Part shown: piece by piece, positions 1 through 64,000 of the stretch
How the letters are laid out: every line of letters begins with the position of its first letter
Numbering within the stretch: the first letter of the stretch is position 1
Made by a program: the position numbers and the translations under genes
The notes under the pieces: model-generated
Database searches by the model: none
What the model was told of the DNA's origin: nothing
Seen by the model: only the letters and a program-made list of their open reading frames with translations
Assembly: GCA_963805945.1 (NCBI GenBank)
Contig: CAWDVP010000004.1
Location: 1-64,000, forward strand
Length of the DNA: 64,000 nt
Direction: 5' to 3'
Source of the DNA: Vulcanimicrobiota bacterium
Lineage (GTDB): Bacteria; Vulcanimicrobiota; Vulcanimicrobiia; Eremiobacterales; Eremiobacteraceae

Positions 1-22
1 CGAGCCCGCACCGCGAGCCGTC

Positions 23-922
23 GTGCCGAAACGGCGCCACAGTCTGCTGGAGCGGCTCGCGCATTTCCGCTACGATCCCGCCCTGCTCGTGCTGTTCGCC
101 GCTTTGGCGGCGCTGCTGCTCTTCGCGACGGTGTTCTTCCACAACGCGCTCGGACTGCGCATCTATGACGCGTTCTATTTCGTGATGTCGACGGCGACGA
201 CGACCGGCTTCGGCGATGTCACCCTGCTGCGCTCCAGCGACGCAGCCAAGGCGGTCGGCGTGCTCGTCATGTTCGGCGGCATCGCGATCACCGGCACGCT
301 CTTAGCCTATCTGACGGCGGCGATCACGCGCCGCTCGTTCGAGTTCGCGCAGGGGCGCCACGCGGTGACGGGCCGCGGCCACATGGTCGTCGCCGGTTTC
401 GGCAACGTCGGCGCACGCGTGGCTCAATATCTTCTCCACGCGGGTCAGCGGCTCGTCGTCATCGACCGCAAGCCCGAGGGATCGCCCGCCGCCGAGGTGC
501 GCGCGCAGGGCGCGCACGTGATGACCGCCGATGCGACGAGCGAATCCGCGCAGGAGATGGCCCGGGTCGTCACCGCGAGCGGGCTGCTCGCCGTCACCGA
601 CAGCGATAGCGCCAACCTCGAGATCGGTCTGACGGCGCTCGCCTACGCGCCGGGCCTGCCCATCGTCATGCGCATCGCCGATCCCAATATGGCGAAGGCG
701 GTCGAGCGCCACTTCAAGATCCGCGCATCCTACTCGTCGGCAGCGCTCGCCGCGCCGCTCGTCACCGGACTTGCGCTCGAGCCGGGCTCGCGCGGCACGA
801 TCGAGATCGCAGCGCATCAGTGCGCGCTCGTGCAGCGCCCCCGTGGCTCAGCCGTGGCGGATCGCGAGCGCGTCATCGCGCAGGAAGGCGAGGTCGAACT
901 CGTCATTCGAACGCTGCGCTGA
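23..922 (+). CDS. Potassium channel with TrkA-N/RCK domain (probably 5'-truncated by the window edge)
   Basis: TM helices, pore filter motif TTTGFGD and Rossmann motif VAGFGNVG. Confidence 0.85.
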   Translation: MPKRRHSLLERLAHFRYDPALLVLFAALAALLLFATVFFHNALGLRIYDAFYFVMSTATTTGFGDVTLLRSSDAAKAVGVLVMFGGIAITGTLLAYLTAAITRRSFEFAQGRHAVTGRGHMVVAGFGNVGARVAQYLLHAGQRLVVIDRKPEGSPAAEVRAQGAHVMTADATSESAQEMARVVTASGLLAVTDSDSANLEIGLTALAYAPGLPIVMRIADPNMAKAVERHFKIRASYSSAALAAPLVTGLALEPGSRGTIEIAAHQCALVQRPRGSAVADRERVIAQEGEVELVIRTLR

Positions 923-946
923 CGGGCGAATGAATTCGACCGCTAC
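923..946 (-). repeat. REP-like palindrome, family B
   Basis: Minus strand reads GTAG-CGGTCGAA-TTCA-TTCGCCCG; related copies at 14493, 25693, 30154. Confidence 0.75.
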
Positions 947-961
947 ATTTTCGCGGCGTAG

Positions 962-988
962 GTAGGGGCCGATCTTTAGATCGGCCCT
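962..988 (+). repeat. GTAG-type REP palindrome, family A
   Basis: GTAG-GGGCCGATCT-TT-AGATCGGCCC; one of 14 copies in the window. Confidence 0.9.
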
Positions 989-989
989 T

Positions 990-1778
990 TTAGACGAGCG
1001 GCGGCAGAGGTTCGCCGAAACGCAGGACGGCGGTGGCGAAGCCCGCCGGGTCGAGATGCACGATGCGCGCGCCCGGTGGCACGTTGTCGGAGCCGAAGGT
1101 CGCGGCTTTGGGCTTGAATTGGAAGAACGTCGACGGCGCGCTCAGATACTTCGTGTCGCCGCGCATCTCCGACGCCTCCTGATGCACGTGGCCGTAGAGC
1201 ACCGCACTCACCTGGCTCGCCGCGTCGAGCACCGGCAGCAGCTCGTCCGCGTCGGCGATCGTCATCGTGTCCAGCCAAGGCGAGCCGACCGGCACCGGAT
1301 TGTGATGGACGATCACCATCGTCGGAACGGTGCGCTTTTGCGCGAGCGACGCCTGCAGCCACGCGATCTGGTCCTTGCCGAGCGCGCCCCAATCCTGATC
1401 GGGGACCGAGCTGTCGAGCAGCAAGAAGCGCCAGCCCTCGGCCTCGAACTCCTGGGTCAGCTTGTCGCCGTTTTGGAGGCTGCGCCCGGCGAGCAGCCGC
1501 GCCATGCGGGCGGCGTCGTCATGGTTGCCGGGCAGGTAGTAGGCCGGCGCGCCGAGGCGCTGCAGCTTGCCCGCCAGCCGGAGATAGGATGCTTCGCTGC
1601 CGTCGGCGGAGCAGTCGCCCGAGACGAGCACGAAGCTCGGGGTGCCTTCGAGCTGGGCAAGCGCGTCGATCGCGCCGTCGAGCGCCAGATCGGGCGCGAC
1701 GCCCCACAGCTTGCTCGCCGCATCCTCGAATAGGTGCGTATCGGAGATCTGGATGAAGAACGGCGGCGGCACTTGCAT
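990..1778 (-). CDS. cpdA: Calcineurin-like metallophosphoesterase, CpdA/Icc-like cyclic nucleotide phosphodiesterase
   Basis: Motifs ISDTH, SGD, PGNHD, HH, GHVH; start reassigned to ATG at 1778. Confidence 0.8.
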   Translation of the reverse strand: MQVPPPFFIQISDTHLFEDAASKLWGVAPDLALDGAIDALAQLEGTPSFVLVSGDCSADGSEASYLRLAGKLQRLGAPAYYLPGNHDDAARMARLLAGRSLQNGDKLTQEFEAEGWRFLLLDSSVPDQDWGALGKDQIAWLQASLAQKRTVPTMVIVHHNPVPVGSPWLDTMTIADADELLPVLDAASQVSAVLYGHVHQEASEMRGDTKYLSAPSTFFQFKPKAATFGSDNVPPGARIVHLDPAGFATAVLRFGEPLPPLV

Positions 1779-1990
1779 GAATCTAAGCCTGACTTCTAGC
1801 GAACTCGGCCTCTGCCGTGTTGCGCCGTGGGACGGGTGCAGTCCTGCCCTCACAGCTCCTTTTGAGATGCCCGACAACAGGGAGCCGCTCGGCCCCCCGA
1901 CGAAAAATCGCGCCACGGACCAACCACGCCCGGCGCGCGCGTCCGACTTGCGGTCCGGTCGGCTGGCACCGACCGATTCAGGAGGCGCTG

Positions 1991-2389
1991 GTGAGTGTAC
2001 CCATCGAGCCCGAACACGTTCTGCTCGAATTCTACACGATTTGTTCGTTCCACCCCGATAAAGAACCGGCATCGCAAGCAGTACCCCTCTTCGTTTTGGG
2101 GTTCCGGGAAGGCAGCGAGCCGGTTTTTGTTTGGCTCATCGACAAGAACCATTTCGACGGTTCGCGGCTGACCAAGGACGCCTACTGGCAGCACGCGCTC
2201 AACAACCTTGAAGAGTACATGCAGAAGAAACTCGCCAAGTGCGTCGCCGAAGAGGGCGGAGTGCACGCCGGCATCGAGCTGCTTGTCTCCACCTATCAGA
2301 CCCAGCTGCGCTTCTCGCCACTGACCCCGGTGGCGGATCACCCGTTCGGGTTGCGCAAAGGCGCACCGCCTCTGTCCGCAGTCTCCTAA
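1991..2389 (+). CDS. Hypothetical protein (132 aa), weak DUF3037-like resemblance
   Basis: GGAGG Shine-Dalgarno at 1981, GTG start, globular composition. Confidence 0.6.
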   Translation: MSVPIEPEHVLLEFYTICSFHPDKEPASQAVPLFVLGFREGSEPVFVWLIDKNHFDGSRLTKDAYWQHALNNLEEYMQKKLAKCVAEEGGVHAGIELLVSTYQTQLRFSPLTPVADHPFGLRKGAPPLSAVS

Positions 2390-2402
2390 CGAGAAAGCAC
2401 AT

Positions 2403-2429
2403 GTAGGGGCCGACCTGTAGGTCGGCCCT
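2403..2429 (+). repeat. REP family A
   Basis: GTAG-GGGCCGACCT-GT-AGGTCGGCCC. Confidence 0.9.
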
Positions 2430-2477
2430 TCGCTTTGTGGCGGCTTTTCGACCGCATGTGTCGTATATCAAGCGGTC

Positions 2478-3566
2478 ATGCTTCACGACACCCGTCCGCG
2501 TCCCCAGCGCGTCATCATCACCGGCGTCGACACCGGCGACGATCGGCTGCTGTTCGAGGTCGAACTCGACGAGCTCGAGGCGCTGGCGCGCGCGGCGGGC
2601 ACGGAGGTCGTCGCACGGATGGTGCAGCGCAGGCCAAAGGTCGACGCTTCGACGCTCGTCGGCGCCGGCAAGGCCGAGGAGCTGGCGACCGCGGTCCGCG
2701 AGCAGGGCGCCGACGGCCTCATCGTGCTCAACGCGCTGCGGCCGCGTCAGCGGACCGCGCTCGAGAAGATCCTCGGCGGCGATCTCTTCGTGCTGGATCG
2801 CAACGTGGTCATCCTCGACATCTTCGCGCGCCATGCCCGCACCGCAGAAGGCAAGCTGCAGGTCGAGCTCGCGCAGCTGCGCCATCGAGCGGCAAATCTG
2901 ATCGGTTCGGGCGATGCGCTCTCGCGGCTCGGCGGCGGCATCGGCACGCGTGGCCCCGGTGAGACCAAGCTTGAAGTCGATCGCCGCCACATCCGCTCGC
3001 GCATCTCGCTGCTCGAGGGGCAGCTCGATCAAGTCCGCGTCCGCCGGCGCGAACAGCGCCGTACCCGCGAAGGCACGCCCGTCATCGCGCTCGTCGGTTA
3101 CACCAACGCCGGCAAGTCGTCGCTGCTCAACGCGCTCACCGGCGCGAAGGCGTTCGTGGCGGATCAGCCGTTCGCGACGCTCGATCCCACGCTGCGCAGC
3201 ATCCATCTCGAAGACAGCGCGCCTGCGATCCTCGCCGATACGGTCGGCTTCATCAGCGATCTTCCCAAGGAGCTGGTCGCCGCCTTTCGCGCCACCCTCG
3301 AAGAGGTCACCGACGCGACGCTGCTGCTGCATGTCGTCGATGTGAGCAATCCGTTCTGGCAGCGGCAGCGCGAGGCGGTCGAAGCGGTCCTAGCGCAGCT
3401 CGGCGCCGGCGACAAGCCGACGATCATCGCGTGGAACAAGACCGACATCGCCGATGATTCGCCCCATGACGGGGGCATCATCGTCTCGGCGAAGACGGGC
3501 GCCGGACTGCCGGAGCTCAAGCGTCTGCTTGCGGCGAGGTTGCGGGAGATCGCGTCGGCCGACTAG
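2478..3566 (+). CDS. hflX: Ribosome-associated GTPase HflX
   Basis: LDIFARHARTAEGKLQVELAQ, GPGETKLE, GYTNAGKSS, DTVGF, NKTD. Confidence 0.97.
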   Translation: MLHDTRPRPQRVIITGVDTGDDRLLFEVELDELEALARAAGTEVVARMVQRRPKVDASTLVGAGKAEELATAVREQGADGLIVLNALRPRQRTALEKILGGDLFVLDRNVVILDIFARHARTAEGKLQVELAQLRHRAANLIGSGDALSRLGGGIGTRGPGETKLEVDRRHIRSRISLLEGQLDQVRVRRREQRRTREGTPVIALVGYTNAGKSSLLNALTGAKAFVADQPFATLDPTLRSIHLEDSAPAILADTVGFISDLPKELVAAFRATLEEVTDATLLLHVVDVSNPFWQRQREAVEAVLAQLGAGDKPTIIAWNKTDIADDSPHDGGIIVSAKTGAGLPELKRLLAARLREIASAD

Positions 3567-4063
3567 GGCTTTTGCTCCCGTGCCAGGAGCGCGGCCTTGA
3601 TCTTCGTTCCGGCGCCGCCATACGGCCCGATCCGCCCATCCTTATAGACGACGCGATGACAGGGCACGAGCAGCCACAGCGGGTTGCGCGCCATGACGCT
3701 TGCGGCCGCACGGATGGCGAGCGGCCGGCGCGCCGCGCGTGCGAGCCACGAATAAGGCCGGGTCTCGCCCCACGGGATCTCGCGCGCCGCGAACAGCACG
3801 TCGCGTTCGAAATCGCGCGCCCAGGTGAGATCGATCGGGACGTCGTCTGCGCCGGGTCGCTTGGCGGCCGTGGTCAGAGCCTTCCTTATCGCGGCGGGCA
3901 CGGGCTTCTCCACCGCGTGCAGTTTCAACCGCTTCTCGAGGTGCGCTTTGGCCTGCACGCCTTCATCGTCGACGAATGCGACACCGGCGTTCGTCCACGC
4001 CACGCGCAGGCGCTCGCCGCCGACGCGCACCACCCCGGTCGAGCACACGCCGCGCCACGCCAC
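3563..4063 (-). CDS. ogt: Methylated-DNA--protein-cysteine methyltransferase
   Basis: IPWGETRPY and active site VPCHRV. Confidence 0.9.
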   Translation of the reverse strand: MAWRGVCSTGVVRVGGERLRVAWTNAGVAFVDDEGVQAKAHLEKRLKLHAVEKPVPAAIRKALTTAAKRPGADDVPIDLTWARDFERDVLFAAREIPWGETRPYSWLARAARRPLAIRAAASVMARNPLWLLVPCHRVVYKDGRIGPYGGAGTKIKAALLAREQKP

Positions 4064-4068
4064 GGGCG

Positions 4069-5232
4069 TTAGCGGCCGTACTTGTGCATGATCTGCAGCA
4101 GCCGGTCGTGCGGCAGCGCGTAGGCGGTGTTGCCGTCGCGTCCGGTCATCGTCGTCGCGGCGAGCATGGCGTTGATGATCGCCTCGTTGGTCGCGTCGAT
4201 CGTCGCGGCGAACAACGGATTGATGTAGTCACGGTCGAGCGCCGTCGCGGTGTACGTGCGCGACGTGCCTGCATAGGGCACGATGTTCGCGGTCGAAAAG
4301 GCGATGATGAGGTCGCCGCTGCCCTCGCGCGACGAGCCGCCGGTGCGCGCGTAGCCGAGCGCCACGCGCTTGCACATCTCGAGCAGCTGGTCGTGCAATA
4401 GCGGCGCATCGGTGGCGAGCACCATGATGATCGAGCCCTCGCTCGTCTTCGGCTCGAGCACCTGAAGGTCTTGGATCTCCGCGCCCACCGGCACGCCGGC
4501 GACGGAGAAGTCCTGGCGGCGCCCGTAGGTGTTGATGTTGATGAGGATGCCCACGGTGTAGCCGCCATCGGCGGCGGGCAGCACGCGCGATGCGGTGCCG
4601 ATGCCGCCCTTGAACGCGTAGGCGACCGAGCCCGTGCCGGCGCCGACGTCGCCCTGCGCGACCGGGCCGGAGACCGCGGCATCGAGCGCCGCGCCGGCGA
4701 CGGCGGGCGTGTTGTGGCGCCCTGCCTGGTCGTTGAGGAAGTCGTCGTTGATCTCCGCGACGATCGGCAGCGGCACGTCCTCTTTGTTCCCGATCTGCGG
4801 ATACTGCTTGATCATCCAGGAGATCACGCCGTCATCGACCCTGCCGACAGAGAGCGTGTCGGTGAGCACGATCGGCACCTCGAGCCAGCCCGATTCGTTG
4901 ACCCACAGCGTGCCCGTCATCTCGCCGTTGCCGTTGAGCGGCCACGCCGCCGCGAACATGCGGTTGTGCCACACGTCGGTGCGCGGGATGATGGCGGTGA
5001 CGCCGGTGCGTATCGGCCCGACGCCCGGCACGAGTTTGCCCTGGCCCTCGATGCGCGTCACTTGGCCGACGCGCACGCCGGCGACGTCGGTGATAGCGTC
5101 GTTCGGGCCGTTCGGCAGCGTGCCGATGTGGATGCCGAGCGCGGGGGCCTTGATGAACGGCCCGCTTGCTTGGAGCGCGGGAGCGGCGGTGACAACGGCG
5201 ACGAGCGAGGCGACAAGCGCGGCGTACAGCAT
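4069..5232 (-). CDS. Secreted DmpA-like L-aminopeptidase/D-esterase (P1 family)
   Basis: NDAITDVAGVRVG, GDVGAGTG, KGGIGTASR, autocleavage EGSII; signal peptide from ATG 5232. Confidence 0.9.
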   Translation of the reverse strand: MLYAALVASLVAVVTAAPALQASGPFIKAPALGIHIGTLPNGPNDAITDVAGVRVGQVTRIEGQGKLVPGVGPIRTGVTAIIPRTDVWHNRMFAAAWPLNGNGEMTGTLWVNESGWLEVPIVLTDTLSVGRVDDGVISWMIKQYPQIGNKEDVPLPIVAEINDDFLNDQAGRHNTPAVAGAALDAAVSGPVAQGDVGAGTGSVAYAFKGGIGTASRVLPAADGGYTVGILININTYGRRQDFSVAGVPVGAEIQDLQVLEPKTSEGSIIMVLATDAPLLHDQLLEMCKRVALGYARTGGSSREGSGDLIIAFSTANIVPYAGTSRTYTATALDRDYINPLFAATIDATNEAIINAMLAATTMTGRDGNTAYALPHDRLLQIMHKYGR

Positions 5233-5308
5233 GGGCTTCGCTTCGGTGCGCGCTCGGGCCGCCCTTCGACATAGGATGCGCGACGGCCGGTGCGCAAGAA
5301 CGCCCGCC

Positions 5309-6499
5309 ATGCAGCGCATCCCCCGCGTCCGGTTCATCGCCGGCGGGTTAGCGGCGTCGGCGGCGGCCGGGCTCGCTTCGCGCACGCTCGCAAGCACCAC
5401 GCGCAACGTCGCGCTGCCGCTCACCATGCGCGTGAAGCTCTTCTCCGGCCTCGAGCTCACGCGCGTGGACCTGGCCGGCAGCGTGCCGCTGTCCATCGCG
5501 ATCGGCGCCGACCAGCGCACCATGTCGGCCTTCACGCTCGACGCGGTCTCGGGCACGCTTTCCGGCGACGGCGCGAGCGCCAGCGTCGGCAACACCGAAG
5601 TCATCGTCCGTTCGCAGGCGCCGATCACGCTCACCGCGACCGGCCCCGCGGGCGTGCTCGACAAGCGCACGTATAACGGCACGCTCTCGATCCACCGCAT
5701 CGGCACCGGCCTGCAGGTCATCAACACGGTCGACGTCGAGTCGTACGTCGCTTCGACGCTCGCCTCCGAGCTGAGCCCGGGCTGGCCGGCCGAGTCGATC
5801 AAGGCGCAGGCGATCCTCGCGCGCACCTACGGCGTGCGCTTCGCCATCCACAACACCAGCCGCGCGTACGACGTCACCGACGACACCGCGAACCAGGTGT
5901 ACCACGGCCTAGCCGGCGTCACGCCGCCATTCGTGAGCGCGGCGTCCATCACGGCCGGCGTGATGCTGCGCAGCCTTGGCGCGCCCGCGGACGTCTTCTA
6001 CTCCTCCACGTGCGGCGGGCACACGGCGGGCTCATTCGAGCTGACGGGCGTGCCGGGGCCAGCTTACCTCAACGGCGTCTCCGACGCCGATCCGACCGGC
6101 CGCCCGTACTGCACCAAGTCGCAATTCTTCGCCTGGGAGAACTCGGTCGCCGCCGATGCGCTCGCGCGTGTCGTGGACGTCTCCGATATCGCGGACGTCG
6201 CAATCAAGGACCGCTATCCGGACGGGCGCGTGTGGACGATCCGTTTCGTGAGCTACGAACGGGGCAGCATCGATCTGAGCGGGTATCGCTTCTACACGCG
6301 CTGCGGCGCCGTGCTCGGCTACAAGGTGCTGCCGAGCACCATGTTCGAGGTGAAGGCCACGACGGCCGGATGGACGTTCACCGGCCACGGGCTGGGCCAC
6401 GGCGTCGGCATGTGCCAGTGGGGCGCACGCGGCCGCGCGGAGGCCGGTCAGACGGCGGAGCAGATCCTCGCGGCCTATTTCCCCGGCACGGCGATGTGA
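5309..6499 (+). CDS. SpoIID/LytB-domain lytic transglycosylase
   Basis: SELSPGWPAESIKAQAILARTY, YSSTCGGHT, GHGVGMCQWGA. Confidence 0.92.
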   Translation: MQRIPRVRFIAGGLAASAAAGLASRTLASTTRNVALPLTMRVKLFSGLELTRVDLAGSVPLSIAIGADQRTMSAFTLDAVSGTLSGDGASASVGNTEVIVRSQAPITLTATGPAGVLDKRTYNGTLSIHRIGTGLQVINTVDVESYVASTLASELSPGWPAESIKAQAILARTYGVRFAIHNTSRAYDVTDDTANQVYHGLAGVTPPFVSAASITAGVMLRSLGAPADVFYSSTCGGHTAGSFELTGVPGPAYLNGVSDADPTGRPYCTKSQFFAWENSVAADALARVVDVSDIADVAIKDRYPDGRVWTIRFVSYERGSIDLSGYRFYTRCGAVLGYKVLPSTMFEVKATTAGWTFTGHGLGHGVGMCQWGARGRAEAGQTAEQILAAYFPGTAM

Positions 6500-6500
6500 A

Positions 6501-7661
6501 CTAGCGGGCGCTGTTCGGCCCGCCGACCGTCAAAGCGTCAAACCCTTCTGGTACAAAAACCTCGCCGCCGTTATTGATCGTCACGCTCTGGCCTTCGTAG
6601 ACCAAGTACACCGTGTGCGGGAAGGGCGGATTCACCACGGTCAGCTTCGATGCCGGCAGCGTCACGGTGGTGAAGGCTTTTATCGCGCCTCCCGACTTTG
6701 GGTTTGCCGCCCGGACGGCTTCCGTGAGCGGGATCGCCCCGATGCTCGACGTCAGACGCACGCGATAGCGTTGGCCGTTGCCCACGTCGTCGATGAGTAG
6801 CGGGTACGCGCCTGGCTGGAAGCCGCTGATCGCGACTTTATGGTGCGACGCGTAGCTCAAGGTCAGTTTGATGTTGCCGTTCTTATCCGGCATGCTCGCT
6901 TTGACGTCGTAGCGGCGATACTCGATGACGAAGTAGGTTCGCGCCTTGAGCTTGTCGATGAGTCCCTTGGCCGTGATTGTGGATGGATCGATGACGGTGC
7001 TGCTCGCCGCCTTGGGGCCTAAGTCCGCCGCGAATTCGGATAACTCGAGGAAGTCCGTGGGCGAGGGCTGCGTCGGGTCCTTCATGTTCGGCTGCAACTT
7101 GTCGGCCCAGCGCTCGTATTGCCATTCCAGCTGATTGAGCGGCTTCGCGCCGGCGACGAGGCTGTTCGCGGTGATCTTGTTGAAGGTGACGGCCCGTCCG
7201 CCGACGGTCACGCCGCGCGGCAGGTTTGCCAGCGCCGCGTTCTCGACGGTCGTGAGCGAGGTGATGTAGCAACCGTTGCCCATGATGTTGTTCGCGAAGT
7301 CGTTCGGAAGATAGGGCGTCGGCCCGATCGAGAACTGAGGCTCGGACCACATGATCTTGCCGCGGTTGGCGCCGCTCTTCACCATGTACTTGGTCGAGTA
7401 GGAGGCCAGCGGCGCGAGCAGCGCCGGATTTGTCTGCAGGAGCAGCGGCATGTGGTTGACCATGCAATGGTCGAGCGTCTTGTCCGTGCAGACCAAGTCG
7501 CCCGACTTGACCGGAAATGCTTTCGGCGGCGTGTGCGGTGTGCCGAACCCAGGTTTGGTGGGGACGTAGCGGATGATGAAGCCGTTCGGTCCTGGCTGCA
7601 CCGTGAGCGCTGCCACGTTCAAGAGGGCGGCCAAGAGGACCACGCTTAAACGCATCAACAT
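6501..7661 (-). CDS. Secreted protein, possible papain-fold (C39-like) cysteine peptidase
   Basis: Signal peptide; GCYITSL, HKVAISG and LIDD in an order fitting a Cys-His-Asp triad. Confidence 0.55.
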   Translation of the reverse strand: MLMRLSVVLLAALLNVAALTVQPGPNGFIIRYVPTKPGFGTPHTPPKAFPVKSGDLVCTDKTLDHCMVNHMPLLLQTNPALLAPLASYSTKYMVKSGANRGKIMWSEPQFSIGPTPYLPNDFANNIMGNGCYITSLTTVENAALANLPRGVTVGGRAVTFNKITANSLVAGAKPLNQLEWQYERWADKLQPNMKDPTQPSPTDFLELSEFAADLGPKAASSTVIDPSTITAKGLIDKLKARTYFVIEYRRYDVKASMPDKNGNIKLTLSYASHHKVAISGFQPGAYPLLIDDVGNGQRYRVRLTSSIGAIPLTEAVRAANPKSGGAIKAFTTVTLPASKLTVVNPPFPHTVYLVYEGQSVTINNGGEVFVPEGFDALTVGGPNSAR

Positions 7662-7744
7662 TCCGATAGTCTCCGATCAGTGAGTGCGCTAGAAGCGACG
7701 CCTTCCATGAACGCATCGTGCTGGTCGAACGTTCCAGCGTTGGT

Positions 7745-8335
7745 TCAGAGCAAGTCCTTTGCGGCCGCGGGTGATGCGATCTCGAGGCGCTCCATCCCCG
7801 CTGGGAACGTTTGCGGATACGCTTTTAGATAGCGCTTGGATAGGATAGCGAGATACTCGAAGTTCTCGTAGATGGCGGGCTGACCGGTCGCCACGCGATA
7901 CATCGCGGTGAGGGACGCCAGATTATCCCAATACGAGCCGACGATCCAGCAATAGATGTCCATGATCAGGTGCTCGTCCAGAATCCCGTTCTTCACCATC
8001 GATCCGATGTTCTCGAACGTGTTCCCGATGAGGTTCGCCGATTCGCGGACTCTCTGGTATCGTTCATCCGTCTTCGATTGGACCTCATGCCGCACCAAGG
8101 CGATCTCGAAACGGCAATAGAGCGGATCGGCGAGCATAGCGGGCAGCTCTTCTCTGACGACCACCTCGGCTCGTCGGAAGTCCACGCTATCGAGCTCGTT
8201 CCGCACGGCGAGCAGTGCGGTGATCTGGTTCGCCGCGCGCAGGTGCTTGAGTTGCACGATCGCGGCGATCGCCGTCGCGGCGATGACCGCGGCGGTGACG
8301 AGGGTCGCGATGGTGCTCACGAGCTCGAGGGACAT
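7745..8335 (-). CDS. Membrane-anchored hypothetical protein, DUF4760-like
   Basis: N-terminal TM helix, FENIGSMVKNGILD, YENFEYLA; GGAGG upstream. Confidence 0.65.
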   Translation of the reverse strand: MSLELVSTIATLVTAAVIAATAIAAIVQLKHLRAANQITALLAVRNELDSVDFRRAEVVVREELPAMLADPLYCRFEIALVRHEVQSKTDERYQRVRESANLIGNTFENIGSMVKNGILDEHLIMDIYCWIVGSYWDNLASLTAMYRVATGQPAIYENFEYLAILSKRYLKAYPQTFPAGMERLEIASPAAAKDLL

Positions 8336-8363
8336 GCATGCCTCCTAGTGACGGTATCGCGAA

Positions 8364-9317
8364 TTACAGCGACGCGCGGCCGCTCGCATCTTCCCACCAC
8401 TCACGCTTGGGCGACCAGCGGCCGAACCAGTACACGAGCGATTGCCAGCGGCCGAATTCGGCGAAGCGCTTGCGGATCTGCTTCTCGGTCGGCCGTTTGC
8501 CACGGAACAGCGCACGCTTGGCATAGGCGTATGTGGCGCTGTCGACCGAGATATGATCATAATGCCCGAGCAGGTTCATCAGGAAGTGCGCCGACGACTT
8601 GCCGACCCCCTTGAGCGCCGTGAGCTTCTTGAACAACACCAGCGAGTCGTCCGAGGCCGATTGCGCGTCAAGCGCGTCGAAGTCGAGCGCACCTGATTTC
8701 TGCGCGTGCGCGAGCTCGAGGATGTACGGCGCTCGATAGCCCGCACGCACCACGTCTCGGAAATGCTTCTCGCCCGCGCGCGTCACCCGGCCGGGCGACG
8801 GCCACGCTCTCATCGTCGGGTCGCCTGGGAAGGGCTCGCCGAGATCGGCGACGCGGTTGATCATCACGACCGCTTGCTTCCACAAGACGTTGGTGCCGAG
8901 GATGGTTTTGATGACGTCTTCCCATAGGTAGGGCGCACGCATGACCCGGCCAGCGCCCCACTTCACCACGTGCGCCAGTTCGGGGCGCTCGCGGGCGAGC
9001 TTGTAGAACCCGCGCAGATCCTCATCGAGATGAAGCATGATCGCGGCGCGCCGCGCCATCTCTTCGGCGACGCCCGGATCTGCGGCGCGCTCCCCCGTCA
9101 CGTGGATGACCGCGTCGCGATAGCCTGGCTTGCTCGAAGGCTCGTCCGTCATCTCGAGCAGCACGACGCTGCCGTCCATGAGCTGCTCGGCGCGCTGCAA
9201 CACGCCGCGCTTGCCATCCCAGCGAAAAGGCATGGTCTGGTACCAGCCGTGCGAGATCGCGGTGGCGAAGACGGAGAACGGTTTGCGGACCGGAACTCTA
9301 ACGGTTCGTTCGGTCAT
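8364..9317 (-). CDS. HhH-GPD DNA glycosylase (AlkA/Ogg-like)
   Basis: GYRA, helix-hairpin-helix LKGVGKSSA, catalytic Asp in SVDS. Confidence 0.85.
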   Translation of the reverse strand: MTERTVRVPVRKPFSVFATAISHGWYQTMPFRWDGKRGVLQRAEQLMDGSVVLLEMTDEPSSKPGYRDAVIHVTGERAADPGVAEEMARRAAIMLHLDEDLRGFYKLARERPELAHVVKWGAGRVMRAPYLWEDVIKTILGTNVLWKQAVVMINRVADLGEPFPGDPTMRAWPSPGRVTRAGEKHFRDVVRAGYRAPYILELAHAQKSGALDFDALDAQSASDDSLVLFKKLTALKGVGKSSAHFLMNLLGHYDHISVDSATYAYAKRALFRGKRPTEKQIRKRFAEFGRWQSLVYWFGRWSPKREWWEDASGRASL

Positions 9318-9414
9318 GTTTGTCGGCGCATCGTGGTGCGGTCGGCTTCGATGCATGCCGCGGTCACCCTGCGCATCGCAGGCGCCACCCGTTGAAGACG
9401 GGAACTAGCCGCGC

Positions 9415-10407
9415 ATGCGGTCCACCGGCGTGAAGCAAAGCGACGACACGCGAGGCCGCGAGCTCGCGCAGCGCGTGCTCGCGTCCGACTGGCGTGCGCT
9501 CGCGCGCGCGATCACGCTCATCGAGAACGACGACCCCGCGGCCGCGACGCTCGTCTCGGCCTTGTATTCGCGGACCGGCCGCGCTCACGTCATCGGCGTC
9601 ACCGGGCCTCCGGGCGCCGGCAAGAGCACGCTCGTCGACGCGCTCGCGGTCCTGATACGCAAAGAGGGCATGAGCGTCGGCATCGTCGCCGTGGATCCGT
9701 CGAGCCCGTTCACCGGCGGCGCGGTGCTCGGCGATCGCGTCCGCATGCAGCAGCACGCCGGCGATCCGGGCGTCTTCATCCGCAGCATGGCATCGCGCAA
9801 GAATCCCGGCGGGCTCGCGCCGGCAACGCGCGAGGTGGTGCGCGCGCTCGACGCCTTCGGACGCGACGTCGTCATCGTCGAGACGGTCGGCGTCGGCCAG
9901 GTGGAGCTCGAGATCGTCAAAGTGGCGGGCACTGTCATCGTCGTCACTGTGCCGGGGCTGGGCGACGGCGTGCAGACGATCAAAGCCGGCCTGCTCGAGA
10001 TCGCCGATATCTTCGTCGTCAATATGGCAGATCGCCCCGGCGCACATACGACGATGGCCGATCTCAAGACGATGCTCACCTTCGGCGGATCGGAAGAACG
10101 CCGCCGTCGTTGGAAACCGCCCGTGCTCGAGACGATCGCCACCACAGGGCAAGGCGTCGACGAGTTATGGCAGGCCTGCCAGCGTCATAAGATCGTGTTG
10201 GAAGGCGACGAGCGCATGGGCCGCGCGCGCGATCACCTGCGCGAAGAGGTCATCGAAGCGGTGCAGCGACAGATCGGCGCATACGTCGGCGAAGAGCTGT
10301 CGCGCAACGGCGCGATGGAGCCGGTGCTGGCGGCGGTCTTGGCGCGTGAGTTGGATCCGCGCGCGGCAGCGCGGCGCATCGTCGACCAACACCTGAAGAC
10401 GCGGTAA
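9415..10407 (+). CDS. meaB: MeaB/ArgK GTPase (B12-mutase chaperone)
   Basis: GPPGAGKST, DPSSPFTGGAVLGDRVRM, ETVGVGQ. Confidence 0.95.
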   Translation: MRSTGVKQSDDTRGRELAQRVLASDWRALARAITLIENDDPAAATLVSALYSRTGRAHVIGVTGPPGAGKSTLVDALAVLIRKEGMSVGIVAVDPSSPFTGGAVLGDRVRMQQHAGDPGVFIRSMASRKNPGGLAPATREVVRALDAFGRDVVIVETVGVGQVELEIVKVAGTVIVVTVPGLGDGVQTIKAGLLEIADIFVVNMADRPGAHTTMADLKTMLTFGGSEERRRRWKPPVLETIATTGQGVDELWQACQRHKIVLEGDERMGRARDHLREEVIEAVQRQIGAYVGEELSRNGAMEPVLAAVLARELDPRAAARRIVDQHLKTR

Positions 10408-10420
10408 GCCTAGCACATGA

Positions 10421-10447
10421 AGGGCCGACCTAGAGGTCGGCCCCTAC
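10421..10447 (-). repeat. REP family A
   Basis: Minus strand GTAG-GGGCCGACCT-CT-AGGTCGGCCC, between convergent genes. Confidence 0.9.
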
Positions 10448-10456
10448 ACATGATCC

Positions 10457-11830
10457 TTACTTGATCTCGACCACCTCGCCGGGTTTCGCCACCTGCGTCG
10501 GCATCGCGTACTGCGCCGCCACCGCCGCGGCCAATGAAGCCGCTGCGGCCGGATCGGCATGCACCAGATACACGTTCGGCTTGTTCGTGAAACCGCCGAA
10601 CCAGCGCAGCAGCTCGTTCTTATCGGCGTGGGCGGAGAAGCCGTCCACCCGCGCGATCGCCGCGCGCACCTGGATCGGCACGCCCATGATCTTGACGTTC
10701 TTGGCGCCGTTGACGAGCAGATTGCCCAACGTGCCGGGGCCTTGGAAGCCGGCGAAGCAGATCGTGTCGTTGGGGCGCGACAGCCGATTGCGCAGGTGAT
10801 GCAAGATGCGCCCGCCGCTGGCCATGCCGCTCGATGAGATGATGATCGCGTTGGAAGCGATGTCGTTGAGCGCGATCGACTCCTGCGAGGTCTGCGTCTC
10901 GGTGACCCGCGCGCAGCCCATGCTGCCGGCTTCATCGCCGAACTGCGAGAGGTCGATGCGCAGGGCTTCCGGATGGCGCAGCATGATCGCGCTCGCCTCG
11001 TTGCCCATCGGGCTGTCGACGTAGACGTCCATCATCGGGATCTTATTGTCGCGCTGCAGCTGGCCGATCGCGTAGAGCAGCTCTTGCGTCCGCCCGATCG
11101 CGAACGCGGGCATCACGAGCACGCCGTTGCGCGCTTGCGCCGCGTTGATGACCGCTCCGAGTTCGTCTTGCGGATCCGTCGTCGGGTGGAGCCGGTCGCC
11201 ATACGTGGACTCGCACAGCACCACTTCGGATTGCGCGACCGCCGTCGGATCGTGGAGCAGCGGCCTGCCGTACCGGCCGAGGTCGCCGCTGAACGTCAGC
11301 GTGCCCTCCTGGAACTTCAAGAGGATGATCGCCGAACCGAGGATGTGGCCCGCGTCGACGAAGCGGAACGTGCAGCCGTCGACGTCGCCCGCGTCCACGT
11401 TGTACGCTACCGGCTTGAACAGCTTGGCGACCGCTGTGACGTCATCGTCGTCGTACAGCGCTTTCGTGTGCAGGCCGCGCTCCGGGTGGCGCGCCGCGCG
11501 TTTGGCTTCATCTTCTTGCAGCCCAGCGGAATCGCGCAGCACCAGCGTCGCGACATCGACGGTCGCCGACGTGGTGTAGATCGGCCCTTTGAAGCCCTGC
11601 TGCACGAGCGCCGGCAGGTAGCCGCAGTGGTCGAGGTGGCCGTGCGAGAGCATGACCGCGTCGAGCGTCGTCGGATCGACCGGCGGCGGCGACCAGTTGC
11701 GCTGCGTGAGCTCGGGCAAGCCTTGATACAACCCGCAGTCGAGCAGGACGCGCGCGCCCGCATCGGTCTCGAGCAGGTGCTTGCTGCCGGTTACGACGCC
11801 CGCGGCGCCGATGAAGGTGAGGCGGGCCAT
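10457..11830 (-). CDS. MBL-fold beta-CASP ribonuclease (YSH1-like)
   Basis: GAAGVVTGS, SHGHLDH, AGHILGS, ESTYG, FSAHAD. Confidence 0.92.
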   Translation of the reverse strand: MARLTFIGAAGVVTGSKHLLETDAGARVLLDCGLYQGLPELTQRNWSPPPVDPTTLDAVMLSHGHLDHCGYLPALVQQGFKGPIYTTSATVDVATLVLRDSAGLQEDEAKRAARHPERGLHTKALYDDDDVTAVAKLFKPVAYNVDAGDVDGCTFRFVDAGHILGSAIILLKFQEGTLTFSGDLGRYGRPLLHDPTAVAQSEVVLCESTYGDRLHPTTDPQDELGAVINAAQARNGVLVMPAFAIGRTQELLYAIGQLQRDNKIPMMDVYVDSPMGNEASAIMLRHPEALRIDLSQFGDEAGSMGCARVTETQTSQESIALNDIASNAIIISSSGMASGGRILHHLRNRLSRPNDTICFAGFQGPGTLGNLLVNGAKNVKIMGVPIQVRAAIARVDGFSAHADKNELLRWFGGFTNKPNVYLVHADPAAAASLAAAVAAQYAMPTQVAKPGEVVEIK

Positions 11831-12543
11831 TCGGTCTGCTCCATATTCTCCGTCTGCTTCAGTTCGACGAAGGTCGACGGGCGGCGGTAGTGCGTGGTGC
11901 GGAACTCGTCGATGCACCGCGCCACGAGGCGTTCGGGATCGCGGTCGTAGATGATGCACGCGCCGGTCTTCTTGCCGAGCTGCGGCACGATCTCCGGCAG
12001 CGCGTCGGCGATGCCGCCCGAGTCGGCCATCACGCCGATCAGCTTGCCCTCGTCGAACGCGATGCAGAACTCGCCGAGCGTGCCCGAGCGTCCGCCGACG
12101 ATGATGATGATGTCGGACGAATGGATGTTGTGGACCTCGCGCCCCATCAGGCCGCTGCCGGTGAAGATGATGACGTCGAACGCGTCGACAGGAGACTCGT
12201 AGCGCTTCACATGCTCGCTGCGTGACAGCGCGGGCGAGATCCCGACGGACAGACCGCCCGCCGATTGCGCGCCGCGGGCCGCTTCGTACGGCAGACCAGG
12301 GCAGGCCCCGGTGATGAGCGCGCAGCCGCTGCGCGCGATCGCAGTGCCGAGGTCGAACGCGCGACGCCGCACCTCCGGCGCGATCTCGCCGCCGGATGAC
12401 CCCATCACGCCGACCGTGCGGACGGTGGGATCATTATCCGGGTCGTACGATGGATCGAGGTCCTTCTCGGTGTCGCCGGAATACGGCCGCGGCTTTTCTT
12501 GCCGCGCCGGGTTGTCGCCCGTGGAAAAGGCTCCGTCGCTCAT
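11791..12543 (-). CDS. LOG/SLOG-family Rossmann nucleotide-binding protein
   Basis: TGACPGLP, GGRSGTLGE. Confidence 0.8.
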   Translation of the reverse strand: MSDGAFSTGDNPARQEKPRPYSGDTEKDLDPSYDPDNDPTVRTVGVMGSSGGEIAPEVRRRAFDLGTAIARSGCALITGACPGLPYEAARGAQSAGGLSVGISPALSRSEHVKRYESPVDAFDVIIFTGSGLMGREVHNIHSSDIIIIVGGRSGTLGEFCIAFDEGKLIGVMADSGGIADALPEIVPQLGKKTGACIIYDRDPERLVARCIDEFRTTHYRRPSTFVELKQTENMEQTEWPASPSSAPRAS

Positions 12544-12650
12544 GTCGGCGGTCGCCTTTCGTGTCGGCTCGACGCGCCGCCTGCGGCGTACGTCGTCGCG
12601 CGGGCGACGATGAACCAGGCTTCCTGCGGGTAGCGGCCGTATAGAGAGAT

Positions 12651-14489
<1,839 letters not shown>

Positions 14490-14492
14490 AAG

Positions 14493-14522
14493 CGGAGCGG
14501 TCGAGTGAATTCGACCGCTCCG
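14493..14522. repeat. REP family B, 12-bp hairpin between convergent genes
   Basis: CGGAGCGGTCGA-GTGAAT-TCGACCGCTCCG. Confidence 0.8.
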
Positions 14523-14534
14523 TGTCTTGCGCCG

Positions 14535-16892
14535 CTACTGGCGCGCCATCGCGATCCGAAGGCGATCCTCGGCGCTGATGTAGCGGTCCGCGTCGGATTT
14601 GCCTGCGTCGAGTTGCACGCCTAACACCGTGCCGTTGAACTCGCTGTCATGGACGCTGTACTCGCTGCTGACAGCGCGTGCCCGTGTCTCTGCCGACGTC
14701 GCAAGTCTCGTCGGCGGAGAACATCATCGGGACCGTCATCTCGACCCGGCCCTCGCCGACCTTCTTCCGTCAACGTAGAGCGTGACGGTGCCTCCTTTGC
14801 CGAGGCCACCGCCGTCGTATGCAAACTCCATGCGCACTTGATGGTTGCCGGCGGGGATCGGCTTGTCGCCGCGCACGATGAACGACTTGACCCGAAAAGT
14901 TGTAGCAGTAGGTCGGCTTGCCGTCCTTTGCGTAGAGCGTCCATCCGCCGAAATTGCCGCCCTGCGCGACGATCACGCCTTCGCGCGCCGCCTCGGGAAC
15001 GATCGACCTGCGCGGTGATCGAATGCGACTTGTTCTTGAGGTTGAGATGACCGAGTTCTCGGACAGCCGGCCCATGCCGCCGAACAGCAACTGCGTATTG
15101 CCCTTGATGAGCGTCGGGCGACCGGCGATGTCGGAGTTGAAGCGCTCGACCCGCCGGTCGTCGAGCGGCAGCACGTTGTACTTCGTCGCTTCGATGAGGA
15201 AAGGCGCTGGAGGTCGCGCAGCTTCTCGGGATTCTCCTTTGCGAGTTCTGCGACTGGGTCCAGTCGTCGGGCGCGTAGAGCTCCCAGACGTCGTCGTCGT
15301 ACGGCGGCAGCGGCGCCACCACCCACGGCGTGCTGTGTCGCGTGACCGCCGTCCAGCCCTTATGATAGATGCCGCGATTGACGAACATCTCGAAGTACTG
15401 CGTCTCGTGGCGATCGGGCGCCTTAGCGTCGTCGAACGAGTACGCCATCGAAAAACCATGCAGCGGCTTCTGCTGGCTGCTGTTCACGATCGTAGGATGC
15501 GGCAACCATGCGGCCTCGAGGATCGTCGGCGCAACGTCGATCACGTGGTGGAACTGCGAGCGGGTCTCGCCTTTCGCGTTGATGCCCTTCGGCCAGTGGA
15601 CGATCGTCCCGTTGCGCGTGCCGCCCCAATGCGAGGCGACCTGCTTCGTCCATTGATACGGCGTGTCCATCGCGTGCGCCCAGCCCACCGCGTAGTGGTT
15701 GTAGGCCTTAGGCCCGCCGAAATCGTCGATACGCTCCATCAGGAACTCCGGCGTTTCGACGCCGGTGACGCCGTTGAGCATGAACAGCTTCGTTGAAGGT
15801 GCCGTTGGGCGTGCCTTCCGCCGACGCGCCGTTGTCGCCGATGATGTAGTAGATCAGCGTGTCGTCGAGGAGCTGAAGCTCTTCGAGCGCAGTCGATCAG
15901 CCGACCGATGTGATGGTCGGCGTGTTCGAGGAAGCCCGCGTACACTTCCATCTCGCGGGCGAGCACGGGCTTGAGCTCGGCGTCCATCGCGTCCCACGAC
16001 GGGATCTCCGCGGGCCGCTTGGTCAACTCGGCGTCCTTGGGGATGATGCCGAGTTCCTTCTGGCGGGCGAAGGTCTGTTCGCGCAGTGTATCCCAGCCCT
16101 GGTCGAACTTGCCTTTGTACTTGTCCGCCCACTCCTTGGGCACGTGGTGCGGGGCGTGCGTCGCGCCGGGCGCGAAATAGACGAAGAAGGGCTTGTCGGG
16201 CATGAGCACCCTTTGCTGGCCGACCCAGTCGATGGCGCGATCCGTCATGTCCACAGTGAAGTGGTAGTTCGGATCGTCCGGCGGTTCGATCGGCACCGTA
16301 TCCTTATAAACGGCAGGCGACCACTGGTTGGTCTCGCCGCCGATGAATCCGTAGAAGTGTTCGAAACCGCTGCCGGTCGGCCACTGCGTTGAACGGCCCC
16401 ATCGGGCTCGTCTCCCAGACCGGCACTTCGTGGCACTTGCCGAACTGCGCGGTCGAGTAGCCGTTGAGCTTGAGCGTTTCAGGGAGCGGCGCAGTCGACT
16501 TCGGCCGCACCGAACTGTAGCCCGGTGCCGATGTCGCGATCTCGGTGATGCCGCCCATGCCGACCGCATGGTGATTGCGTCCGGTGAGCAGCGCTGCCCG
16601 CGACGGCGAGCAGAGCGCAGTCGTATGGAAGCGGTTGTACTTCAGACCGCTTTTTGCCGAACCGTTCGGCGGTCGGCGTGTTGATGACGCCGCCGAACGC
16701 GCTGGACGCGCCGAAACCGGCGTCGTCGATGAGGATGATCGAGGACGTTGGGCGCACCTTTGGGGGGACGCAACTGCTCGATCGGCGGGAAACTTGCGTG
16801 TCAGGGTCCTTCGCGTCGTACGTCGTGACGCCGACATACTGCGGATCCGGAATCGGAAGAATTGCGCGTTGGAGCGGGTCGGCGTCAGCCAT
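14535..16892 (-). CDS. Arylsulfatase (Cys-type), heavily frameshifted
   Basis: [16 protein letters not shown] (CxPxR motif), [19 protein letters not shown] spread over several frames; GGAGGTGA Shine-Dalgarno. Confidence 0.9.
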
Positions 16893-17076
16893 GAAAGTCA
16901 CCTCCTAGAATTGCACGCGATAAAGAGGCTAGGGCGCTTGGAGAGGACGTAACGAAAACCCTATCAAGTCGAGCAGGCCACCAGACATTGACCTGGGGCG
17001 GCTGCCATAATGGTCGAAGCGCCGCCCATCCGATGCAGAGGCATCGACGAATCGCGAGGCGTACTCATCATGCCTC

Positions 17077-17136
17077 GGCGGTGGAGTCCGCCCAGCGCGT
17101 GTGCTGAACCGCCGCAAGCCGGCCAATGACTCCTGA
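17077..17136 (+). ncRNA. Fluoride (crcB-motif) riboswitch, variant
   Basis: GGCGGTGGAGTCCGCC...AACCGCC...GGCCAATGACTCCTG matches the GGCGATGGAGTTCGCC...AACCGC...GCTRATGACTCCT pattern; lies upstream of an antiporter. Confidence 0.85.
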
Positions 17137-17189
17137 ACGACGCGCAAACGCGCCTTCAGGAGGGAGATCCATGCGATCTTCGATTGGTC

Positions 17190-18353
17190 ATGCTCGATAA
17201 CGTCTGGCTGCTCGCCGCGTTGTGGATGGCACTCGCAGCGCTCGGCGCCGTCCTCTCGATCAAACTCAAGATCCCGGCGGCGCTCGCCGAGATCGCGCTC
17301 GGCATCCTCGCCGGCAACCTCATCGCGCTGCACTCGAACGCCTGGATCGATTTCGTGGCGGGCTTCGGCGCGATCCTCCTCACCTTTCTCGCCGGCGCGG
17401 AGATCGATCCTGCGATGCTGCGCAAACAGCTGCGTCCAGCCGCCGCGATCGGGCTGCTCTCGTTCGCGGCGCCGTTCCTCGGCGCGATGCTCTATGCGCG
17501 CTTCGTCGCGCACTGGGATCCAAACGCGGCCAAGATCGCCGGCATCGCGATGTCCACGACGTCGGTCGCGGTCGTCTATGCCGTGATGGTCGAATCGGGC
17601 TACGCGAAACAGGATTTCGGCCAGTTGATCCTCGCCGCATGCTTCATCACCGATCTCGGCACGGTGGTCGCGCTGGGCCTGCTCTTCGCCAACTACAACG
17701 CCTGGCTGGCGTTGTTCATCGGCCTTATGGTCGCGGCGCTTGCGCTCGTGCCGCGCGCCTTGCCAGCGGTCTTCCTGCGGATGGGCGACCGTGTCAGCGA
17801 GCCTGGCATCCGGTTGTTGTTCGCGGTGCTCTTCGTGCTCGCGGGCGTCGCCACGATCGCCAAGAGCGAGGGCGTGCTGCCCGCGTACTTCCTCGGGCTC
17901 ACGTGCGCGGGCTTCCTGCTGTCGCATCTCGATATCGCCCGCAAACTGCGCACGACCGCGATGAGCTTCCTCACGCCGTTCTATTTCATCAAAGCGGGCA
18001 CGCTCGTGTCGCTCACGCAGGCGATCGGCAGCCTGGGACTTATCGCCGCGCTCTTCATCGTCAAGGTCGGACTCAAGATCGCAGGCGTCTGGCCGGCAGC
18101 ACGCGCCTTCGGCTACTCGACGCGTGACGCGGGTTATGTGACGCTCATGATGGCGACCGGGCTCACCTTCGGCACGATCTCCAGCCTGTACGGGCTGCTG
18201 CACGGCTATATCGACCAGCGACAGTACACCGCGCTCGTCACCACTGTTATCCTCACGGCGATCGTGCCCACCTTCATCGCCGAGGCGCTCTTCCCGCGCG
18301 TAGAGCAGTTCAGCGAAGCGGAGTCGGGCGGTCTTGAAGAGGTCGAGGTCTAG
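17190..18353 (+). CDS. Cation:proton antiporter (CPA2 family)
   Basis: About 12 TM helices, FLAGAEID, STTSVAVV, FITD. Confidence 0.9.
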   Translation: MLDNVWLLAALWMALAALGAVLSIKLKIPAALAEIALGILAGNLIALHSNAWIDFVAGFGAILLTFLAGAEIDPAMLRKQLRPAAAIGLLSFAAPFLGAMLYARFVAHWDPNAAKIAGIAMSTTSVAVVYAVMVESGYAKQDFGQLILAACFITDLGTVVALGLLFANYNAWLALFIGLMVAALALVPRALPAVFLRMGDRVSEPGIRLLFAVLFVLAGVATIAKSEGVLPAYFLGLTCAGFLLSHLDIARKLRTTAMSFLTPFYFIKAGTLVSLTQAIGSLGLIAALFIVKVGLKIAGVWPAARAFGYSTRDAGYVTLMMATGLTFGTISSLYGLLHGYIDQRQYTALVTTVILTAIVPTFIAEALFPRVEQFSEAESGGLEEVEV

Positions 18354-18366
18354 GCGGCGCTCGCGC

Positions 18367-19157
18367 TTACCCGCGGCGCGCGAGGAGAATCATCGCCTGC
18401 GAGTCGTCGGTCATCGCGGAACGATCTAAGCCGCCGTAACGTTCGATCACGCGCAGTCCCGCGCGGGCGAGCAGATGCTCGAGCTCGTAACGGAAGAAAT
18501 AGCGCATCGGGAACGACTCGCGGAAATGCTCGGTATTGCCGGCCGTGTCTTTCATATGATATTCGAACTCGACTTGGATCTGCTGGTTCCACAGGTCTAC
18601 CGCGGTGCGACGATTGGTGCGCCGCACGGTTCTTCCGTCGGACAACGGGGACCCGGGGCAGTCTTCGACCGCCTCTTCTTCAGGGCCGGCGACGAGGAGC
18701 CGCGTGCTCGGCCGGAAGCCGTCGAGTGCGAATGTGCCATCCTTCGTGAGATGGTCGCGCGCACATGACAGGCACGCGAGTTGTTGCTCCACCGAGATCA
18801 AGATGCTGGAAGGCTCGGAACGGCATCGTGATGAGCGCGAACCTACCGGCGAGCGAGAACGACGTCATGTCGCCGTGGACGAGCGACACGCGGGCGCGCA
18901 CGTCCGGCGGCTCCGCCGCGAGCTTGCGCCGACAGACGTCGAGCATCAGTTCGGAGAGGTCGAGTCCGGTGATGGTCGCGCCGACGCGCGCCGAGGGGAT
19001 GAGCACGCGGCCGGTGCCGCAGCCGAGCTCGAGCGGGACCGCCCGCGACGCGTGCGAGCTCGACATAGAACGCGACGTCGTCTGTGCGCAAGCGGCCGTA
19101 GACGACGTCGTATGAGTCAACGATGGCTGGGGCGTATCGATAGAGCGATTCCGAGAT
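18367..19157 (-). CDS. Class I SAM-dependent methyltransferase (frameshifted)
   Basis: LELGCGTGRV, GLDLSELML, GDM; start uncertain (ATC after GGGGGAG). Confidence 0.85.
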
Positions 19158-19160
19158 GCG

Positions 19161-19562
19161 CTACTCCCCCTGGTAGATGACCTCGATGCGCAGACCGCTG
19201 GGGTCGCGCGCCCACATCGCGTAGTAGTCCTCGCCGTATTCCGTCACGACGCTCGGCGGATCATCGATGTCGACGCCGAGCTCGTCGAGCAGCGCCGCGC
19301 ATTCGTCGACTTTGGCGCGCGAATCGGCGTTCAAAGCGAGGTGGTCGAAGCCGACGTGACGCTCGCCGTCATAGAGGTCTTCGCACGTCTTCTTGGCCTT
19401 GTAGATGACGATCTCGAAGCCTTCGCGCTGATAGCCGAAGTGATCGTCCTTCTCGAAGACGAGGTCGAAGCCGAGCGCGGGCAGCAGGACGCTGTAGAAC
19501 TTCTTCGCCACCTTGAGAGCGTCTGTGCCGATCGCGAGGTGGTGGATCGGATGAACTGGCAT
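19161..19562 (-). CDS. VOC/glyoxalase family protein
   Basis: IHHLAI, FDHLALNA, RDPSGLRIE. Confidence 0.88.
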   Translation of the reverse strand: MPVHPIHHLAIGTDALKVAKKFYSVLLPALGFDLVFEKDDHFGYQREGFEIVIYKAKKTCEDLYDGERHVGFDHLALNADSRAKVDECAALLDELGVDIDDPPSVVTEYGEDYYAMWARDPSGLRIEVIYQGE

Positions 19563-19707
19563 GCCGTGTTTTGAGGTCCCCGTTCTATGGGCGCAAAGGA
19601 TAATCGCGACTTAAGGAAGCGAAAAGGACGCCTAGGGCCTTGTTACGACACGGCAAACGGGCAATCCCTGGCAGGTCGGCGATATCCGGCGCGAAAGTTT
19701 GCGCGAT

Positions 19708-20211
19708 ATGTCCACCGCCGCCTGGTTCCATGCGCTATGGGCCGATCAAACGCTCGCGCACGCGGCTACGTTCTTCGCCGACTATGGGATCTATATCTCG
19801 GCGTTTGCGCTCGTCGCCACCGCATGGCTCCACCGCGGCGAGCGCGGGCTACTGCTGCCGTTCGTGCTGGGCGCGATCGCGGCGGGGGCGCTCGATATCG
19901 TGATGGGGCGGCTGTTCTTCGAATTGCGGCCCTTCGTCGTGATGCATGTGACGCCGCTCATCAGCCACAATCCGGCGGATAACAGCTTTCCGTCGGACCA
20001 CGCCGCCGCGACGGCGTACGTCGCCGCGTTCCTGTGCTTCGTGGACAGGCGCTGGGCCGTGGTGGCCGTATTAGCGGCGCTCTTGGTCGGGGTGGCCCGC
20101 GTCTTCGTCCTGGTGCACTGGCCGCACGACGTGCTGGTGGGCTGGGCGCTCGGCGCAGCGGTGGGCGTGGCAGCGGGCTGGTACGCGGCGAAACGACGCA
20201 ACGCGATGTAG
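19708..20211 (+). CDS. PAP2 phosphatase (BcrC-like undecaprenyl-diphosphatase)
   Basis: RPF, SFPSDH, RVFVLVHWPHDV. Confidence 0.88.
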   Translation: MSTAAWFHALWADQTLAHAATFFADYGIYISAFALVATAWLHRGERGLLLPFVLGAIAAGALDIVMGRLFFELRPFVVMHVTPLISHNPADNSFPSDHAAATAYVAAFLCFVDRRWAVVAVLAALLVGVARVFVLVHWPHDVLVGWALGAAVGVAAGWYAAKRRNAM

Positions 20212-20271
20212 GGGTCGATCTTTAGATCGACCCTCGCACGACGAAGGGCCGACCTAAAGGTCGGCCCCTAC
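20208..20271. repeat. Inverted REP-A doublet (REPIN-like)
   Basis: GTAGGGGTCGATCTTTAGATCGACCC, short spacer, then GGGCCGACCTAAAGGTCGGCCCCTAC. Confidence 0.9.
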
Positions 20272-20293
20272 ATGAGTCGTCGAAGCCCCTACG

Positions 20294-20695
20294 TTATTCG
20301 TCGAAGTACTTCAGCGCGAGCGCCGACTTCAACACCTTGAGCCCCAGCAGCGCGCACTTCATGCGCGCGGGCGAGATGTTGATGCCCATGTTGGCGAGCA
20401 CCTCGTCCTTGCCGATCTTGTCGATCTCGACAAGCGACTTGCCCTTGATCTCCTCGGTGAGCAGCGACGCGGAGGCCTGAGAGATCGCGCAGCCCCGCCC
20501 CTTGAAGCGCACGTCGGTCACCACGCCGTCGCGGATCGCCAGATCCACCCGGATCTTGTCGCCGCACAGCGGGTTGATGTCCTCGAACGAGGCGTCGGGG
20601 TGATCCAAGATGCCCGCATTGCGCGGGTTGCGATAGTGGTCGAGGATGAAGTCGCGATACAGCTCGTCCATGCCGGTGAAGGTGTCGTCGGTCAT
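20294..20695 (-). CDS. sufU: SUF sulfur-transfer/scaffold protein SufU
   Basis: ILDHYRNPRN, NPLCGD, GCAISQASAS, RMKCALL. Confidence 0.93.
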   Translation of the reverse strand: MTDDTFTGMDELYRDFILDHYRNPRNAGILDHPDASFEDINPLCGDKIRVDLAIRDGVVTDVRFKGRGCAISQASASLLTEEIKGKSLVEIDKIGKDEVLANMGINISPARMKCALLGLKVLKSALALKYFDE

Positions 20696-21951
20696 GCGAT
20701 CTTAAAGATCTTCTTCGCCGTCTCGATGGCGTGCAGCAGCGCGTCCACCTCTGCGATCGTGTTGTAGAGATAGAACGAGGCGCGGGCGGTCGCCGGCACG
20801 CCAAGCCTTTCCATAAGCGGCTGGTTGCAGTGGTGGCCTGCGCGCACGCACACCCCTTCGCTGTCGAGGATGCTCGCGAGATCGTGGGCATGGATGTCGC
20901 CGACGGTCATCGAGACGACGCCGCAGCGATGCTCGAGGTCAGGGCCGTAGAGCGTGACGTTGGGGATCTCTTTGAGCTGGCGCATCGCGTAGTCGGTGAG
21001 GTACAGCTCGTAGCTATGGATGCGCTCCATGCCGACCGCCTCGAGATAACGCACCGCAGCGCCCAGTCCGACCGCTTCGGCGATGGCCGGCGTGCCGGCC
21101 TCGAAGCGCGCGGGCACGTCGGCGTAGGTCGAGCGCTCGAGGCCCACGACGCCGATCATGCCGCCGCCGGTGAGGAAGGGCGGCATCGTGTCGAGCAGCT
21201 CTTTGCGGCCCCAAAGGATCCCGATGCCGGTCGGGCCGAGCATCTTATGGGCCGAGAACGCGATGAAGTCGGCGCCCCAGACCTTGACGTCCACCGGCAT
21301 GCGCGGCACGGCCTGACATGCATCGACCACGCTCACCGCTCCCGCCGCGCGCGCGCGCGCCGCGAGATGCTGCACCGGGTTGACGGTCCCCAGCGTGTTG
21401 CTCACCGCGGTGAACGCGAACAGTTTGGCGCCATCGAGCAGGGTGTCGAGATCGCGCAAATCGAGCCGGCCGTCGTCGGTGACGCGCACGAAGCGCAGCG
21501 TCGCGCCGGTCTGCTGCGCCAGCACCTGCCACGGCACGAGATTCGAATGATGCTCCATCTCGGTGAGCAGGATCGCGTCGCCGCGCTTGAGGTTGCTGCG
21601 GCCCCACGAATACGCGACGAGGTTAAGCCCCTCGGTGGCGTTGCGGACGTACAGGCATTCTGCGGCGCAGGGCGTGCCGATGAAGCGCCCGACCGCCGCG
21701 CGCGCCTCCTCGTATGCCTCGGTGGCGAGCTCGCTGATATGGTAGACGCCGCGATGGATGTTGGCGTGGTAGCGGCGATAGTAGTCGTCCATCGCCTCGA
21801 TGACCTGGATCGGCTTCTGCGACGACGCGGCGCTGTCGAGGAAGACAAGCGGCTTGCCGTGCGGCCGTTCCTTCAAGATGGGGAAATCCGCGCGGATGCG
21901 CGTGACATCGGCGTCCGTGAGACCGTGGTCCACCCGTGCGACGGCGCTCAT
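20692..21951 (-). CDS. sufS: Cysteine desulfurase SufS
   Basis: LDSAASSQKP, SAHKMLGPTG, RAGHHC. Confidence 0.96.
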   Translation of the reverse strand: MSAVARVDHGLTDADVTRIRADFPILKERPHGKPLVFLDSAASSQKPIQVIEAMDDYYRRYHANIHRGVYHISELATEAYEEARAAVGRFIGTPCAAECLYVRNATEGLNLVAYSWGRSNLKRGDAILLTEMEHHSNLVPWQVLAQQTGATLRFVRVTDDGRLDLRDLDTLLDGAKLFAFTAVSNTLGTVNPVQHLAARARAAGAVSVVDACQAVPRMPVDVKVWGADFIAFSAHKMLGPTGIGILWGRKELLDTMPPFLTGGGMIGVVGLERSTYADVPARFEAGTPAIAEAVGLGAAVRYLEAVGMERIHSYELYLTDYAMRQLKEIPNVTLYGPDLEHRCGVVSMTVGDIHAHDLASILDSEGVCVRAGHHCNQPLMERLGVPATARASFYLYNTIAEVDALLHAIETAKKIFKIA

Positions 21952-22262
21952 GCGTCCACTTCCACGGAGATCGACGGTCCGTTCATCACCACGGGATATA
22001 CCTTGACCGGACGGACGGCGGGCAGGCGCGTCGGCCGGCCCGTCAGGATGTCGAAGCGCGCGCCGTGGCGCGGGCATTCGACTTCGCCGCCGATCAGCTC
22101 GCCTTGGTCGAGCGGGCCGCGGTCGTGCGTGCATTCGTCTGCGATGGCGTGGATGGTTCCGTCGTAGTTGCACAGCGCGATGCGCAGCGTACCGACCTCG
22201 ACGACTTTGATCTTCCCCACCGGCACCTCGTCCAGCGTGGCGACCTCGACGAGCGTGGCCAC
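21948..22262 (-). CDS. Rieske-type ferredoxin
   Basis: CTH...CPRHGARFD. Confidence 0.93.
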   Translation of the reverse strand: MATLVEVATLDEVPVGKIKVVEVGTLRIALCNYDGTIHAIADECTHDRGPLDQGELIGGEVECPRHGARFDILTGRPTRLPAVRPVKVYPVVMNGPSISVEVDA

Positions 22263-22269
22263 GGCGTGC

Positions 22270-23469
22270 TTAGCCCTCGTGCTCGAGGTGCGGCGCGAAT
22301 CTGGCCTCGAGCGGACCCGTGACGCGCGGGTCGCCGACGCGGTCGAGCACGTCTTGGAAGAAGCCCTCGACGATGAGCCGCGAAGCGGCGGCGCGGTCGA
22401 TGCCGCGCGTGTTGAGATAGAACAGCTGCTCCGCGTCGATCGGTCCGACCGTGGCGCCGTGCGTGCAGCGCACGTCGTCGGCTTGGATCTCGAGCATCGG
22501 CTCGGTGTCGGCGCGCGCGCCTTCGGCGAGCAGCACGTTGCGATTCGCCTGGTAGGCGTTGCTGCGCTGCGCGCCGCGCTCGATGATGATGACGCCGGTG
22601 TAGATCGAATGCGCGTGGCCGTCGAGCGCGCTCTTGAAGAGCAGGTCGCTATGCGTGTCGGTCGCGCGATGGCCCTGCAGCGTGTGGTAGTCGAATTGCT
22701 GCGAGCGCTCGCCGTAGACCAGCCCGAGCATGTCGCTGCTCGCGCCCTGGCCGATCAGCTCGACTTCGACGTCGCTCTTGGCGAGCGCGCCGCCCGCGCC
22801 GAGGTTGAGCGTGACGAGCTTCGCGTCTTTGCCGATGCGGGCGTGCTGATGCGAGAAGACGGTCGTCTGGGGTCCGCAATCCTGGACGTGCGCGTACGTG
22901 AGGTGGCCGCCATCGGCGACCGAGACATCGGTGATGCCCGCGCTGAAACGGCCGGTCTCCCGATGCGTCTCGGTGACCGCGGCGCGCGCGTTCTTGCCGA
23001 TCGAGATGAGCAAGCGAGGATACGTGCCGCCGTCGACCTCGACGACGATCGGTGCAGAGACTTCGACGTTGTCCGGCACGTAGACGAACGCGCCGCCGAG
23101 CCACGCGGCTTCGGCGAGCGCCGAGTATTTGCCGACCGTGCGGCCACCGCGCGCCTGGACCAGCGCCTCGCGCACGATCGCCTCGTGCGAGGCAAGTGCC
23201 TCTGCGAGCGGCTTGACGACGACGCCGCGCGCCTGGTCGGCGCTTGCGGCGGTGAGCTTGAAATGCGAGATCTCGGGAGCGGGCGGAGCGAGCTCGATGC
23301 CGGCAAGGGTCAGCCGGCGCCAGCCCTCGCTGCGCTCGGTCGGCACGGGCAGCTTCTCGAAGCGTTCGAAGGCCGCCGCGCGGATCTCGCGCAGCCATGC
23401 GGGCTCGTTCGCGGACAGGGCGGTGATGTCGGCGGCGTCGAGCGCCGATTTGGTGAGCGTGTCTGCCAA
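22270..23469 (-). CDS. sufD: Fe-S assembly protein SufD
   Basis: EGWRR, LEIQADDVRCTHGATVG; operon position. Confidence 0.93.
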   Translation of the reverse strand: MADTLTKSALDAADITALSANEPAWLREIRAAAFERFEKLPVPTERSEGWRRLTLAGIELAPPAPEISHFKLTAASADQARGVVVKPLAEALASHEAIVREALVQARGGRTVGKYSALAEAAWLGGAFVYVPDNVEVSAPIVVEVDGGTYPRLLISIGKNARAAVTETHRETGRFSAGITDVSVADGGHLTYAHVQDCGPQTTVFSHQHARIGKDAKLVTLNLGAGGALAKSDVEVELIGQGASSDMLGLVYGERSQQFDYHTLQGHRATDTHSDLLFKSALDGHAHSIYTGVIIIERGAQRSNAYQANRNVLLAEGARADTEPMLEIQADDVRCTHGATVGPIDAEQLFYLNTRGIDRAAASRLIVEGFFQDVLDRVGDPRVTGPLEARFAPHLEHEG

Positions 23470-23478
23470 GGCTATCGT

Positions 23479-24896
23479 CTACCCGATGGAGCCTTCCATC
23501 TCGAGCGCGATGAGCCGGTTCAGCTCGACCGCGTACTCCATGGGCAGCTCCTTGATGAAGGGCTCGAAGAAGCCGTTGACGATCATCGTCGTCGCTTCGA
23601 CCTCGGTGAGGCCGCGGCTCATGACGTAGAACAGCTGCTCCTCGCCGACCTTCGAGACGGTGGCCTCGTGCTCGATGCGCACGTCCTTGCGCGTCGATCT
23701 CCATGGTGGGATAGGTGTCGGAGCGCGACTCCTCGTCCATGAGCAGCGCGTCGCAGCGCACGTTGGACTTGCACGCCGTGGCAGCCTTCGTACACCTTGA
23801 TGAGGCCGCGGTAGCTGGTGCGGCCGCCGGCCTTGCTCACCGACTTGCTGGTGATGATCGAGGTCGTGTTCGGCGCGGCATGGATCATCTTCGCGCCGGC
23901 GTCCTGATGCTGGCCTTCGCTCGCATACGCGATCGAGAGCACCTCGCCGCGCGCGCCTTCGCCCACCAGGTACACGGAAGGATACTTCATGGTGAGCTTG
24001 GAGCCGATGTTGCCGTCCACCCACTCGACGTGCGCGTTCTTGTGCGCCATCGCGCGCTTCGTCACCAGGTTGTAGATGTTCTTATACCAGTTCTGGATGG
24101 TGGTGTAGCGGATGTGCGCGCCTTCCTTGGCGATGAGCTCCACCACGGCCGAGTGCAGCGAATTGCTCGAGTACGTCGGCGCGGTGCACCCTTCGATGTA
24201 GTGCACGAACGAGCCGGGCTCGGCGATGATGAGGGTGCGCTCGAACTGGCCCATGTTCTCGGCGTTGATGCGGAAGTAGGCCTGCAGCGGGATGTCGACC
24301 TGGACGCCCGGCGGCACCCAGATGAACGAGCCGCCCGACCACACCGCCGAGTTGAGCGCGGAGAACTTGTTGTCGGCCGGCGGGATCACGGTCGCGAAAT
24401 GCTCGCGCACGATGTCCTCGTGCTCGCGCAGCGCGGTGTCCATGTCGCCGAACAGGACGCCCTTGGCCTCGAGGTCCTTGCGGATGCTGTGATAGACGAC
24501 TTCCGAGTCGTACTGCGCGGTGACGCCGCCCAGGAACTTGCGCTCCGCTTCCGGGATGCCGAGCCGGTCGAAGGTGCGCTTGATGTCCTCGGGCACGTCG
24601 TCCCACGTCTTGCCTTCGCCGCGGTCGGATGCGCGCATATAATAGAAGATGTCCGCGAAGTCGATCGCCTCGAGCACTTCGTTCTTGGCCCACGCCGGGA
24701 ACGGCTTGGCGAGGAAGATGTCGAGCGACTTGTGGCGGAAATCGCGCATCCACTGCGGCTCGTTCTTCATCTGCGAGATCTGCTCGACGATGTCGTGGTC
24801 GATGCCCTTGCGCGACTTGAAGCTATAACTAGCGGTCTGGTCGTGGAAACCGTACTTATAGTCTTTGTCGACGAGCTGCTGCTGTTCGAGCGCCAT
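23479..24896 (-). CDS. sufB: Fe-S assembly protein SufB (frameshifted near the 3' end)
   Basis: [40 protein letters not shown]. Confidence 0.96.
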
Positions 24897-24910
24897 TTTG
24901 TTTCTTGCCT

Positions 24911-25673
24911 TTACGCCGGTGCGAGTTCTTTGATGATCGGATCGTAGCCGGATGCCTCGAGCTCGTGCGCGAGCTCCGGGCCGCCCTCTTTGACGATGCG
25001 GCCTTTGACGAGCACGTGGACGACGTCGGGCTTGACGTAGTTCAAGATGCGCTGGTAATGCGTGATGAGCAGGATCGAATGTTCCGGCGAGCGCTGCGCC
25101 TCGATGCCCTCGGCGATGATGCGCAAGCGCGTCGATGTCGAGCCCCGAGTCGGTCTCGTCGAGGATCGCGAGCGTCGGCTGGAGCACGAGCATCTGCAGC
25201 ATCTCGAGCCGCTTCTTCTCGCCGCCCGAGAAACCGTCGTTGACGTAGCGGCCCAGCGTCTTGGGCTCCATCTTGAGCTTGGCGGCCGCGTTGTCGAGCA
25301 GGCCCTTGAACTTGGCCGGCGTCAGCGGCGCATCGCCCTTGTGGCGCGCCATGAGCGTGTTGCGCATGAAATTGGCGACGCTCACGCCCGGCACGGCGGA
25401 CGGGTACTGGAAGGCCAGGAACATGCCGGCCAGCGAGCGCTCGTTGGGCGGCAGTTCGAGGATGCTCTTGCCCTGGAAGAAGATGTCGCCCTTGGTGACC
25501 GTGTACTTCGGATGCCCCATCAGGACGAGCGAGAGGGTGCTCTTGCCCGAGCCGTTCGGGCCCATGAGGGCGTGGACGGTGCCCCGCTCGATCTGCAGGT
25601 CGATCCCGCGGATGATCTCGTTGTCGCCGACCTTGACGTGCAGGTCGCGGATGTCCAGGATGATGTCTGCCAT
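24911..25673 (-). CDS. sufC: Fe-S assembly ATPase SufC (one frameshift)
   Basis: [38 protein letters not shown]. Confidence 0.96.
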
Positions 25674-25692
25674 GGTCCCTCGTGCCGACGCT

Positions 25693-25718
25693 GTGGAGCG
25701 GTCGAATTCATTCGACCG
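25693..25718 (+). repeat. REP family B in the suf operon leader
   Basis: GTGGAG-CGGTCGAA-TTCA-TTCGACCG. Confidence 0.8.
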
Positions 25719-25741
25719 TTAGACGGTCTTGTTACCCTATT

Positions 25742-25770
25742 ATTGTAGGCGTCCCGCCCTAGATAGTCAA
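25742..25770 (-). promoter_or_regulatory. Sigma70 promoter of the suf operon
   Basis: Minus strand TTGACT-N17-TACAAT. Confidence 0.75.
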
Positions 25771-25778
25771 GAATACTG

Positions 25779-25807
25779 TTGAAAATCTTGGATTAGTGGT
25801 TTATACT
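25779..25807 (+). promoter_or_regulatory. Sigma70 promoter of the sufR-like gene
   Basis: TTGAAA-N17-TATACT. Confidence 0.75.
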
Positions 25808-25835
25808 TACAGCACAGGGAAACCTGGCCACAAAC

Positions 25836-26475
25836 ATGCGTGAAGCAAGCTTTTTCCAATCGACCCGCGGTAGGATCGTCGAATCGCTCCAACGCCGCGG
25901 AGAGCAGACCGTAGCCGAACTGGCGGGCCAGTACGGCCTGACTCCCAATGCCGTCCGGCAGCATCTGGGCCGGCTCGAGCGCGACGGCCTGGTCGAGGAA
26001 GCCGCCCAGCGGCGCGGCCGCACCAAACCCAGCTCGGTCTTCTCCTTGACCCCCGACGGCCGGCGCCTATTCCCGCAGCGCTACAGCACGCTGCTCAAGG
26101 CCGTGCTCGAAGAGATCACCGAGACGCAAGGGTCCGAGAAGGTCGCAGAATTGATGCACGGCATCGGCAAGCGTTCCGCCCGGAAGTACGCCGCCCGCTT
26201 CGAGGGGAAGAACCCGCAAGAGCGGGTCGCCGAGCTGACCTCGATCCTGCGCGAGCAGGGCGTCGTGGCGGACTACGAGGCGAGCAGGCGACGGTTTCGT
26301 GCTGCGCGAGCACACCTGCCCGTTCCGCGACACGGTCGCGACGCACCCGGAAGTCTGCTCGGTCGTGCACACGCTCATGGAAGAAGTCTTGCCCGCGAAA
26401 GCGGAGCAGCGCAGCTCGATCGCCCGCGGCGACGAGGTGTGCGAATTCTCGATCCCCGGCGCCGGAGGCAAATGA
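25836..26475 (+). CDS. SufR-like winged-HTH transcriptional regulator (one frameshift)
   Basis: HTH AVRQHLGRLERDGLV, FPQRY, C-terminal HTCP...VC...C ligands in the shifted frame; divergent from suf. Confidence 0.85.
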
Positions 26476-26882
26476 TGGATTTTCCCAAGTTCCAAGAGCT
26501 GGTCACCAATCGCACCGGGTTCGCGCAGATGCCCGATCCGACCGCGACCGGCGAGTACTTCTCCGACTCGTGCGGCGACATGTACACCTTCTATCTGAAG
26601 GTCGGCGAGGGCGAGCGCATCGACGACATCTCCTATTTCACCACCGGCTGCGGCTTCGGCGTGGCGACCTGCGCCATCCTCACCGAACTGGCCAAGGGCA
26701 AGACCATCGAGGAAGCCGCCCGCATCACGCCGGCCGACATCGAGGCGTACCTGGGCGGGTATCCTGAAAGAAAGAAAGACTATCCCGAGCGCGTCCTCGA
26801 GACGCTGCGCATCACGATCGAGAACTATCGCAAGGGCACCCAGACGACCACGGCGGCGGAGGCCTTCTCCAAGATCAGCTGA
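26472..26882 (+). CDS. IscU/NifU-N-like scaffold protein, atypical ligand set
   Basis: GGAGG Shine-Dalgarno; SCGDMYTFYLK, FTTGCGFGVATC. Confidence 0.85.
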   Translation: MMDFPKFQELVTNRTGFAQMPDPTATGEYFSDSCGDMYTFYLKVGEGERIDDISYFTTGCGFGVATCAILTELAKGKTIEEAARITPADIEAYLGGYPERKKDYPERVLETLRITIENYRKGTQTTTAAEAFSKIS

Positions 26883-27026
26883 GCCTGAGGTTTTCCTGGG
26901 AACGGGGCGCTGCGACGCTAGTCGCATCAGTCTTTAATCTGGCTTTCACCTCGCTCTCGTAACATATACAGACAGCCGCCGTATACTAGCTGTACGACGC
27001 CTCACATCGTGGCGCGAAAAAATGAT

Positions 27027-27401
27027 ATGAAGAACGCAACATCGCTCACCTCACGGCGCTCCACGCCGCCCGCGGATACCATCTCGGTAGGCCGCCGGCT
27101 CGACGCGTCTGCCGCCAAGGGCCTCACGCGCGGCATCGTCCGGCTGATCCAGGCCGGCGCGCGCGCGCTGACGATCGACATGTCGGGCCTCGAGAGCGCT
27201 GATTCCGGCGGCTTCGGCGCGCTGATCAGCGCGCTGCGCAAGGTCGAGGAGGCAGGCGCTCGCGCTGTCATCGTCTGCGCCAACCCCGCGATCAAGAAGA
27301 TGTTCGAAGTCGCGTCGGTCAGCCGGCTCGCACCTGTGGTGGTGCGGCTCGGCGATGCGCGCGCGATCCACGCGACCTTCGCGAGCGGCTTAGCCTCGTA
27401 A
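27027..27401 (+). CDS. STAS-domain anti-sigma factor antagonist
   Basis: IDMSGLESADSGGFGALI. Confidence 0.8.
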   Translation: MKNATSLTSRRSTPPADTISVGRRLDASAAKGLTRGIVRLIQAGARALTIDMSGLESADSGGFGALISALRKVEEAGARAVIVCANPAIKKMFEVASVSRLAPVVVRLGDARAIHATFASGLAS

Positions 27402-27415
27402 CATTCCAAGGATAT

Positions 27416-27544
27416 GTAGGGCCGATCTTCGATCGGTCCTTCGCATATGTAGGGGCCGATCTTTAGATCGGCCCTTCGCATGTAGGGGCCGATCTTTAGA
27501 TCGGCCCTTCATTTTGGTGGGGCGACCTAAAGGTCGCCCCCTAC
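27416..27544. repeat. REP-A cluster: three tandem copies plus one inverted copy
   Basis: GTAG at 27416, 27449, 27482 (33-bp period); inverted copy ends with CTAC at 27544. Confidence 0.92.
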
Positions 27545-27946
27545 ATCCTTGTATGTCGGCCCAGCGATCATCGGCGCGCCCGCGTAGAAATCTCGTAGGG
27601 CTTCTTCGACCGTCAGCTCGTAGGCGGCGTGCTCGGCGTCCGGCGACGGCAGCGCCTTGACCGCGCCGCGCAGCGAATACGCCGCGGCATCCAACACGCA
27701 CCACAGCAGCGCGCTCGAGCCGCGACGGAGATTCCGCTCCGTGCTCGTGCCCGCGCGCACGGCGATCGCGACGCGCCGTTCGTCGATCGCCTTGATCTCG
27801 GTCGGCGCGAGCACCGCGACGCGCGGCCGCCCGTCCTCATCGACGGTGACGAGCAGGTGCGCGCGCACGGGCTCGCCGGCCGGCGTCTCGACGCCCATCT
27901 CGAAGCGCAGCGGCGGCGGGATCCTGTCGCCTGCGTTCTCCGACAT
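27527..27946 (-). CDS. Pyridoxamine 5'-phosphate oxidase-like (split-barrel) protein
   Basis: LVTVDEDGRP, TERNLRR. Confidence 0.7.
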   Translation of the reverse strand: MSENAGDRIPPPLRFEMGVETPAGEPVRAHLLVTVDEDGRPRVAVLAPTEIKAIDERRVAIAVRAGTSTERNLRRGSSALLWCVLDAAAYSLRGAVKALPSPDAEHAAYELTVEEALRDFYAGAPMIAGPTYKDVGGDL

Positions 27947-28581
27947 CAGCGGCCCACCAAGAACTGGTTCGTCGCGCGCTCGACGCCGATCGTCGTGCGT
28001 GGACCGTGTCCGGGCAGCACGATCGAGTCGTCCGGCAGCGTGAGCAGCGAGGTACGGATCGAGCGCAGGATCTGCTCCATCGAGCCGCCCCACAGATCGG
28101 TGCGGCCGATGCTCCCCGCGAACAGCGTGTCGCCCGCGAAGATCAGCGGCACGTCGTGCGGCGCGACGAACGACACGCTGCCCGGCGAGTGGCCGGGCGT
28201 GTGGAGCACGCCGATCTTCTCTTTGCCGAATTCGAGCGACTCGCCGCCGGTGAGATGCCGGTCGATCGTCGTGATCTGCGGCGCGGGCACGCCGAGCCAC
28301 TGCGCCTGCAGCGCGATGTTCTCGTACATCTCCATATCGCCCTCATGCAGCATCGCCGGCGCGCCGGTGAGCGCTTTGAGCTTGGCGATGCCGCCGACAT
28401 GATCGATGTGCCCGTGCGTGGCGACGATGGCGGAAACGGTGAGCCCGTGCTTCTCGAGCAACGCGGTGACCTTCTCGATCTCGTCGCCCGGATCGATGAC
28501 GATCGCCTTTTTGGTGGCCTCGTCGCCGAGGATGATGCAGTTGCACATGAGGGCGCCCACCGGCACGCTCGCGAGGATCAC
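27946..28581 (-). CDS. MBL-fold hydrolase, glyoxalase II-like
   Basis: THGHIDH, HTPGHSPGS, GDTLFAGSIGRTDL, PGHG. Confidence 0.92.
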   Translation of the reverse strand: MILASVPVGALMCNCIILGDEATKKAIVIDPGDEIEKVTALLEKHGLTVSAIVATHGHIDHVGGIAKLKALTGAPAMLHEGDMEMYENIALQAQWLGVPAPQITTIDRHLTGGESLEFGKEKIGVLHTPGHSPGSVSFVAPHDVPLIFAGDTLFAGSIGRTDLWGGSMEQILRSIRTSLLTLPDDSIVLPGHGPRTTIGVERATNQFLVGR

Positions 28582-28979
28582 GGCGCCCTTTTCCCTTTGG
28601 CGAGCGCCTTGGCCAGAAACGGCCTGGTCTCGACGATGAAGCGCTCGTGGGTGCCGGCGAAGCACGGCTCGACTTCGTCGTGCGCCTCGACGTCGAAGAT
28701 CAGCCGGCGGCGATCGATGTCTTTGAGCGTCGCGCGCACGTGGAAACGCATGCCCGCCGGCGTCGCCGTGAGGTGCCGCACGTCGAGCCTGATGCCGACG
28801 GTCGACTCGCCTGCGGCGAGATACGGCGCTACCAGGCGGACGCATTCGGCCTCCGCGAGGCGCACGAGGTGCGGGGTTGCGAGCACCGGCACGCCGGGGT
28901 TGCCGTAGCGGTCCGCGAGCCGCTCCTCGGTCGCGATGTAATCGGTGGTCGACGAGAGTCCGATCTTGAGTTGATGCAT
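28578..28979 (-). CDS. Hot-dog thioesterase, FlK-like
   Basis: VLATP..V..AE, TVG..LDVRHL.ATP.G, GTHERFIV. Confidence 0.88.
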   Translation of the reverse strand: MHQLKIGLSSTTDYIATEERLADRYGNPGVPVLATPHLVRLAEAECVRLVAPYLAAGESTVGIRLDVRHLTATPAGMRFHVRATLKDIDRRRLIFDVEAHDEVEPCFAGTHERFIVETRPFLAKALAKGKRAP

Positions 28980-29036
28980 GGCGGGTGTGCGGGCTTCGGA
29001 TGAGATACGCGTTGTCCTGTCAAAAACGAGCGCATC

Positions 29037-30152
29037 GTGCAGTCATCCGAGATCGGGAGCGGCGCGACGGGCGCCGAGCTCGATCAGCGCATCCGCCGCT
29101 TCGTCGCCCGCAGCGATTCCAACGAGTTGGCGTTCGACCGGCTCGCGCTGGACCTCTTCGCCTACCAGTATGCGTCGGGCGACGTGTACCGCCGGTATTG
29201 CGATCGTCTGGGGCGCACGCCGGCGGACGTCCGGCATTGGGCCCAGGCGCCCGCATTGCCGACCTCGGTGTTCGCGCGCGCTCGGATCGCCTGCTTCCCG
29301 CCGGAGCGGACGCGTTTCACCTTTCTCTCCAGCGGCACGACACGCGCGACGCGCTCGCGGCTCGAGCTCGAGGACGCGGGTCTGTACGACGCCTCGTTGC
29401 TCACCCATTTCCGCGAGCGGGTGCTGCCGGATGCGACCGAGATCCAACTGGTCGCGCTCGCGCCTTCATCCGGCGATGCGCCGCACTCGTCGCTGTCGTA
29501 CATGCTATCGAAGATCAGCGACGTGTTCGGCACCGGGCGCGACCGTTTCTTCATGCGCGACGACGAGCTCGATTTCGAGGGCGCGTGCGCGGCGCTGCGC
29601 GCGGCGACGGCGCCGGTGCTCGTCATCGGCACCGCGTTCGCCTTCGTACATTTCTTCGACCGCTGCCATGCGGCGGGGCTGCGCTTCCAGCTGCCGCTCG
29701 GCAGCCGGGTCGTCGAGACAGGCGGCTTCAAAGGCAAGTCGCGCGAGATCGAGCGCGACGAGCTCTACGGCTGGTTCGCAAGCGTGCTCGGCGTGCCGCG
29801 CGTGCTGTGCCTGTCCGAATACGGCATGTGCGAGTTGGGCAGCCAGTGGTACGACGCCAACCTCGCCGACTATTTCGCCGGCCGCAGCGCGCGGACCAAC
29901 CTCAAGGTCGGACCGCACTGGGCGCGCACGCTCGTGGTGGACCCGGTGACCACGCAGCCGCTGCCCGACGGCGAGACCGGCCTGCTGCAGATCTTCGATC
30001 TGAGCAATCGCGGCTCGGTGGCGGCGATCCTGACCGGCGATCTCGCGCGCCACACCGGCGGCGGCTTCGAGCTGCTCGGCCGGGCGCCCGGCGAGCCGCC
30101 GAAGGGCTGCAGCATCGCGGTGGACGCGGCGTTGGAGCACACAGATGACTGA
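29037..30152 (+). CDS. LuxE-like acyl-protein synthetase
   Basis: FLSSGTT, ETGGFKG, SEYGMCELGSQ, TGDL, LLGR, C-terminal KGCS. Confidence 0.85.
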   Translation: MQSSEIGSGATGAELDQRIRRFVARSDSNELAFDRLALDLFAYQYASGDVYRRYCDRLGRTPADVRHWAQAPALPTSVFARARIACFPPERTRFTFLSSGTTRATRSRLELEDAGLYDASLLTHFRERVLPDATEIQLVALAPSSGDAPHSSLSYMLSKISDVFGTGRDRFFMRDDELDFEGACAALRAATAPVLVIGTAFAFVHFFDRCHAAGLRFQLPLGSRVVETGGFKGKSREIERDELYGWFASVLGVPRVLCLSEYGMCELGSQWYDANLADYFAGRSARTNLKVGPHWARTLVVDPVTTQPLPDGETGLLQIFDLSNRGSVAAILTGDLARHTGGGFELLGRAPGEPPKGCSIAVDAALEHTDD

Positions 30153-31320
30153 TGGAGCGGTCGAATTTATTCGACCGCCCGCGGGTGAGGCGCGCGCGGC
30201 ACTGATCGCGCGCGGCGCCGCGCAGTGGCGCGACTCATCTTCCGCCGTGCGGACCCACGCGCGCCGCGCGCTGGCCGGCGGCGCGTGGTCAGCACCGGCC
30301 GTCGAGGCGGCGCTGGACAACGTGCTGTGGGATCTCGATGAAACACGAGCGGCCGAGCTGGTCGCGCAGACTCCCGAGCTTCGCTCGGGCACTACAGTGC
30401 TCGTCGTGTTGCCGGGCAACATCATCGGCCCGGCCATCCAGTCCGCGTTCTGCGCGGCGGTCGCCGGCGCGCGGGCGATCCTCAAGGCGCCGAGCTCCGA
30501 GCCGGATATCGCGCGCATCGTCGCCGAGCAGTTCGCGCACCTCGGCCCACCGCTCGCGGGCAGCGTGGAGACCCGTTCGTGGGCCGGCGGCGACCTGGAT
30601 GCCGAAGCCGCGGCGCTCGCCGGCGTCGAGCGTCTCATCGTCTTCGGCGAGGATGAGACGATCCGCCAGATCAGCGCGCGCGCGGACGACGCGGTCGCGA
30701 TCATCGGCTACGGCGAATCCTACAGCATCGGCTTCGTGCCTGGGGGCTCCGATCTGGCTCAGGCAGCCGAGGCGGCGGCACGCGACGTCTGCCTTTTCGA
30801 CCAGCGCGGCTGCATGTCGCCGCAGAGCATCTATATAGAAGGCGACCGCGGCCGGTCGGTGCTGTTCGCACACGCGCTGGCGCGCGCGCTCGACGCGCTA
30901 AGCCGCATCTTGCCGTGTGCCCCGCTGCAACCCGGCGAAGCCACGCTGGTGAGCGACTTCGTCAGGCAGATGAACGCGGTCGCGATCGAGGCGCTGCCGC
31001 ATGGCCTCGACACGGTGCTGCGCGGCCCCGCACGCGACGGGGTCCCAGGGTACTGCGTCTCGGCGGAGGCCTTCGGGCAGCCGACGTGCGCCGGTTTCGG
31101 CCGCCTGGTGAGCGTCAAGCCGTGCCCGGATGCGCGCGACGTCGTCGCACAGCTCAAACATTACGGCAGAGCAGTTGAATCGATCGGCGTCGCCGCCGGC
31201 ACCACCGACAAGGATCTGACAGCGCTGCGTGCATCCGGCGCGCTGCGTCTCTGCACGCTCGGCGAAATGCAGCGGCCTCCGTTCGGCTATCGCCCGAAGA
31301 TCAGGGATTTCGAGCGATGA
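30145..31320 (+). CDS. LuxC-like acyl-CoA/acyl-protein reductase
   Basis: PGN, LKAPS, FGEDETI, catalytic FDQRGCMSPQ. Confidence 0.82.
   Translation: MTDGAVEFIRPPAGEARAALIARGAAQWRDSSSAVRTHARRALAGGAWSAPAVEAALDNVLWDLDETRAAELVAQTPELRSGTTVLVVLPGNIIGPAIQSAFCAAVAGARAILKAPSSEPDIARIVAEQFAHLGPPLAGSVETRSWAGGDLDAEAAALAGVERLIVFGEDETIRQISARADDAVAIIGYGESYSIGFVPGGSDLAQAAEAAARDVCLFDQRGCMSPQSIYIEGDRGRSVLFAHALARALDALSRILPCAPLQPGEATLVSDFVRQMNAVAIEALPHGLDTVLRGPARDGVPGYCVSAEAFGQPTCAGFGRLVSVKPCPDARDVVAQLKHYGRAVESIGVAAGTTDKDLTALRASGALRLCTLGEMQRPPFGYRPKIRDFER
30154..30178 (+). repeat. REP family B inside the 5' end of the luxC-like ORF
   Basis: GGAGCGGTCGAA-TTTA-TTCGACCGC. Confidence 0.75.
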
Positions 31321-32678
31321 GCGAGACGAGCGGCACGCAGCTCGGGCGCATCGTCGTCGAGCCGCCGGGGCCTCGCAGCCGCGCACTGTCCGCCCGGCTG
31401 CGCGAAGTGGAGCAGCGCAACGTCACGTTCCTGGACGAGGACTTCCCAGTCTTCTTCGAACGCGGCGCGGGCGCGAATCTCATCGACGTCGACGGCAACG
31501 TCTACGTGGACCTCACCGCCGCGTTCGGCGTCGCTGCCGCCGGGCACAGCAATCCGGCAGTGGTCGAAGCGGTCACCAAGCAGGCAGCGCTGCTGTTCCA
31601 CGGCATCGGCGACGTGCATCCGAACGAAGTCAAGGTCGCGCTGGCCGAGAAGCTGTGCGCGCTGACGCCGGGCGATGGCGCCAAGCGCGTCATCTTCTCA
31701 TCGACCGGCGCGGAGGCCGTCGAGTCGGCGATCAAGACCGCGGCGCTGGCCACCGGCAAGCCCGGCGTGCTCAGCTTCACCTCGGCCTACCACGGGCTCA
31801 CCTACGGTGCCCTCGACGCCACCGACCGCGATTTCTTTCGTGCGCCGTTCTCCAGACAGCTCGGCGGCTTCGCGCGGCGCGCACCCTATCCGTATTGCTA
31901 TCGCTGTCCGCTCGAGCTCACGTATCCGGCGTGCGAGAACGCCTGCCTCAGCTTCGTCGAGGAGGCGATGGCGGGCGAAGGCGGCGACCAGATCGGCGCG
32001 ATCATCATCGAACCCGTCCAGGGCCGCGGCGGTGACGTGCCGGCGCCGTTCGACTGGCTTCTCGAGCTGCGCGAGCTGTGCGATCGCCGCAAGCTCCTGC
32101 TCATCGCAGACGAGGTCTACACCGGCTTCGGCCGGACCGGCCGCTGGTTCGCCTGCGAGCACGCCGGCATCGTGCCGGATCTACTGTGCGTCGGCAAAGG
32201 CATGGCGTCCGGCTTTCCGATCTCCGCCTGCATCGGCCGCGCCGAGGTCATGGACGCCTGGCCGCGTTCCTCCGGCGAGGCGATCCACACGAGCACCTTC
32301 CTCGGTCACCCGACCGGCTGCGCCGCGGCGCTCGCCTCGATCGCGGAGCTGGAGCGGCTCGGCCTCGTGCAACGCGCGGCGACGCTCTCCGGCGATGTCG
32401 GCGAGATGCTTGCGCGGCTCGCCGAGAAGGTCGGTCCTGCCGTCGGCGACGTGCGCGGGCTCGGACTCATGTGGGGCATCGAGTTGGTGCACGAGGACGG
32501 CTCGCCGGATCAGCCGCGTGCCGCCGCGGCCGTCAATGGCGCGTTGCGCCGCGGCGTGGTCGTGCTCGCCGGCGGCCCCGACAGCAACGTCTTGGCCCTG
32601 TCGCCGCCGCTCGTGATCAGCCGCGAGCAGCTCGAATTCGGCGTCGATGTGCTCGCTGCGGCGCTCGCGGATGTGTGA
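31317..32678 (+). CDS. Class III PLP aminotransferase (GabT-like omega-transaminase)
   Basis: DVDGNVYVD, TGAEAVE, EPVQGRGG, DEVYTGFGRTG, PLP lysine in VGKG. Confidence 0.93.
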   Translation: MSETSGTQLGRIVVEPPGPRSRALSARLREVEQRNVTFLDEDFPVFFERGAGANLIDVDGNVYVDLTAAFGVAAAGHSNPAVVEAVTKQAALLFHGIGDVHPNEVKVALAEKLCALTPGDGAKRVIFSSTGAEAVESAIKTAALATGKPGVLSFTSAYHGLTYGALDATDRDFFRAPFSRQLGGFARRAPYPYCYRCPLELTYPACENACLSFVEEAMAGEGGDQIGAIIIEPVQGRGGDVPAPFDWLLELRELCDRRKLLLIADEVYTGFGRTGRWFACEHAGIVPDLLCVGKGMASGFPISACIGRAEVMDAWPRSSGEAIHTSTFLGHPTGCAAALASIAELERLGLVQRAATLSGDVGEMLARLAEKVGPAVGDVRGLGLMWGIELVHEDGSPDQPRAAAAVNGALRRGVVVLAGGPDSNVLALSPPLVISREQLEFGVDVLAAALADV

Positions 32679-32697
32679 AGATCATCGCGAATGCGCG

Positions 32698-32748
32698 TTA
32701 TGCACAACTCTTCCACAACAAAGTTTTTCAAACCGCCGCTTATCCACA
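32698..32748 (+). promoter_or_regulatory. Cluster of co-oriented DnaA-box-like 9-mers
   Basis: TTATGCACA (32698), TCTTCCACA (32709), TTTTTCAAA (32724), perfect TTATCCACA (32740). Confidence 0.65.
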
Positions 32749-32778
32749 ATTTAATGGCAAAACGAACAGTCGTTCCGC

Positions 32779-32807
32779 TTGTGCTGATTAAGGCCTGATT
32801 GTATACT
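32779..32807 (+). promoter_or_regulatory. Sigma70 promoter
   Basis: TTGTGC-N17-TATACT. Confidence 0.7.
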
Positions 32808-32813
32808 GCCACT

Positions 32814-33067
32814 ACACCGACCGCGGTGCCGGGGAAGCGAAGCAACAACGGATGGTGCGAGTGCAATCGCACAGAGCTGAGCGCCTCGGGAATGGTACCC
32901 CTGCCGTTGGGGACTAGGCTTCCAGCCCAGTGATGGCCCTGGGGATCGCGTCCCAGTAAAGCCAAAGTAAGCGAACCGGCAACGGCCGTTGACCAGTTCG
33001 AAAATGAGGCTTCCGCGCCATCGACCAGACCAGTTACGACCGGGCTCACGCCCGGTCGTTACTGTTT
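32814..33067 (+). ncRNA. Unidentified structured RNA (sRNA or cis-regulatory leader)
   Basis: Promoter upstream, terminator-like hairpin downstream, 5'/3' closing helix and five internal hairpins; no credible ORF. Confidence 0.6.
33031..33067 (+). terminator. Intrinsic-terminator-like hairpin
   Basis: ACGACCGGGC-TCAC-GCCCGGTCGT followed by TACTGTTT. Confidence 0.6.
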
Positions 33068-33074
33068 CCGGGGT

Positions 33075-34394
33075 ATGACATCGGCCCGGCTCTCGCGAAG
33101 AACTGCCGACGTGTCCTCGTCGCTGCAAGAGACCGCCGCTCCGTACGAAGCGCTCATCGAGCAACCCACCCCCCACGCCCGCGCGCGCTACGGCGCGTTC
33201 GCCTACCGCGAGTTCCGCCTGTTGTGGTTCGGCCTGCTCGTGTCCAATACGGGCGGCTGGATGGCCATTCTCGCCCAGGGCTGGCTCGTCGTCGAGCTGG
33301 CGCCCAACGCGGCCCTCGCCTCGCTATACCTCGGCCTGGTGGGCTTTGCGCGCGCGGTGCCCGTCTTCGCGCTTTCAGGCGTCGCAGGGGCGCTCGCCGA
33401 CCGCGTCGATCGCCGCCGTCTCCTCGCGGTCAGCCAGGCCGTGCTCGCGTTGCTCACCCTCGCACTCGGCATGCTCGCGCACACCGGCGCGGTGCGCGTG
33501 TGGCACGTGCTCGTCATCGCAGCCTGCTCGGCCGCCGCGAGCTCGTTCGAGGCGCCGACGCGGCAGTCGCTCGTCTCGATCCTGGTGGGTAAGCGCGAGC
33601 TGATGAACGCGATCGGGCTCAACTCCGCGGCCTTTAACGCCCCCGCGATCGTCGGACCGGCGCTCGGCGGCATCGTGGTGAGCGAGTACGGCGCAGCGAC
33701 GTGCTTCTTCATCAACGCCGCCTCGTACGCGGCGGTGCTGGCGGCCGTGCTGCTCATGAAGCCGAAACCAGCCCTCGGGCCACCGCCAGAGCACGACATC
33801 TGGCATGACGTCATCGAAGGCTTCCTTTATGTACGGGCCAACACGCTGATCTTCGCGGTGCTCGGACTAGGCGCGCTCCAGGCGCTCGTCGCCCGGCCCT
33901 ACATGCAGCTGCTGCCGGCGTTCTCGAAGTCGGTGCTCGGGGGCAATGCTCGGGAGCTGGGCATCCTCATGGCCGTGGCGGGCGCCGGAGCGCTCGCAGG
34001 CTCGATCATCACCGCGTTCCTCGGCGCCCGCCAGCCGCGCGGGCCGCTCTTGCTCGGCACCGCGGCCGCATCGGGCCTTTTCCTCGCCCTGCTCGCTTTC
34101 ACCAAGACGATGTGGCCTGCGGCGATCGCGCTGCTATGTCTCGGCACCGTCGCCATGCTGTTCTTGGGCACGGCGAACACGATCTTGCAGACGCACACGC
34201 CGATGGCGATGCGCGGGCGCGTCATGTCGATCTACACGATGATCTTCTTGGGCTTCATGCCGCTAGGCTCGTGGCTGCTCGGCTCGATCGCCAGCGTCAC
34301 CTCGCTGCCGGTGGCGTTCGCGCTCGGCGGCGCCGTGTTGATCGCCGGCGTGGCGATCACCGCGCGGCGCGCCGACGTCCGCGCCCTGACCTAA
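33075..34394 (+). CDS. MFS transporter (H+ antiporter/macrolide-efflux-like)
   Basis: FRLLWFG, GALADRVDRRR, MRGRVMSIY; about 12 TM helices. Confidence 0.9.
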   Translation: MTSARLSRRTADVSSSLQETAAPYEALIEQPTPHARARYGAFAYREFRLLWFGLLVSNTGGWMAILAQGWLVVELAPNAALASLYLGLVGFARAVPVFALSGVAGALADRVDRRRLLAVSQAVLALLTLALGMLAHTGAVRVWHVLVIAACSAAASSFEAPTRQSLVSILVGKRELMNAIGLNSAAFNAPAIVGPALGGIVVSEYGAATCFFINAASYAAVLAAVLLMKPKPALGPPPEHDIWHDVIEGFLYVRANTLIFAVLGLGALQALVARPYMQLLPAFSKSVLGGNARELGILMAVAGAGALAGSIITAFLGARQPRGPLLLGTAAASGLFLALLAFTKTMWPAAIALLCLGTVAMLFLGTANTILQTHTPMAMRGRVMSIYTMIFLGFMPLGSWLLGSIASVTSLPVAFALGGAVLIAGVAITARRADVRALT

Positions 34395-34426
34395 AAGAAA
34401 AACGGCGCCGCGTGTGCGGCGCCGTT
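34393..34426 (-). terminator. Intrinsic terminator between convergent genes
   Basis: AACGGCGCCGC-GTGT-GCGGCGCCGTT with an adjacent A-run (U-tract on the minus strand). Confidence 0.75.
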
Positions 34427-34446
34427 CGTGATGTCTGGCCTTGTCC

Positions 34447-35432
34447 TTAGCCGTTCTGGTCGGGCACCACGATCACAGCCGAAGGACCGTGCGCCGGCAC
34501 GCGTGGTGCTACGCTCGGCGCGTCGACCACGAAGAAGTTGGTGTCCGTTCCTGGGCCGATGGCAAAGGAGTCGTCGCCGAATTGGGTCGGGCTATGGTTG
34601 GTGTTGCTCACGCATGCAGCGTTGCGCGGATCATCGGCCGTAATCGAAGGAAGCGAGGGAACCGCCGCGTTCGGCGGTCCTGCCGCTGCGTTGACTCTCG
34701 GGGATGATCGCGGCTCCTACATAGGCGCCAAAGCAGAAGGTCCCGGTCGTGCTCGACTTCAGCAAGAAGTTGGTCTTCCAGCTCGTCGTCACTTTGCCGG
34801 GCGTACCCACGGTGATTCCCGTGCCGATGGCAGTCCCTGCGTTCGTGCCGTCGCCGCATAGCGCCGGCGCGGGGCACGAATACCAGAAGTCGAGCGTGCC
34901 CGCGTTCGGCGATGCGTTGAGGACGCTCACCGCGCGGATGCCGACCGGCGTCTGATAGACCGGCATGGTGAAGATGCCGAACGTCGTCGTGTGATACGCG
35001 GCGTCGCCTTCCGCGACGACCGTGATCTTCTGACCGGCCGCCACGGTGACGATCTGATCGAGGAACGTCGGGCTGCAGCGTGCCGTGCTGCACGAGTTTG
35101 ATATCATGCGGTCCGACCGGCAGCTCGATGTACGGCGTGACCGGTACCGCGGGGCCGCCGGAGACGAACGGCACTGACGCCGCGTACGGGTACGCGAAAT
35201 TGAGGATCGCGAGCTTGTTGTCGATATACAGGTCGGTGTTGTTCACGAGCAGGTTCAGGTTCGGCGAGCCTTGGACGAATTGAACCCGCGCCGAGCCGCC
35301 TGGAAAGCCGATGGGTTGGCCGAACGGACCCGATGCCGGCACCGGAGTCTGGCTGCTGACACAGGACGCCAAAGTTACCCCGGCCACCAACGCAGCGCCG
35401 ACTGCGGCAAAACGTGAGAAGCTCATCCGCAT
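34447..35432 (-). CDS. Lipoprotein, DUF4397-like (frameshifted)
   Basis: Lipobox LASC; repeated ARVQFVQGSP / VSVLNASP motifs. Confidence 0.65.
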
Positions 35433-35559
35433 AGAGGTCCTTTCCCCGAACGTGCGTGAGGAGTTCGCAAACGCGCCTTTGCGACGGTTGTACCGGGCCG
35501 TGTTTCGACCAGAAGGGGGGTGTCCCTTCCCCCGCCGCGCGACCTGTCGGACGGGCGGT

Positions 35560-37133
35560 TTAGGCCGGGGGCGCCTCAAGCCGCTTTTTCACGGCTTGCA
35601 GAAAATGGGACGCGACGGCGCCGTCCAAAACCCGGTGGTCGAGGCATAAGCAGAGGTTCATGATGTGCCGGATGACGATGGCCTCGCCCACCACCCACGG
35701 CCTGCGGACGATCGCTTCCATGGTGATGATGGCGGCCTGCGGCGGGTTGATGATGGGCACGGAGGCGATGCTGCCGAGGCTGCCGGTGTTATCCACAGTG
35801 ATGGTGCCGTCGGTGAGATCGTCCAGCACGAGCTTGCGGGTGCGCGCCTTTGAGACCAGATCGTTGATGCTGGCGGCGAGCCCGGCCAGGCTGTAGCGGT
35901 CGGCGTCCCTGACCACGGGCACGACGAGCCCTTCTTCGACGTCGATGGCGACGCCGATGTTGATGTGGCGCCGCTGGATGATGGAATCGCCGGCCCACGT
36001 CGCGTTGACCATCGGGTATTCGCGGATGGCGCCGCATACCGCTTGGATGACGAGCGGCAGGAAGGTCAGCGCCACGCCTTCGCGCGCCTTGAACGCCTCC
36101 TTCTCTTTGTTGCGCCACTCGACGAGACCGGTGACGTCGGCTTCCACCATAGACCAGGCGTGCGGAATCGTCGTCTTCGACAGCACCATGCGTTCGGCGA
36201 TCGTCTTGCGCATCTGCGAGAGCCGGATGACGGTGTCGTCGGGTCCGGGCGGTGCGATCGGCAATGGTTGAATCGTTGAAGCGGCGACTTTTATCGGCGC
36301 GGGCGCTGGCGCGCTCGGCGCAGGCGCGCTCGGCGCGGTGACGCTCGGCGCGTGCGGCTGCCGGCAGGCGCGACGACGGGAGCCGCGCTCGCGGCCGGCA
36401 CGATGGCCGGCGCCGGTTCGGCGGCCGGCTTTTTCGCAGGCGGCGCCGTCGCAGGCGGCGTTGCGGCTGCGGATTGCATCGCTGCCGGCGCGGCTGCAGC
36501 TGCTTTGGGAGCCGTGCCGGATTCGACGTGCGCGACGACGTCGCGCGCGGTGAGCCGTCCGCCGCGTCCGGATCCGGAGAGCCCAGCGAGATCGATATGA
36601 TGCATGCGCGCGAGCCGGCGGACCGCCGGCGAATAGCGCGCGCCGTTGCCGCCCGCCTGTGAATCTGCTTCGGCGGCCGGCGCGGCGACAGGTGCGCTGG
36701 TCGGCGGCGCACTCGCGACAGGTTCCGGCGCGGCTGCGGCGACGGGTGCGGGCGCAGGCGCGGGTGAAGCAGCGGCGCCGGCGCCGGTGGGCGGCGGGTG
36801 CGGCGACCGCGGGCGCATTGCGGCGGCGGGCGCGGCGGCGACGGGAGCAGGCGCCGCGACCGGCGCGGGAGCGGGTGTGGGCTCGCTCGGCGCCTCACCG
36901 GCCGCGAGGATCTCGCACACCGGCGCGCCGACCGGCACAGTCGTGCCTTCTTGCGCCATGATCCTCGAGAGCGTGCCGGCGAACGGCGACGGGATCTCGG
37001 AAGCGACTTTGTCGGTCTCGACTTCGAGCAGCGGCTCGTACTTGGCCACCGCATCGCCGGCCTTCTTAAGCCAGCGGCCGACGGTGCCTTCCGTGACCGT
37101 CTCGCCGAGTTGCGGCATCAAGACTTGTGGCAC
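35560..37133 (-). CDS. 2-oxoacid dehydrogenase E2 dihydrolipoyl acyltransferase (frameshifted)
   Basis: Lipoyl motif VETDKV, E3-binding SPAVRRLA, catalytic DHRVLDG. Confidence 0.93.
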
Positions 37134-37149
37134 TACGAACCCCTCGTGG

Positions 37150-38136
37150 TCAGACGGCGATCAGGTCGCGAGCGGCCGCCGCGATGCGCGCGGGGCTCGG
37201 CATGAACGCCTCTTCATATTCCTTCGCGTAGCCCATCGCAGGCACGTCCGGACCGCACAGGCGCCGGATCGGCGCATCGAGCTCGAAGAGCGCTTCTTCA
37301 GCGATGATGGCCGCGATCTCCGCGCCGACGCCGCCGAACTTATTGTCCTCGTGCACGATGAGCAGCGCCGCGTCTTGGTCGCGGTCGCGATGATCGCTTC
37401 TTTATCCATCGGCCGTATGCTGCGCAAATCGAGCACTTCTGACGTCGATGCCCTCGGCCGCCAGCGTCTCCGCCGCTTCCACCGCCATATGGCGCATGAG
37501 GCCGTAGGTGATGATCGAGAGGTCCTTGCCGGGACGGGCGATCGCGGCTTTGCCGATCGGCACCGTGAAGTCGCCGTCGCGGCACGTCGCCTTTGATGAG
37601 CCGGTAGGTCCGCTTGTGTTCGAGCACGAGCACGGGATCGTCGTCGCGGATGGCGCTCGTGAGCAGGCCTTGCGCATCTGCCGGCGTCGACGGCACGCAG
37701 ATCTTGAGGCCGGGGACGTGGTAGAACAGCGCCTCGACGCTCACCGAGTGCGACAGCGCGCCGCGAACGCCGCCGCCGTACGGCGTGCGGATCACGAGCG
37801 GACACGTGTTGCCGCCGTGGCGCTGCGATAGCGTATCTTGGCGGCCTCGCCCACGATCTGGTTGTACGCGGGATAGATGAAGTCGGCGAACTGGATCTCC
37901 GCGATGGGCCGCATGCCGGCCACCGCCGCGCCGATCGCCACGCCGACGATCGACGCCTCCGCGAGCGGCGTGTCGATGACGCGCTGCTTGCCGAACTTGT
38001 CGAGGAAGCCTTGGGTGATGAGGAAGACGTTGCCGCGCGCGCCGACGTCCTCGCCCATGATGAACACGCGCTCGTCGCGGACCATCTCGTTGTACATGGC
38101 GTCGCGCACGCCTTCGAGCACCGTCTTCGTCGGCAT
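37150..38136 (-). CDS. 2-oxoacid dehydrogenase E1 beta (frameshifted)
   Basis: [26 protein letters not shown]. Confidence 0.93.
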
Positions 38137-39153
38137 TACGAGAGCGGCCCCGACGCGTACACGTGCGTGTACAGGTCTGCTTCGGTCGGCGTGCGGCTGC
38201 GCCTCGGCCCAGTCGGTCGCCTCTTCGACTTCTTTCTCCATCTGCGCGCGCACGTCGGTGAAGAAGTCGTCGTCGGCGAGCCCGCGGTCGCGCAGCCATG
38301 CTTCGAACTTCGGCAATGGGTCGCGTGACTTCACCGACTCGATCTCGTCGGGCGTGCGATAGGTGAGCTGATTGTCGTCCGAGGTGTGCGACATCGCGCG
38401 ATAGCACTTGGCCTCGACCAGCGTCGGTCCGCCGCCGCTGCGCGCGCGCTCGACCGCCTCGTGCACGACCGAGTACGTCATCACCGGATCGGTGCCGTCG
38501 CAGATCATGCCTTGCATGCCGTAGCCCGCCGCGCGGTCGGCGACGTTGTGGATGGCCATCTGCATCTTCTGCGGCACCGAGATTGCGTATTCGTTGTTCT
38601 CGCACAGGAACACGCACGGCACTTTATGGATGGCGGCGAAATTGAGCGACTCGTGCCATTCGCCTTCGCTCGTCGACCCCTCGCCGAACGTGATGAGCAC
38701 GACCGCTTGCTCCTTGCGCATCTTGAACGCGAGCGCCATGCCGACGCCGTGCGGGATGTGCGCGGCGATGATGCTCGAGATGCCCGCGATGTTGCGGTCC
38801 GGCACGCAGTAGTGGTTGGGGAACTGCCGACCGCTCGAGAAGATGTCGCCTTTGCGCGCGAAGAGGCACATCAACTGCTCCTTCGCGGTGACGCCGTACG
38901 ACAGCGCCAGGCAGGTGTCGCGGTAGTACGGCACGACCCAGTCGGTGCCGGCATGCAGGGCGAACGCGGCGCCCGCTTGGACCGCCTCGTGACCCTGGCA
39001 GGTCGCGGCGAAGGGGATCTTGCCCTGGCGGTTGAGCGCGAACGCGCGGTCGTCGCACAGCCGCGTCAAGAGCATCTTGGAATACATCTCGCGCAGACGC
39101 TCGGGCGTCAATCCGTCCGGCAATGCCGCACGGATCCGAGGCTCACTCTTCAT
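38136..39153 (-). CDS. 2-oxoacid dehydrogenase E1 alpha (resembles the branched-chain type)
   Basis: TPP motif FGEGSTSEG...NN, PYYRD, HTSDD. Confidence 0.92.
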
Positions 39154-39209
39154 AGGCGGGTTGGTTTCTCCCAGGCGCGGCGCTTCCCCTTACGCGCGCT
39201 TGTTTGAGA

Positions 39210-39263
39210 GTCGACCTAAAGGTCGGCCCCTACATGTCGGCCCCTATATGTCGGCCCCCACAT
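39210..39263 (-). repeat. REP-A copy with a 14-bp arm triplicated
   Basis: GTCGGCCCCTACAT / GTCGGCCCCTATAT / GTCGGCCCCCACAT at 39222, 39236, 39250. Confidence 0.88.
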
Positions 39264-40684
39264 CCTCGCCGCCGGGGGATTTGCGCGCCACGCCCGATTC
39301 TGCCGCCGCGGCGGCGACCGCCTTGGCGACCGCCTCGACCACCCGCGAGTCGAACACCGATGGGATCACGTATTCCGACTGACAGTTCGTCGGGCGAGAT
39401 CACCGAGGCGACCGCGTGCGCGGCCGCGAGCTTCATCGCATCGTTGATGCAGCGCGCGCGCGAGTCGAGCGCGCCGCGGAAGACGCCGGGGAAGACGAGC
39501 AGATTGTTGATCTGGTTCGGATAGTCCGAGCGGCCGGTGCCGAGCACCGCGACGTACGGCTCGGCGAGCTCGGGCGCGATCTCGGGCAGCGGGTTCGCCA
39601 TCGCGAAGACGATCGGGTCTTTCGCCATCGAGCGGACCTCGTCGACGCTGACGATGTTCGGCTTCGACAGGCCGATGAACACGTCGGCGCCCTGCAGCAT
39701 CGCCGCCAGCGTGCCGGCCCGGCGCTGTTTGTTGCTGTGATCGGCGACCCACTGCCACATCTCGTTGCCGGGATACGCCGCGCCCGGCACGAGCGCGCCC
39801 GCGCGATCGACGCCGATCACGTCGCCCGCGCCCGCCGAGAGCAGGATCTTCGCGGTCGCGCTGCCGGCGGCGCCGACGCCGTTGATGACGATGCGCACGT
39901 CTCCGATCTTCTTGCGCACGACTTTGAGCGCGTTGAGCAACGCGGCGAGGATGATGATGGCGGTGCCGTGCTGGTCGTCGTGCATGACCGGGATGTCGAG
40001 CGCTTCGGTGAGGCGGCGCTCGATCTCGAAGCAGCGCGGCGACGCGATATCCTCGAGGTTGATGCCGCCGAACACCGGCGCGATGTTGATGACGGTCTTG
40101 ACGATCTCGTCCGGCTCGGTCGTCGCGAGGCAGATCGGGAACGCGTCCACCCCCGCGAACTGCTTGAAGAGCATCGCCTTGCCTTCCATGACCGGCAGCG
40201 CGGCGTACGGTCCGACGTCGCCGAGCCCGAGCACCGCCGTGCCGTCGGAGACGATGGCGACGGTGTTGCGTTTGATGGTAAGGCTCCACGCCTTGCCGGG
40301 ATCTTCGGCGATCGCGAGGCTCACCCGCGCGACGCCCGGCGTGTACACCCGTGACAGCACGTCGCGGTTGGTGACCGCGATCTTCGGATTGACCTCGATC
40401 TTGCCCCCGAGGTGCGCGAGGAACGTGCGATCGGTGATGTGGATGATCCGCACGCCCTCGATCTTCGCGATGTCCGCGACGACCCGGTGGAGATGATCCT
40501 CGTCGCTGACCTCGATGCTGATGTCGCGGATCGCGCGCTTCATGCCGACGCGGCTGACGTCCACCGCGCCGATGCGCGCGCCCGCATCCGCGATGGCCGC
40601 GGCGATGCGGGCGAAGGTGCCCAGCGCGGTCGGCGCCTCGATGCGCACGATCGAGGAAAAGGCGATCTTGAGCGGGCTAGCCAC
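39244..40684 (-). CDS. NAD(P)-dependent malic enzyme with N-terminal ACT domain (frameshift near the 3' end)
   Basis: [40 protein letters not shown]. Confidence 0.95.
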
Positions 40685-40763
40685 GTGCTCTCCTCATCTT
40701 CTTTACGTGTGCCCTTTCCGCAGCACGTAGGGGGACGCCCTTTGGGCGCGAAGCGATTGCCGC

Positions 40764-41138
40764 ATGAACGCTCCCCGCCATCTGCGCGACCCGCAGGACA
40801 CGCTCGCGCTGAGCGCCGCCGCAGGCGCGCGCGACGCCGGCACGCTCGACGCGTGCCGCCGCCTCCTGCTGCCGCTGCGCCAGGCCGATGCGGACCGGGG
40901 CAGCGACCTGGAGCGGACGCTGCGCTCGTACTACGCCTGCGGCTGCTCGGTCTCCAAGACGGCCGACGTCCTGTTCTTGCATCGCAACAGCGTCCGTTAC
41001 CGGCTCGACCGCGTGCGCGCGCTGCTCGGCGCGCAGCTCGAGCATCCCCACGTCTCCGCCGCGTTCATCGCGGCTTTCGCGATCGATGCTGCGGCGACGC
41101 AGGACGAGGAACGGCATGCGGCTGAGCGCGCGCAATAA
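40764..41138 (+). CDS. Stand-alone PucR/CdaR C-terminal HTH protein
   Basis: TLRSYY, TADVLFLHRNSVRYRLDRV. Confidence 0.85.
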   Translation: MNAPRHLRDPQDTLALSAAAGARDAGTLDACRRLLLPLRQADADRGSDLERTLRSYYACGCSVSKTADVLFLHRNSVRYRLDRVRALLGAQLEHPHVSAAFIAAFAIDAAATQDEERHAAERAQ

Positions 41139-41319
41139 ACTGCCCGGCGTGGTCGAATCGATCGTCGCCGACGGGCTGCAGGCCAAAGTCGGCATCCGCG
41201 TCGGCGAGAACTACATCGTCGCGATCGTGACCGCCGAGGCGGTCGAGGAGCTCGAGCTCAAAGTGGGCGACGCGGTCACCGCGGTGATCAAGTCCAGCTC
41301 GGTGATGCTCGCGAAATAA
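41116..41319 (+). CDS. Mop/TOBE molybdate-binding protein (molbindin)
   Basis: LSARNKLPG, IKSSSV; 67 aa. Confidence 0.9.
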   Translation: MRLSARNKLPGVVESIVADGLQAKVGIRVGENYIVAIVTAEAVEELELKVGDAVTAVIKSSSVMLAK

Positions 41320-41321
41320 AA

Positions 41322-41348
41322 AGGGCCGACCTAAAGGTCGGCCCCTAC
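41322..41348 (-). repeat. REP family A
   Basis: Minus strand GTAG-GGGCCGACCT-TT-AGGTCGGCCC. Confidence 0.9.
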
Positions 41349-41375
41349 ATCAGCCGTCGTGATTAGCCGCCGAGA

Positions 41376-43917
41376 TCAGCGGCGGGGGCGGCCGTTCTTG
41401 CGCTGTTCCAGGTCGGCGAACTTCGAGAGCAGCTTCGCGTTCGCGGCGCGCAGCTCGTCGATGTCGAGCCGCAGCCGTTTGACCTCGTCCGATTGCGCGG
41501 TGCTCGAGCGGATGCGCTGCGCCGCTTCGACCGCCATGGTCTTGAGCCGTCCGTCCACGTCGAGCCCGGCGATGCGGTCCAACTCGGGCAGCGCCGCCGT
41601 CGCGCCCAGCGCGCCCAGCGCGTGGATGGCCGCGGTTCGGACGCGCAGCGCCGGGTCGTGCAGCAGATCGACGAGCGCGTCGACGACATCCTTGCGCCGC
41701 TCGCCGAGCTTCCCGAGCGCGTGGACCGCCGCCCGGCGCGCTTCGAGCGGCCGGCCGTAGGCGGTCCATTCGAGCGCGATGGGGATCGCGCGCTCGTCGC
41801 CGAGCGAGCCGAAGCCTGCGAAGACGCCGCAGCGTATCACTTCGTCGAACGATTCTTTGGATAGCGCTTTGCGCAGCAGGTCGAACGCCCGCTTCGACTT
41901 CGTGCGGCCGATGGACGCGGCGGCGGCCTCCTCGACGAAATATGACGGATCGGATGCGAGCAGCGGTTCGAGCGCGCGGCACGCCTCGTCGCCGCGGAAC
42001 TCGCCCAGCGCCGACGCGACCGCGCGGCGCGCTTTCGGATGCGCGACCTTGCGTCCGCGGACCAGCGCCGCGAACGCGGCGTCGGTCTTGATCTGGCCTA
42101 GGGCCGCGGCCGCTTCCGCGCGGACGCCCCAGAACGTGTCGCCCTCGAGCGCGGCGGCGAGCCCCTCGACGACGTCAGGCGCCGCATCGCGCGCGAGCGC
42201 GCGCGCGGCCGCGACGCGTGCGCCGACCTGCGCGGCGTGGCGCAGCTGATGCAGCAGCATCGCGCGCGGCACGTCGAGCTTGACGGTCTTCGGCACGTCG
42301 GCGTTCGGATCGAAGGCGAACGCTTCCGGCCGCGCGGGCAGCGGGAAGCGGAACGATTGCTCGCGCGCGTCGCACAGCTCGCGGCGCGTCTCGCGTTTGC
42401 CGCGCGGCAAGGTGAACTCGAAATCGATGGGGACGGCGAAGAGCGCGGTGGCGTCGTTCGAGCCCTGCGTCTGCTTCACGTCGACGACCGCGGCTTTGGC
42501 CTCTGCATCCCAGCGGTACGCGACGGTGAATTCAGGGTGGCCGGCGCCGAACACCCACTGGTCGAAGAAGCGCGCGAAGTTGACGCCCGCTCGCCTTCTC
42601 GACCGCGCGCGCGAAGTCGACGGTCTCGACGCTGCCCTGCGCGTGCTCGGTCACGTACTGCGTTGATGGCGCGCCACCACAGCTCGTCGCCCAGCTGAGT
42701 GCGCAGCATGTGCAGCACGGCGCCGCCCTTCTCGTAGAGGTGGCGGTCGAACAGATCGGCCGGCTCGAGGTACACGCTTGTGACGATCGGACGCCGATAG
42801 TGCTCGCTGTCCTCGCGCTGATAGGAATCCTGATTGATGATGGCGCGTAGGCGAACTCGTCTTCGCCGTGCTCGTGCTCTTTCCACAGCAGCTCGAAGTA
42901 GGTCGCGAACCCCTCGTTGAGCCAGGCGTGCGCCCAGTCCTTGCAGGTGAGCAGGTCGCCGAACCATTGATGGGCCAGCTCGTGCGCCACGAGCGGCTCG
43001 CTCGAATAGTCCTTATGCGCGCGCGCGTCGTGCAGCGTCGCATCGGTCTGCGTCGTGCACGACGTGTTCTCCATGCCGCCGAAGATGAACTCGCGCACGG
43101 CGATCTCGGCGTACTTCGCGTAGGGATACTTGTAGCCGATGCGCTCGTTGAAGAAGCGCAGCATCTTGGGCGTCTTGCCGAACGAGCGCAGGCCTTCAGC
43201 CTCGCGGCCCGGCTCGACGTACCACGACACCGGCACGCCGTCCGCCATGGTCGTGCGGCCGACGAACTTGCCCGCCACCACGCTGATGAGATAGGTGACG
43301 TGCGGGATGTCCATCTTCCAATGATAGGTCGTGGTCTTGCGCGCCTTGTCCGTCTCGGTCGACACGAGCGCGCCGTTGCTGAGCACGAAGAAGCCGGCAG
43401 GCACGACGGCGATGACCTCGCTCGTCGCCTTCGCGTTGGGATGGTCGACGCACGGGAACCAGTAGTGCGCGTCGGCGTCCTGGCCTTGCGTCCACACCTG
43501 CAGCGGCCGTTTCGGATAGCCTTTGTCCGGTCCGATGAAATAGATGCCTTGCTCGGGCTGGTGCACCTCGTAGTCCACCACGACCGTGGCGGACTTGCCG
43601 GCGGCCAGCCTCGGCAACTCGATGCGCAGCTGATCGCCGACGAGATCGAACGCGACCCGCTTGGCGCCGACGCGGGCGCTCAGGATGCGCATGCGCCCGG
43701 CTTGCAGTTCTAAAGAAGAGAGCGGACCGCCGACCGCGGTCACCGTCGTGGTGCAGCGCCCGTACAAGATCTTGCGCTCGAAATCGAAGGACAGCTCGAG
43801 CTTGATGTGGTCGGTCTGCGCCCGCCGGTCGGGCGCGTAGTGCTGCGTGCTGGGGGGTAGGGCGAACGCGCGGCGCCCGGATCCGTCGGCGGTGCGGCGC
43901 TTGCTGCGAGTGGTCAA
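41376..43917 (-). CDS. pepN: M1 aminopeptidase N with C-terminal HEAT repeats (frameshifted)
   Basis: GGMEN, HELAHQWFG...WLNEGFATY, YEKG; TTG start overlaps the EF-G-like stop. Confidence 0.9.
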
Positions 43918-45981
43918 CGTGCGGCCACCGCTTCCTTGCGCTCGGCGGTCACGCTCTGCGTGACCTTCGGCGGAGCGAACTCGAAGTGGTCGTGCTCGGC
44001 GCTGAAATAGCCGAGGCCCTGCGTCGCGGTGCGCAGTTCGGTGAGATAGCGCGGCAGTTCGGCCTGCGGCACGAGCGCGCGCACCACATCCCAGCCGCTG
44101 CGCTCCTCGCTCGCGCCGTAATTGAGGATCTGGCCTCTGTGCCCTGAGACCTGCTGCAACACGGTGCTGGTGAAGTGGGTCGGCACCGTGACCTCCACCT
44201 TCATGATCGGTTCGAGCAACGCCGGCTGGCACTTCGGCAAACCCTCGCGCATCGCGAGCGACGCGGCCGAGCGGAACGAAGCTTCGTTCGAGTCGACGGT
44301 GTGGTACGAGCCGTCGTAGAGCGTGACATGGACGTCGACGACGGGGAAGCCGGCGATCGGCCCCTTTTCGAGCGCCTCGCGCACGCCTTTCTCCACGCCC
44401 GGGAAGAACTGCTTGGGCACGACGCCGCCGACGATGCGCTCGTCGAACTTGATGCCGCCGCCGCGCGTCTGCGGCTGGATCTCGATGTGGACGTCGCCGA
44501 ACATGCCGTGGCCGCCGGTCTGATGTTTGTAGCGGCCCTGTTGCGTCGTCTTGGCGCCGATCGTCTCCCGGTACGGCACGGTCGGCAGATGGGTGTCGAG
44601 CTTGACGCCGTACTTGCGCTGCAGCCGCTCCACCGTCACGCCGAGATGCATCTCGCCGTGGCCGCGCAGCTGGAGCTCTTCGGTGAACGGGGCGCGCTCG
44701 GCGGTGACGCTTGGGTCTTCTTCTTTCATGCGCACGAGCAGCTGCGACAGCTTCGCTTCGTCCGCGCGATCGTGCGGGCGTATGGCCAGCGCGAAGGAGG
44801 CTTTGGCGGCCTGCGGCACCGGCATCTGCGTCTTGGCGTTGCCGGCGCACAGCGTGTCGCCGGTCTGCGTCGAATCCAGACGTGAGATCGCGACGATGCT
44901 GCCCGGCCCCGCGCTCGTCACCGATGTCTGGTTCTTGCCCTGCAGCACGAACAATCCGCCCGGCCGTTCTTTGGATTCCGGACGCCCGGGGTTGAGCAGC
45001 TGCGTGTCGCCTGCGACCGTGCCAGCGAAGATGCGCGTGACCGAGATCTTGCCGCTTTGCGGATGCACGAACGTCTTGCAGACCTGCGCGACGAGCGGCG
45101 CTGCCGGGTTGGGCTCGACCGGTTTGCCCGCCGCGTCGACGCGCGGCGTCAGCAGCGCGTCGGGGAACTGCGTGAGGATCATCTTCAGGAGCTGCGGCAC
45201 GCCCCAGCCGCGCACGCCGGCGGCGACCAGCACGGGCACGATCTTGTCCGCGCTCACGTCCGCTTCGAGGTCGTGCTCGACCTCGTCGACCGGCGGCTCT
45301 TGGCCTTCGAGGATCTCTTCCATGAGATGGTCGTCGAAGTCGGCGAGCGCTTCGAGCAGCTCTTCGTGGGGTTTGTCTGCGAAGTGTTCGGGCAGCGTCG
45401 ACGCGGTCGTCGCGCCACGCGTCGCCATACGCATACGCCTGCAGCGTGACCACGTCGACGTAGCCGGCGAGATTCTCGCCCTGGCCGATCGGCAGCTGTT
45501 CGGCGACGACGTGGTTGCCGAAACGCTGGCGCAGCTGCGCGTAGGTCGCGGGGAAATCCGCGCCGGGCCGGTCGAGCCGGTTGATGACGAAGCAGTGCGG
45601 GATCTTGCGCGACTCGAGGTGATCGACGAGGATCTCGACCTGCGGCACGCGCGCCGGGTCGGCTTCGACCACGATGACCGCCGCGTCGGCGCCGAGCAGC
45701 GCGAGCTTCGTCTCCTCAAAAAAATCGACTGCGCCGGGGCAGTCGATGATGTTGAGGCGTCCGCCGTCCGTCTGCAGGGTCGCGAAACTCGGAGCGACGG
45801 ACATCTGGTGCGCGTGCGATTCGGGATCGTGATCGGTGGTCGCGGTGCCGTCCGTCACCAGCCCTTTGCGCGGTATGGCGCCGGTGTGCGCGAGCAGCGC
45901 CTCGACGAGCGTCGTCTTGCCGCTATGATGCGGTCCGACGAAAGCCACGTTTCTGATACCTGCGGCCGCGGGCGTAGCCAT
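43914..45981 (-). CDS. Elongation factor G paralogue (EF-G2-like; frameshifted)
   Basis: GPHHSGKTT, DCPG, GEMHL, KHQTGGHG, DGSYHTVDSNE, LLEPI. Confidence 0.92.
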
Positions 45982-46143
45982 CTGAGATCACCCCCAGGAG
46001 TGGCGGTAGTGCGGTGCCCGAGCGAAGCTCGGGTCCCTACCGCTCCAGACGAAGAGCGCGAGGAAGGCCCGGCTTCGACGCCGTCGCGGCGCGCCCTGTC
46101 AACCCCCAAAGGGCGCGCCGCCATATTGTTTGAAAAACAGCAT

Positions 46144-46831
46144 ATGCTTGCGACCGCGACGCTGCGCGTCAACGAAACGTTCCTGTCCGTGCAGGGCGAG
46201 GGCAGCGCGATCGGCGCGCCGACGTTCTTCATCCGCTTGGACGGTTGCCCGCTGCGTTGCGCGTGGTGCGATACGCCCTATGCGCTCGCCGGCACTGCGG
46301 GGGTGGAGACGACGCCCGAGCAGCTCGTCGCGCGCAGCGCCGGCGCGCAGCGCATCGTCATCACCGGCGGCGAACCGCTCGCACAGGATATCGGTCCGCT
46401 CACGGCTTCGCTCGCCGGCCGCCATATCACGGTCGAGACCAGCGGCACGATCTTCGCCGATCTTCCCGTCGTCGCGCTCTTCTCGATCAGCCCGAAGGTG
46501 GGCAGTTCGGGGTACACGCCAAAGCCGGCCACGCTGCGCAAGTTCTGCGCGAGCGCCGCGGGCCGCATGCAGCTCAAGTTCGTCATCGCCGACGCGCGCG
46601 ATTATGAAGAAACATTGGCGTGCGTCGACAGAGCCTCGCCGATGCGCTCCCGCCGGCACGCCCATCATCTTGCAGCCGGAGAGCGCGAGCGCCGGCACGG
46701 GCGACGCATACGTCGGCGCGCTGCGCGCGCTGACCGAGAAGACGATCGCCGATGAACGCTGGCAGCGCTACGACGTGCGCGTGCTGCCGCAACTGCATCA
46801 CATGTTGTGGGGCGGAGAGCCCGGCCGATGA
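46144..46831 (+). CDS. queE: 7-carboxy-7-deazaguanine synthase (radical SAM; frameshifted)
   Basis: ETFLSVQGEG, CPLRCAWCDT, TGGEP, ISPK, PQLH. Confidence 0.92.
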
Positions 46832-47185
46832 TCTCGATCTCGCTCGTCTGCGATTTCGACGCCGCGCACCGGCTCGTGCTGCCGTACGAATCGCCGTGCA
46901 CGCGGCCGCACGGCCATCGCTATCAGGTGGAGATCGCCGCGTCGGCGCAGCAGCTCGAGCACGGCATGGTGGTGGACTACAACATCCTCAAAGAGGTCGT
47001 CGCCGGCGTACGACCACGTGGACCTCAACGCGCTGCCGGATTTCGCCGAACTGCCGACGACCGCCGAGAACATCGCCGTCGTGCTGGCGCGCAAGCTGCA
47101 GGCCGCCGTCGGGGCGCGCGTGAGCATCGATGAAGTGGTGGTGCGTGAATCGCCGCTGACCGCGGCGCGCTGGAAGAAGGGCTGA
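46828..47185 (+). CDS. queD: 6-carboxytetrahydropterin synthase (frameshifted)
   Basis: FDAAHRL, CTRPHGH, PTTAENIA, VRES. Confidence 0.9.
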
Positions 47186-47188
47186 CGG

Positions 47189-47222
47189 AAAAAAGAAAAG
47201 CCCGGGATCTCATATCCCAGGC
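47189..47222 (-). terminator. Intrinsic terminator of rpoZ
   Basis: Minus strand GCCTGGGAT-ATGAG-ATCCCGGGC-TTTTCTTTTTT. Confidence 0.8.
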
Positions 47223-47242
47223 CGCGTGCGCACGGAGCTTGA

Positions 47243-47497
47243 CTACTCTGCTTCTTCTTGTTCCGTCGTTTGCGGGATCTCGGGCTCCGTCGACACTTCG
47301 AGCGTGCCGGCTGCGATTTCCGCGAACGCGCTGCTCACCGCTTTTTCGGGATTGGAGCCGGCGACGGTCGATTCCGCGCCGTTGACGAGCTGTTGCGCGC
47401 GCACGCGCGCGGCGTTGACCAGAAGATACTTGTTGGGGATCCGCTCGACGAGCACGTCGATGTTGCCGAATGCCCTTGAAACGTCTTTCTCTTGCAT
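47243..47497 (-). CDS. rpoZ: RNA polymerase omega subunit
   Basis: NKYLLVNAARVRAQQL, AFAEIAAG. Confidence 0.88.
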   Translation of the reverse strand: MQEKDVSRAFGNIDVLVERIPNKYLLVNAARVRAQQLVNGAESTVAGSNPEKAVSSAFAEIAAGTLEVSTEPEIPQTTEQEEAE

Positions 47498-47602
47498 GCT
47501 TTCTTCCTGACCCGAGCTTCGCTCGGGCACTACATAATGGCTACGTTCGTCGTTGCGGGACGAACGAACCCAATAGTGATATCCGCTTTTCGCTGAATCC
47601 TA

Positions 47603-47631
47603 AGTATAACAGTACGCAAGTCGCATAACAA
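47603..47631 (-). promoter_or_regulatory. Sigma70 promoter of rpoZ with extended -10
   Basis: Minus strand TTGTTA-N17-TATACT, with TGn before the -10. Confidence 0.65.
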
Positions 47632-47671
47632 GGAGGCTGCAGCGGCAAGCGCGGCAGAAAAGCGAGGCATA

Positions 47672-48191
47672 ATGAAGCTCTTCCTCTCGATAACGGCCCT
47701 CGCCGCGCTCATCCTAATGCTCGATTCGACGCAAGCCCCAGCGATGCACCTCATCTATCCGCCGCCGGTGACGGTCCAAGTGACCGAGCCGGGCCAGCGC
47801 GTGGCGCTCGTCGACATCGATCGGACGCCGGTCGGCGCGGACATCTCGGTCATCGGCTACTACTCGCACAAGTCGGACGAGACCGACGGCGACCTGCAGG
47901 TCTATCTCATCGATCACAAAGGGCAGCTTCATGGTCGCCGAGGCGCCGCATCGCTTCCGCGACATGCGCTTCTTCATCCGCGGCCTGCATTTCCACCGCG
48001 GCGATCTCGTCATCGTGCGCGGCACGCTCACGCGACAGCTCGACAAGCCGACCGACAACTACCCCGCCGGCTGGATGGAGATCAATCCGGTCACCTCGAT
48101 CGCGCACTACCACGGCGAGATCCCGCCCGACCTCCACTACACGCAGGTCACGCGCAGCCTGTTCGGCCACACGAAGGTGGTCGAGAAGTAG
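47672..48191 (+). CDS. Secreted hypothetical protein, possible OB fold (one frameshift)
   Basis: Signal peptide; ETDGD, GDLVIVRG, WMEINPV. Confidence 0.6.
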
Positions 48192-48193
48192 CG

Positions 48194-48376
48194 ATGGAGG
48201 TCGTCGCGATCCTCGGCGAGCGTCTCTACCACGCGGCGGGCAGCGAATGCCACCGCACATTGGAGAAGGACGGCGCGCAGGTGCTCACCATCACCGCGGC
48301 GCTCGCGCACGAGGTCGGCATGGAGCCATGCGGCGTGTGCATGCTCGGCGCCGAGGAACAGCGGCCTACGCGATAA
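48194..48376 (+). CDS. Small metal-binding protein (Ada-like Zn-domain pattern)
   Basis: YH...C...GMEPCGVC; 60 aa. Confidence 0.55.
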   Translation: MEVVAILGERLYHAAGSECHRTLEKDGAQVLTITAALAHEVGMEPCGVCMLGAEEQRPTR

Positions 48377-48777
48377 ACGGCGTGAGCGCCGCGCGCAGAC
48401 CCGTCCGGCAGCTTCTTGCCCTTGAACGTCGCGCGTTCGACGCACACCAGGACGATCGTGCAGTCGGCGACTGCCGCGCCGTCGATCTTCTCGATCGCGA
48501 ACGCGAGTGAGATCGATTTCTCGCCGATGCGCTCGATGCACGCCGACACCCGAAGCTGCTCGCCCAAGCGCGCGGGGGAGCGGAAGACGCAATCGTATTT
48601 CACCCGCGGCAGCCAGCAATCGAAGCGGTCGAAGACCTCGCCGTAGGGGACGCCGGCCGCGCGGAACAGCTCCTCTTCGGCGATCTCGAAGAAGCGCACG
48701 AACGTGCCGAAGTAGACGACGCCGGCGGCGTCGACGTCGCTCCAGCGCACCCGCTCTTCGATCTGGAAGCGGCTCAT
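48366..48777 (-). CDS. YbgC/4HBT-family acyl-CoA thioesterase (frameshift near the C-terminus)
   Basis: VRWSDVDAAGVVYFG. Confidence 0.88.
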
Positions 48778-49217
48778 TTCTTCACCCCGCGCGGATCGAC
48801 GATCATGTACGTCGCGGTGCAGCGCGCGCAGATCGCGCCGCCTTCGATCTCGACGGTCGCGCTGCCGAGCATGAGCGTCTTGCCGCGATGCACGACGTCG
48901 CCGCGCGCGATGATCGGCCCCGCCGTGATCGGCCGGATGAACTGCACGTGCAGGTCAGTGGTCACCATGTCGCGGTCCTCGGGGATGAGCGAGCGCATCG
49001 CCACCGCGACCGCGGCGTCGGCATATGCGGCGACGATGCCGCCCTGCACCGCGCCTTGGTACTGCGTGAACTCTTTCTTGTACGGATAGCGCAGCACCGA
49101 GGTGCCCGGCGCGTGCGCGACGACCTCCATCTCGAAATTGTCGACGATCGGGTTGTCGTAGAACATCCGATGGAGCCGCTCGGGGATCTGGCTCGGGTCG
49201 ATGCCTTTGGCCGGCAT
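48774..49217 (-). CDS. PaaI-family thioesterase
   Basis: GAVQGG...[14 protein letters not shown]. Confidence 0.88.
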
Positions 49218-49220
49218 GCG

Positions 49221-50643
49221 CTACGTCTTCGCTGTCGTGCGTGCGTCCGCGCGAGCCGGCTCGAAGCGGGCGGTGAAATGACGCAGCGGCGGCGCCTGCC
49301 ACGCGATGTCGAAGCCTTTGATGTGCTGCCGGCGCGTGTAGACGTCGGCCATGACCTCGATGACGTAGTCGATGTGGCTCTGCGTGTAGGTCCGGCGCGG
49401 GATCGCGAGGCGCACCAGCTCCATCGGCGCGAGCTGCTCCTCGCCGCTCGCATCGGTCTTGCCGAACATGACGCTGCCGATCTCGACCGCGCGGATGCCG
49501 CCCGTGAGATACAGTTCGGCGACGAGCGCCTGGCCGGGGAAGTTGCGTTTGTGGATGTGCGGCAGCAGCGCCGCCGCGTCGACGTAGATCGCGTGGCCGC
49601 CTGGCGGCTGCACGATGGGCACGCCCATCGCGGTGAAATGCCGTCCGAGGTAACCGGTCGATGCGATGCGGTAGCGCAGGTAGTCGTGTCGAGCACCTCG
49701 TGCAGTCCGATCGCGATCGCCTCGAGGTCGCGGCCGGCGAGCCCGCCGTAGGTGGGAAAGCCTTCGGTGAGGATGAGCAGCGTCGCTTCCTGTTTGGCGA
49801 GCGCATCGTCGTTGCTGGCCAAGAAGCCGCCGATGTTGACGAGGCCGTCCTTCTTCGCCGACATGGTGCCGCCGTCGGCGTACGAGAACAGCTCGCGCGC
49901 GATCTCGCGCCACGTCGCGCTCCGCGTAGCCCTCCTCCCGCTCGCGGATGAACCAGCAGTTCTCGGTGAAGCGGCACGCGTCGAGGTACAGCGGCAAGCC
50001 GTGCCGCTTGCAGACCGCGCTCACCGCTTTGATGTTCGCCATCGAGACCGGCTGGCCGCCACCCGAGTTGTTGGTCACGGTGAGCATGACCAGCGGGATG
50101 CGCTTTGCGCCCACCCGCTCGATGAGCGCTTCCAGCGCGGCGACGTCCATGTTGCCTTTGAACGGGCAGCGTGGCGGGCTCCAGGCCTTCGGGAATGGGC
50201 AGGTCCACCGCCTCGGCGCCGACGTGCTCGACGTTGGCGCGCGTGGTGTCGAAATGGGTGTTGTTGGGCACGACGTCGCCCGGCTTGCACACGATGGTGA
50301 ACAGGATGCGCTCGGCGGCGCGGCCCTGGTGCGTCGGCAGGCAGTGCTTGAAGCCGAAGATGTCGCGCACCGTGTCTGCGAAGCGGTAGTACGATGTGGC
50401 GCCGGCGTACGACTCGTCGCCGCGCATGATGCCGGCCCACTGGTTCGCGCTCATCGCGCCCGTGCCGGAGTCGGTGAGCAGGTCGATGATGACGTCTTGC
50501 GCGGGTAGTAGGAACGGGTTGTAGCCCGCCGCCTCGAGCAAGCGCTCGCGCTGGGCACGCGTGGTCATGCGCAGCGGCTCGACCGCCTTGATGCGGAAGG
50601 GCTCGATGATCGTCTTGAAGGTGGTCGGCTTATCGGACGCCAG
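49221..50643 (-). CDS. tnaA: Tryptophanase (frameshifted)
   Basis: [37 protein letters not shown] and LRHFTARF favour tryptophanase over tyrosine phenol-lyase. Confidence 0.85.
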
Positions 50644-51058
50644 CGAGCCGTCCCTCTTCGAAATCGATGAGATCGGTGCGCGTCTTGATGTTGACCTTGC
50701 CGGGAGCGATCTTCATGAGATCTTGCTTGAAGTGCGCCCAGCCCTTCTCGTTGGTGGGCAGCCAGTGCGTGATGCGCTCGTTGTGGGCTTTGAGCTCTTC
50801 TTCCGTGAGCGGCTTGCGCGCGGGTTCGAGCGCCTTGAGCACGCCGGCGTCGTCGGGCGCCTGGCGCACCGCCGCGAGGAACTGCTCCGCGTCGACGCCG
50901 AGGGTGGCGAAGAGGTAGCGGTCCATCGAGCAATCGTAGATGTATTCGCCGATCGTGCCTGCGAGCTGCGCCCGGGCTTTGTCTATCGTGCGCGGCACCA
51001 TCGCGATGCCGCCCGCCCGCTCGCGCGGGCTGCGCGGGAAGTCTTTGGTCAGATCCAT
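50630..51058 (-). CDS. DUF5069-like protein
   Basis: DLTKDFPRSP, PRTIDKARA, GEYIYDC, DFEEGR. Confidence 0.75.
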   Translation of the reverse strand: MDLTKDFPRSPRERAGGIAMVPRTIDKARAQLAGTIGEYIYDCSMDRYLFATLGVDAEQFLAAVRQAPDDAGVLKALEPARKPLTEEELKAHNERITHWLPTNEKGWAHFKQDLMKIAPGKVNIKTRTDLIDFEEGRLAGVR

Positions 51059-51133
51059 CGGACGTGCATACTTCGGAAAGATTCCGGCTTCATCCCCCAA
51101 GGAATCGCGCGACCGGCAGACAAGTCTGCGGGC

Positions 51134-51340
51134 GTGATTGCCGACCTCACGATCGCTTTGAGCCATTGCCCGAAGTGCCGCGCGCCCGGACTCGAGCGCA
51201 GGCACTACGTCTATCCCGTGCTCGGCTACGGGGAATTCGAATTCGCCTGCTTCATGTGCGGCCTCACCTTATGGCCGCAGCACGATGAGTCGCCGAAGCA
51301 GAGCTACTATCGCCGTTTGATGGATCGTTTCGCAGGCTAA
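51134..51340 (+). CDS. Small zinc-ribbon protein
   Basis: CPKC...CFMC; 68 aa; start uncertain. Confidence 0.55.
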   Translation: MIADLTIALSHCPKCRAPGLERRHYVYPVLGYGEFEFACFMCGLTLWPQHDESPKQSYYRRLMDRFAG

Positions 51341-52182
51341 GATCCCGTGCCTTGGTAATGGTCGAGGCCGCGCCGCCAGAACAGATACGCCCCGCAGAAC
51401 CATACCAGCCCCACGATCGGCGTCAGCCAGCCGAAGATCGGATTGATCTGCAGCTCGGCGCCGGCGTGCTGCTGCAGCAGCGTCGACGCCGGGAAATAGT
51501 TCATGAACGCGAACGGGAACACGAACGACAGCGTGAAGCGCACGATGCGATTGTAGATCGAGATCGGGTAACGCGTGAAGTCGTTCTCCAGCGACATCAC
51601 GACCCAGCGCAGCGCCTCGAGACGGATCACCCAGAACGCGATAGTCGCGACCGCGAGCTGTATCGCGAAGTCGATAAGCGCGCCGCCGGTCATCGCTCCG
51701 AGCAGCAGCAGCGCGGTCCACGGCGTCCAGTGCAGATGCACCAGCCACTGCGACGCCGAGAAGAACACGATCGCCACCGCGAGATCGTCGGGCCAGATCT
51801 GCCCGGGCTGCGAGAGGACCTGGAAGAGCGGGTCGAGCGGGCGCACGAGGAAGCGGTCGAACTTGCCCTCGCGGATGTGCTCGCCGACGTCGCCGACGCT
51901 GAAGAACAGCGTGTTGTTGAGCGTGTGCGCGAGCATGTAAAGCGTGTATAGGAAGAAGACTTGCTGCCACGTCCAGCCGTGCATGATGGGAAAGCGATGC
52001 ATGGTCAGCCAGATCGTCATGACCGCCGAGCCGTGCAGCACGAGCGTGAACGCCAGCCACACCCAGAAGTTCGCGCGATACTGCGCCAGCGTCAGAAAAT
52101 TGAGCCGCCAGAACTCCTTGTACATGCGCCAATAAGGCGCTAACCCCGAACCTGGCCGGACGGCGGCGATCGCGCTAGCCAC
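51337..52182 (-). CDS. ABC-2 permease (DUF990-like)
   Basis: IREGKFDRFLVRPLDP, YPISIY, YQGTGS. Confidence 0.9.
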   Translation of the reverse strand: MASAIAAVRPGSGLAPYWRMYKEFWRLNFLTLAQYRANFWVWLAFTLVLHGSAVMTIWLTMHRFPIMHGWTWQQVFFLYTLYMLAHTLNNTLFFSVGDVGEHIREGKFDRFLVRPLDPLFQVLSQPGQIWPDDLAVAIVFFSASQWLVHLHWTPWTALLLLGAMTGGALIDFAIQLAVATIAFWVIRLEALRWVVMSLENDFTRYPISIYNRIVRFTLSFVFPFAFMNYFPASTLLQQHAGAELQINPIFGWLTPIVGLVWFCGAYLFWRRGLDHYQGTGS

Positions 52183-52984
52183 CTTGGATCACCACGCGTC
52201 GTTCGCCGACGCGCCACAGCGCGAGCGCACAGACGCCGAACACGACCGCCCACGCGGCCTGCATCCCAAGCGTCGAAAGCAGCTCGGCACCCTGATACTT
52301 GCCGAGATAGATCGACAGCGGCGCGCTCATGATCGCGGCGAACGGCGAGGCGAGCGCGATCTTCGTCAGCGCTTCAGGGAAGAATTGCAAGGGCACGACC
52401 GCGCCGGACAAGAGCGAGGTGATGAACTGCACCATGATCTGGAAGCCGAAGATCTCCATCGTCCAGAAGGTGATCGTGGCCATGAGCAGATCGAGGAAGT
52501 AGTTGACGATGAACCCGAGCGCCACGCTCACCACGAACGCTCCCGCGTCGAGCAGCGAAGCGGGCGGGCTCAAGTGCGTGCCGGTGAGCGCGAGCAGCCC
52601 CATCGCGATGAGCAGCGACGGCACCATCTGGACCAGCGCGAAGCCCGACTGGCCGACGGTGTCGGCGAAGACGTAGAGCGGCACGCTGATCGGGCGCATC
52701 AGGTCGATCGCGATGTTGCCTTCGCGGATCTTCTCGCGGATGACGTACGCGCCGTTGACGTTGTAGAGCAGGCCGAGCAGCAATGCGAGCGTCGAGTACG
52801 TGATCATGTCCTTGAGCGAGAAGCCCGCCTGCGGACCGTTGGCCGCATAGAGCGCGGACCACAGCGCGAAGTAGAGGTAGACGCGCAGCGCCACCGAGCC
52901 GATGTGCGTGAACACCTCTTCGCGATATGTGGCCTCACGCGAAAAAGCGACTTTCGCGAACTCGATGTAGGCGCCGGGCTTCAT
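52175..52984 (-). CDS. ABC-2 permease (DUF990-like)
   Basis: IREGNIAIDLMRP, LSGAVVPLQFFP, VIQGG. Confidence 0.9.
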   Translation of the reverse strand: MKPGAYIEFAKVAFSREATYREEVFTHIGSVALRVYLYFALWSALYAANGPQAGFSLKDMITYSTLALLLGLLYNVNGAYVIREKIREGNIAIDLMRPISVPLYVFADTVGQSGFALVQMVPSLLIAMGLLALTGTHLSPPASLLDAGAFVVSVALGFIVNYFLDLLMATITFWTMEIFGFQIMVQFITSLLSGAVVPLQFFPEALTKIALASPFAAIMSAPLSIYLGKYQGAELLSTLGMQAAWAVVFGVCALALWRVGERRVVIQGG

Positions 52985-54084
52985 CAGTGCGTGACGCGGC
53001 CTTTGAACTTGACTTTGGTCACCGGGCTGACGAAGCGCAGCACCGTCTCGGTCGGGCCGGTGCCGAGGTATGGCGAGCCGCCGATGACCCACATCGTATT
53101 GCCCAGGGCCACCATCGCCATGCCGTGGCGCGGGCTCGGCAGCCACGGCCCGCTGATCCAGCCGTTGGCATTGGTCGAGGAGATCTCGCTTGTCTGCGTG
53201 TTGGAATCGTTGAGCAGATCCTCGCCGCCCGCCGCGACGAGACGGTTGTTGACCGCCGCCATGCCGAAGTCGCTGCGGCCTTGGTGCAGGTCGCTGCAGG
53301 TGCGCCAGCTGTCCTTGACCGGGTCGTAGGCCTGGCAAGCGCGCAGGTTGATCTGGTCGATGTTGCGCCCGCCGACGAGGTATATCTTGTTGTCGATCAC
53401 CGCGGAGCTGGCGGCCCAGCGCTCGCTGCCGAGCGCGTACTCGCGCACCGACCACTGGTTCATCTCGGGATCGAAGACCATGACGCTCTTCTCGTCGTTG
53501 CCGTGCGAGCTTTGGCCGGCCATGACATACAGCTTGCCGGCGACCGCCTGCATCACCGGGCCGTAGCGCGGGATCGGCATCGAGGGCATCTCTGTCCACG
53601 TGTCCTCGACCGGATCGTAGCGCCAGAACTTGTTGGTCACCAGATTCTCGATGCGGCCGCCCGCGACGTAGAGAAATCCGTTCAGACCGGCCGCCGCCGC
53701 GTGGTCGACCGGCTCGGGCAGCGTCGCGGCGTAATGCCATTCGCCCGGATGGGAGATGATCGGCCCGGCTTCGCCCTCGCGCGCTTCGTCCGAGGGGAAG
53801 GTCGGCTCGAGGATGAGCAGCGTCGCCATCTGCTCGTCCTTCGGACCGAAGCCGCCGACCAAGTAGATACGCCCCGCCATCACCGCCGCAGCGGCGTCCT
53901 GGCGCGGCGAGGGCAGGTTGGGCCCCTTGACCCATATGCCTTTGTTGAGATCGACGCGCAGATCGTAGTCCGCGGGGTTCGGCGTCGGCGTCGCGGTCGG
54001 CGGCGGCGCAGCGCCGGACGCCGGCAGCACGCCGTATGCGGCGAGCGCGAGCGCGGCGGTGAGGAAGATGCCGCGGCGCGTCAT
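52984..54084 (-). CDS. Exported Kelch-repeat beta-propeller protein
   Basis: TRRGIFL Tat-like signal; six GG...YDP...W-type Kelch repeats. Confidence 0.88.
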   Translation of the reverse strand: MTRRGIFLTAALALAAYGVLPASGAAPPPTATPTPNPADYDLRVDLNKGIWVKGPNLPSPRQDAAAAVMAGRIYLVGGFGPKDEQMATLLILEPTFPSDEAREGEAGPIISHPGEWHYAATLPEPVDHAAAAGLNGFLYVAGGRIENLVTNKFWRYDPVEDTWTEMPSMPIPRYGPVMQAVAGKLYVMAGQSSHGNDEKSVMVFDPEMNQWSVREYALGSERWAASSAVIDNKIYLVGGRNIDQINLRACQAYDPVKDSWRTCSDLHQGRSDFGMAAVNNRLVAAGGEDLLNDSNTQTSEISSTNANGWISGPWLPSPRHGMAMVALGNTMWVIGGSPYLGTGPTETVLRFVSPVTKVKFKGRVTH

Positions 54085-55126
54085 GATACGGTCTCCGGCG
54101 TCGGCGCGACGAGCGCAGGCTCGCCGTCAGCGCTCGCGAGCCCGTGCTGGTAGATGCCGCGGATGATCGTCTCGAGCGCCGGCTCGGCGATCGTCACGTC
54201 TTTGAGCTCGTAGGAGCTGCGTCAAGGCTTGAGGATGAGCTCGTCGGCGCGCACCGTATCTCGATCGAACTCGATGACGACGCGCGGCCCATCATGCTCG
54301 ATGACCGTCGCGCCCTTCATCATCAGCCGGAAATCCGAGCAATCGTCGCAGTTGAGCACCGCGGTGAGCGTGCGGTTGCGGCCGTAGCGCTGCTTGATCG
54401 TCTCGACGCTGCCGTCGTAGAGCGTGCGCCCGTGGTCGATGAGGATGATGCGCTCGCACAGCCTTCTCGATATCGGCGAGGTCGTGCGTGGTGAGGATGA
54501 CCGTCGTGCCGCGCTCGCGATTGACGCGCAAGATGAACTGGCGGATGTTCTCTTTGGCCACGACGTCGAGCCCGATCGTCGGCTCGTCGAGGAAGACGAT
54601 CTTCGGCTCGTGCAGCATGGCCGCCGCGAAATCGCCGCGCATGCGCTGGCCGAGGCTCAGCTGGCGCACCGGCGTGTTGATGAACTCGTCCAAGCCGAGC
54701 AGATCCCGGAACTCTTTGAGATTGCGCTCGTAGGTCGCCTTCGGCACGTCGTAGATGGCGCGCAGCAGCTGGAACGATTCGATGAGCGGCAGATCCCAAT
54801 ACAGCTGCGTCCGCTGTCCGAACACGACGCCGATCTGGCGGCCGTTGGCCTGCCGGTCGGCCCACGGCACGATGCCCGTCGACCGTGCACGTGCCGCTGG
54901 TCGGCACGAGGATGCCGGTGAGCATCTTGATGGTGGTGGACTTGCCGGCGCCGTTGGGACCGATGTAGCCGACGAGCTCGCCGGCCGCGATGTCGAAGCT
55001 GACGTCGTTGACGGCCGACTTGGTCTCGTAGTCGCGCGAGAAGAGCGTCGCGAGCGCGCCGAAGGTGCCCTGTTGGCGCTTCAGGGTGCGGAACTGTTTG
55101 GTCAGGTGTTCGGCATGAATGATCAT
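54081..55126 (-). CDS. ABC transporter ATPase (frameshifted)
   Basis: GPNGAGKSTT, LSLGQRMR, LDEPTIGLD, TTHD. Confidence 0.92.
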
Positions 55127-55174
55127 TGAAGTGACGGGCGGGAACTCCAGTATGGGACATCGCACCGCTTGTGC

Positions 55175-55591
55175 ATGGGAACGCCCGCTTCCTTGAACCC
55201 GCCGGCGGGGGACGGCGGCGCGCACGTCTTCGTGTACGGCACGCTCATGCGGGGGCTGGCGCTGCACCGCCATCTCGCGGGCGCGGCGTTCGTCGCGCGC
55301 GCGACGGCGCGCGGCAGGCTGTACGATCTGGGCCGTACCCGGCCATGACCGCCGGCGACGGCGAGGTGCGGGGCGAGGTCTATGCGCTGGCGGACGCGGC
55401 CGCCGGGCTCGAAGTGCTCGACGAGGTCGAAGACTACGACCCGCTCCATCCGGAGGAGAGCCTGTACGTGCGGGTGCAGGCGCCGGTCCGCACGGACGAC
55501 GGCCGCGAGCTCGTGGCGTGGTTGTACCTCTACAACCAGCCGCTTGAGCGCAGCCGCGCTCATCCGCGGCGGCGACTGGCGCCGCCGCTAA
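55175..55591 (+). CDS. Gamma-glutamylcyclotransferase (AIG2-like; frameshifted)
   Basis: VFVYGTLM, VRGEVY, LDEVE, AWLYLY. Confidence 0.82.
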
Positions 55592-55594
55592 AAT

Positions 55595-55621
55595 GTAGGG
55601 GCCGAACTTTAGTTCGGCCCT
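55595..55621 (+). repeat. REP family A
   Basis: GTAG-GGGCCGAACT-TT-AGTTCGGCCC. Confidence 0.9.
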
Positions 55622-55629
55622 TCGCGGTC

Positions 55630-56913
55630 TCACGGCGTGCGCGGCATGCGGATCTGCACGGTGTCGCGCGAGAAGATGAGATCGAGCGTCCAATCGATCG
55701 CCACGCGGATCTTGCGCTCGAGCGTCGGGATGCGGAACAGATAGTACGTCCGCCACAGCCACCACGCCGGAAAACCTGAGATCTTCAGCCCGCCGAGCAT
55801 CGCCACCGCTTGATGCTCGCCGAGGTGCGCCATCTGGCCGACGGCCGTGTAGGCGAATGGCGTCGGCGGCCGTCCGTCGATGACCGCGAGGATGTTGCGC
55901 GCCGCATGCAGCCCTTCGCGCAGCGCGTGCTGCGCGGTCGGCGGATACGGCTTGCCGCCGCCCGGCGGCGTGACGATCGCCGTGTCGCCCACCGCCCACA
56001 CGCCCGGATAGCCCGGCACCGCGAGATTCTCGTCCACCGGCACGCGGCCGCGCTGGTTCGCGCACGGCAATCCCGCGACGAGCGGGTTGGACGTGACGCC
56101 CGCCGCCCACACGAACACCTGCGTGTCGATGCGAGTGCCGTCGTCAAGTTCGACGCCGGACGATCGGCCGAGCGCACGCCGACGCCGAGCCGGAACTGCA
56201 CACCGCGCTTCTCGAGCGTCTGCAGCGTCCAGGTCGCGAGCTGCCTCGCTCAGCTCGGGCAAGATGCGCGGCTGCGGATCGACGACGATCGTCGTGATGT
56301 CGGCTGCCGAGACGTTGCGATACATCCGCGCCGCCGTGCGCATGAACAGGTCGAGCTCGGCGGCGGTCTCGATGCCGGCGAAGCCGGCGCCGGCCACGAC
56401 GAAGGTGAGCAGACGGCGGCGCAGCGCCTCATCGTCTTCCAGCTCCGCCTGCTCGAGCATGTCGATCGCCCGGTTGCGCAGCGCGATCGCGTCGGTCAGC
56501 GTGCGCATGGTGAGCGCGTGTTCGGCCACGCCGGGCAGGCCGAAGAAGTTCGTCTCGCCGCCGACCGCGATCAGCAGCTGGTCCCACGGCAAGGTGTGCG
56601 GATGCTCGCGCTCGTGGGAGACGGTCACGGCGTGGCCGGCGAGATCGATGGAGTCGATCTCCGCCTCGTACACGCGCAGGCGCGGCAAGATGCGCCGCAG
56701 ATTGGCCACCACGTGACGCGTGTCGATGCTGCTGGTGGCGGCTTGCGGCAGCATCGGCGTGAACAGGAAGAAGTTCTCCCGCGCGACGAGCGTCACGTCG
56801 AGATCGCGGCGGCGGCGCACCGCTTTTTGGAGCTCCATGGCGGCGTACACGCCGCCGAACCCCCCGCCGAGGATGACGATCCGGTGAATCGCCGAGCGTT
56901 CCGTGTCGCGCAT
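55630..56913 (-). CDS. ndh: Type II NADH:quinone oxidoreductase (frameshifted)
   Basis: GGGFGG, FLFTPML, GAGFAGIE, AVGD, PPTAQHA. Confidence 0.88.
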   Translation of the reverse strand: MRDTERSAIHRIVILGGGFGGVYAAMELQKAVRRRRDLDVTLVARENFFLFTPMLPQAATSSIDTRHVVANLRRILPRLRVYEAEIDSIDLAGHAVTVSHEREHPHTLPWDQLLIAVGGETNFFGLPGVAEHALTMRTLTDAIALRNRAIDMLEQAELEDDEALRRRLLTFVVAGAGFAGIETAAELDLFMRTAARMYRNVSAADITTIVVDPQPRILPELSEAARDLDAADAREARCAVPARRRRALGRSSGVELDDGTRIDTQVFVWAAGVTSNPLVAGLPCANQRGRVPVDENLAVPGYPGVWAVGDTAIVTPPGGGKPYPPTAQHALREGLHAARNILAVIDGRPPTPFAYTAVGQMAHLGEHQAVAMLGGLKISGFPAWWLWRTYYLFRIPTLERKIRVAIDWTLDLIFSRDTVQIRMPRTP

Positions 56914-57001
56914 CGCAGTTTCCCTTCGGACGGCAGGCATCGTCACCTGCGCCACAAAATTCATGCCGCGAAAGGCACGCGACGTTTCTCGCTGCTTGGA
57001 T

Positions 57002-59342
57002 ATGAGGTTGCCGATGGTTGTCCGCACGCAGCTCATCAGGCGCATAGCTCTGCTCGCCGCAACCGCCCTCATGACGCTCGGCGTCTTCGCGAGCGCCCGC
57101 GCCGCCGGCACCGCTTTGCCCAACGGCTGGCGCCTGACGCCGGCCGGCGCGACGCTGCCGCTCGGCACGCTGCCGCTGCATATCGCGCAAGACCTGACCG
57201 GGCACTGGCTGGCGATCTCCAACGCCGGCTTCGGCGACCTTTCGATCACCATCGTCAACGAGCAGACCGGCCAGATCGCCGACGGCGCGTCGCTGCCGCG
57301 CACCTTCTACGGGCTGGCGTTCTCACCGACCGGTGACACGCTCTACGCGTCGACCGCCGCCGACGGCGGCGTCGCCCATTACGGTTTCGACTCGAGCACC
57401 GGCAAGCTCGGCGCCCCCGGCTTCTACGGACTCGGCGCCGGCCGCATCTGGACCAACGGCTTGGCCGTGTCGCCCGACGGCGGCACGCTGTATGCCGCCG
57501 TCGCCGGCGCGAACGATCTCGTCGGCGTGAACACCGCGACCGGTGCGACCCAGTGGGCCGCACGGGTCGGCGACACGCCGTACGCGGTCGCGCTCTCCGC
57601 CAGCGGCGCCAAAGCGTTCGTGTCGAACTGGGGCGGCGCATCGGTGAGCGTCGTCGACACCGCGACCGGCGTCGTCACGACGACCGTGAGCACCGACGGC
57701 CATCCGGGTGCGCTGCTGTTGAGCGGCGACGGCCACACGCTCTTCATCGCATGCGCGAACGCCAACGTCGTCGACGTGCTCGATGCGACGACGTTCAAGA
57801 TGCGCGGCAAGATCGACGTCGGTCTGTACCCGAGTTCGCCCGCCGGCTCGACCCCCTCCGGCATCGCGGAGACGCAGGACGGCCGCACGCTGCTGGTGGC
57901 CGACGCGGACAGCAACGCCGTCGCCGTCATCGACATCTCGTCCACCGCGCCCGCCATCTTCGGCGCCGTACCGGTGGGCTGGTATCCGACGGACGTCGCG
58001 CTGAGCAAGGACGGCAGGCGGCTGTACGTGCTCGACGGCAACGGCGTGACCCGCGCCGCCAACCCGAGCTTCATCAATACCGACATCGTTCCCAGGTCGC
58101 AGCAGAAGGCGTCCGACCTGAGCTACTATGCGCCCGCGATGATGTTCGGCGATCTCGAGACGATCGTCGCGCTGGACCGTAGGACGCTCGTGTCGGGTCT
58201 CGCCGCGGCGCGCGCCAACTCCGACTATCGGCCCGATCTGCCGGCGCCGGCGCCGCTGCCGCCATTCAAACACGTCATCTATGTGATCAAAGAGAATCGT
58301 ACGTACGATCAAGTGCTGGGCGACGATCCGCGCGGCAACGGCCAGGCGTCGCTGGCGGTGTTCGGCCAGCGCATCACCCCAACGTGCGCAGGCTCGCCGA
58401 CGAATTCGTGCTGCTCGACGATTTCGACAGCGACGGCACGGTGAGCGCCGACGGCCATGAGTGGGCGGATGGCGCGTACGCGAACGACTGGGTCGAGCGG
58501 ATGTGGCCCTCGGCCTACGCCGGACGCGCCGACGGCTTTTTCGATTTCGGCGGGGCCATCAACCGGCCGGACATCGGCTACATCTGGGATGTCGCCGCGA
58601 GCAAGAACGTCTCCGTCCGCCTGTACGGCGAGGGCGCGGTTTCAGAGAGCAACCCGGCAAGGGTTTCGCGCCCTCGATCGACGCGCTGCTCGATCCGAAC
58701 TACCGTCCCTTCGACTTGACGGTGACCGATCAGGACCGCGTGGTGGAGTGGCTGCGTGAATTCCGCCAGTTCGACCAGAACGGGCAACTGCCGCAGCTCG
58801 AGATCGTGGCGCTGCCCAACGACCACACCGCGGCGCTGAAGCCGGGCGCCCGCACGCCGTACGCGATGGTCGCGGACAACGACTACGCGCTCGGGCGCAT
58901 GGTCGAGGCGCTGAGCCACAGCCGGTATTGGCGGGATACGCTGCTCGTCAGCATCGAGGACGACGCGCAGAGCGGGCCGGATCACGTGAGCAACCATCGC
59001 ATCGAAGCGCTCGTCGTGAGCGCGTACGACAACCGCGGCCTCGTCGACCACACGCACTACTCGACGTCGAGCGTGCTGCGCACCATCGAGCTCGTGCTCG
59101 GCCTGCCGCCGATGAGCCAGTTCGACGCGAGCGCGACGCCGCTGTCCGCGGTGTTCTCCGGCCAGCTCGATCTCAAGCCCTGGAAGGCGACGACGCCGCT
59201 AGTGAACTTGGATGCGACCAACCCGCCGGGCGCGCCGGGATCGCAGGCGTCAGAGAAGCTCGACCTGCGGTCGGCGGACGCGTCGGACCCGGTCGAGTTC
59301 AATCGGATCCTCGCGACCTATCTCCGCTACGTGCATATGTAG
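57002..59342 (+). CDS. YVTN beta-propeller fused to a phosphoesterase domain (frameshifted)
   Basis: LPNGWRLTPAG, VPVGWYP, IKENRTYDQVLGD, LPNDHT, EDDAQSGPDHV. Confidence 0.88.
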
Positions 59343-59399
59343 GGGCCGATCTTTAGATCGGCCCTCATTTCTAGGGGCGACCTAAAGGTCGCCCCCTAC
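59339..59399. repeat. Inverted REP-A doublet (REPIN-like)
   Basis: Near-identical to 27482-27544. Confidence 0.9.
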
Positions 59400-59410
59400 A
59401 TTTCTTGATG

Positions 59411-60487
59411 TTATTCGCCGTCGAAGTATGACAGCGCGGGCTCCGCGCGCAGGATGATGCCGTCGCGCGCGTCGATCATCACCTTGTTGGAACCGGGATA
59501 GTAGCAGACCTCGTCCTTGTCGATGTTGGCAAGCAGCAGCACCGTGCACTCCGCCTGCGACGTGTTCGCGAGCTGATGCGCGCCGTTATCGCCGGTCGGA
59601 AAACAGATGAAATCGCCGCGCCGGCACACGATATTCCCGCGCGGCGTGTTGATGGTGGCCTCGCCGTCCCAGACGAGGAACATCTCCTCTTCTTTCGCAT
59701 GCGCGTGGACCGGGCAGTAGCGCCGCGCCGGGCGGCAGCGTCGCCATGCGATAGCCGAGCTTGCGCGCGCCGATGTACAACCCTATCTCGCGGTCGACGG
59801 CCTCGAAGCGCACGCCGAGCGGGCTCACCTCGACGAACGGATCCGGCGGCGACTCGTCGATATTGATGCGATTGACGTAGACCTCGGTCCGGCTCTCCAA
59901 GTATTCGCCGATCACCGCGTCGGCGCCGTGCCAGATGCACGCGCCGTCGCCGACGAGCAACGTGTCTCAAGTTCGAGCGCCCACAGCTTGCGCAGACTGA
60001 GCACGGCTTTCTTGGGATCGAGAAGTTTCTCGTCCGGCAGCAGCCGTAACGTGCCCGCAGGCTGACCCCACAACGCGTCGCCGACGATGGCGGTCTTGTG
60101 ACGTCGCAGATGCAGCGCGATCTCACCGGGTGACTTGAGGCCCTCCAACTGGATGATCCGGATGCCTTTGAAGGCGTGATCGCCCTCGTGCAGCACGAGG
60201 TCGACCGGCCCGGAGAGCAGCGGCGCATCGCCTTCGCTCGCTGCGATCTTCGCGCCGAACAGCGCGGCGAGATCGCGCGCGCGGCGCTCGTGGTCGCGAT
60301 TGGTGATCACGATCCACGCGACGCCGCCCGCCTCGCGCATCTCTTGCTCGTCTTCTGGAGTCCAGACGAGCGGGTCCACCACGATGTTGCCGTCCTCGCG
60401 CCGCAGGAAGTACGAGTTGAAGTACACCTTTGGGGCCGGCTGCCACACCGACCACATCGCCATGCCTTCGATCGCCAGCGCCTGCAT
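59411..60487 (-). CDS. MBL-like domain fused to a cupin domain (frameshifted)
   Basis: ITNRDH, SPGE, VGD, LLVGDG, then cupin HAH..EEE...GAHQLAN...YYPGSNK. Confidence 0.7.
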
Positions 60488-60508
60488 GCGCGAGGACCCG
60501 ATCCGCCT

Positions 60509-61416
60509 TTACTGCGGCGTGGCACGGCGGCGGCACTTGCGTGTAGCCGGCCGGTACGTCGAAGACCGTCGCGTCGAACGGCGTCGTTGCGTACGCCGTC
60601 ACGTCGTCGTGGACGGGGAAAGCGGCGGAGCCTTGGGTTGTTACCTATGCTCGTCGTCGTGGTGTCTTTGAGCACGAAACGATTCGCCGGGTGCGCCTTC
60701 ATCTGCGCTTGCATGCCGAAGTTCGACATGCACGGATTCTGTTGGCCGCCGCCCTGCGGCGCTCCGCCACCTTGCGGCGGTGCCATCGGCCGCACTGGGA
60801 GCGGGCATGCTTTGGGCAAGGTATTCGGCACCCACCATTGGTCGCTCTTGATCGTCATGGTGAAGTTCGGACAGTCGCCGGTGCCTTTCGCCGTCATGGT
60901 GACCGTGCTGACGAGGTGATGCGCGGTCATGCCGAACAGCGTCTGCGTCTGATCGTCTGGGATCTCCGACACCGAGAAATCGATATTGCCGGTCCCCTTG
61001 ATCTGCTGCGGCGAGTTTTGCGGCGAAGGATGCGCCGGGGTCGGCTGCGACTGCGCCTGCTTGATCATCGCCTGCATCTGCTTCATCATGTCGTCGAAGC
61101 TCGCGGTCCAGTAGGTCTTCGCCTTGTTGTCGAGATGGATCACGCGCTGGAGATCGCATTCGGTGATCGTGCTGGTGTCGCCCTCATCGATGCGCGAACG
61201 CTCACCGGCGATCGTGGTGGTCGTGCTCGTGCTGCCGGCGTGGTGCATGAACATCTGCATCGCCTTCGGCAGCTCCACGCTGGTGGTCTTCGTATAGCGG
61301 ATTTGCGTCGGCGTCGGCGTCGGCATGACGGAAGCCAACAGCGGTACTGCAGCGGCGATCACCGCCGCGAGACCCGCGCACAACGCAAAAGGCAAGAGGT
61401 TCAATCGGCGGCGCAT
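60509..61416 (-). CDS. Secreted hypothetical protein (DUF4412-like; frameshifted near the 3' end)
   Basis: GGAGG Shine-Dalgarno, signal peptide, LDNKAKTY, FDVPAGYTQV. Confidence 0.6.
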
Positions 61417-61582
61417 AGTGCAATTCCTCCATGGCGAAAGCGATGAGCACACGATATTCCGTGACGAGGTCACAGGCGATTCGAGCAAATGCAATGCTCG
61501 TCCTAGCGGGAGGCATCGGGGTGGCGGCGAATAGAGAAGAGGTATGGCTGTCCGCGCTCAAGCAAAGTCCGCACAACCCGTT

Positions 61583-64000
61583 ATGTTGCGTTTCGAAGAA
61601 GGCGTCGCGCCCGATCGAGGCGGGCCGCCTCTAGGGACCTGGCAAGCGAGCATCCCGACCCAGCTATCCATCGAAGGCACGTTTCCGAAGACGATCATCG
61701 CGCAAGGGCTCGCGGCCTTTCAGCGCAACAAGGTCCGCAGCCTGAACCTCCGGCGCAACGACATCGTCGCCACCGTCGCCGACACCGAGACCCACACCAC
61801 CACGCTCACCCGCGATTCGTCCCGCCTGCCGCTGGGCATGCGTTGCAATTGCACGTGCCGCTACGGCTACGACTGCAAGCACGCGGTCGCCGCGCTCTAC
61901 ACGCTCATCGAGATGTCGTCGCACGATCCGGAAGCAGGCCCACCGCCCATCGTGCCGACGCCGGTTCCCACGAACGGCCATACTAACGGCGCCCCCAACG
62001 GCAAAGCGGCGGGCAACGGCGAGCACCCGCACAACGGGGCGACGGCCACGCTCGCGCCCGCCTCGCACGAACTGCTCGACCTGCTCACGCCGCACCACGA
62101 AAGCGTCGTGCCACGGCGCCGGTTGTGGGTCGTCGTCGGTTTTGACGATCGACTGGGCATCTTCTACGCCAGGCTGTGCCTCGACGCGCCGAAACTGCAC
62201 GGCGTCGCGCGCACGCATGCGGACCTGCAGCAGCTCTACCGGACCACGCGCCAGGCGAACCTCACCGGCGAGGAGTGGGACCGCCACGATGCTGCGCTCT
62301 TGTCCGATGCGTCGCTCGGCGCGATGTTCGGCATGCCGGCGGACTACGCGCTCGCGCGCGCGACGAGCGAGCAGACGAAGGCGCTCACCAACAATTTCGC
62401 GCAGCTGCTGCTGCGTCTGATCTCCCACCCGCGCGTCCGCTACGACGATCATCTCGGCGCGCATCCCGAAGCGATGCCGACGGTGAAGATCGCGCTCTCG
62501 CCGCTGCGCTTGCGCATCTCCGGCACGCGCCAGGACGACGGCGCGCTCGATCTTTCGGGCTCGTTCGTGCGTCCGGACGGCGCGACGCTCGAGATGTCGA
62601 GCGTCCGCGCGATCGACGGCACGCCCGCCTGGCTCTTCGACGGCAACACCTTCTCCTTGCACGACGGCCTCTTCAGCTTGCGCATCGTCGACCGGCTCAA
62701 AGCGGCCGGCACGGTCCGCATCGCGGCCGACGAACTGCCGATCTTCTTGGAGCGCGCGCACCGCTTCCTCGATCGCGACAGCGCCGCCGCGCTGATGGTC
62801 CTGTCCGACGAGATGTCGCTGCAGACGCTGCTGCGGCTGCGCTGGCAAGGCGATGGCATCACGGTGGAAGCTTCGATAGAAGATGCGCGCAGCGGCGCCA
62901 ACTTCCGAATCACGCCGCAGGACTTCAATCCGCTCCAGCGCGTGGACAGCGGCAAGAAAGGCGTCGCGCCGCGCTACGCGTATTGCGAGCCCGCCGTCGC
63001 GCAGGGCGTGCGCGCACGCCTCGAAGCCGCGGGCTGCCGTCCGGCGCACGACGTGTACGAGCAGCAGGCGGCGCAACATCCCGACGAGACGGTGCAGCGC
63101 TACGACGAGACGGCATGGCGCGTCGAGCCGACGGACGCCGCCTATCAGTTCGGCACCGAGACGCTGCCCGGCTGGCGCGCCGACTATCAGCTCGACATGG
63201 ACGACACGGTGCGCTCGCTCGTCGAAGGCCCCAAAGTGCTGCAGGTCTCGGTCACCGTCGACAGCGATGAGAAGCCGGCCGCCAAGACCGCCAAGCAGGC
63301 CAAAGGCGCCGCCAGCCTCTTCGGCCCGATCGATTGGCTCGAGATCTCGGTCGAGTTGCTGCTCGACGGCCAGAAGCTCACGCCCGACGACATCAAGGCG
63401 TTGTGGCAGAGCACCGGCCGCTACCACCGCCTCTCCGACGGACAATTCGTGGACCTCTCCTCGTTCGCGCTGCTGCGCGAGGCCACCGGCGGCTTCGGCG
63501 GCGGCCTGGAGCGCGGCGGCAAGACCCGCCTCACCGCGGCGCAGATGCTGTCCGTGTATGACGACCTCGCCAAGGCGTGCGGCGATGCGCAACTGCCCGC
63601 GCCGTTGCGCGATCTGCGGGAAGCGGTGCGCGGCTTCTCTGGCATCGAAGAGGTCGACCCGCCCAAGCACCTCGATTCGATCCTGCGGCCGTATCAGCGC
63701 CGCGGCCTCGACTTCCTCGCCTACCTCGGACGGTACGCGTTCGGCGGCATCCTCGCAGACGACATGGGCCTGGGCAAGACGCTCCAGGTCCTGTCATATC
63801 TGGAGCGCGAGCGGCAACGCCGCGGCAGCCGGCCCAACCTCATCGTGTGCCCGACCTCGGTCACCCACACCTGGATCGGCGAGGCGGCGCGTTTCACCCC
63901 GGACATGAAGGTGTGCTTGCTCTCCGCCGGCGCGGGCCGCGAGGATATCTATGAGAAGGCCGCGGAGTACGATCTGCTCGTCACCTCATACGCGCTTGGC
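61583..64000 (+). CDS. SWIM zinc finger / SNF2-family helicase (runs off the window; missing from the ORF track)
   Basis: Frame from ATG 61583 contains CTC...CKH (SWIM), LRPYQ, GGILADDMGLGKT, IVCPTS. Confidence 0.92.
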   Translation, partial: MLRFEEGVAPDRGGPPLGTWQASIPTQLSIEGTFPKTIIAQGLAAFQRNKVRSLNLRRNDIVATVADTETHTTTLTRDSSRLPLGMRCNCTCRYGYDCKHAVAALYTLIEMSSHDPEAGPPPIVPTPVPTNGHTNGAPNGKAAGNGEHPHNGATATLAPASHELLDLLTPHHESVVPRRRLWVVVGFDDRLGIFYARLCLDAPKLHGVARTHADLQQLYRTTRQANLTGEEWDRHDAALLSDASLGAMFGMPADYALARATSEQTKALTNNFAQLLLRLISHPRVRYDDHLGAHPEAMPTVKIALSPLRLRISGTRQDDGALDLSGSFVRPDGATLEMSSVRAIDGTPAWLFDGNTFSLHDGLFSLRIVDRLKAAGTVRIAADELPIFLERAHRFLDRDSAAALMVLSDEMSLQTLLRLRWQGDGITVEASIEDARSGANFRITPQDFNPLQRVDSGKKGVAPRYAYCEPAVAQGVRARLEAAGCRPAHDVYEQQAAQHPDETVQRYDETAWRVEPTDAAYQFGTETLPGWRADYQLDMDDTVRSLVEGPKVLQVSVTVDSDEKPAAKTAKQAKGAASLFGPIDWLEISVELLLDGQKLTPDDIKALWQSTGRYHRLSDGQFVDLSSFALLREATGGFGGGLERGGKTRLTAAQMLSVYDDLAKACGDAQLPAPLRDLREAVRGFSGIEEVDPPKHLDSILRPYQRRGLDFLAYLGRYAFGGILADDMGLGKTLQVLSYLERERQRRGSRPNLIVCPTSVTHTWIGEAARFTPDMKVCLLSAGAGREDIYEKAAEYDLLVTSYALG

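Follow-up and report, generated by a model that had tools for sequence, protein, structure and literature searches.

The window considered here, the whole 64,000-nt stretch of Vulcanimicrobiota DNA that was analysed, contains an operon for a LuxE-like protein, a LuxC-like protein and a class III transaminase. The question raised by this locus is which acid such enzymes would act upon, and to what end. The data presented below make it probable that the three genes replace QueC and QueF, with 7-carboxy-7-deazaguanine (CDG) being converted, via an aldehyde, to preQ1. Features of the window are listed in Table 1.

Table 1. Features in and around the three-gene operon, with positions numbered from the first base of the window
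Feature	Position	Strand	Length	Profile matches and remarks
FlK-like thioesterase	28578-28979	-		FlK 105 bits (cut-off 27)
LuxE-like ORF	29037-30152	+	371 aa	PF04443; GTG start
LuxC-like thioester reductase	30145-31320	+	391 aa	PF05893; C-terminally shorter than LuxC
Class III PLP transaminase	31317-32678	+	453 aa	PF00202; distinct clade
MFS gene	33075-34394			MFS_3 216 bits
queE (CDG synthase)	46144-46828	+		Profile matches at 46144-46635 and 46640-46828; one frameshift
queD (6-carboxytetrahydropterin synthase)	46843-47170	+		PF01242 at 46843-47010 and 47006-47170; one frameshift

The three intact reading frames are real, as an earlier note on this DNA had held: they are open on the plus strand and overlap by 8 nt (luxE-like/luxC-like) and 4 nt (luxC-like/transaminase). 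Its observation that the catalytic residues are retained was also borne out. The KGCS motif of the LuxE-like protein (K356-G357-C358-S359) aligns with the KGCS of Photobacterium LuxE (7XC6_E), and K232, R349 and C358, invariant in 21 class members, align with LuxE K238, R355 and C364. In the LuxC-like protein, C223 of DQRGCMSP aligns with the catalytic cysteine (C296) of LuxC (7XC6_A) and is invariant in 24 aligned rows; the PLP lysine of the transaminase, K294, is likewise invariant. The LuxE-like protein scored 59.9 bits with PF04443 (cut-off 24.9) and the LuxC-like protein 113 bits with PF05893 (cut-off 21). Neither reached the cut-off of the corresponding equivalog, the scores being 59.5 versus 550 bits for NF052244 (long-chain-fatty-acid--protein ligase) and 59.8 versus 750 bits for NF052251 (long-chain-fatty-acyl-CoA reductase).

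With the LuxC-LuxE system of luminous bacteria (7XC6; PMC9157457) the pair has in common the two folds, the equivalents of these residues and the adjacency and fusion of luxE and luxC, and a CoA-independent relay through the C-terminal cysteine would be expected here as well. Unlike that system, the genes of the window occur without luxAB or luxD and are coupled to a transaminase and to que genes. The absence of luxA, luxB and luxD, previously noticed in the window, was upheld: no match to PF00296 (bacterial luciferase) was found in the window's genome, which is 82% complete, Pfam scans of 54 (45 + 9) ORFs of the window gave no LuxD family member, the remaining ORFs between 19600 and 41300 having been read by eye, and neither luxAB nor luxD was found among the conserved operon neighbours.

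The operon is single-copy and is retained class-wide. In all 37 flanked loci, which were selected on contig size from 57 genomes with a match and which represent three families (17 loci from the window's own family, f1, and 20 from f2 and f3), the transaminase gene follows the luxC-like gene, so that the arrangement is not a matter of chance. Fusions were also observed among the best 150 representatives at the 50% level, joining the transaminase to LuxE in four cases and LuxC to the transaminase in one. The synteny comparison that had been suggested for the three genes therefore favours them: gene order, fusions and the presence of LuxE in 49 of the 50 genomes from other groups that have the transaminase support a functional link. 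The three-gene operon is, however, not the general form. luxE is located elsewhere in 5 of the 20 f2/f3 loci, and in loci from a pattern scan (an estimated 2600 or so matching stretches in 185,579 species genomes; 116 of the 120 loci returned belong to the transaminase clade) that are outside the class, the distance between the transaminase gene and luxE is 8 kb or less in only about 6 of 66.

It is apparent that the class has queuosine genes with a gap among them. All 70 genomes of the class, that of the window included, have both the LuxE clade and QueE; QueF was found in none, and QueC over its cut-off in none (two weak matches). QueD and QueA were present in all five genomes tested, as was QueG (two of its five being of the window's class); Tgt is present in G000 (the window's genome), G002 and G032, and GUN tRNA genes (Asn, His, Tyr) are present. 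In the window, queD lies directly behind queE and its product has the CxRxHGH motif. Three points count against this picture, namely that queED is situated 13.5 kb downstream of the operon, that queE and queD are each interrupted by a frameshift in this assembly, and that intact QueE orthologues, although they match QueE models best, score under all QueE cut-offs. In the 51 genomes from elsewhere in the phylum, the LuxE clade was never found (three weak matches), and all 13 genomes with a QueE match also have QueC. Since 22 of these 51 have QueC and only eight a strong QueF, the absence of QueF alone is a poor marker.

The same pattern was observed in the 50 genomes of other groups, which were picked from the 120 pattern-scan loci. 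Most genomes used in this analysis are metagenome assemblies, with related genomes counted as separate and completeness values covering genomes outside G143-G302. Alongside LuxE, the 50 genomes have QueE in 46 cases and QueA in 46, with QueC over the cut-off in two and a strong QueF in one (G172), which is the genome that has no LuxE match. As a control, 111 genomes were taken to represent the phylum to which G191 belongs, a cultured carrier of the clade without QueC whose record is titled Luteolibacter sp. AS25; the clade was found in two of them, neither with QueC, and QueC in 88 of the other 109. Some results run against the pattern: 10 of the 46 QueE matches are weak (E 1e-11 to 1e-20), four genomes have no QueE match, the clade and a full QueC occur together in G165 and G188, and weak QueC-like matches were found in G049, G125, G161 and G175.

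Physical linkage to que genes was also observed. In 22 of 77 pattern-scan loci queE is closely followed, on the same strand, by the transaminase gene, with fewer than 200 nt between them in 20 of the 22; the titles of the records name Verrucomicrobiota, Oligoflexus/Oligoflexaceae, Deltaproteobacteria and Methylomirabilota. Of 20 luxE loci, five have the order luxE-luxC-queD and two a luxE-luxC fusion ahead of queA, and G175 and G189 contain queE-transaminase-luxE clusters.

In the proposed route, CDG, the product of QueE, would be adenylated by the LuxE-like protein and bound in thioester linkage to the C-terminal cysteine of that protein. After transfer to the LuxC-like protein, reduction at the expense of NAD(P)H would yield 7-formyl-7-deazaguanine, which the transaminase would aminate to preQ1; Tgt, QueA and QueG would then convert preQ1 to queuosine in tRNA. 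From the observed homologies, catalytic residues, linkage, fusions and matching pathway hole, we infer every substrate, product, cofactor and amino donor of this scheme. Predicted entry (CDG) and exit (preQ1) are those of the canonical FolE-QueD-QueE-QueC-QueF route (PMC11130926, PMC13602947), of which QueD and QueE, with Tgt, QueA and QueG, are present and QueC and QueF were not found. In contrast to that route, the intermediate would be an aldehyde instead of preQ0, and the enzyme folds are unrelated. A highly diverged substitute for QueC or QueF may sit elsewhere in these genomes. No published account of a LuxE/LuxC/transaminase route to preQ1 was found in the main text of the open-access literature.

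The linkage data show an association with que genes and not a reaction, and the genes could accordingly serve 7-deazaguanine metabolism with a different outcome. The product could be something else, such as an amide, alcohol or substituted amine; CDG could be a substrate for just two of the enzymes; or a nucleotide or tRNA-bound form could be the one acted upon. This is unlikely. It would accommodate two unusual residues of the Tgt pocket motif in the window's own genus, Val158 and Trp232, and also the Gfo/Idh/MocA oxidoreductase gene that follows the transaminase gene in 16 of the 20 f2/f3 loci; the oxidoreductase is, however, absent from the 17 f1 loci. QueA needs the aminomethyl group of preQ1, and its presence in 46/50 and 5/5 genomes, with QueG in 5/5, argues for preQ1 itself. 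Also in favour of the proposed route, V233, which in Zymomonas Tgt excludes queuine as a substrate, is kept in all six Tgt sequences compared. Against it, Cys158 of Tgt is replaced by Val in G000 and G002, and the same replacement in the Zymomonas enzyme lowers preQ1 affinity about 18-fold; the four other sequences keep the Cys.

The earlier note had proposed that LuxE and LuxC reduce a fatty acid and that the transaminase forms a fatty amine or aminolipid from the aldehyde, with the FlK-like protein as a LuxD-like acyl supplier and the MFS protein as exporter. Of this, the linked genes stand and the acid-aldehyde-amine logic is likely to hold; a fatty acid is an improbable substrate, however, and the proposal as a whole is very unlikely. 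LuxCE are indeed the sole characterized homologues and the best structural match, and single-copy conservation would suit a core lipid. The chemistry itself is known from tambjamine synthesis, in which TamH, and TabE (first annotated as an ALDH) with TabA, also proceed from thioester to aldehyde to omega-transamination (bioRxiv 10.1101/2025.08.11.669332). There, in contrast to the single-copy, class-wide operon of the window with its LuxE activator, a C12 chain carried by an ACP is processed by a secondary-metabolite cluster; no ACP-tethered acyl or bipyrrole cluster was found among the 30 conserved neighbours scanned (ORFs of at least 80 aa).

A fatty product would account neither for the adjacency to queE, queD and queA nor for the exclusion with queC; the genes track the queuosine pathway. 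The predicted structure of the LuxC-like protein (pLDDT 91) has 7XC6_A as its best structural match (Z 32.5, rmsd 2.9), with 364 residues aligned (model 11-391 on 62-453) at 18% structural identity. The last residue of the model, 391, corresponds to LuxC 453, so P460-P488, which in LuxC closes the L-shaped acyl cleft of more than 40 Å, is absent from the window's protein as modelled. The roles suggested for the two flanking genes were rejected as well. The FlK-like gene is found beside the operon in 6 of 17 own-family loci, in none of the 20 loci of the other two families and in none of 77 pattern-scan loci. The corresponding counts for the MFS gene are 17/17, 0/20 and 2/77, and a conserved promoter-RNA-terminator unit, a separate transcription unit with a predicted RNA of 250 nt at 32812-33066, lies between it and the operon. 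The thioesterase and MFS genes are local neighbours only.

Salvage of thiamine, in which the pyrimidine acid PCA, an orphan product of thiamine degradation already described (PMC11223231), would be reduced and aminated to an aminomethyl pyrimidine, is highly improbable. Among annotated proteins, the closest LuxE relatives (35-40% identity) are encoded in luxE-luxC-SDR operons that are under TPP riboswitches (5/6) and are accompanied by NMT1/THI5 binding proteins. In a quick tree (SH-aLRT, midpoint root) the LuxE proteins under TPP control group as one branch among those linked to the transaminase. No TPP riboswitch was found, however, in the window or in any of four class loci scanned, no known RNA or riboswitch was found in the operon region, and no transporter or thi gene is among the conserved neighbours. 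In the oarX-type operons under TPP riboswitches (PMC11223231), the related LuxE-LuxC pair precedes an SDR (giving an alcohol), in place of the clade transaminase of the window operon. The main text of that paper names no Lux protein; the logic proposed for these operons is reduction of a heteroaryl acid, and OarX gave negative results when tested in Corynebacterium. The relatives in these operons with NMT1/THI5 proteins point to small heteroaryl acids as substrates of the LuxE branch and in this respect favour the CDG reading.

It is reasonably likely that the preQ1 route is a second de novo route present in at least half a dozen phyla, that the sister TPP-riboswitch branch salvages oxidized thiamine fragments, and that luciferase-free LuxCE proteins are chiefly heteroaryl-acid reductases. 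If the preQ1 route is correct, new chemistry would be added to a pathway treated by reviews as complete (QueD, QueE, QueC, QueF), and many soil and freshwater bacteria would be reclassed from preQ1 scavengers to producers. A function would be provided for many luxCE genes without luciferase and for an uncharacterized transaminase clade, and a cascade that turns heteroaryl acids into amines without CoA or a carrier would be of interest to biocatalysis.

A role in amino-acid semialdehyde conversion (lysine from aminoadipate, ornithine from glutamate, GABA from succinate, β-alanine from malonate) would suit the closest solved structures, which are GABA transaminases of about 40% identity, but is scarcely credible: 71/71 transaminases have another residue where GabT has the arginine that binds the carboxylate, the genome has other class III paralogues, and such a role would give no reason to expect linkage with que genes. 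The transaminase scored 341 bits with PF00202 (Aminotran_3; cut-off 30.5) and fell below the cut-offs of all NCBIfam models listed, including those of GabT (338 versus 507 bits) and ArgD (271 versus 410 bits). With GabT (4ATP, 1SF2) and ArgD it shares the class III PLP fold (TM-score 0.90, with 4ATQ as the match), about 40% identity and the PLP lysine; no solved structure of a clade member was found. In contrast to these enzymes, the clade, with its motifs HGMGDVHP, YHGL, EPIQGRGG and GEAIHTSTF, has YHGL in place of YHGR, the arginine of which we take to be the carboxylate- and GABA-binding residue of GabT, and EPxQGR in place of the EPxQGE of GabT. Arg at 161 was found in 0/71 transaminases and R237, at the position of the switch Glu, in 71/71, and E32, H95, D99 and W315 are invariant within the clade. 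Judged by these scores and residues, the transaminase is neither a GabT nor an ArgD orthologue.

Scans of IMG/VR with the LuxE alignment and of GenBank phages found no viral copy, and a search of sequencing runs listed no RNA run carrying the operon. A motif scan of viral sequences returned one short locus, and the IMG/VR scan with the transaminase returned eight loci at 28-39% identity, taken to be generic class III enzymes. The plasmid search with the transaminase gave GabT-like matches only, of up to 41%. The clade is currently annotated as GABA transaminase.

A re-reading of the window sequence bore out the earlier description of three open frames with 8-nt and 4-nt overlaps and their named motifs. 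In a profile search, each protein scored above the Pfam cut-off for its frame (LuxE, LuxC and Aminotran_3), and all three fell far under the cut-offs of the NCBIfam equivalogs LuxE, LuxC, GabT and ArgD. Alignment to the Photobacterium complex 7XC6 placed C358 of the luxE-like protein at LuxE C364 and C223 of the luxC-like protein at LuxC C296; K232 and R349 of the former correspond to the K238/R355 pair required for adenylation by LuxE, according to the accessible part of PMC9157457. Luciferase, already noted as absent from the window, also gave no family match in its genome. The best-matching proteins bear names indicating Eremiobacterota/Vulcanimicrobiota.

A luxC-like match was present in 57 of 61 related genomes (G010, G013 and G016 are no more than extra rows in this count, and carry no claim). 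A synteny check upheld the linkage of the genes: the transaminase gene follows luxC in all 37 flanked loci (17 from the window's own family, f1, and 20 from two other families, f2 and f3). luxE lies inside the same 13 kb in 17/17 f1 and 15/20 f2/f3 loci, and elsewhere in the genome in the remaining five. The FlK-like thioesterase, proposed as a LuxD-like acyl supplier, adjoins the operon in 6/17 f1 and 0/20 f2/f3 loci, and the MFS protein, proposed as exporter of the product, is encoded beside it in 17/17 f1 but 0/20 f2/f3 loci. The MFS gene is likely a separate transcription unit, because the interval between it and the transaminase gene holds a conserved promoter followed by 250 nt of structured sequence and a terminator. 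Neither the FlK-like nor the MFS gene is part of the three-gene system. A Gfo/Idh/MocA oxidoreductase gene follows the transaminase in 16 of the 20 f2/f3 loci (L031-L050) and in none of the 17 f1 loci.

The phylum sample comprised 121 genomes, 70 of the window's class and 51 others. The LuxE clade and QueE occur in every sampled genome of the class (70/70 each; 69/69 if the unpublished genome G013, counted here, is left out), and QueF (0/70) and QueC above cut-off (0/70; two weak matches) were not found there. QueD and QueA were each found in 5/5 genomes tested, QueG in 5/5 of a mixed set, and Tgt in the genomes where tested. None of the remaining 51 genomes yielded the LuxE clade (three weak matches); QueC is present in 22 of them, including all 13 with a QueE match. 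This class-versus-rest comparison is one single phylogenetic contrast. The frameshifts and the out-of-frame or fused frames of the window (see table) are probably insertion or deletion errors in the assembly, as relatives carry undamaged queE and queD.

The distinct class III transaminase clade is widely distributed, as determined by profile search. Five of the 150 best representatives are fusions, four of them transaminase-LuxE and one LuxC-transaminase, and two of the five have a second cluster member. A motif scan of species genomes yielded 120 loci from 3/64 parts (extrapolating to ~2600 stretches), labelled by depositors' record titles, some apparently wrong; 116 belong to the clade. In 22 of the 77 flanked loci queE is just upstream of the transaminase gene on the same strand; in about 11 the arrangement is that of the window, luxC preceding the transaminase gene, and luxE lies downstream in six others. 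Twenty luxE neighbourhoods with long flanks included five with luxE-luxC-queD and two with a fused luxE-luxC upstream of queA. Fifty genomes behind the motif-scan loci, picked for spread and for the length of their contigs, were searched; LuxE was found in 49, QueE in 46 (10 weak), QueA in 46, QueC above cut-off in two and strong QueF in one (G172), the sole genome without LuxE. The QueF match of another, G154, is barely above cut-off and covers the first 59 positions only, as do weak matches in 16 other genomes; it is likely FolE. A control set of 111 genomes, sampled as G191's phylum and of unstated completeness, includes two with the clade, neither of which has QueC; among the remaining 109, QueC occurs in 88. 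QueC or weak QueC-like genes cluster with queD in genomes G188 (L219/L223, with queE also) and G161 (L222), which also carry a LuxE-type set; these genes are possibly acquired deazaguanine islands.

The observed homology, catalytic residues, gene linkage and pathway hole suggest that the three genes probably replace QueC and QueF, the standard enzymes, in making preQ1 from 7-carboxy-7-deazaguanine (CDG, the QueE product) via an aldehyde, every substrate and product being predicted. CDG and ATP would give CDG-AMP on the luxE-like protein and then a thioester on C358; the acyl group would pass to C223 of the luxC-like protein, be reduced by NAD(P)H to 7-formyl-7-deazaguanine, and be transaminated to preQ1. 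Among the points weighing most against this route are that the operon is divided in most other phyla, that two genomes carry the clade together with a QueC system, and that the absence of QueC/QueF rests on assembled metagenomes. Another deazaguanine product is improbable. No publication describing a LuxE/LuxC/transaminase route to preQ1 was found in the literature searched; the available portions of PMC11130926, PMC13602947 and PMC6593275 give QueC-QueF only. Because PMC6593275, in the same portion, counts gut Akkermansia among queuosine producers, no claim is extended to A. muciniphila.

The earlier note had read the operon as a LuxCE-based route from a fatty acid to a fatty amine or aminolipid. 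The operon is real and the acid-aldehyde-amine chemistry was judged probably right; the fatty substrate was not, given the que linkage, the QueC/QueF hole and the structure of the luxC-like protein. Its model (pLDDT 91) best matches 7XC6_A (Z 32.5, rmsd 2.9, 364 residues) and ends at LuxC 453, so the equivalent of P460-P488, which closes a >40 Å hydrophobic cleft in LuxC (PMC9157457, in part), is missing. Chemical precedent for the fatty-amine model is offered by a tambjamine preprint (bioRxiv 10.1101/2025.08.11.669332, in part). LuxCE is portrayed solely as a fatty acid reductase in the accessible text of PMC12041015. A fatty amine is very improbable here. The system resembles LuxCE plus omega-transaminase in its predicted working logic (acid to aldehyde to amine) without belonging to the lux system.

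Plasmids of Pantoea, Azospirillum, Priestia, Niallia, Pseudomonas and Lactiplantibacillus (L068-L073) encode the closest LuxE relatives with annotation (35-40% identity), with the order luxE-luxC-(transporter)-SDR at the four annotated loci, the transporter being NMT1/THI5 ABC or NCS2. A TPP riboswitch lies upstream in 5/6 of the plasmid luxE-luxC loci, and NMT1/THI5 binding proteins are encoded at two; these suggested small heteroaryl acids, which turned attention to CDG as a candidate substrate. The plasmid operons likely serve in salvage, converting a fragment of oxidised thiamine from acid to alcohol, and in a quick tree their LuxEs form one branch among the transaminase-linked LuxEs; as the role of the three-gene system, thiamine salvage is most unlikely. 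oarX is treated without LuxCE, and these plasmid operons go unmentioned, in the part of PMC11223231 (2024) available. A distant luxE-luxC pair (L312-L314; genomes G105, G089 and G094), in the other part of the phylum, lacks the transaminase; its LuxE forms a separate branch, with no C-terminal GCS motif matched.

The transaminase model (pLDDT 90) has the GabT fold, with YHGL in place of YHGR and EPxQGR in place of EPxQGE. In GabT, the YHGR arginine binds the GABA carboxylate and the EPxQGE glutamate is the switch Glu; an amino-acid semialdehyde route is, likewise, most unlikely. E32, F70, H95, D99, Y158, R237 and W315 are invariant across 71 loci, as are E321, H324, T325 and T327, the latter imposed by the search pattern. 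None of the solved structures falls within the clade.

Tgt V233 is kept in 6/6 sequences, which argues against direct queuine salvage by these Tgts. The window's own genus has Val at Tgt position 158, which reduces preQ1 affinity in Zymomonas Tgt (PMC3660597, in part). The base pocket in that genus (L076, L310) reads DDV for DEC (Val158) and GGLWVGE for GGLAVGE.

Coordinates of the operon and of other elements in the window
Feature	Position	Strand	Remark
luxE-like gene	29037-30152	+	
luxC-like gene	30145-31320	+	
Transaminase gene	31317-32678	+	
queE and queD	46144-47170	+	One frameshift each
Out-of-frame or fused housekeeping frames	23479-25673, 36-38 kb, 42532-45981		sufC/sufB, dehydrogenase subunits, EF-G/peptidase M1
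Conserved non-coding unit	32740-33066	+	Between transaminase and MFS genes; conserved across f1 loci
TTATCCACA	32740		In the unit; DnaA-box-like
GAAC-N4-GTTC	32764		In the unit; resembles a Bacillus-type LexA box
Fluoride riboswitch	17068-17142	+	Upstream of Na+/H+ exchanger family gene, 17184-18350
Repeated palindromic elements	~27450-27545		REP-like; between STAS gene and next gene

The conserved non-coding unit, single copy in the genome and present in 17/17 f1 loci, comprises, besides the two sequences in the table, a TTG..TATACT promoter, ~250 nt and a terminator. It was not found in f2/f3 loci, nor by BLAST in three f2 genomes, and had no match in Rfam. Compensatory changes occur in 21/63 predicted pairs of the ~250-nt stretch, a candidate new structured RNA; 6S RNA and tmRNA are located elsewhere. 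Sequence near 39150-39200 is similar to the palindromic elements.

Follow-up and report, generated by a model that had tools for sequence, protein, structure and literature searches.

Between the genes for a class-III aminotransferase and an MFS_3 transporter in the window (the whole stretch of 64,000 nt of DNA that was analysed), a preliminary description had placed an RNA of ~250 nt and had left two readings of it, namely a new lineage-specific class of non-coding RNA or a riboswitch-like attenuator of the transporter gene. The questions raised by this locus are whether such an RNA is made and whether it serves the adjoining gene or acts in trans. Positions 32779-33067 (+ strand) hold a structured RNA that covaries, preceded by a conserved promoter and followed by an intrinsic terminator, and they constitute a real, hitherto undescribed stand-alone structured-RNA gene, confined to the family Eremiobacteraceae (phylum Eremiobacterota / WPS-2). 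The first of the two readings gained support from the lack of any Rfam 15 match, the family-restricted, single-copy distribution, the strong covariation and the contigs from RNA libraries; the product is probably a new family of trans-acting stable RNA that associates with itself.

Features of the locus:
31317-32678, + strand: class-III aminotransferase gene (Pfam), upstream neighbour, last gene of an operon with a LuxC-like reductase
32698-32748, + strand: three direct DnaA-box-like 9-mers, TTATGCACA (32698-32706), TCTTCCACA (32709-32717) and TTATCCACA (32740-32748)
32749-32762: A/T-rich spacer after the DnaA-box-like 9-mers
32763-32776, + strand: SOS-box-like palindrome CGAACAGTCGTTCC, separated by 2 nt from the -35 hexamer
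32779-32807, + strand: promoter, with -35 TTGTGC (32779-32784), a 17-nt spacer and -10 TATACT (32802-32807)
32816-33029, + strand: 214-nt RNA species, from RNA-library contigs
33031-33067, + strand: intrinsic terminator, CAGUUACGACCGGGC - UCAC - GCCCGGUCGUUACUG, then UUU
33075-34394, + strand: MFS_3 transporter gene (Pfam), downstream neighbour

Promoter and distribution of the RNA gene

The promoter TTGTGC-N17-TATACT, already recognised in the preliminary description, was borne out. TATACT was present in 28/29 related loci, each with TTG upstream, the exception being L054 with TATGAT; the 17-nt spacer was measured in two sequences, the window and (by eye) L050. The consensus promoter scan did not list this promoter, because TTGTGC fails the 4-of-6 rule of the scan. 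Farther upstream, the proximal DnaA-box-like 9-mer reads TATCCACA in 27 of the 29 related promoters and TGTCCACA in the other two, and the two more distant copies in the window are degenerate relative to TTATCCACA at 32740. The 2.3-Mb genome has 10 exact occurrences of the proximal 9-mer and a cluster of similar boxes next to dnaA, and the consensus of the 9-mers at 32698-32748 is of what we take to be the DnaA-binding type; a DnaA box is thus present at the promoter at the sequence level, with DnaA binding predicted. A replication origin, suggested by these boxes, was rejected, since the contig has no GC-skew switch at this place.

The SOS-box-like palindrome conforms to GAAC-N4-(G/A)T(T/C)(C/T) in 29/29 promoters, with a constant first half (GAAC, 29/29) and a second half that reads GTTC in 18, ATTC in 7, GTTT in 2 and GTCC in 2 of them, so that it departs from GTTC in 11/29; the element sits upstream of the -35 hexamer, not over it, and both points count against control by LexA. 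Boxes of the form CGAAC-N4-GTTCG precede the imuA-like RecA / IMS polymerase pair of this genome, as well as the genes for a DinG-like helicase, ComEC and a class II ribonucleotide reductase. No second copy of the whole composite promoter was found in the genome. The combination of DnaA-box and SOS-box-like motifs suggests that the RNA is coupled to replication or to DNA damage in the cell; that DnaA and LexA bind here is a prediction from consensus sequences.

A covariance model (R1) of the 212-position core, which spans 32814-33026 of the window and gives 222 bits for the window's own RNA, detected one copy in each of 30/32 Eremiobacteraceae genomes, that is, in the window's genome (G000; 2.3 Mb, 82% complete) and in 29/31 others; the two genomes without a match are 72% and 55% complete. 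BLAST recovered the RNA in 23/24 genomes of the same family and in 0/16 other genomes of the class. Among 116 genomes of sister families there was no credible match to the model: only two (G091 and G100) gave ~22 bits, and both were rejected as chance, the DNA being apparently coding and the neighbours including neither the aminotransferase nor the MFS gene. A search of 70 genomes from 19 further families of the phylum gave 0 matches. Additionally, a pattern scan of metagenomes listed 80 loci, three of which were true members by the model, and these added no loop variants. In the literature searched, no non-coding RNA described for Eremiobacterota (WPS-2), a widespread and mostly uncultured soil phylum, was found; PMC10434106 does not concern such an RNA. 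As this RNA is conserved in nearly all genomes of one family and present in the environmental RNA libraries of four studies, it likely matters to the cells that carry it.

Fold of the RNA

Structural features, all on the + strand:
32816-32827: 5' hairpin ACCG/CGGU, overlapping the 8-nt palindrome ACCGCGGU (32820-32827)
32829-32889: domain 1, with helix CCGGGG/CCUCGG (32829-34 with 32884-89)
32847-32851: AACGG, one strand of the pseudoknot; its complement CCGUU (32904-32908) lies within the loop of hairpin 32898-32912
32855-32872: hairpin GUGCGA/UCGCAC, covarying
32894-33026: domain 2, closed by GGU/ACC and holding hairpins 32898-32912, 32914-32930 and 32939-32956 and helices GAUGG/CCAUC, GCC/GGC (32961-63 with 33008-10) and CGAAC/GUUCG
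32894-96 with 33024-26: long-range helix GGU/ACC, with compensatory changes
32898-32912: hairpin CCCC/GGGG, covarying
32914-32930: hairpin CUAGGC/GCCCAG, covarying
32932-36 with 33018-22: long-range helix GAUGG/CCAUC, with compensatory changes
32939-32956: hairpin CUGGGG/UCCCAG with loop AUCGCG, covarying
32972-33000: hairpin CGAAC/GUUCG (32972-76 with 32996-33000), covarying
32980-32991: apical hairpin CAAC-GGCC-GUUG of domain 2
32861-66, 32945-50 and 32984-87: three palindromic loops

The two-domain fold is supported by covariation. Over 30 distinct sequences, 97.3% of the cells were paired, against 33-44% in slid controls, and compensatory changes occurred in 26/58 modelled pairs, a score attained by 0/500 shuffles; the covariation that the preliminary description had put forward as a check is therefore a signal beyond chance. 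RNAalifold on MAFFT alignments gave compensatory changes in 26/64 and 20/51 pairs, and the many G-U pairs fix the strand of the RNA as +. At the same time, the folding energy of the 214-nt RNA (32816-33029) is ordinary (z = -0.33; 76/200 shuffles fold as well), and the value of z = -2.9 obtained for 32810-33067 includes the terminator hairpin and is not seen without it. Thus, the structure exceeds chance by covariation and does not do so by single-sequence folding energy. No long ORF lies inside the RNA, in keeping with the earlier judgement that none was credible; the only + strand ORF, 32799-32933 (44 aa), starts upstream of the RNA 5' end.

All five hairpins described earlier have real and covarying cores, the one at 32914-32930 in a different register (CUAGGC/GCCCAG), but the extensions UGGU/ACUA and UGGC/GCCA were not supported, and their bases belong instead to the long-range helices GGU/ACC and GAUGG/CCAUC, both with compensatory changes. 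The closing helix proposed for the 5' and 3' ends fell apart into a GGAAGC/GCUUCC half, paired in 34% of cells and hence abandoned, and a GGUGC/GCGCC half, paired in 95.9% of cells with one-sided changes only and overlapping GAUGG/CCAUC. Of the two partners offered for the pseudoknot, AACGG at 32847-32851 is the conserved one, and the copy at 32980-86 is specific to the window's genus. The AACGG and CCGUU strands are invariant in 29/29 sequences and 100% complementary; covariation is silent on this pseudoknot, which would tie domain 1 to domain 2. It is equally silent on the invariant 5' hairpin ACCG/CGGU, whose overlapping 8-nt palindrome reads ACCGCGCGGU in genus g3. In domain 1, helix CCGGGG/CCUCGG surrounds both hairpin 32855-32872 and a conserved strand, GCAACAACGG, and compensatory changes affect 4/6 and 5/6 pairs; in domain 2, every helix that varies shows them.

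Palindromic apical loops and self-association

A self-complementary tract of at least 4 nt was present in the apical loops of P3 (29/29 sequences), P8 (30/30) and the distal hairpin (30/30), and in 1/30 of the control loop P6; for the distal hairpin, the palindromes were listed by script over the whole distal stretch of 29-31 nt, and inspection of the folds by eye placed them in the apical loop. The loops vary from palindrome to palindrome only (UGCA/UCGA; CGCG/CAUG; CCGG/CUAG/GUAC/GGCC). Hairpin 32855-32872, for example, carries the loop GUGCAA with the palindrome UGCA, and the counterpart loop is UUGCAA in the majority of genera and UUCGAA in g9. At least five such changes of palindrome can be counted, but, being common to related genomes, they may not all be independent. 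According to PMC12286853, covariation of adjacent loop bases between palindromes supports the symmetric kissing loops OLE L9.3 and GOLLD L21a, seen by cryo-EM, and P3, P8 and the distal loop of the present RNA all display the sequence pattern given there for such contacts. This suggests that copies of the RNA stick to one another via their hairpin loops. The distal palindrome of the window's own genus, GGCC in a 4-nt loop, has poor kissing geometry, and this tetraloop counts against the kissing-loop reading, as does the possibility that the palindromic loops serve as sites for a dimeric protein.

Taken together, these data are best explained by a stand-alone stable RNA that acts in trans as a self-associating particle and whose synthesis is linked to DnaA and LexA, an explanation to which, as a whole, we assign a probability of about 0.55. 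Transcription would start no more than 2 nt from the RNA 5' end, 32816, and 3' processing would take off the terminator hairpin, as in other stable RNAs. Loops 32861-66, 32945-50 and 32984-87, and possibly the 5' palindrome, would each kiss the same loop of another copy symmetrically. The product would be either a dimer or a closed oligomer of few copies, and with three distinct two-fold contacts on each chain a D2 tetramer would be a suitable form. Synthesis would be tied to replication and DNA-damage status through the DnaA-box and LexA-type motifs upstream of the -35 hexamer, and the target of the RNA would be something other than the adjoining MFS gene. A more specific form of this explanation, in which the 214-nt RNA is an RNA-only homo-oligomer with three or four symmetric kissing contacts per chain, under DnaA/LexA control and with part of the pool perhaps circular, is tentative, and we hold it at rather less than even odds; its simplest closed form would be the D2 tetramer, and a larger lattice or cage would also be possible.

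The same stable RNA may instead be a monomer in a ribonucleoprotein, serving as a scaffold, a sponge or a regulator of a protein, with its loops read by a dimeric protein. Most abundant bacterial RNAs of such size work with proteins, all of the evidence for a stand-alone RNA (conservation, RNA libraries and covariation) fits such a particle equally well, and the GGCC tetraloop of genus g1 is a poor kissing partner. However, proteins that recognise loops rarely accept a swap from GC to CG or from CG to UA in the middle of the loop, whereas here three separate loops each keep their self-complementarity only and not their sequence, and no candidate for the protein partner was found. In particular, no TROVE/Ro protein (PF05731) was detected in G000 (0 matches; 82% complete), nor among 10 neighbour genes searched with Pfam, 4/10 of which had no family at all; the identification as a Y RNA was rejected on the absence of TROVE/Ro from G000. 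We therefore regard the monomeric ribonucleoprotein as rather unlikely.

Self-associating RNAs provide the closest parallels to the preferred reading. OLE, ROOL and GOLLD, large bacterial RNAs termed "ornate", form homo-oligomers made of RNA only (PMC12286853). The Eremiobacteraceae RNA resembles them as a stand-alone, conserved, multi-helix bacterial RNA, and it resembles OLE and GOLLD in apical-loop palindromes whose adjacent central bases covary between palindromes. It differs from the three in that their Rfam models match it in neither sequence nor structure, in its size (214 nt against several hundred), in its restriction to a single family, in that its oligomers are inferred only and in a promoter with DnaA-box and SOS-box-like motifs. 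That small RNAs can self-assemble as well is indicated by manA, EGFOA and a 57-nt motif (bioRxiv 10.64898/2026.07.01.735769), which build higher-order RNA-only assemblies from RNAs of less than ~200 nt; no sequence relation to the Eremiobacteraceae RNA is known, and the latter has no Rfam match. Natural RNA-only assemblies have only just been recognised, and a small, tractable example would help to define the rules of RNA quaternary structure. The palindromic hexaloop kissing complex of the HIV-1 dimerisation initiation site offers a further likeness in its 6-nt self-complementary apical loop (UUGCAA / UUCGAA in the Eremiobacteraceae RNA), but the present RNA is cellular and bacterial, has three such loops and lacks any context of genome packaging. 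The covariation from palindrome to palindrome in three loops leads to a concrete prediction that is cheap to test, namely that the 214-nt RNA oligomerises. Should the more specific form given above hold, the Eremiobacteraceae RNA would rank as the smallest natural cellular RNA with multi-interface self-assembly to be discovered from sequence alone, and no other would have been tied to replication or DNA-damage signalling before it.

Ends of the RNA, its neighbours and known families

Contigs of four RNA libraries, from four metatranscriptome studies, cover the RNA with 0 differences to the window, starting at 32816, 32828 or 32831 and ending at 33028, 33029 or 33031. Assembled contigs reveal neither the strand nor the level nor the true ends of a transcript, and the libraries may contain DNA. 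The transcript of ~250 nt expected earlier thus appears in RNA libraries as a species of ~214 nt that lacks the terminator. The 3' stops lie within 4 nt of one another with no loose end, which is only a weak hint. In none of the four RNA runs was there cover of 32696-32815 or 33032-33300, which carries no weight as evidence, and run X12 holds two short mismatched pieces at 32601-32673, probably from other organisms. With its single copy, its own promoter and terminator, the apparent removal of the terminator from the mature species and an amount in environmental RNA libraries sufficient for assembly, the RNA resembles 6S, RNase P RNA, tmRNA and SRP RNA; it differs from 6S and other stable RNAs in its architecture, two domains with a pseudoknot, and in the lack of a long closing helix interrupted by a central bubble.

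One contig of 244 nt (214 + 30 nt; mean word depth 7.19) joins 33029 to 32816 with no letters between and no ambiguity, and hence the 214-nt species without terminator is either circular or was joined during library preparation. Such a clean, self-closing joint is what a natural covalently closed circle would leave, but it was seen in one of the four runs, from a library listed as 'RANDOM PCR', and the two ends of an abundant short RNA can become joined by ligation or template switching while a library is prepared. Moreover, the RNA 5' end is the expected transcription start and would bear a triphosphate, and no self-cleaving ribozyme family of Rfam 15 matches within 32600-33200. Closure by the ligase RtcB was rejected, as G000 lacks RtcB, whose occurrence in the family is uneven (12/32 genomes, 1/7 in the window's genus). 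That the mature RNA is naturally circular is accordingly improbable.

The neighbours bear on two readings in which the RNA acts in cis. The terminator noted in the preliminary description was confirmed by a terminator scan as a 10-bp G+C-rich hairpin (33036-33059) followed by TACTGTTT, its stem shows compensatory changes in 5/10 pairs across genera, and the MFS gene indeed starts at 33075, leaving 7 nt between terminator end and ATG in the window. A riboswitch-like or attenuator leader of the MFS_3 gene, acting via the terminator at 33031-33067, would accord with this spacing, with the presence of the MFS gene next to the RNA on the same strand in 25/30 loci and with the large and complex form of the RNA, like that of some aptamers. 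However, the downstream gene, whose conservation had been suggested as the means of telling cis from trans, is variable. RNA and terminator persist in 5/30 loci that lack the MFS gene, and in three genomes of two genera (L050, L067 and L069; g2 and g9) the terminator is followed by a DUF4139 gene in convergent orientation, which speaks against a leader of the MFS gene. Nor did reading of the alignments by eye reveal a conserved alternative (antiterminator) pairing that would compete with the terminator arm; the RNA-library contigs stop at 33028-33031, short of the terminator, and the DNA just after the terminator is unalike between species of the window's genus. The attenuator reading is thus disfavoured and must be considered very unlikely.

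In 29/29 loci with upstream DNA, the RNA is preceded on the same strand, at a distance of 80-207 nt, by the aminotransferase gene, as might be expected if the RNA derived from the 3' UTR of the LuxC-like / aminotransferase operon or stabilised its mRNA. Against such a cis element, which likewise has very little probability, stand the conserved promoter within the intergenic spacer, the RNA-library joint that sets the 5' end at 32816, 9 nt past the -10 hexamer, and the sister families, in which the aminotransferase ortholog is directly followed by another gene, without such an RNA. The invariable linkage to this operon (29/29) stands against the explanation by a trans-acting, self-associating RNA.

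Finally, in size, presence in RNA libraries and single-copy conservation the RNA recalls known families (6S, SRP, RNase P, tmRNA, Y RNA, raiA, OLE and others), but it is almost certainly no divergent member of any of them, since, over 32600-33200, the Rfam 15 search called for in the preliminary description gave no family at E <= 10 except two chance-level matches on the minus strand. Rfam families presumably include manA and EGFOA. The RNA is also excluded as this genome's copy of 6S, SRP, RNase P RNA or tmRNA, as each of these has a proper gene with a match above the cut-off elsewhere in G000:

C2:379189: 6S RNA gene
C6:125435: small SRP RNA gene
C6:171935: RNase P RNA gene
C3:197319: tmRNA gene

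In the window as a whole, the sole Rfam 15 match at the gathering score was a fluoride riboswitch at 17068.

A separate gene and its fold

The new RNA (window 32779-33067, +) is a gene of its own and not the leader of the MFS_3 transporter gene (Pfam) that begins downstream at 33075; it represents a new family of RNA, of a general type already known, and its existence and fold are firm. The promoter named in the preliminary description, TTGTGC (32779-32784), 17 nt and TATACT (32802-32807), was read directly in the sequence; the consensus promoter scan reported no promoter at 32779-32807 because TTGTGC fails its rule. The terminator proposed there, a G+C-rich hairpin at 33036-33059 with the tail TACTGTTT, was picked up by the terminator scan, and its stem carries compensatory changes in 5 of 10 pairs across relatives (RNAalifold on a MAFFT alignment of 20 sequences). 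The ~250 nt hold no credible ORF, as had been noted, the sole plus-strand ORF (32799-32933, 44 aa) beginning ahead of the RNA.

The upstream operon (28985-32678, +), always located just upstream of the RNA gene, encodes a 387-aa protein that matches no Pfam family, a LuxC-like acyl-CoA reductase and, last, a class-III aminotransferase, the gene of which precedes the RNA in the same orientation in 29/29 loci holding upstream DNA. The downstream gene is variable, with the MFS gene present in 25 of 30 loci. At L050, L067 and L069 (loci of the Eremiobacteraceae genera g2 and g9), the gene that follows encodes DUF4139 and is convergent, and the RNA and terminator are intact; therefore, the RNA is no 5' leader in those genomes, and the earlier option of an MFS attenuator is disfavoured.

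The 214-nt species (32816-33029) contains the following elements:

32816-32827 (+): 5' hairpin, small and invariant
32829-32834 with 32884-32889 (+): Domain 1 helix, enclosing the conserved strand GCAACAACGG and the hairpin 32855-32872 (P3)
32894-32896 with 33024-33026 (+): Domain 2 closing helix, GGU/ACC
32898-32912, 32914-32930 and 32939-32956 (+): Domain 2 hairpins, the last being P8
32932-32936 with 33018-33022 (+): Domain 2 long-range helix, GAUGG/CCAUC
32961-33010 (+): Domain 2 variable arm

From plain MAFFT alignments, RNAalifold predicted 64 pairs when given 20 sequences, of which 26 show compensatory changes, and 51 pairs when given 23 core sequences, of which 20 show such changes. 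A hand-written structure, scored for 30 distinct sequences on a model-fitted alignment that leans towards the model, gave standard pairs in 97.3% of 1714 cells and both-sided changes in 26/58 pairs; none of 500 shuffles equalled the observed pairing and compensation values, and slid partners were 33–44% paired with 0–8 compensatory pairs. The plus strand was assigned because G-U pairs are frequent in the fold. The invariant segments AACGG (32847-32851) and CCGUU (32904-32908, in a hairpin loop), complementary and unchanged in 29/29, likely form an inter-domain pseudoknot, on which covariation is silent owing to that invariance.

The hairpin cores of the preliminary description proved correct on the aligned relatives; its extensions UGGU/ACUA and UGGC/GCCA give way to long-range helices, and its closing helix GGAAGC/GCUUCC is paired in just 34% of cells. 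Its GGUGC/GCGCC helix can pair in 95.9% of cells; the changes there are one-sided only, however, and it overlaps another helix. The term "highly structured" is not borne out by folding energy, which is ordinary for the 214-nt RNA (z = −0.33); the z of −2.9 for 32810-33067 is gone when the terminator hairpin is left out.

Novelty and distribution

The new RNA belongs to no described family among those testable. The novelty proposed earlier was borne out in that no Rfam 15 family reaches its gathering score at the locus, and at E ≤ 10 over 32600-33200 there were just two chance-level matches, both on the opposite strand. Genes for 6S, small SRP RNA, RNase P RNA and tmRNA are each located elsewhere in G000, the genome holding the window, and the literature searched yielded nothing on non-coding RNAs of Eremiobacterota. 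Rfam has a single match in the window, a fluoride riboswitch (crcB motif) at 17068-17142 (+), with 35.8 bits vs a gathering score of 34. The window also encodes, at 25836-26882 (+), a 348-aa protein combining an N-terminal winged-helix/ArsR-type DNA-binding domain with a NifU_N iron-sulfur scaffold domain.

BLAST of 32779-33075 gave a single match in 23 of 24 same-family genomes and none in 16 genomes from elsewhere in the class, and G000 itself carries one copy. R1, a covariance model built on the 212-position core, matches 29 of the 31 family genomes besides G000, the other two being 72% and 55% complete, and none of 70 genomes from 19 further families of the phylum. Its matches in sister families (2/116 genomes, about 22 bits) were taken as chance, lying in apparent coding DNA with none of the neighbours of the new RNA; in sister families, the orthologous aminotransferase gene directly precedes another gene. 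Among 18 exact-pattern matches in the species collection, 12 are named Candidatus Eremiobacterota, Vulcanimicrobiota or Eremiobacteraceae; five of the six differently named carry an RNA sequence also present in a family genome (three confirmed by sequence check, two by eye), and the sixth (L041) is too short for comparison. The unpublished genomes G010, G013 and G016 are counted in the distribution tallies and in alignments A1-A3.

Palindromic loops and ends of the RNA

The apical loops of three hairpins contain a self-complementary tract in every sequence:

P3 loop, within 32855-32872 (+): palindrome in 29/29; UGCA or UUGCAA, UUCGAA in g9
P8 loop, within 32939-32956 (+): palindrome in 30/30; CGCG, CAUG in L060, L071 and L072
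Distal hairpin, 32980-32991 (+): palindrome in 30/30; CCGG in g3, g4, g5, g7 and g8, CUAG in g2, g9 and g10, UGUACA in g6, GGCC in g1 (the genus of the window)
P6 loop (control): palindrome in 1/30

For the distal hairpin, the script covered the whole distal stretch, and placement in the apical loop was by eye from printed folds. Every variant replaces one palindrome with another through changes in neighbouring central bases, which requires at least five double substitutions (a count over related sequences that share events); no palindrome-breaking variant occurs among the sequences compared, and three further metagenome members brought no new variants. The 5' segment ACCGCGGU, which reads ACCGCGCGGU in g3, is likewise a palindrome, of 8 nt.

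Since neighbouring bases of a single chain are unable to pair with each other, such covariation is read as support for kissing loops, and it is plausible that the new RNA pairs with copies of itself. In PMC12286853, adjacent-base palindrome covariation (GGCC to GAUC or AGCU in OLE L9.3; GC to CG in GOLLD L21a) supports symmetric kissing loops seen by cryo-EM. In loop covariation the new RNA is similar to the self-assembling ornate RNAs (OLE, ROOL, GOLLD), and in size to recently reported short assembling motifs. If each chain makes three different two-fold contacts, a D2 tetramer would be the simplest way to satisfy them. Against self-association, the loop that holds GGCC in the window's genus has just 4 nt, and a dimeric protein, instead of another RNA copy, could read the palindromic loops.

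Support for expression consists of assembled RNA-library contigs, which are blind to strand and level and come from libraries that may contain DNA. In six metatranscriptome runs, roughly a quarter of the words sampled from 32600-33300 are present; contigs from four runs of four studies were compared with the window, and all are identical to it over these intervals:

32816-33029: run X12
32831-33028: run X16
32828-33031: run X18
32831-33029: run X19, where an adapter-like tail precedes 32831

The 3' stops fall within 4 nt without loose ends (RNA runs alone), a weak hint of an RNA end. The X12 contig (244 nt = 214 + 30) runs from 33029 straight back into 32816, unambiguously and without intervening letters, the word-graph outcome expected of a closed 214-nt sequence. 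Ligation or template switching during library preparation can join RNA ends, and the joint reflects either this or a circular RNA; both ways, the ends are 32816 and 33029. A general ligase-made circle is not favoured by the distribution of RtcB, which is absent from G000 and patchy in the family (12/32 genomes, 1/7 of the window's genus). Position 32816, 9 nt past the −10 hexamer and within a conserved YACAC, would be the transcription start or near it. Position 33029 is one base ahead of the extended terminator stem, and the terminator hairpin is probably removed from the mature RNA, as other stable RNAs lose theirs; in gene anatomy, the new RNA resembles stable, processed housekeeping RNAs.

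Promoter elements

The upstream regions of 29 loci share motifs in conserved order:

(Y)TATCCACA: DnaA-box-like boxes, upstream-most, one to three copies; proximal copy exact in 27/29
A/T-rich spacer: between these boxes and the GAAC palindrome, 29 loci
GAAC-N4-GTTC-like palindrome: GAAC in 29/29; second half GTTC in 18, ATTC in 7, GTTT in 2, GTCC in 2
TTG, 17-nt spacer, TATACT: TATACT in 28/29; spacing counted in the window and L050 only

The motif TTATCCACA, the DnaA-box consensus, has 10 copies in G000, and near-copies are clustered beside dnaA. CGAAC-N4-GTTCG, the LexA box of Gram-positive type, precedes in G000 an imuA-like RecA and IMS-polymerase pair and a DinG-like helicase, both classic SOS genes, as well as ComEC and a class II ribonucleotide reductase; many further copies of its core are part of a REP-like repeat. 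G000 has just one copy of the composite promoter, whose motifs suggest that the new RNA may be controlled by DnaA and LexA. An origin of replication at the locus was rejected, the contig having no GC-skew switch there.

The REP-like palindromic repeat (approximately GTAGGGGC-CGAACTnnAGTTCG-GCCCCTAC) has many scattered genome copies (window 55603, +; also C1:118166, C1:119486, C2:24285 and C4:80249 of G000, and others) and accounts for most CGAAC-N4-GTTCG matches. At C6:299693-302032 (−) of G000, an imuA-like gene with a RecA fold and an ORF resembling a Y-family polymerase (IMS), on the same strand, look like an SOS mutagenesis cassette; a perfect CGAACATACGTTCG box lies ahead of them at C6:302012, directly after TATAAT. 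The class II (B12-dependent) ribonucleotide reductase gene (C5:46142-48457, +), which weakly matches an intein splicing domain (34 bits against a cut-off of 35.8), is preceded by a promoter-like TTGAAA-N17-TATAAT and, further upstream, a CGAACGGCCGTTCG box. In the region ahead of the 6S RNA gene (C2:379060-379189), GATCCACA followed by GGAACGAACGTCC is similar to the combination of DnaA box and SOS-like motif in the promoter of the new RNA. Three tandem DnaA-box-like motifs at C6:293371 (+), ATCCACA, GTCCACA and CTCCACA, accompany a CACAGTTTCAAAAG spacer much like that at the promoter of the new RNA.
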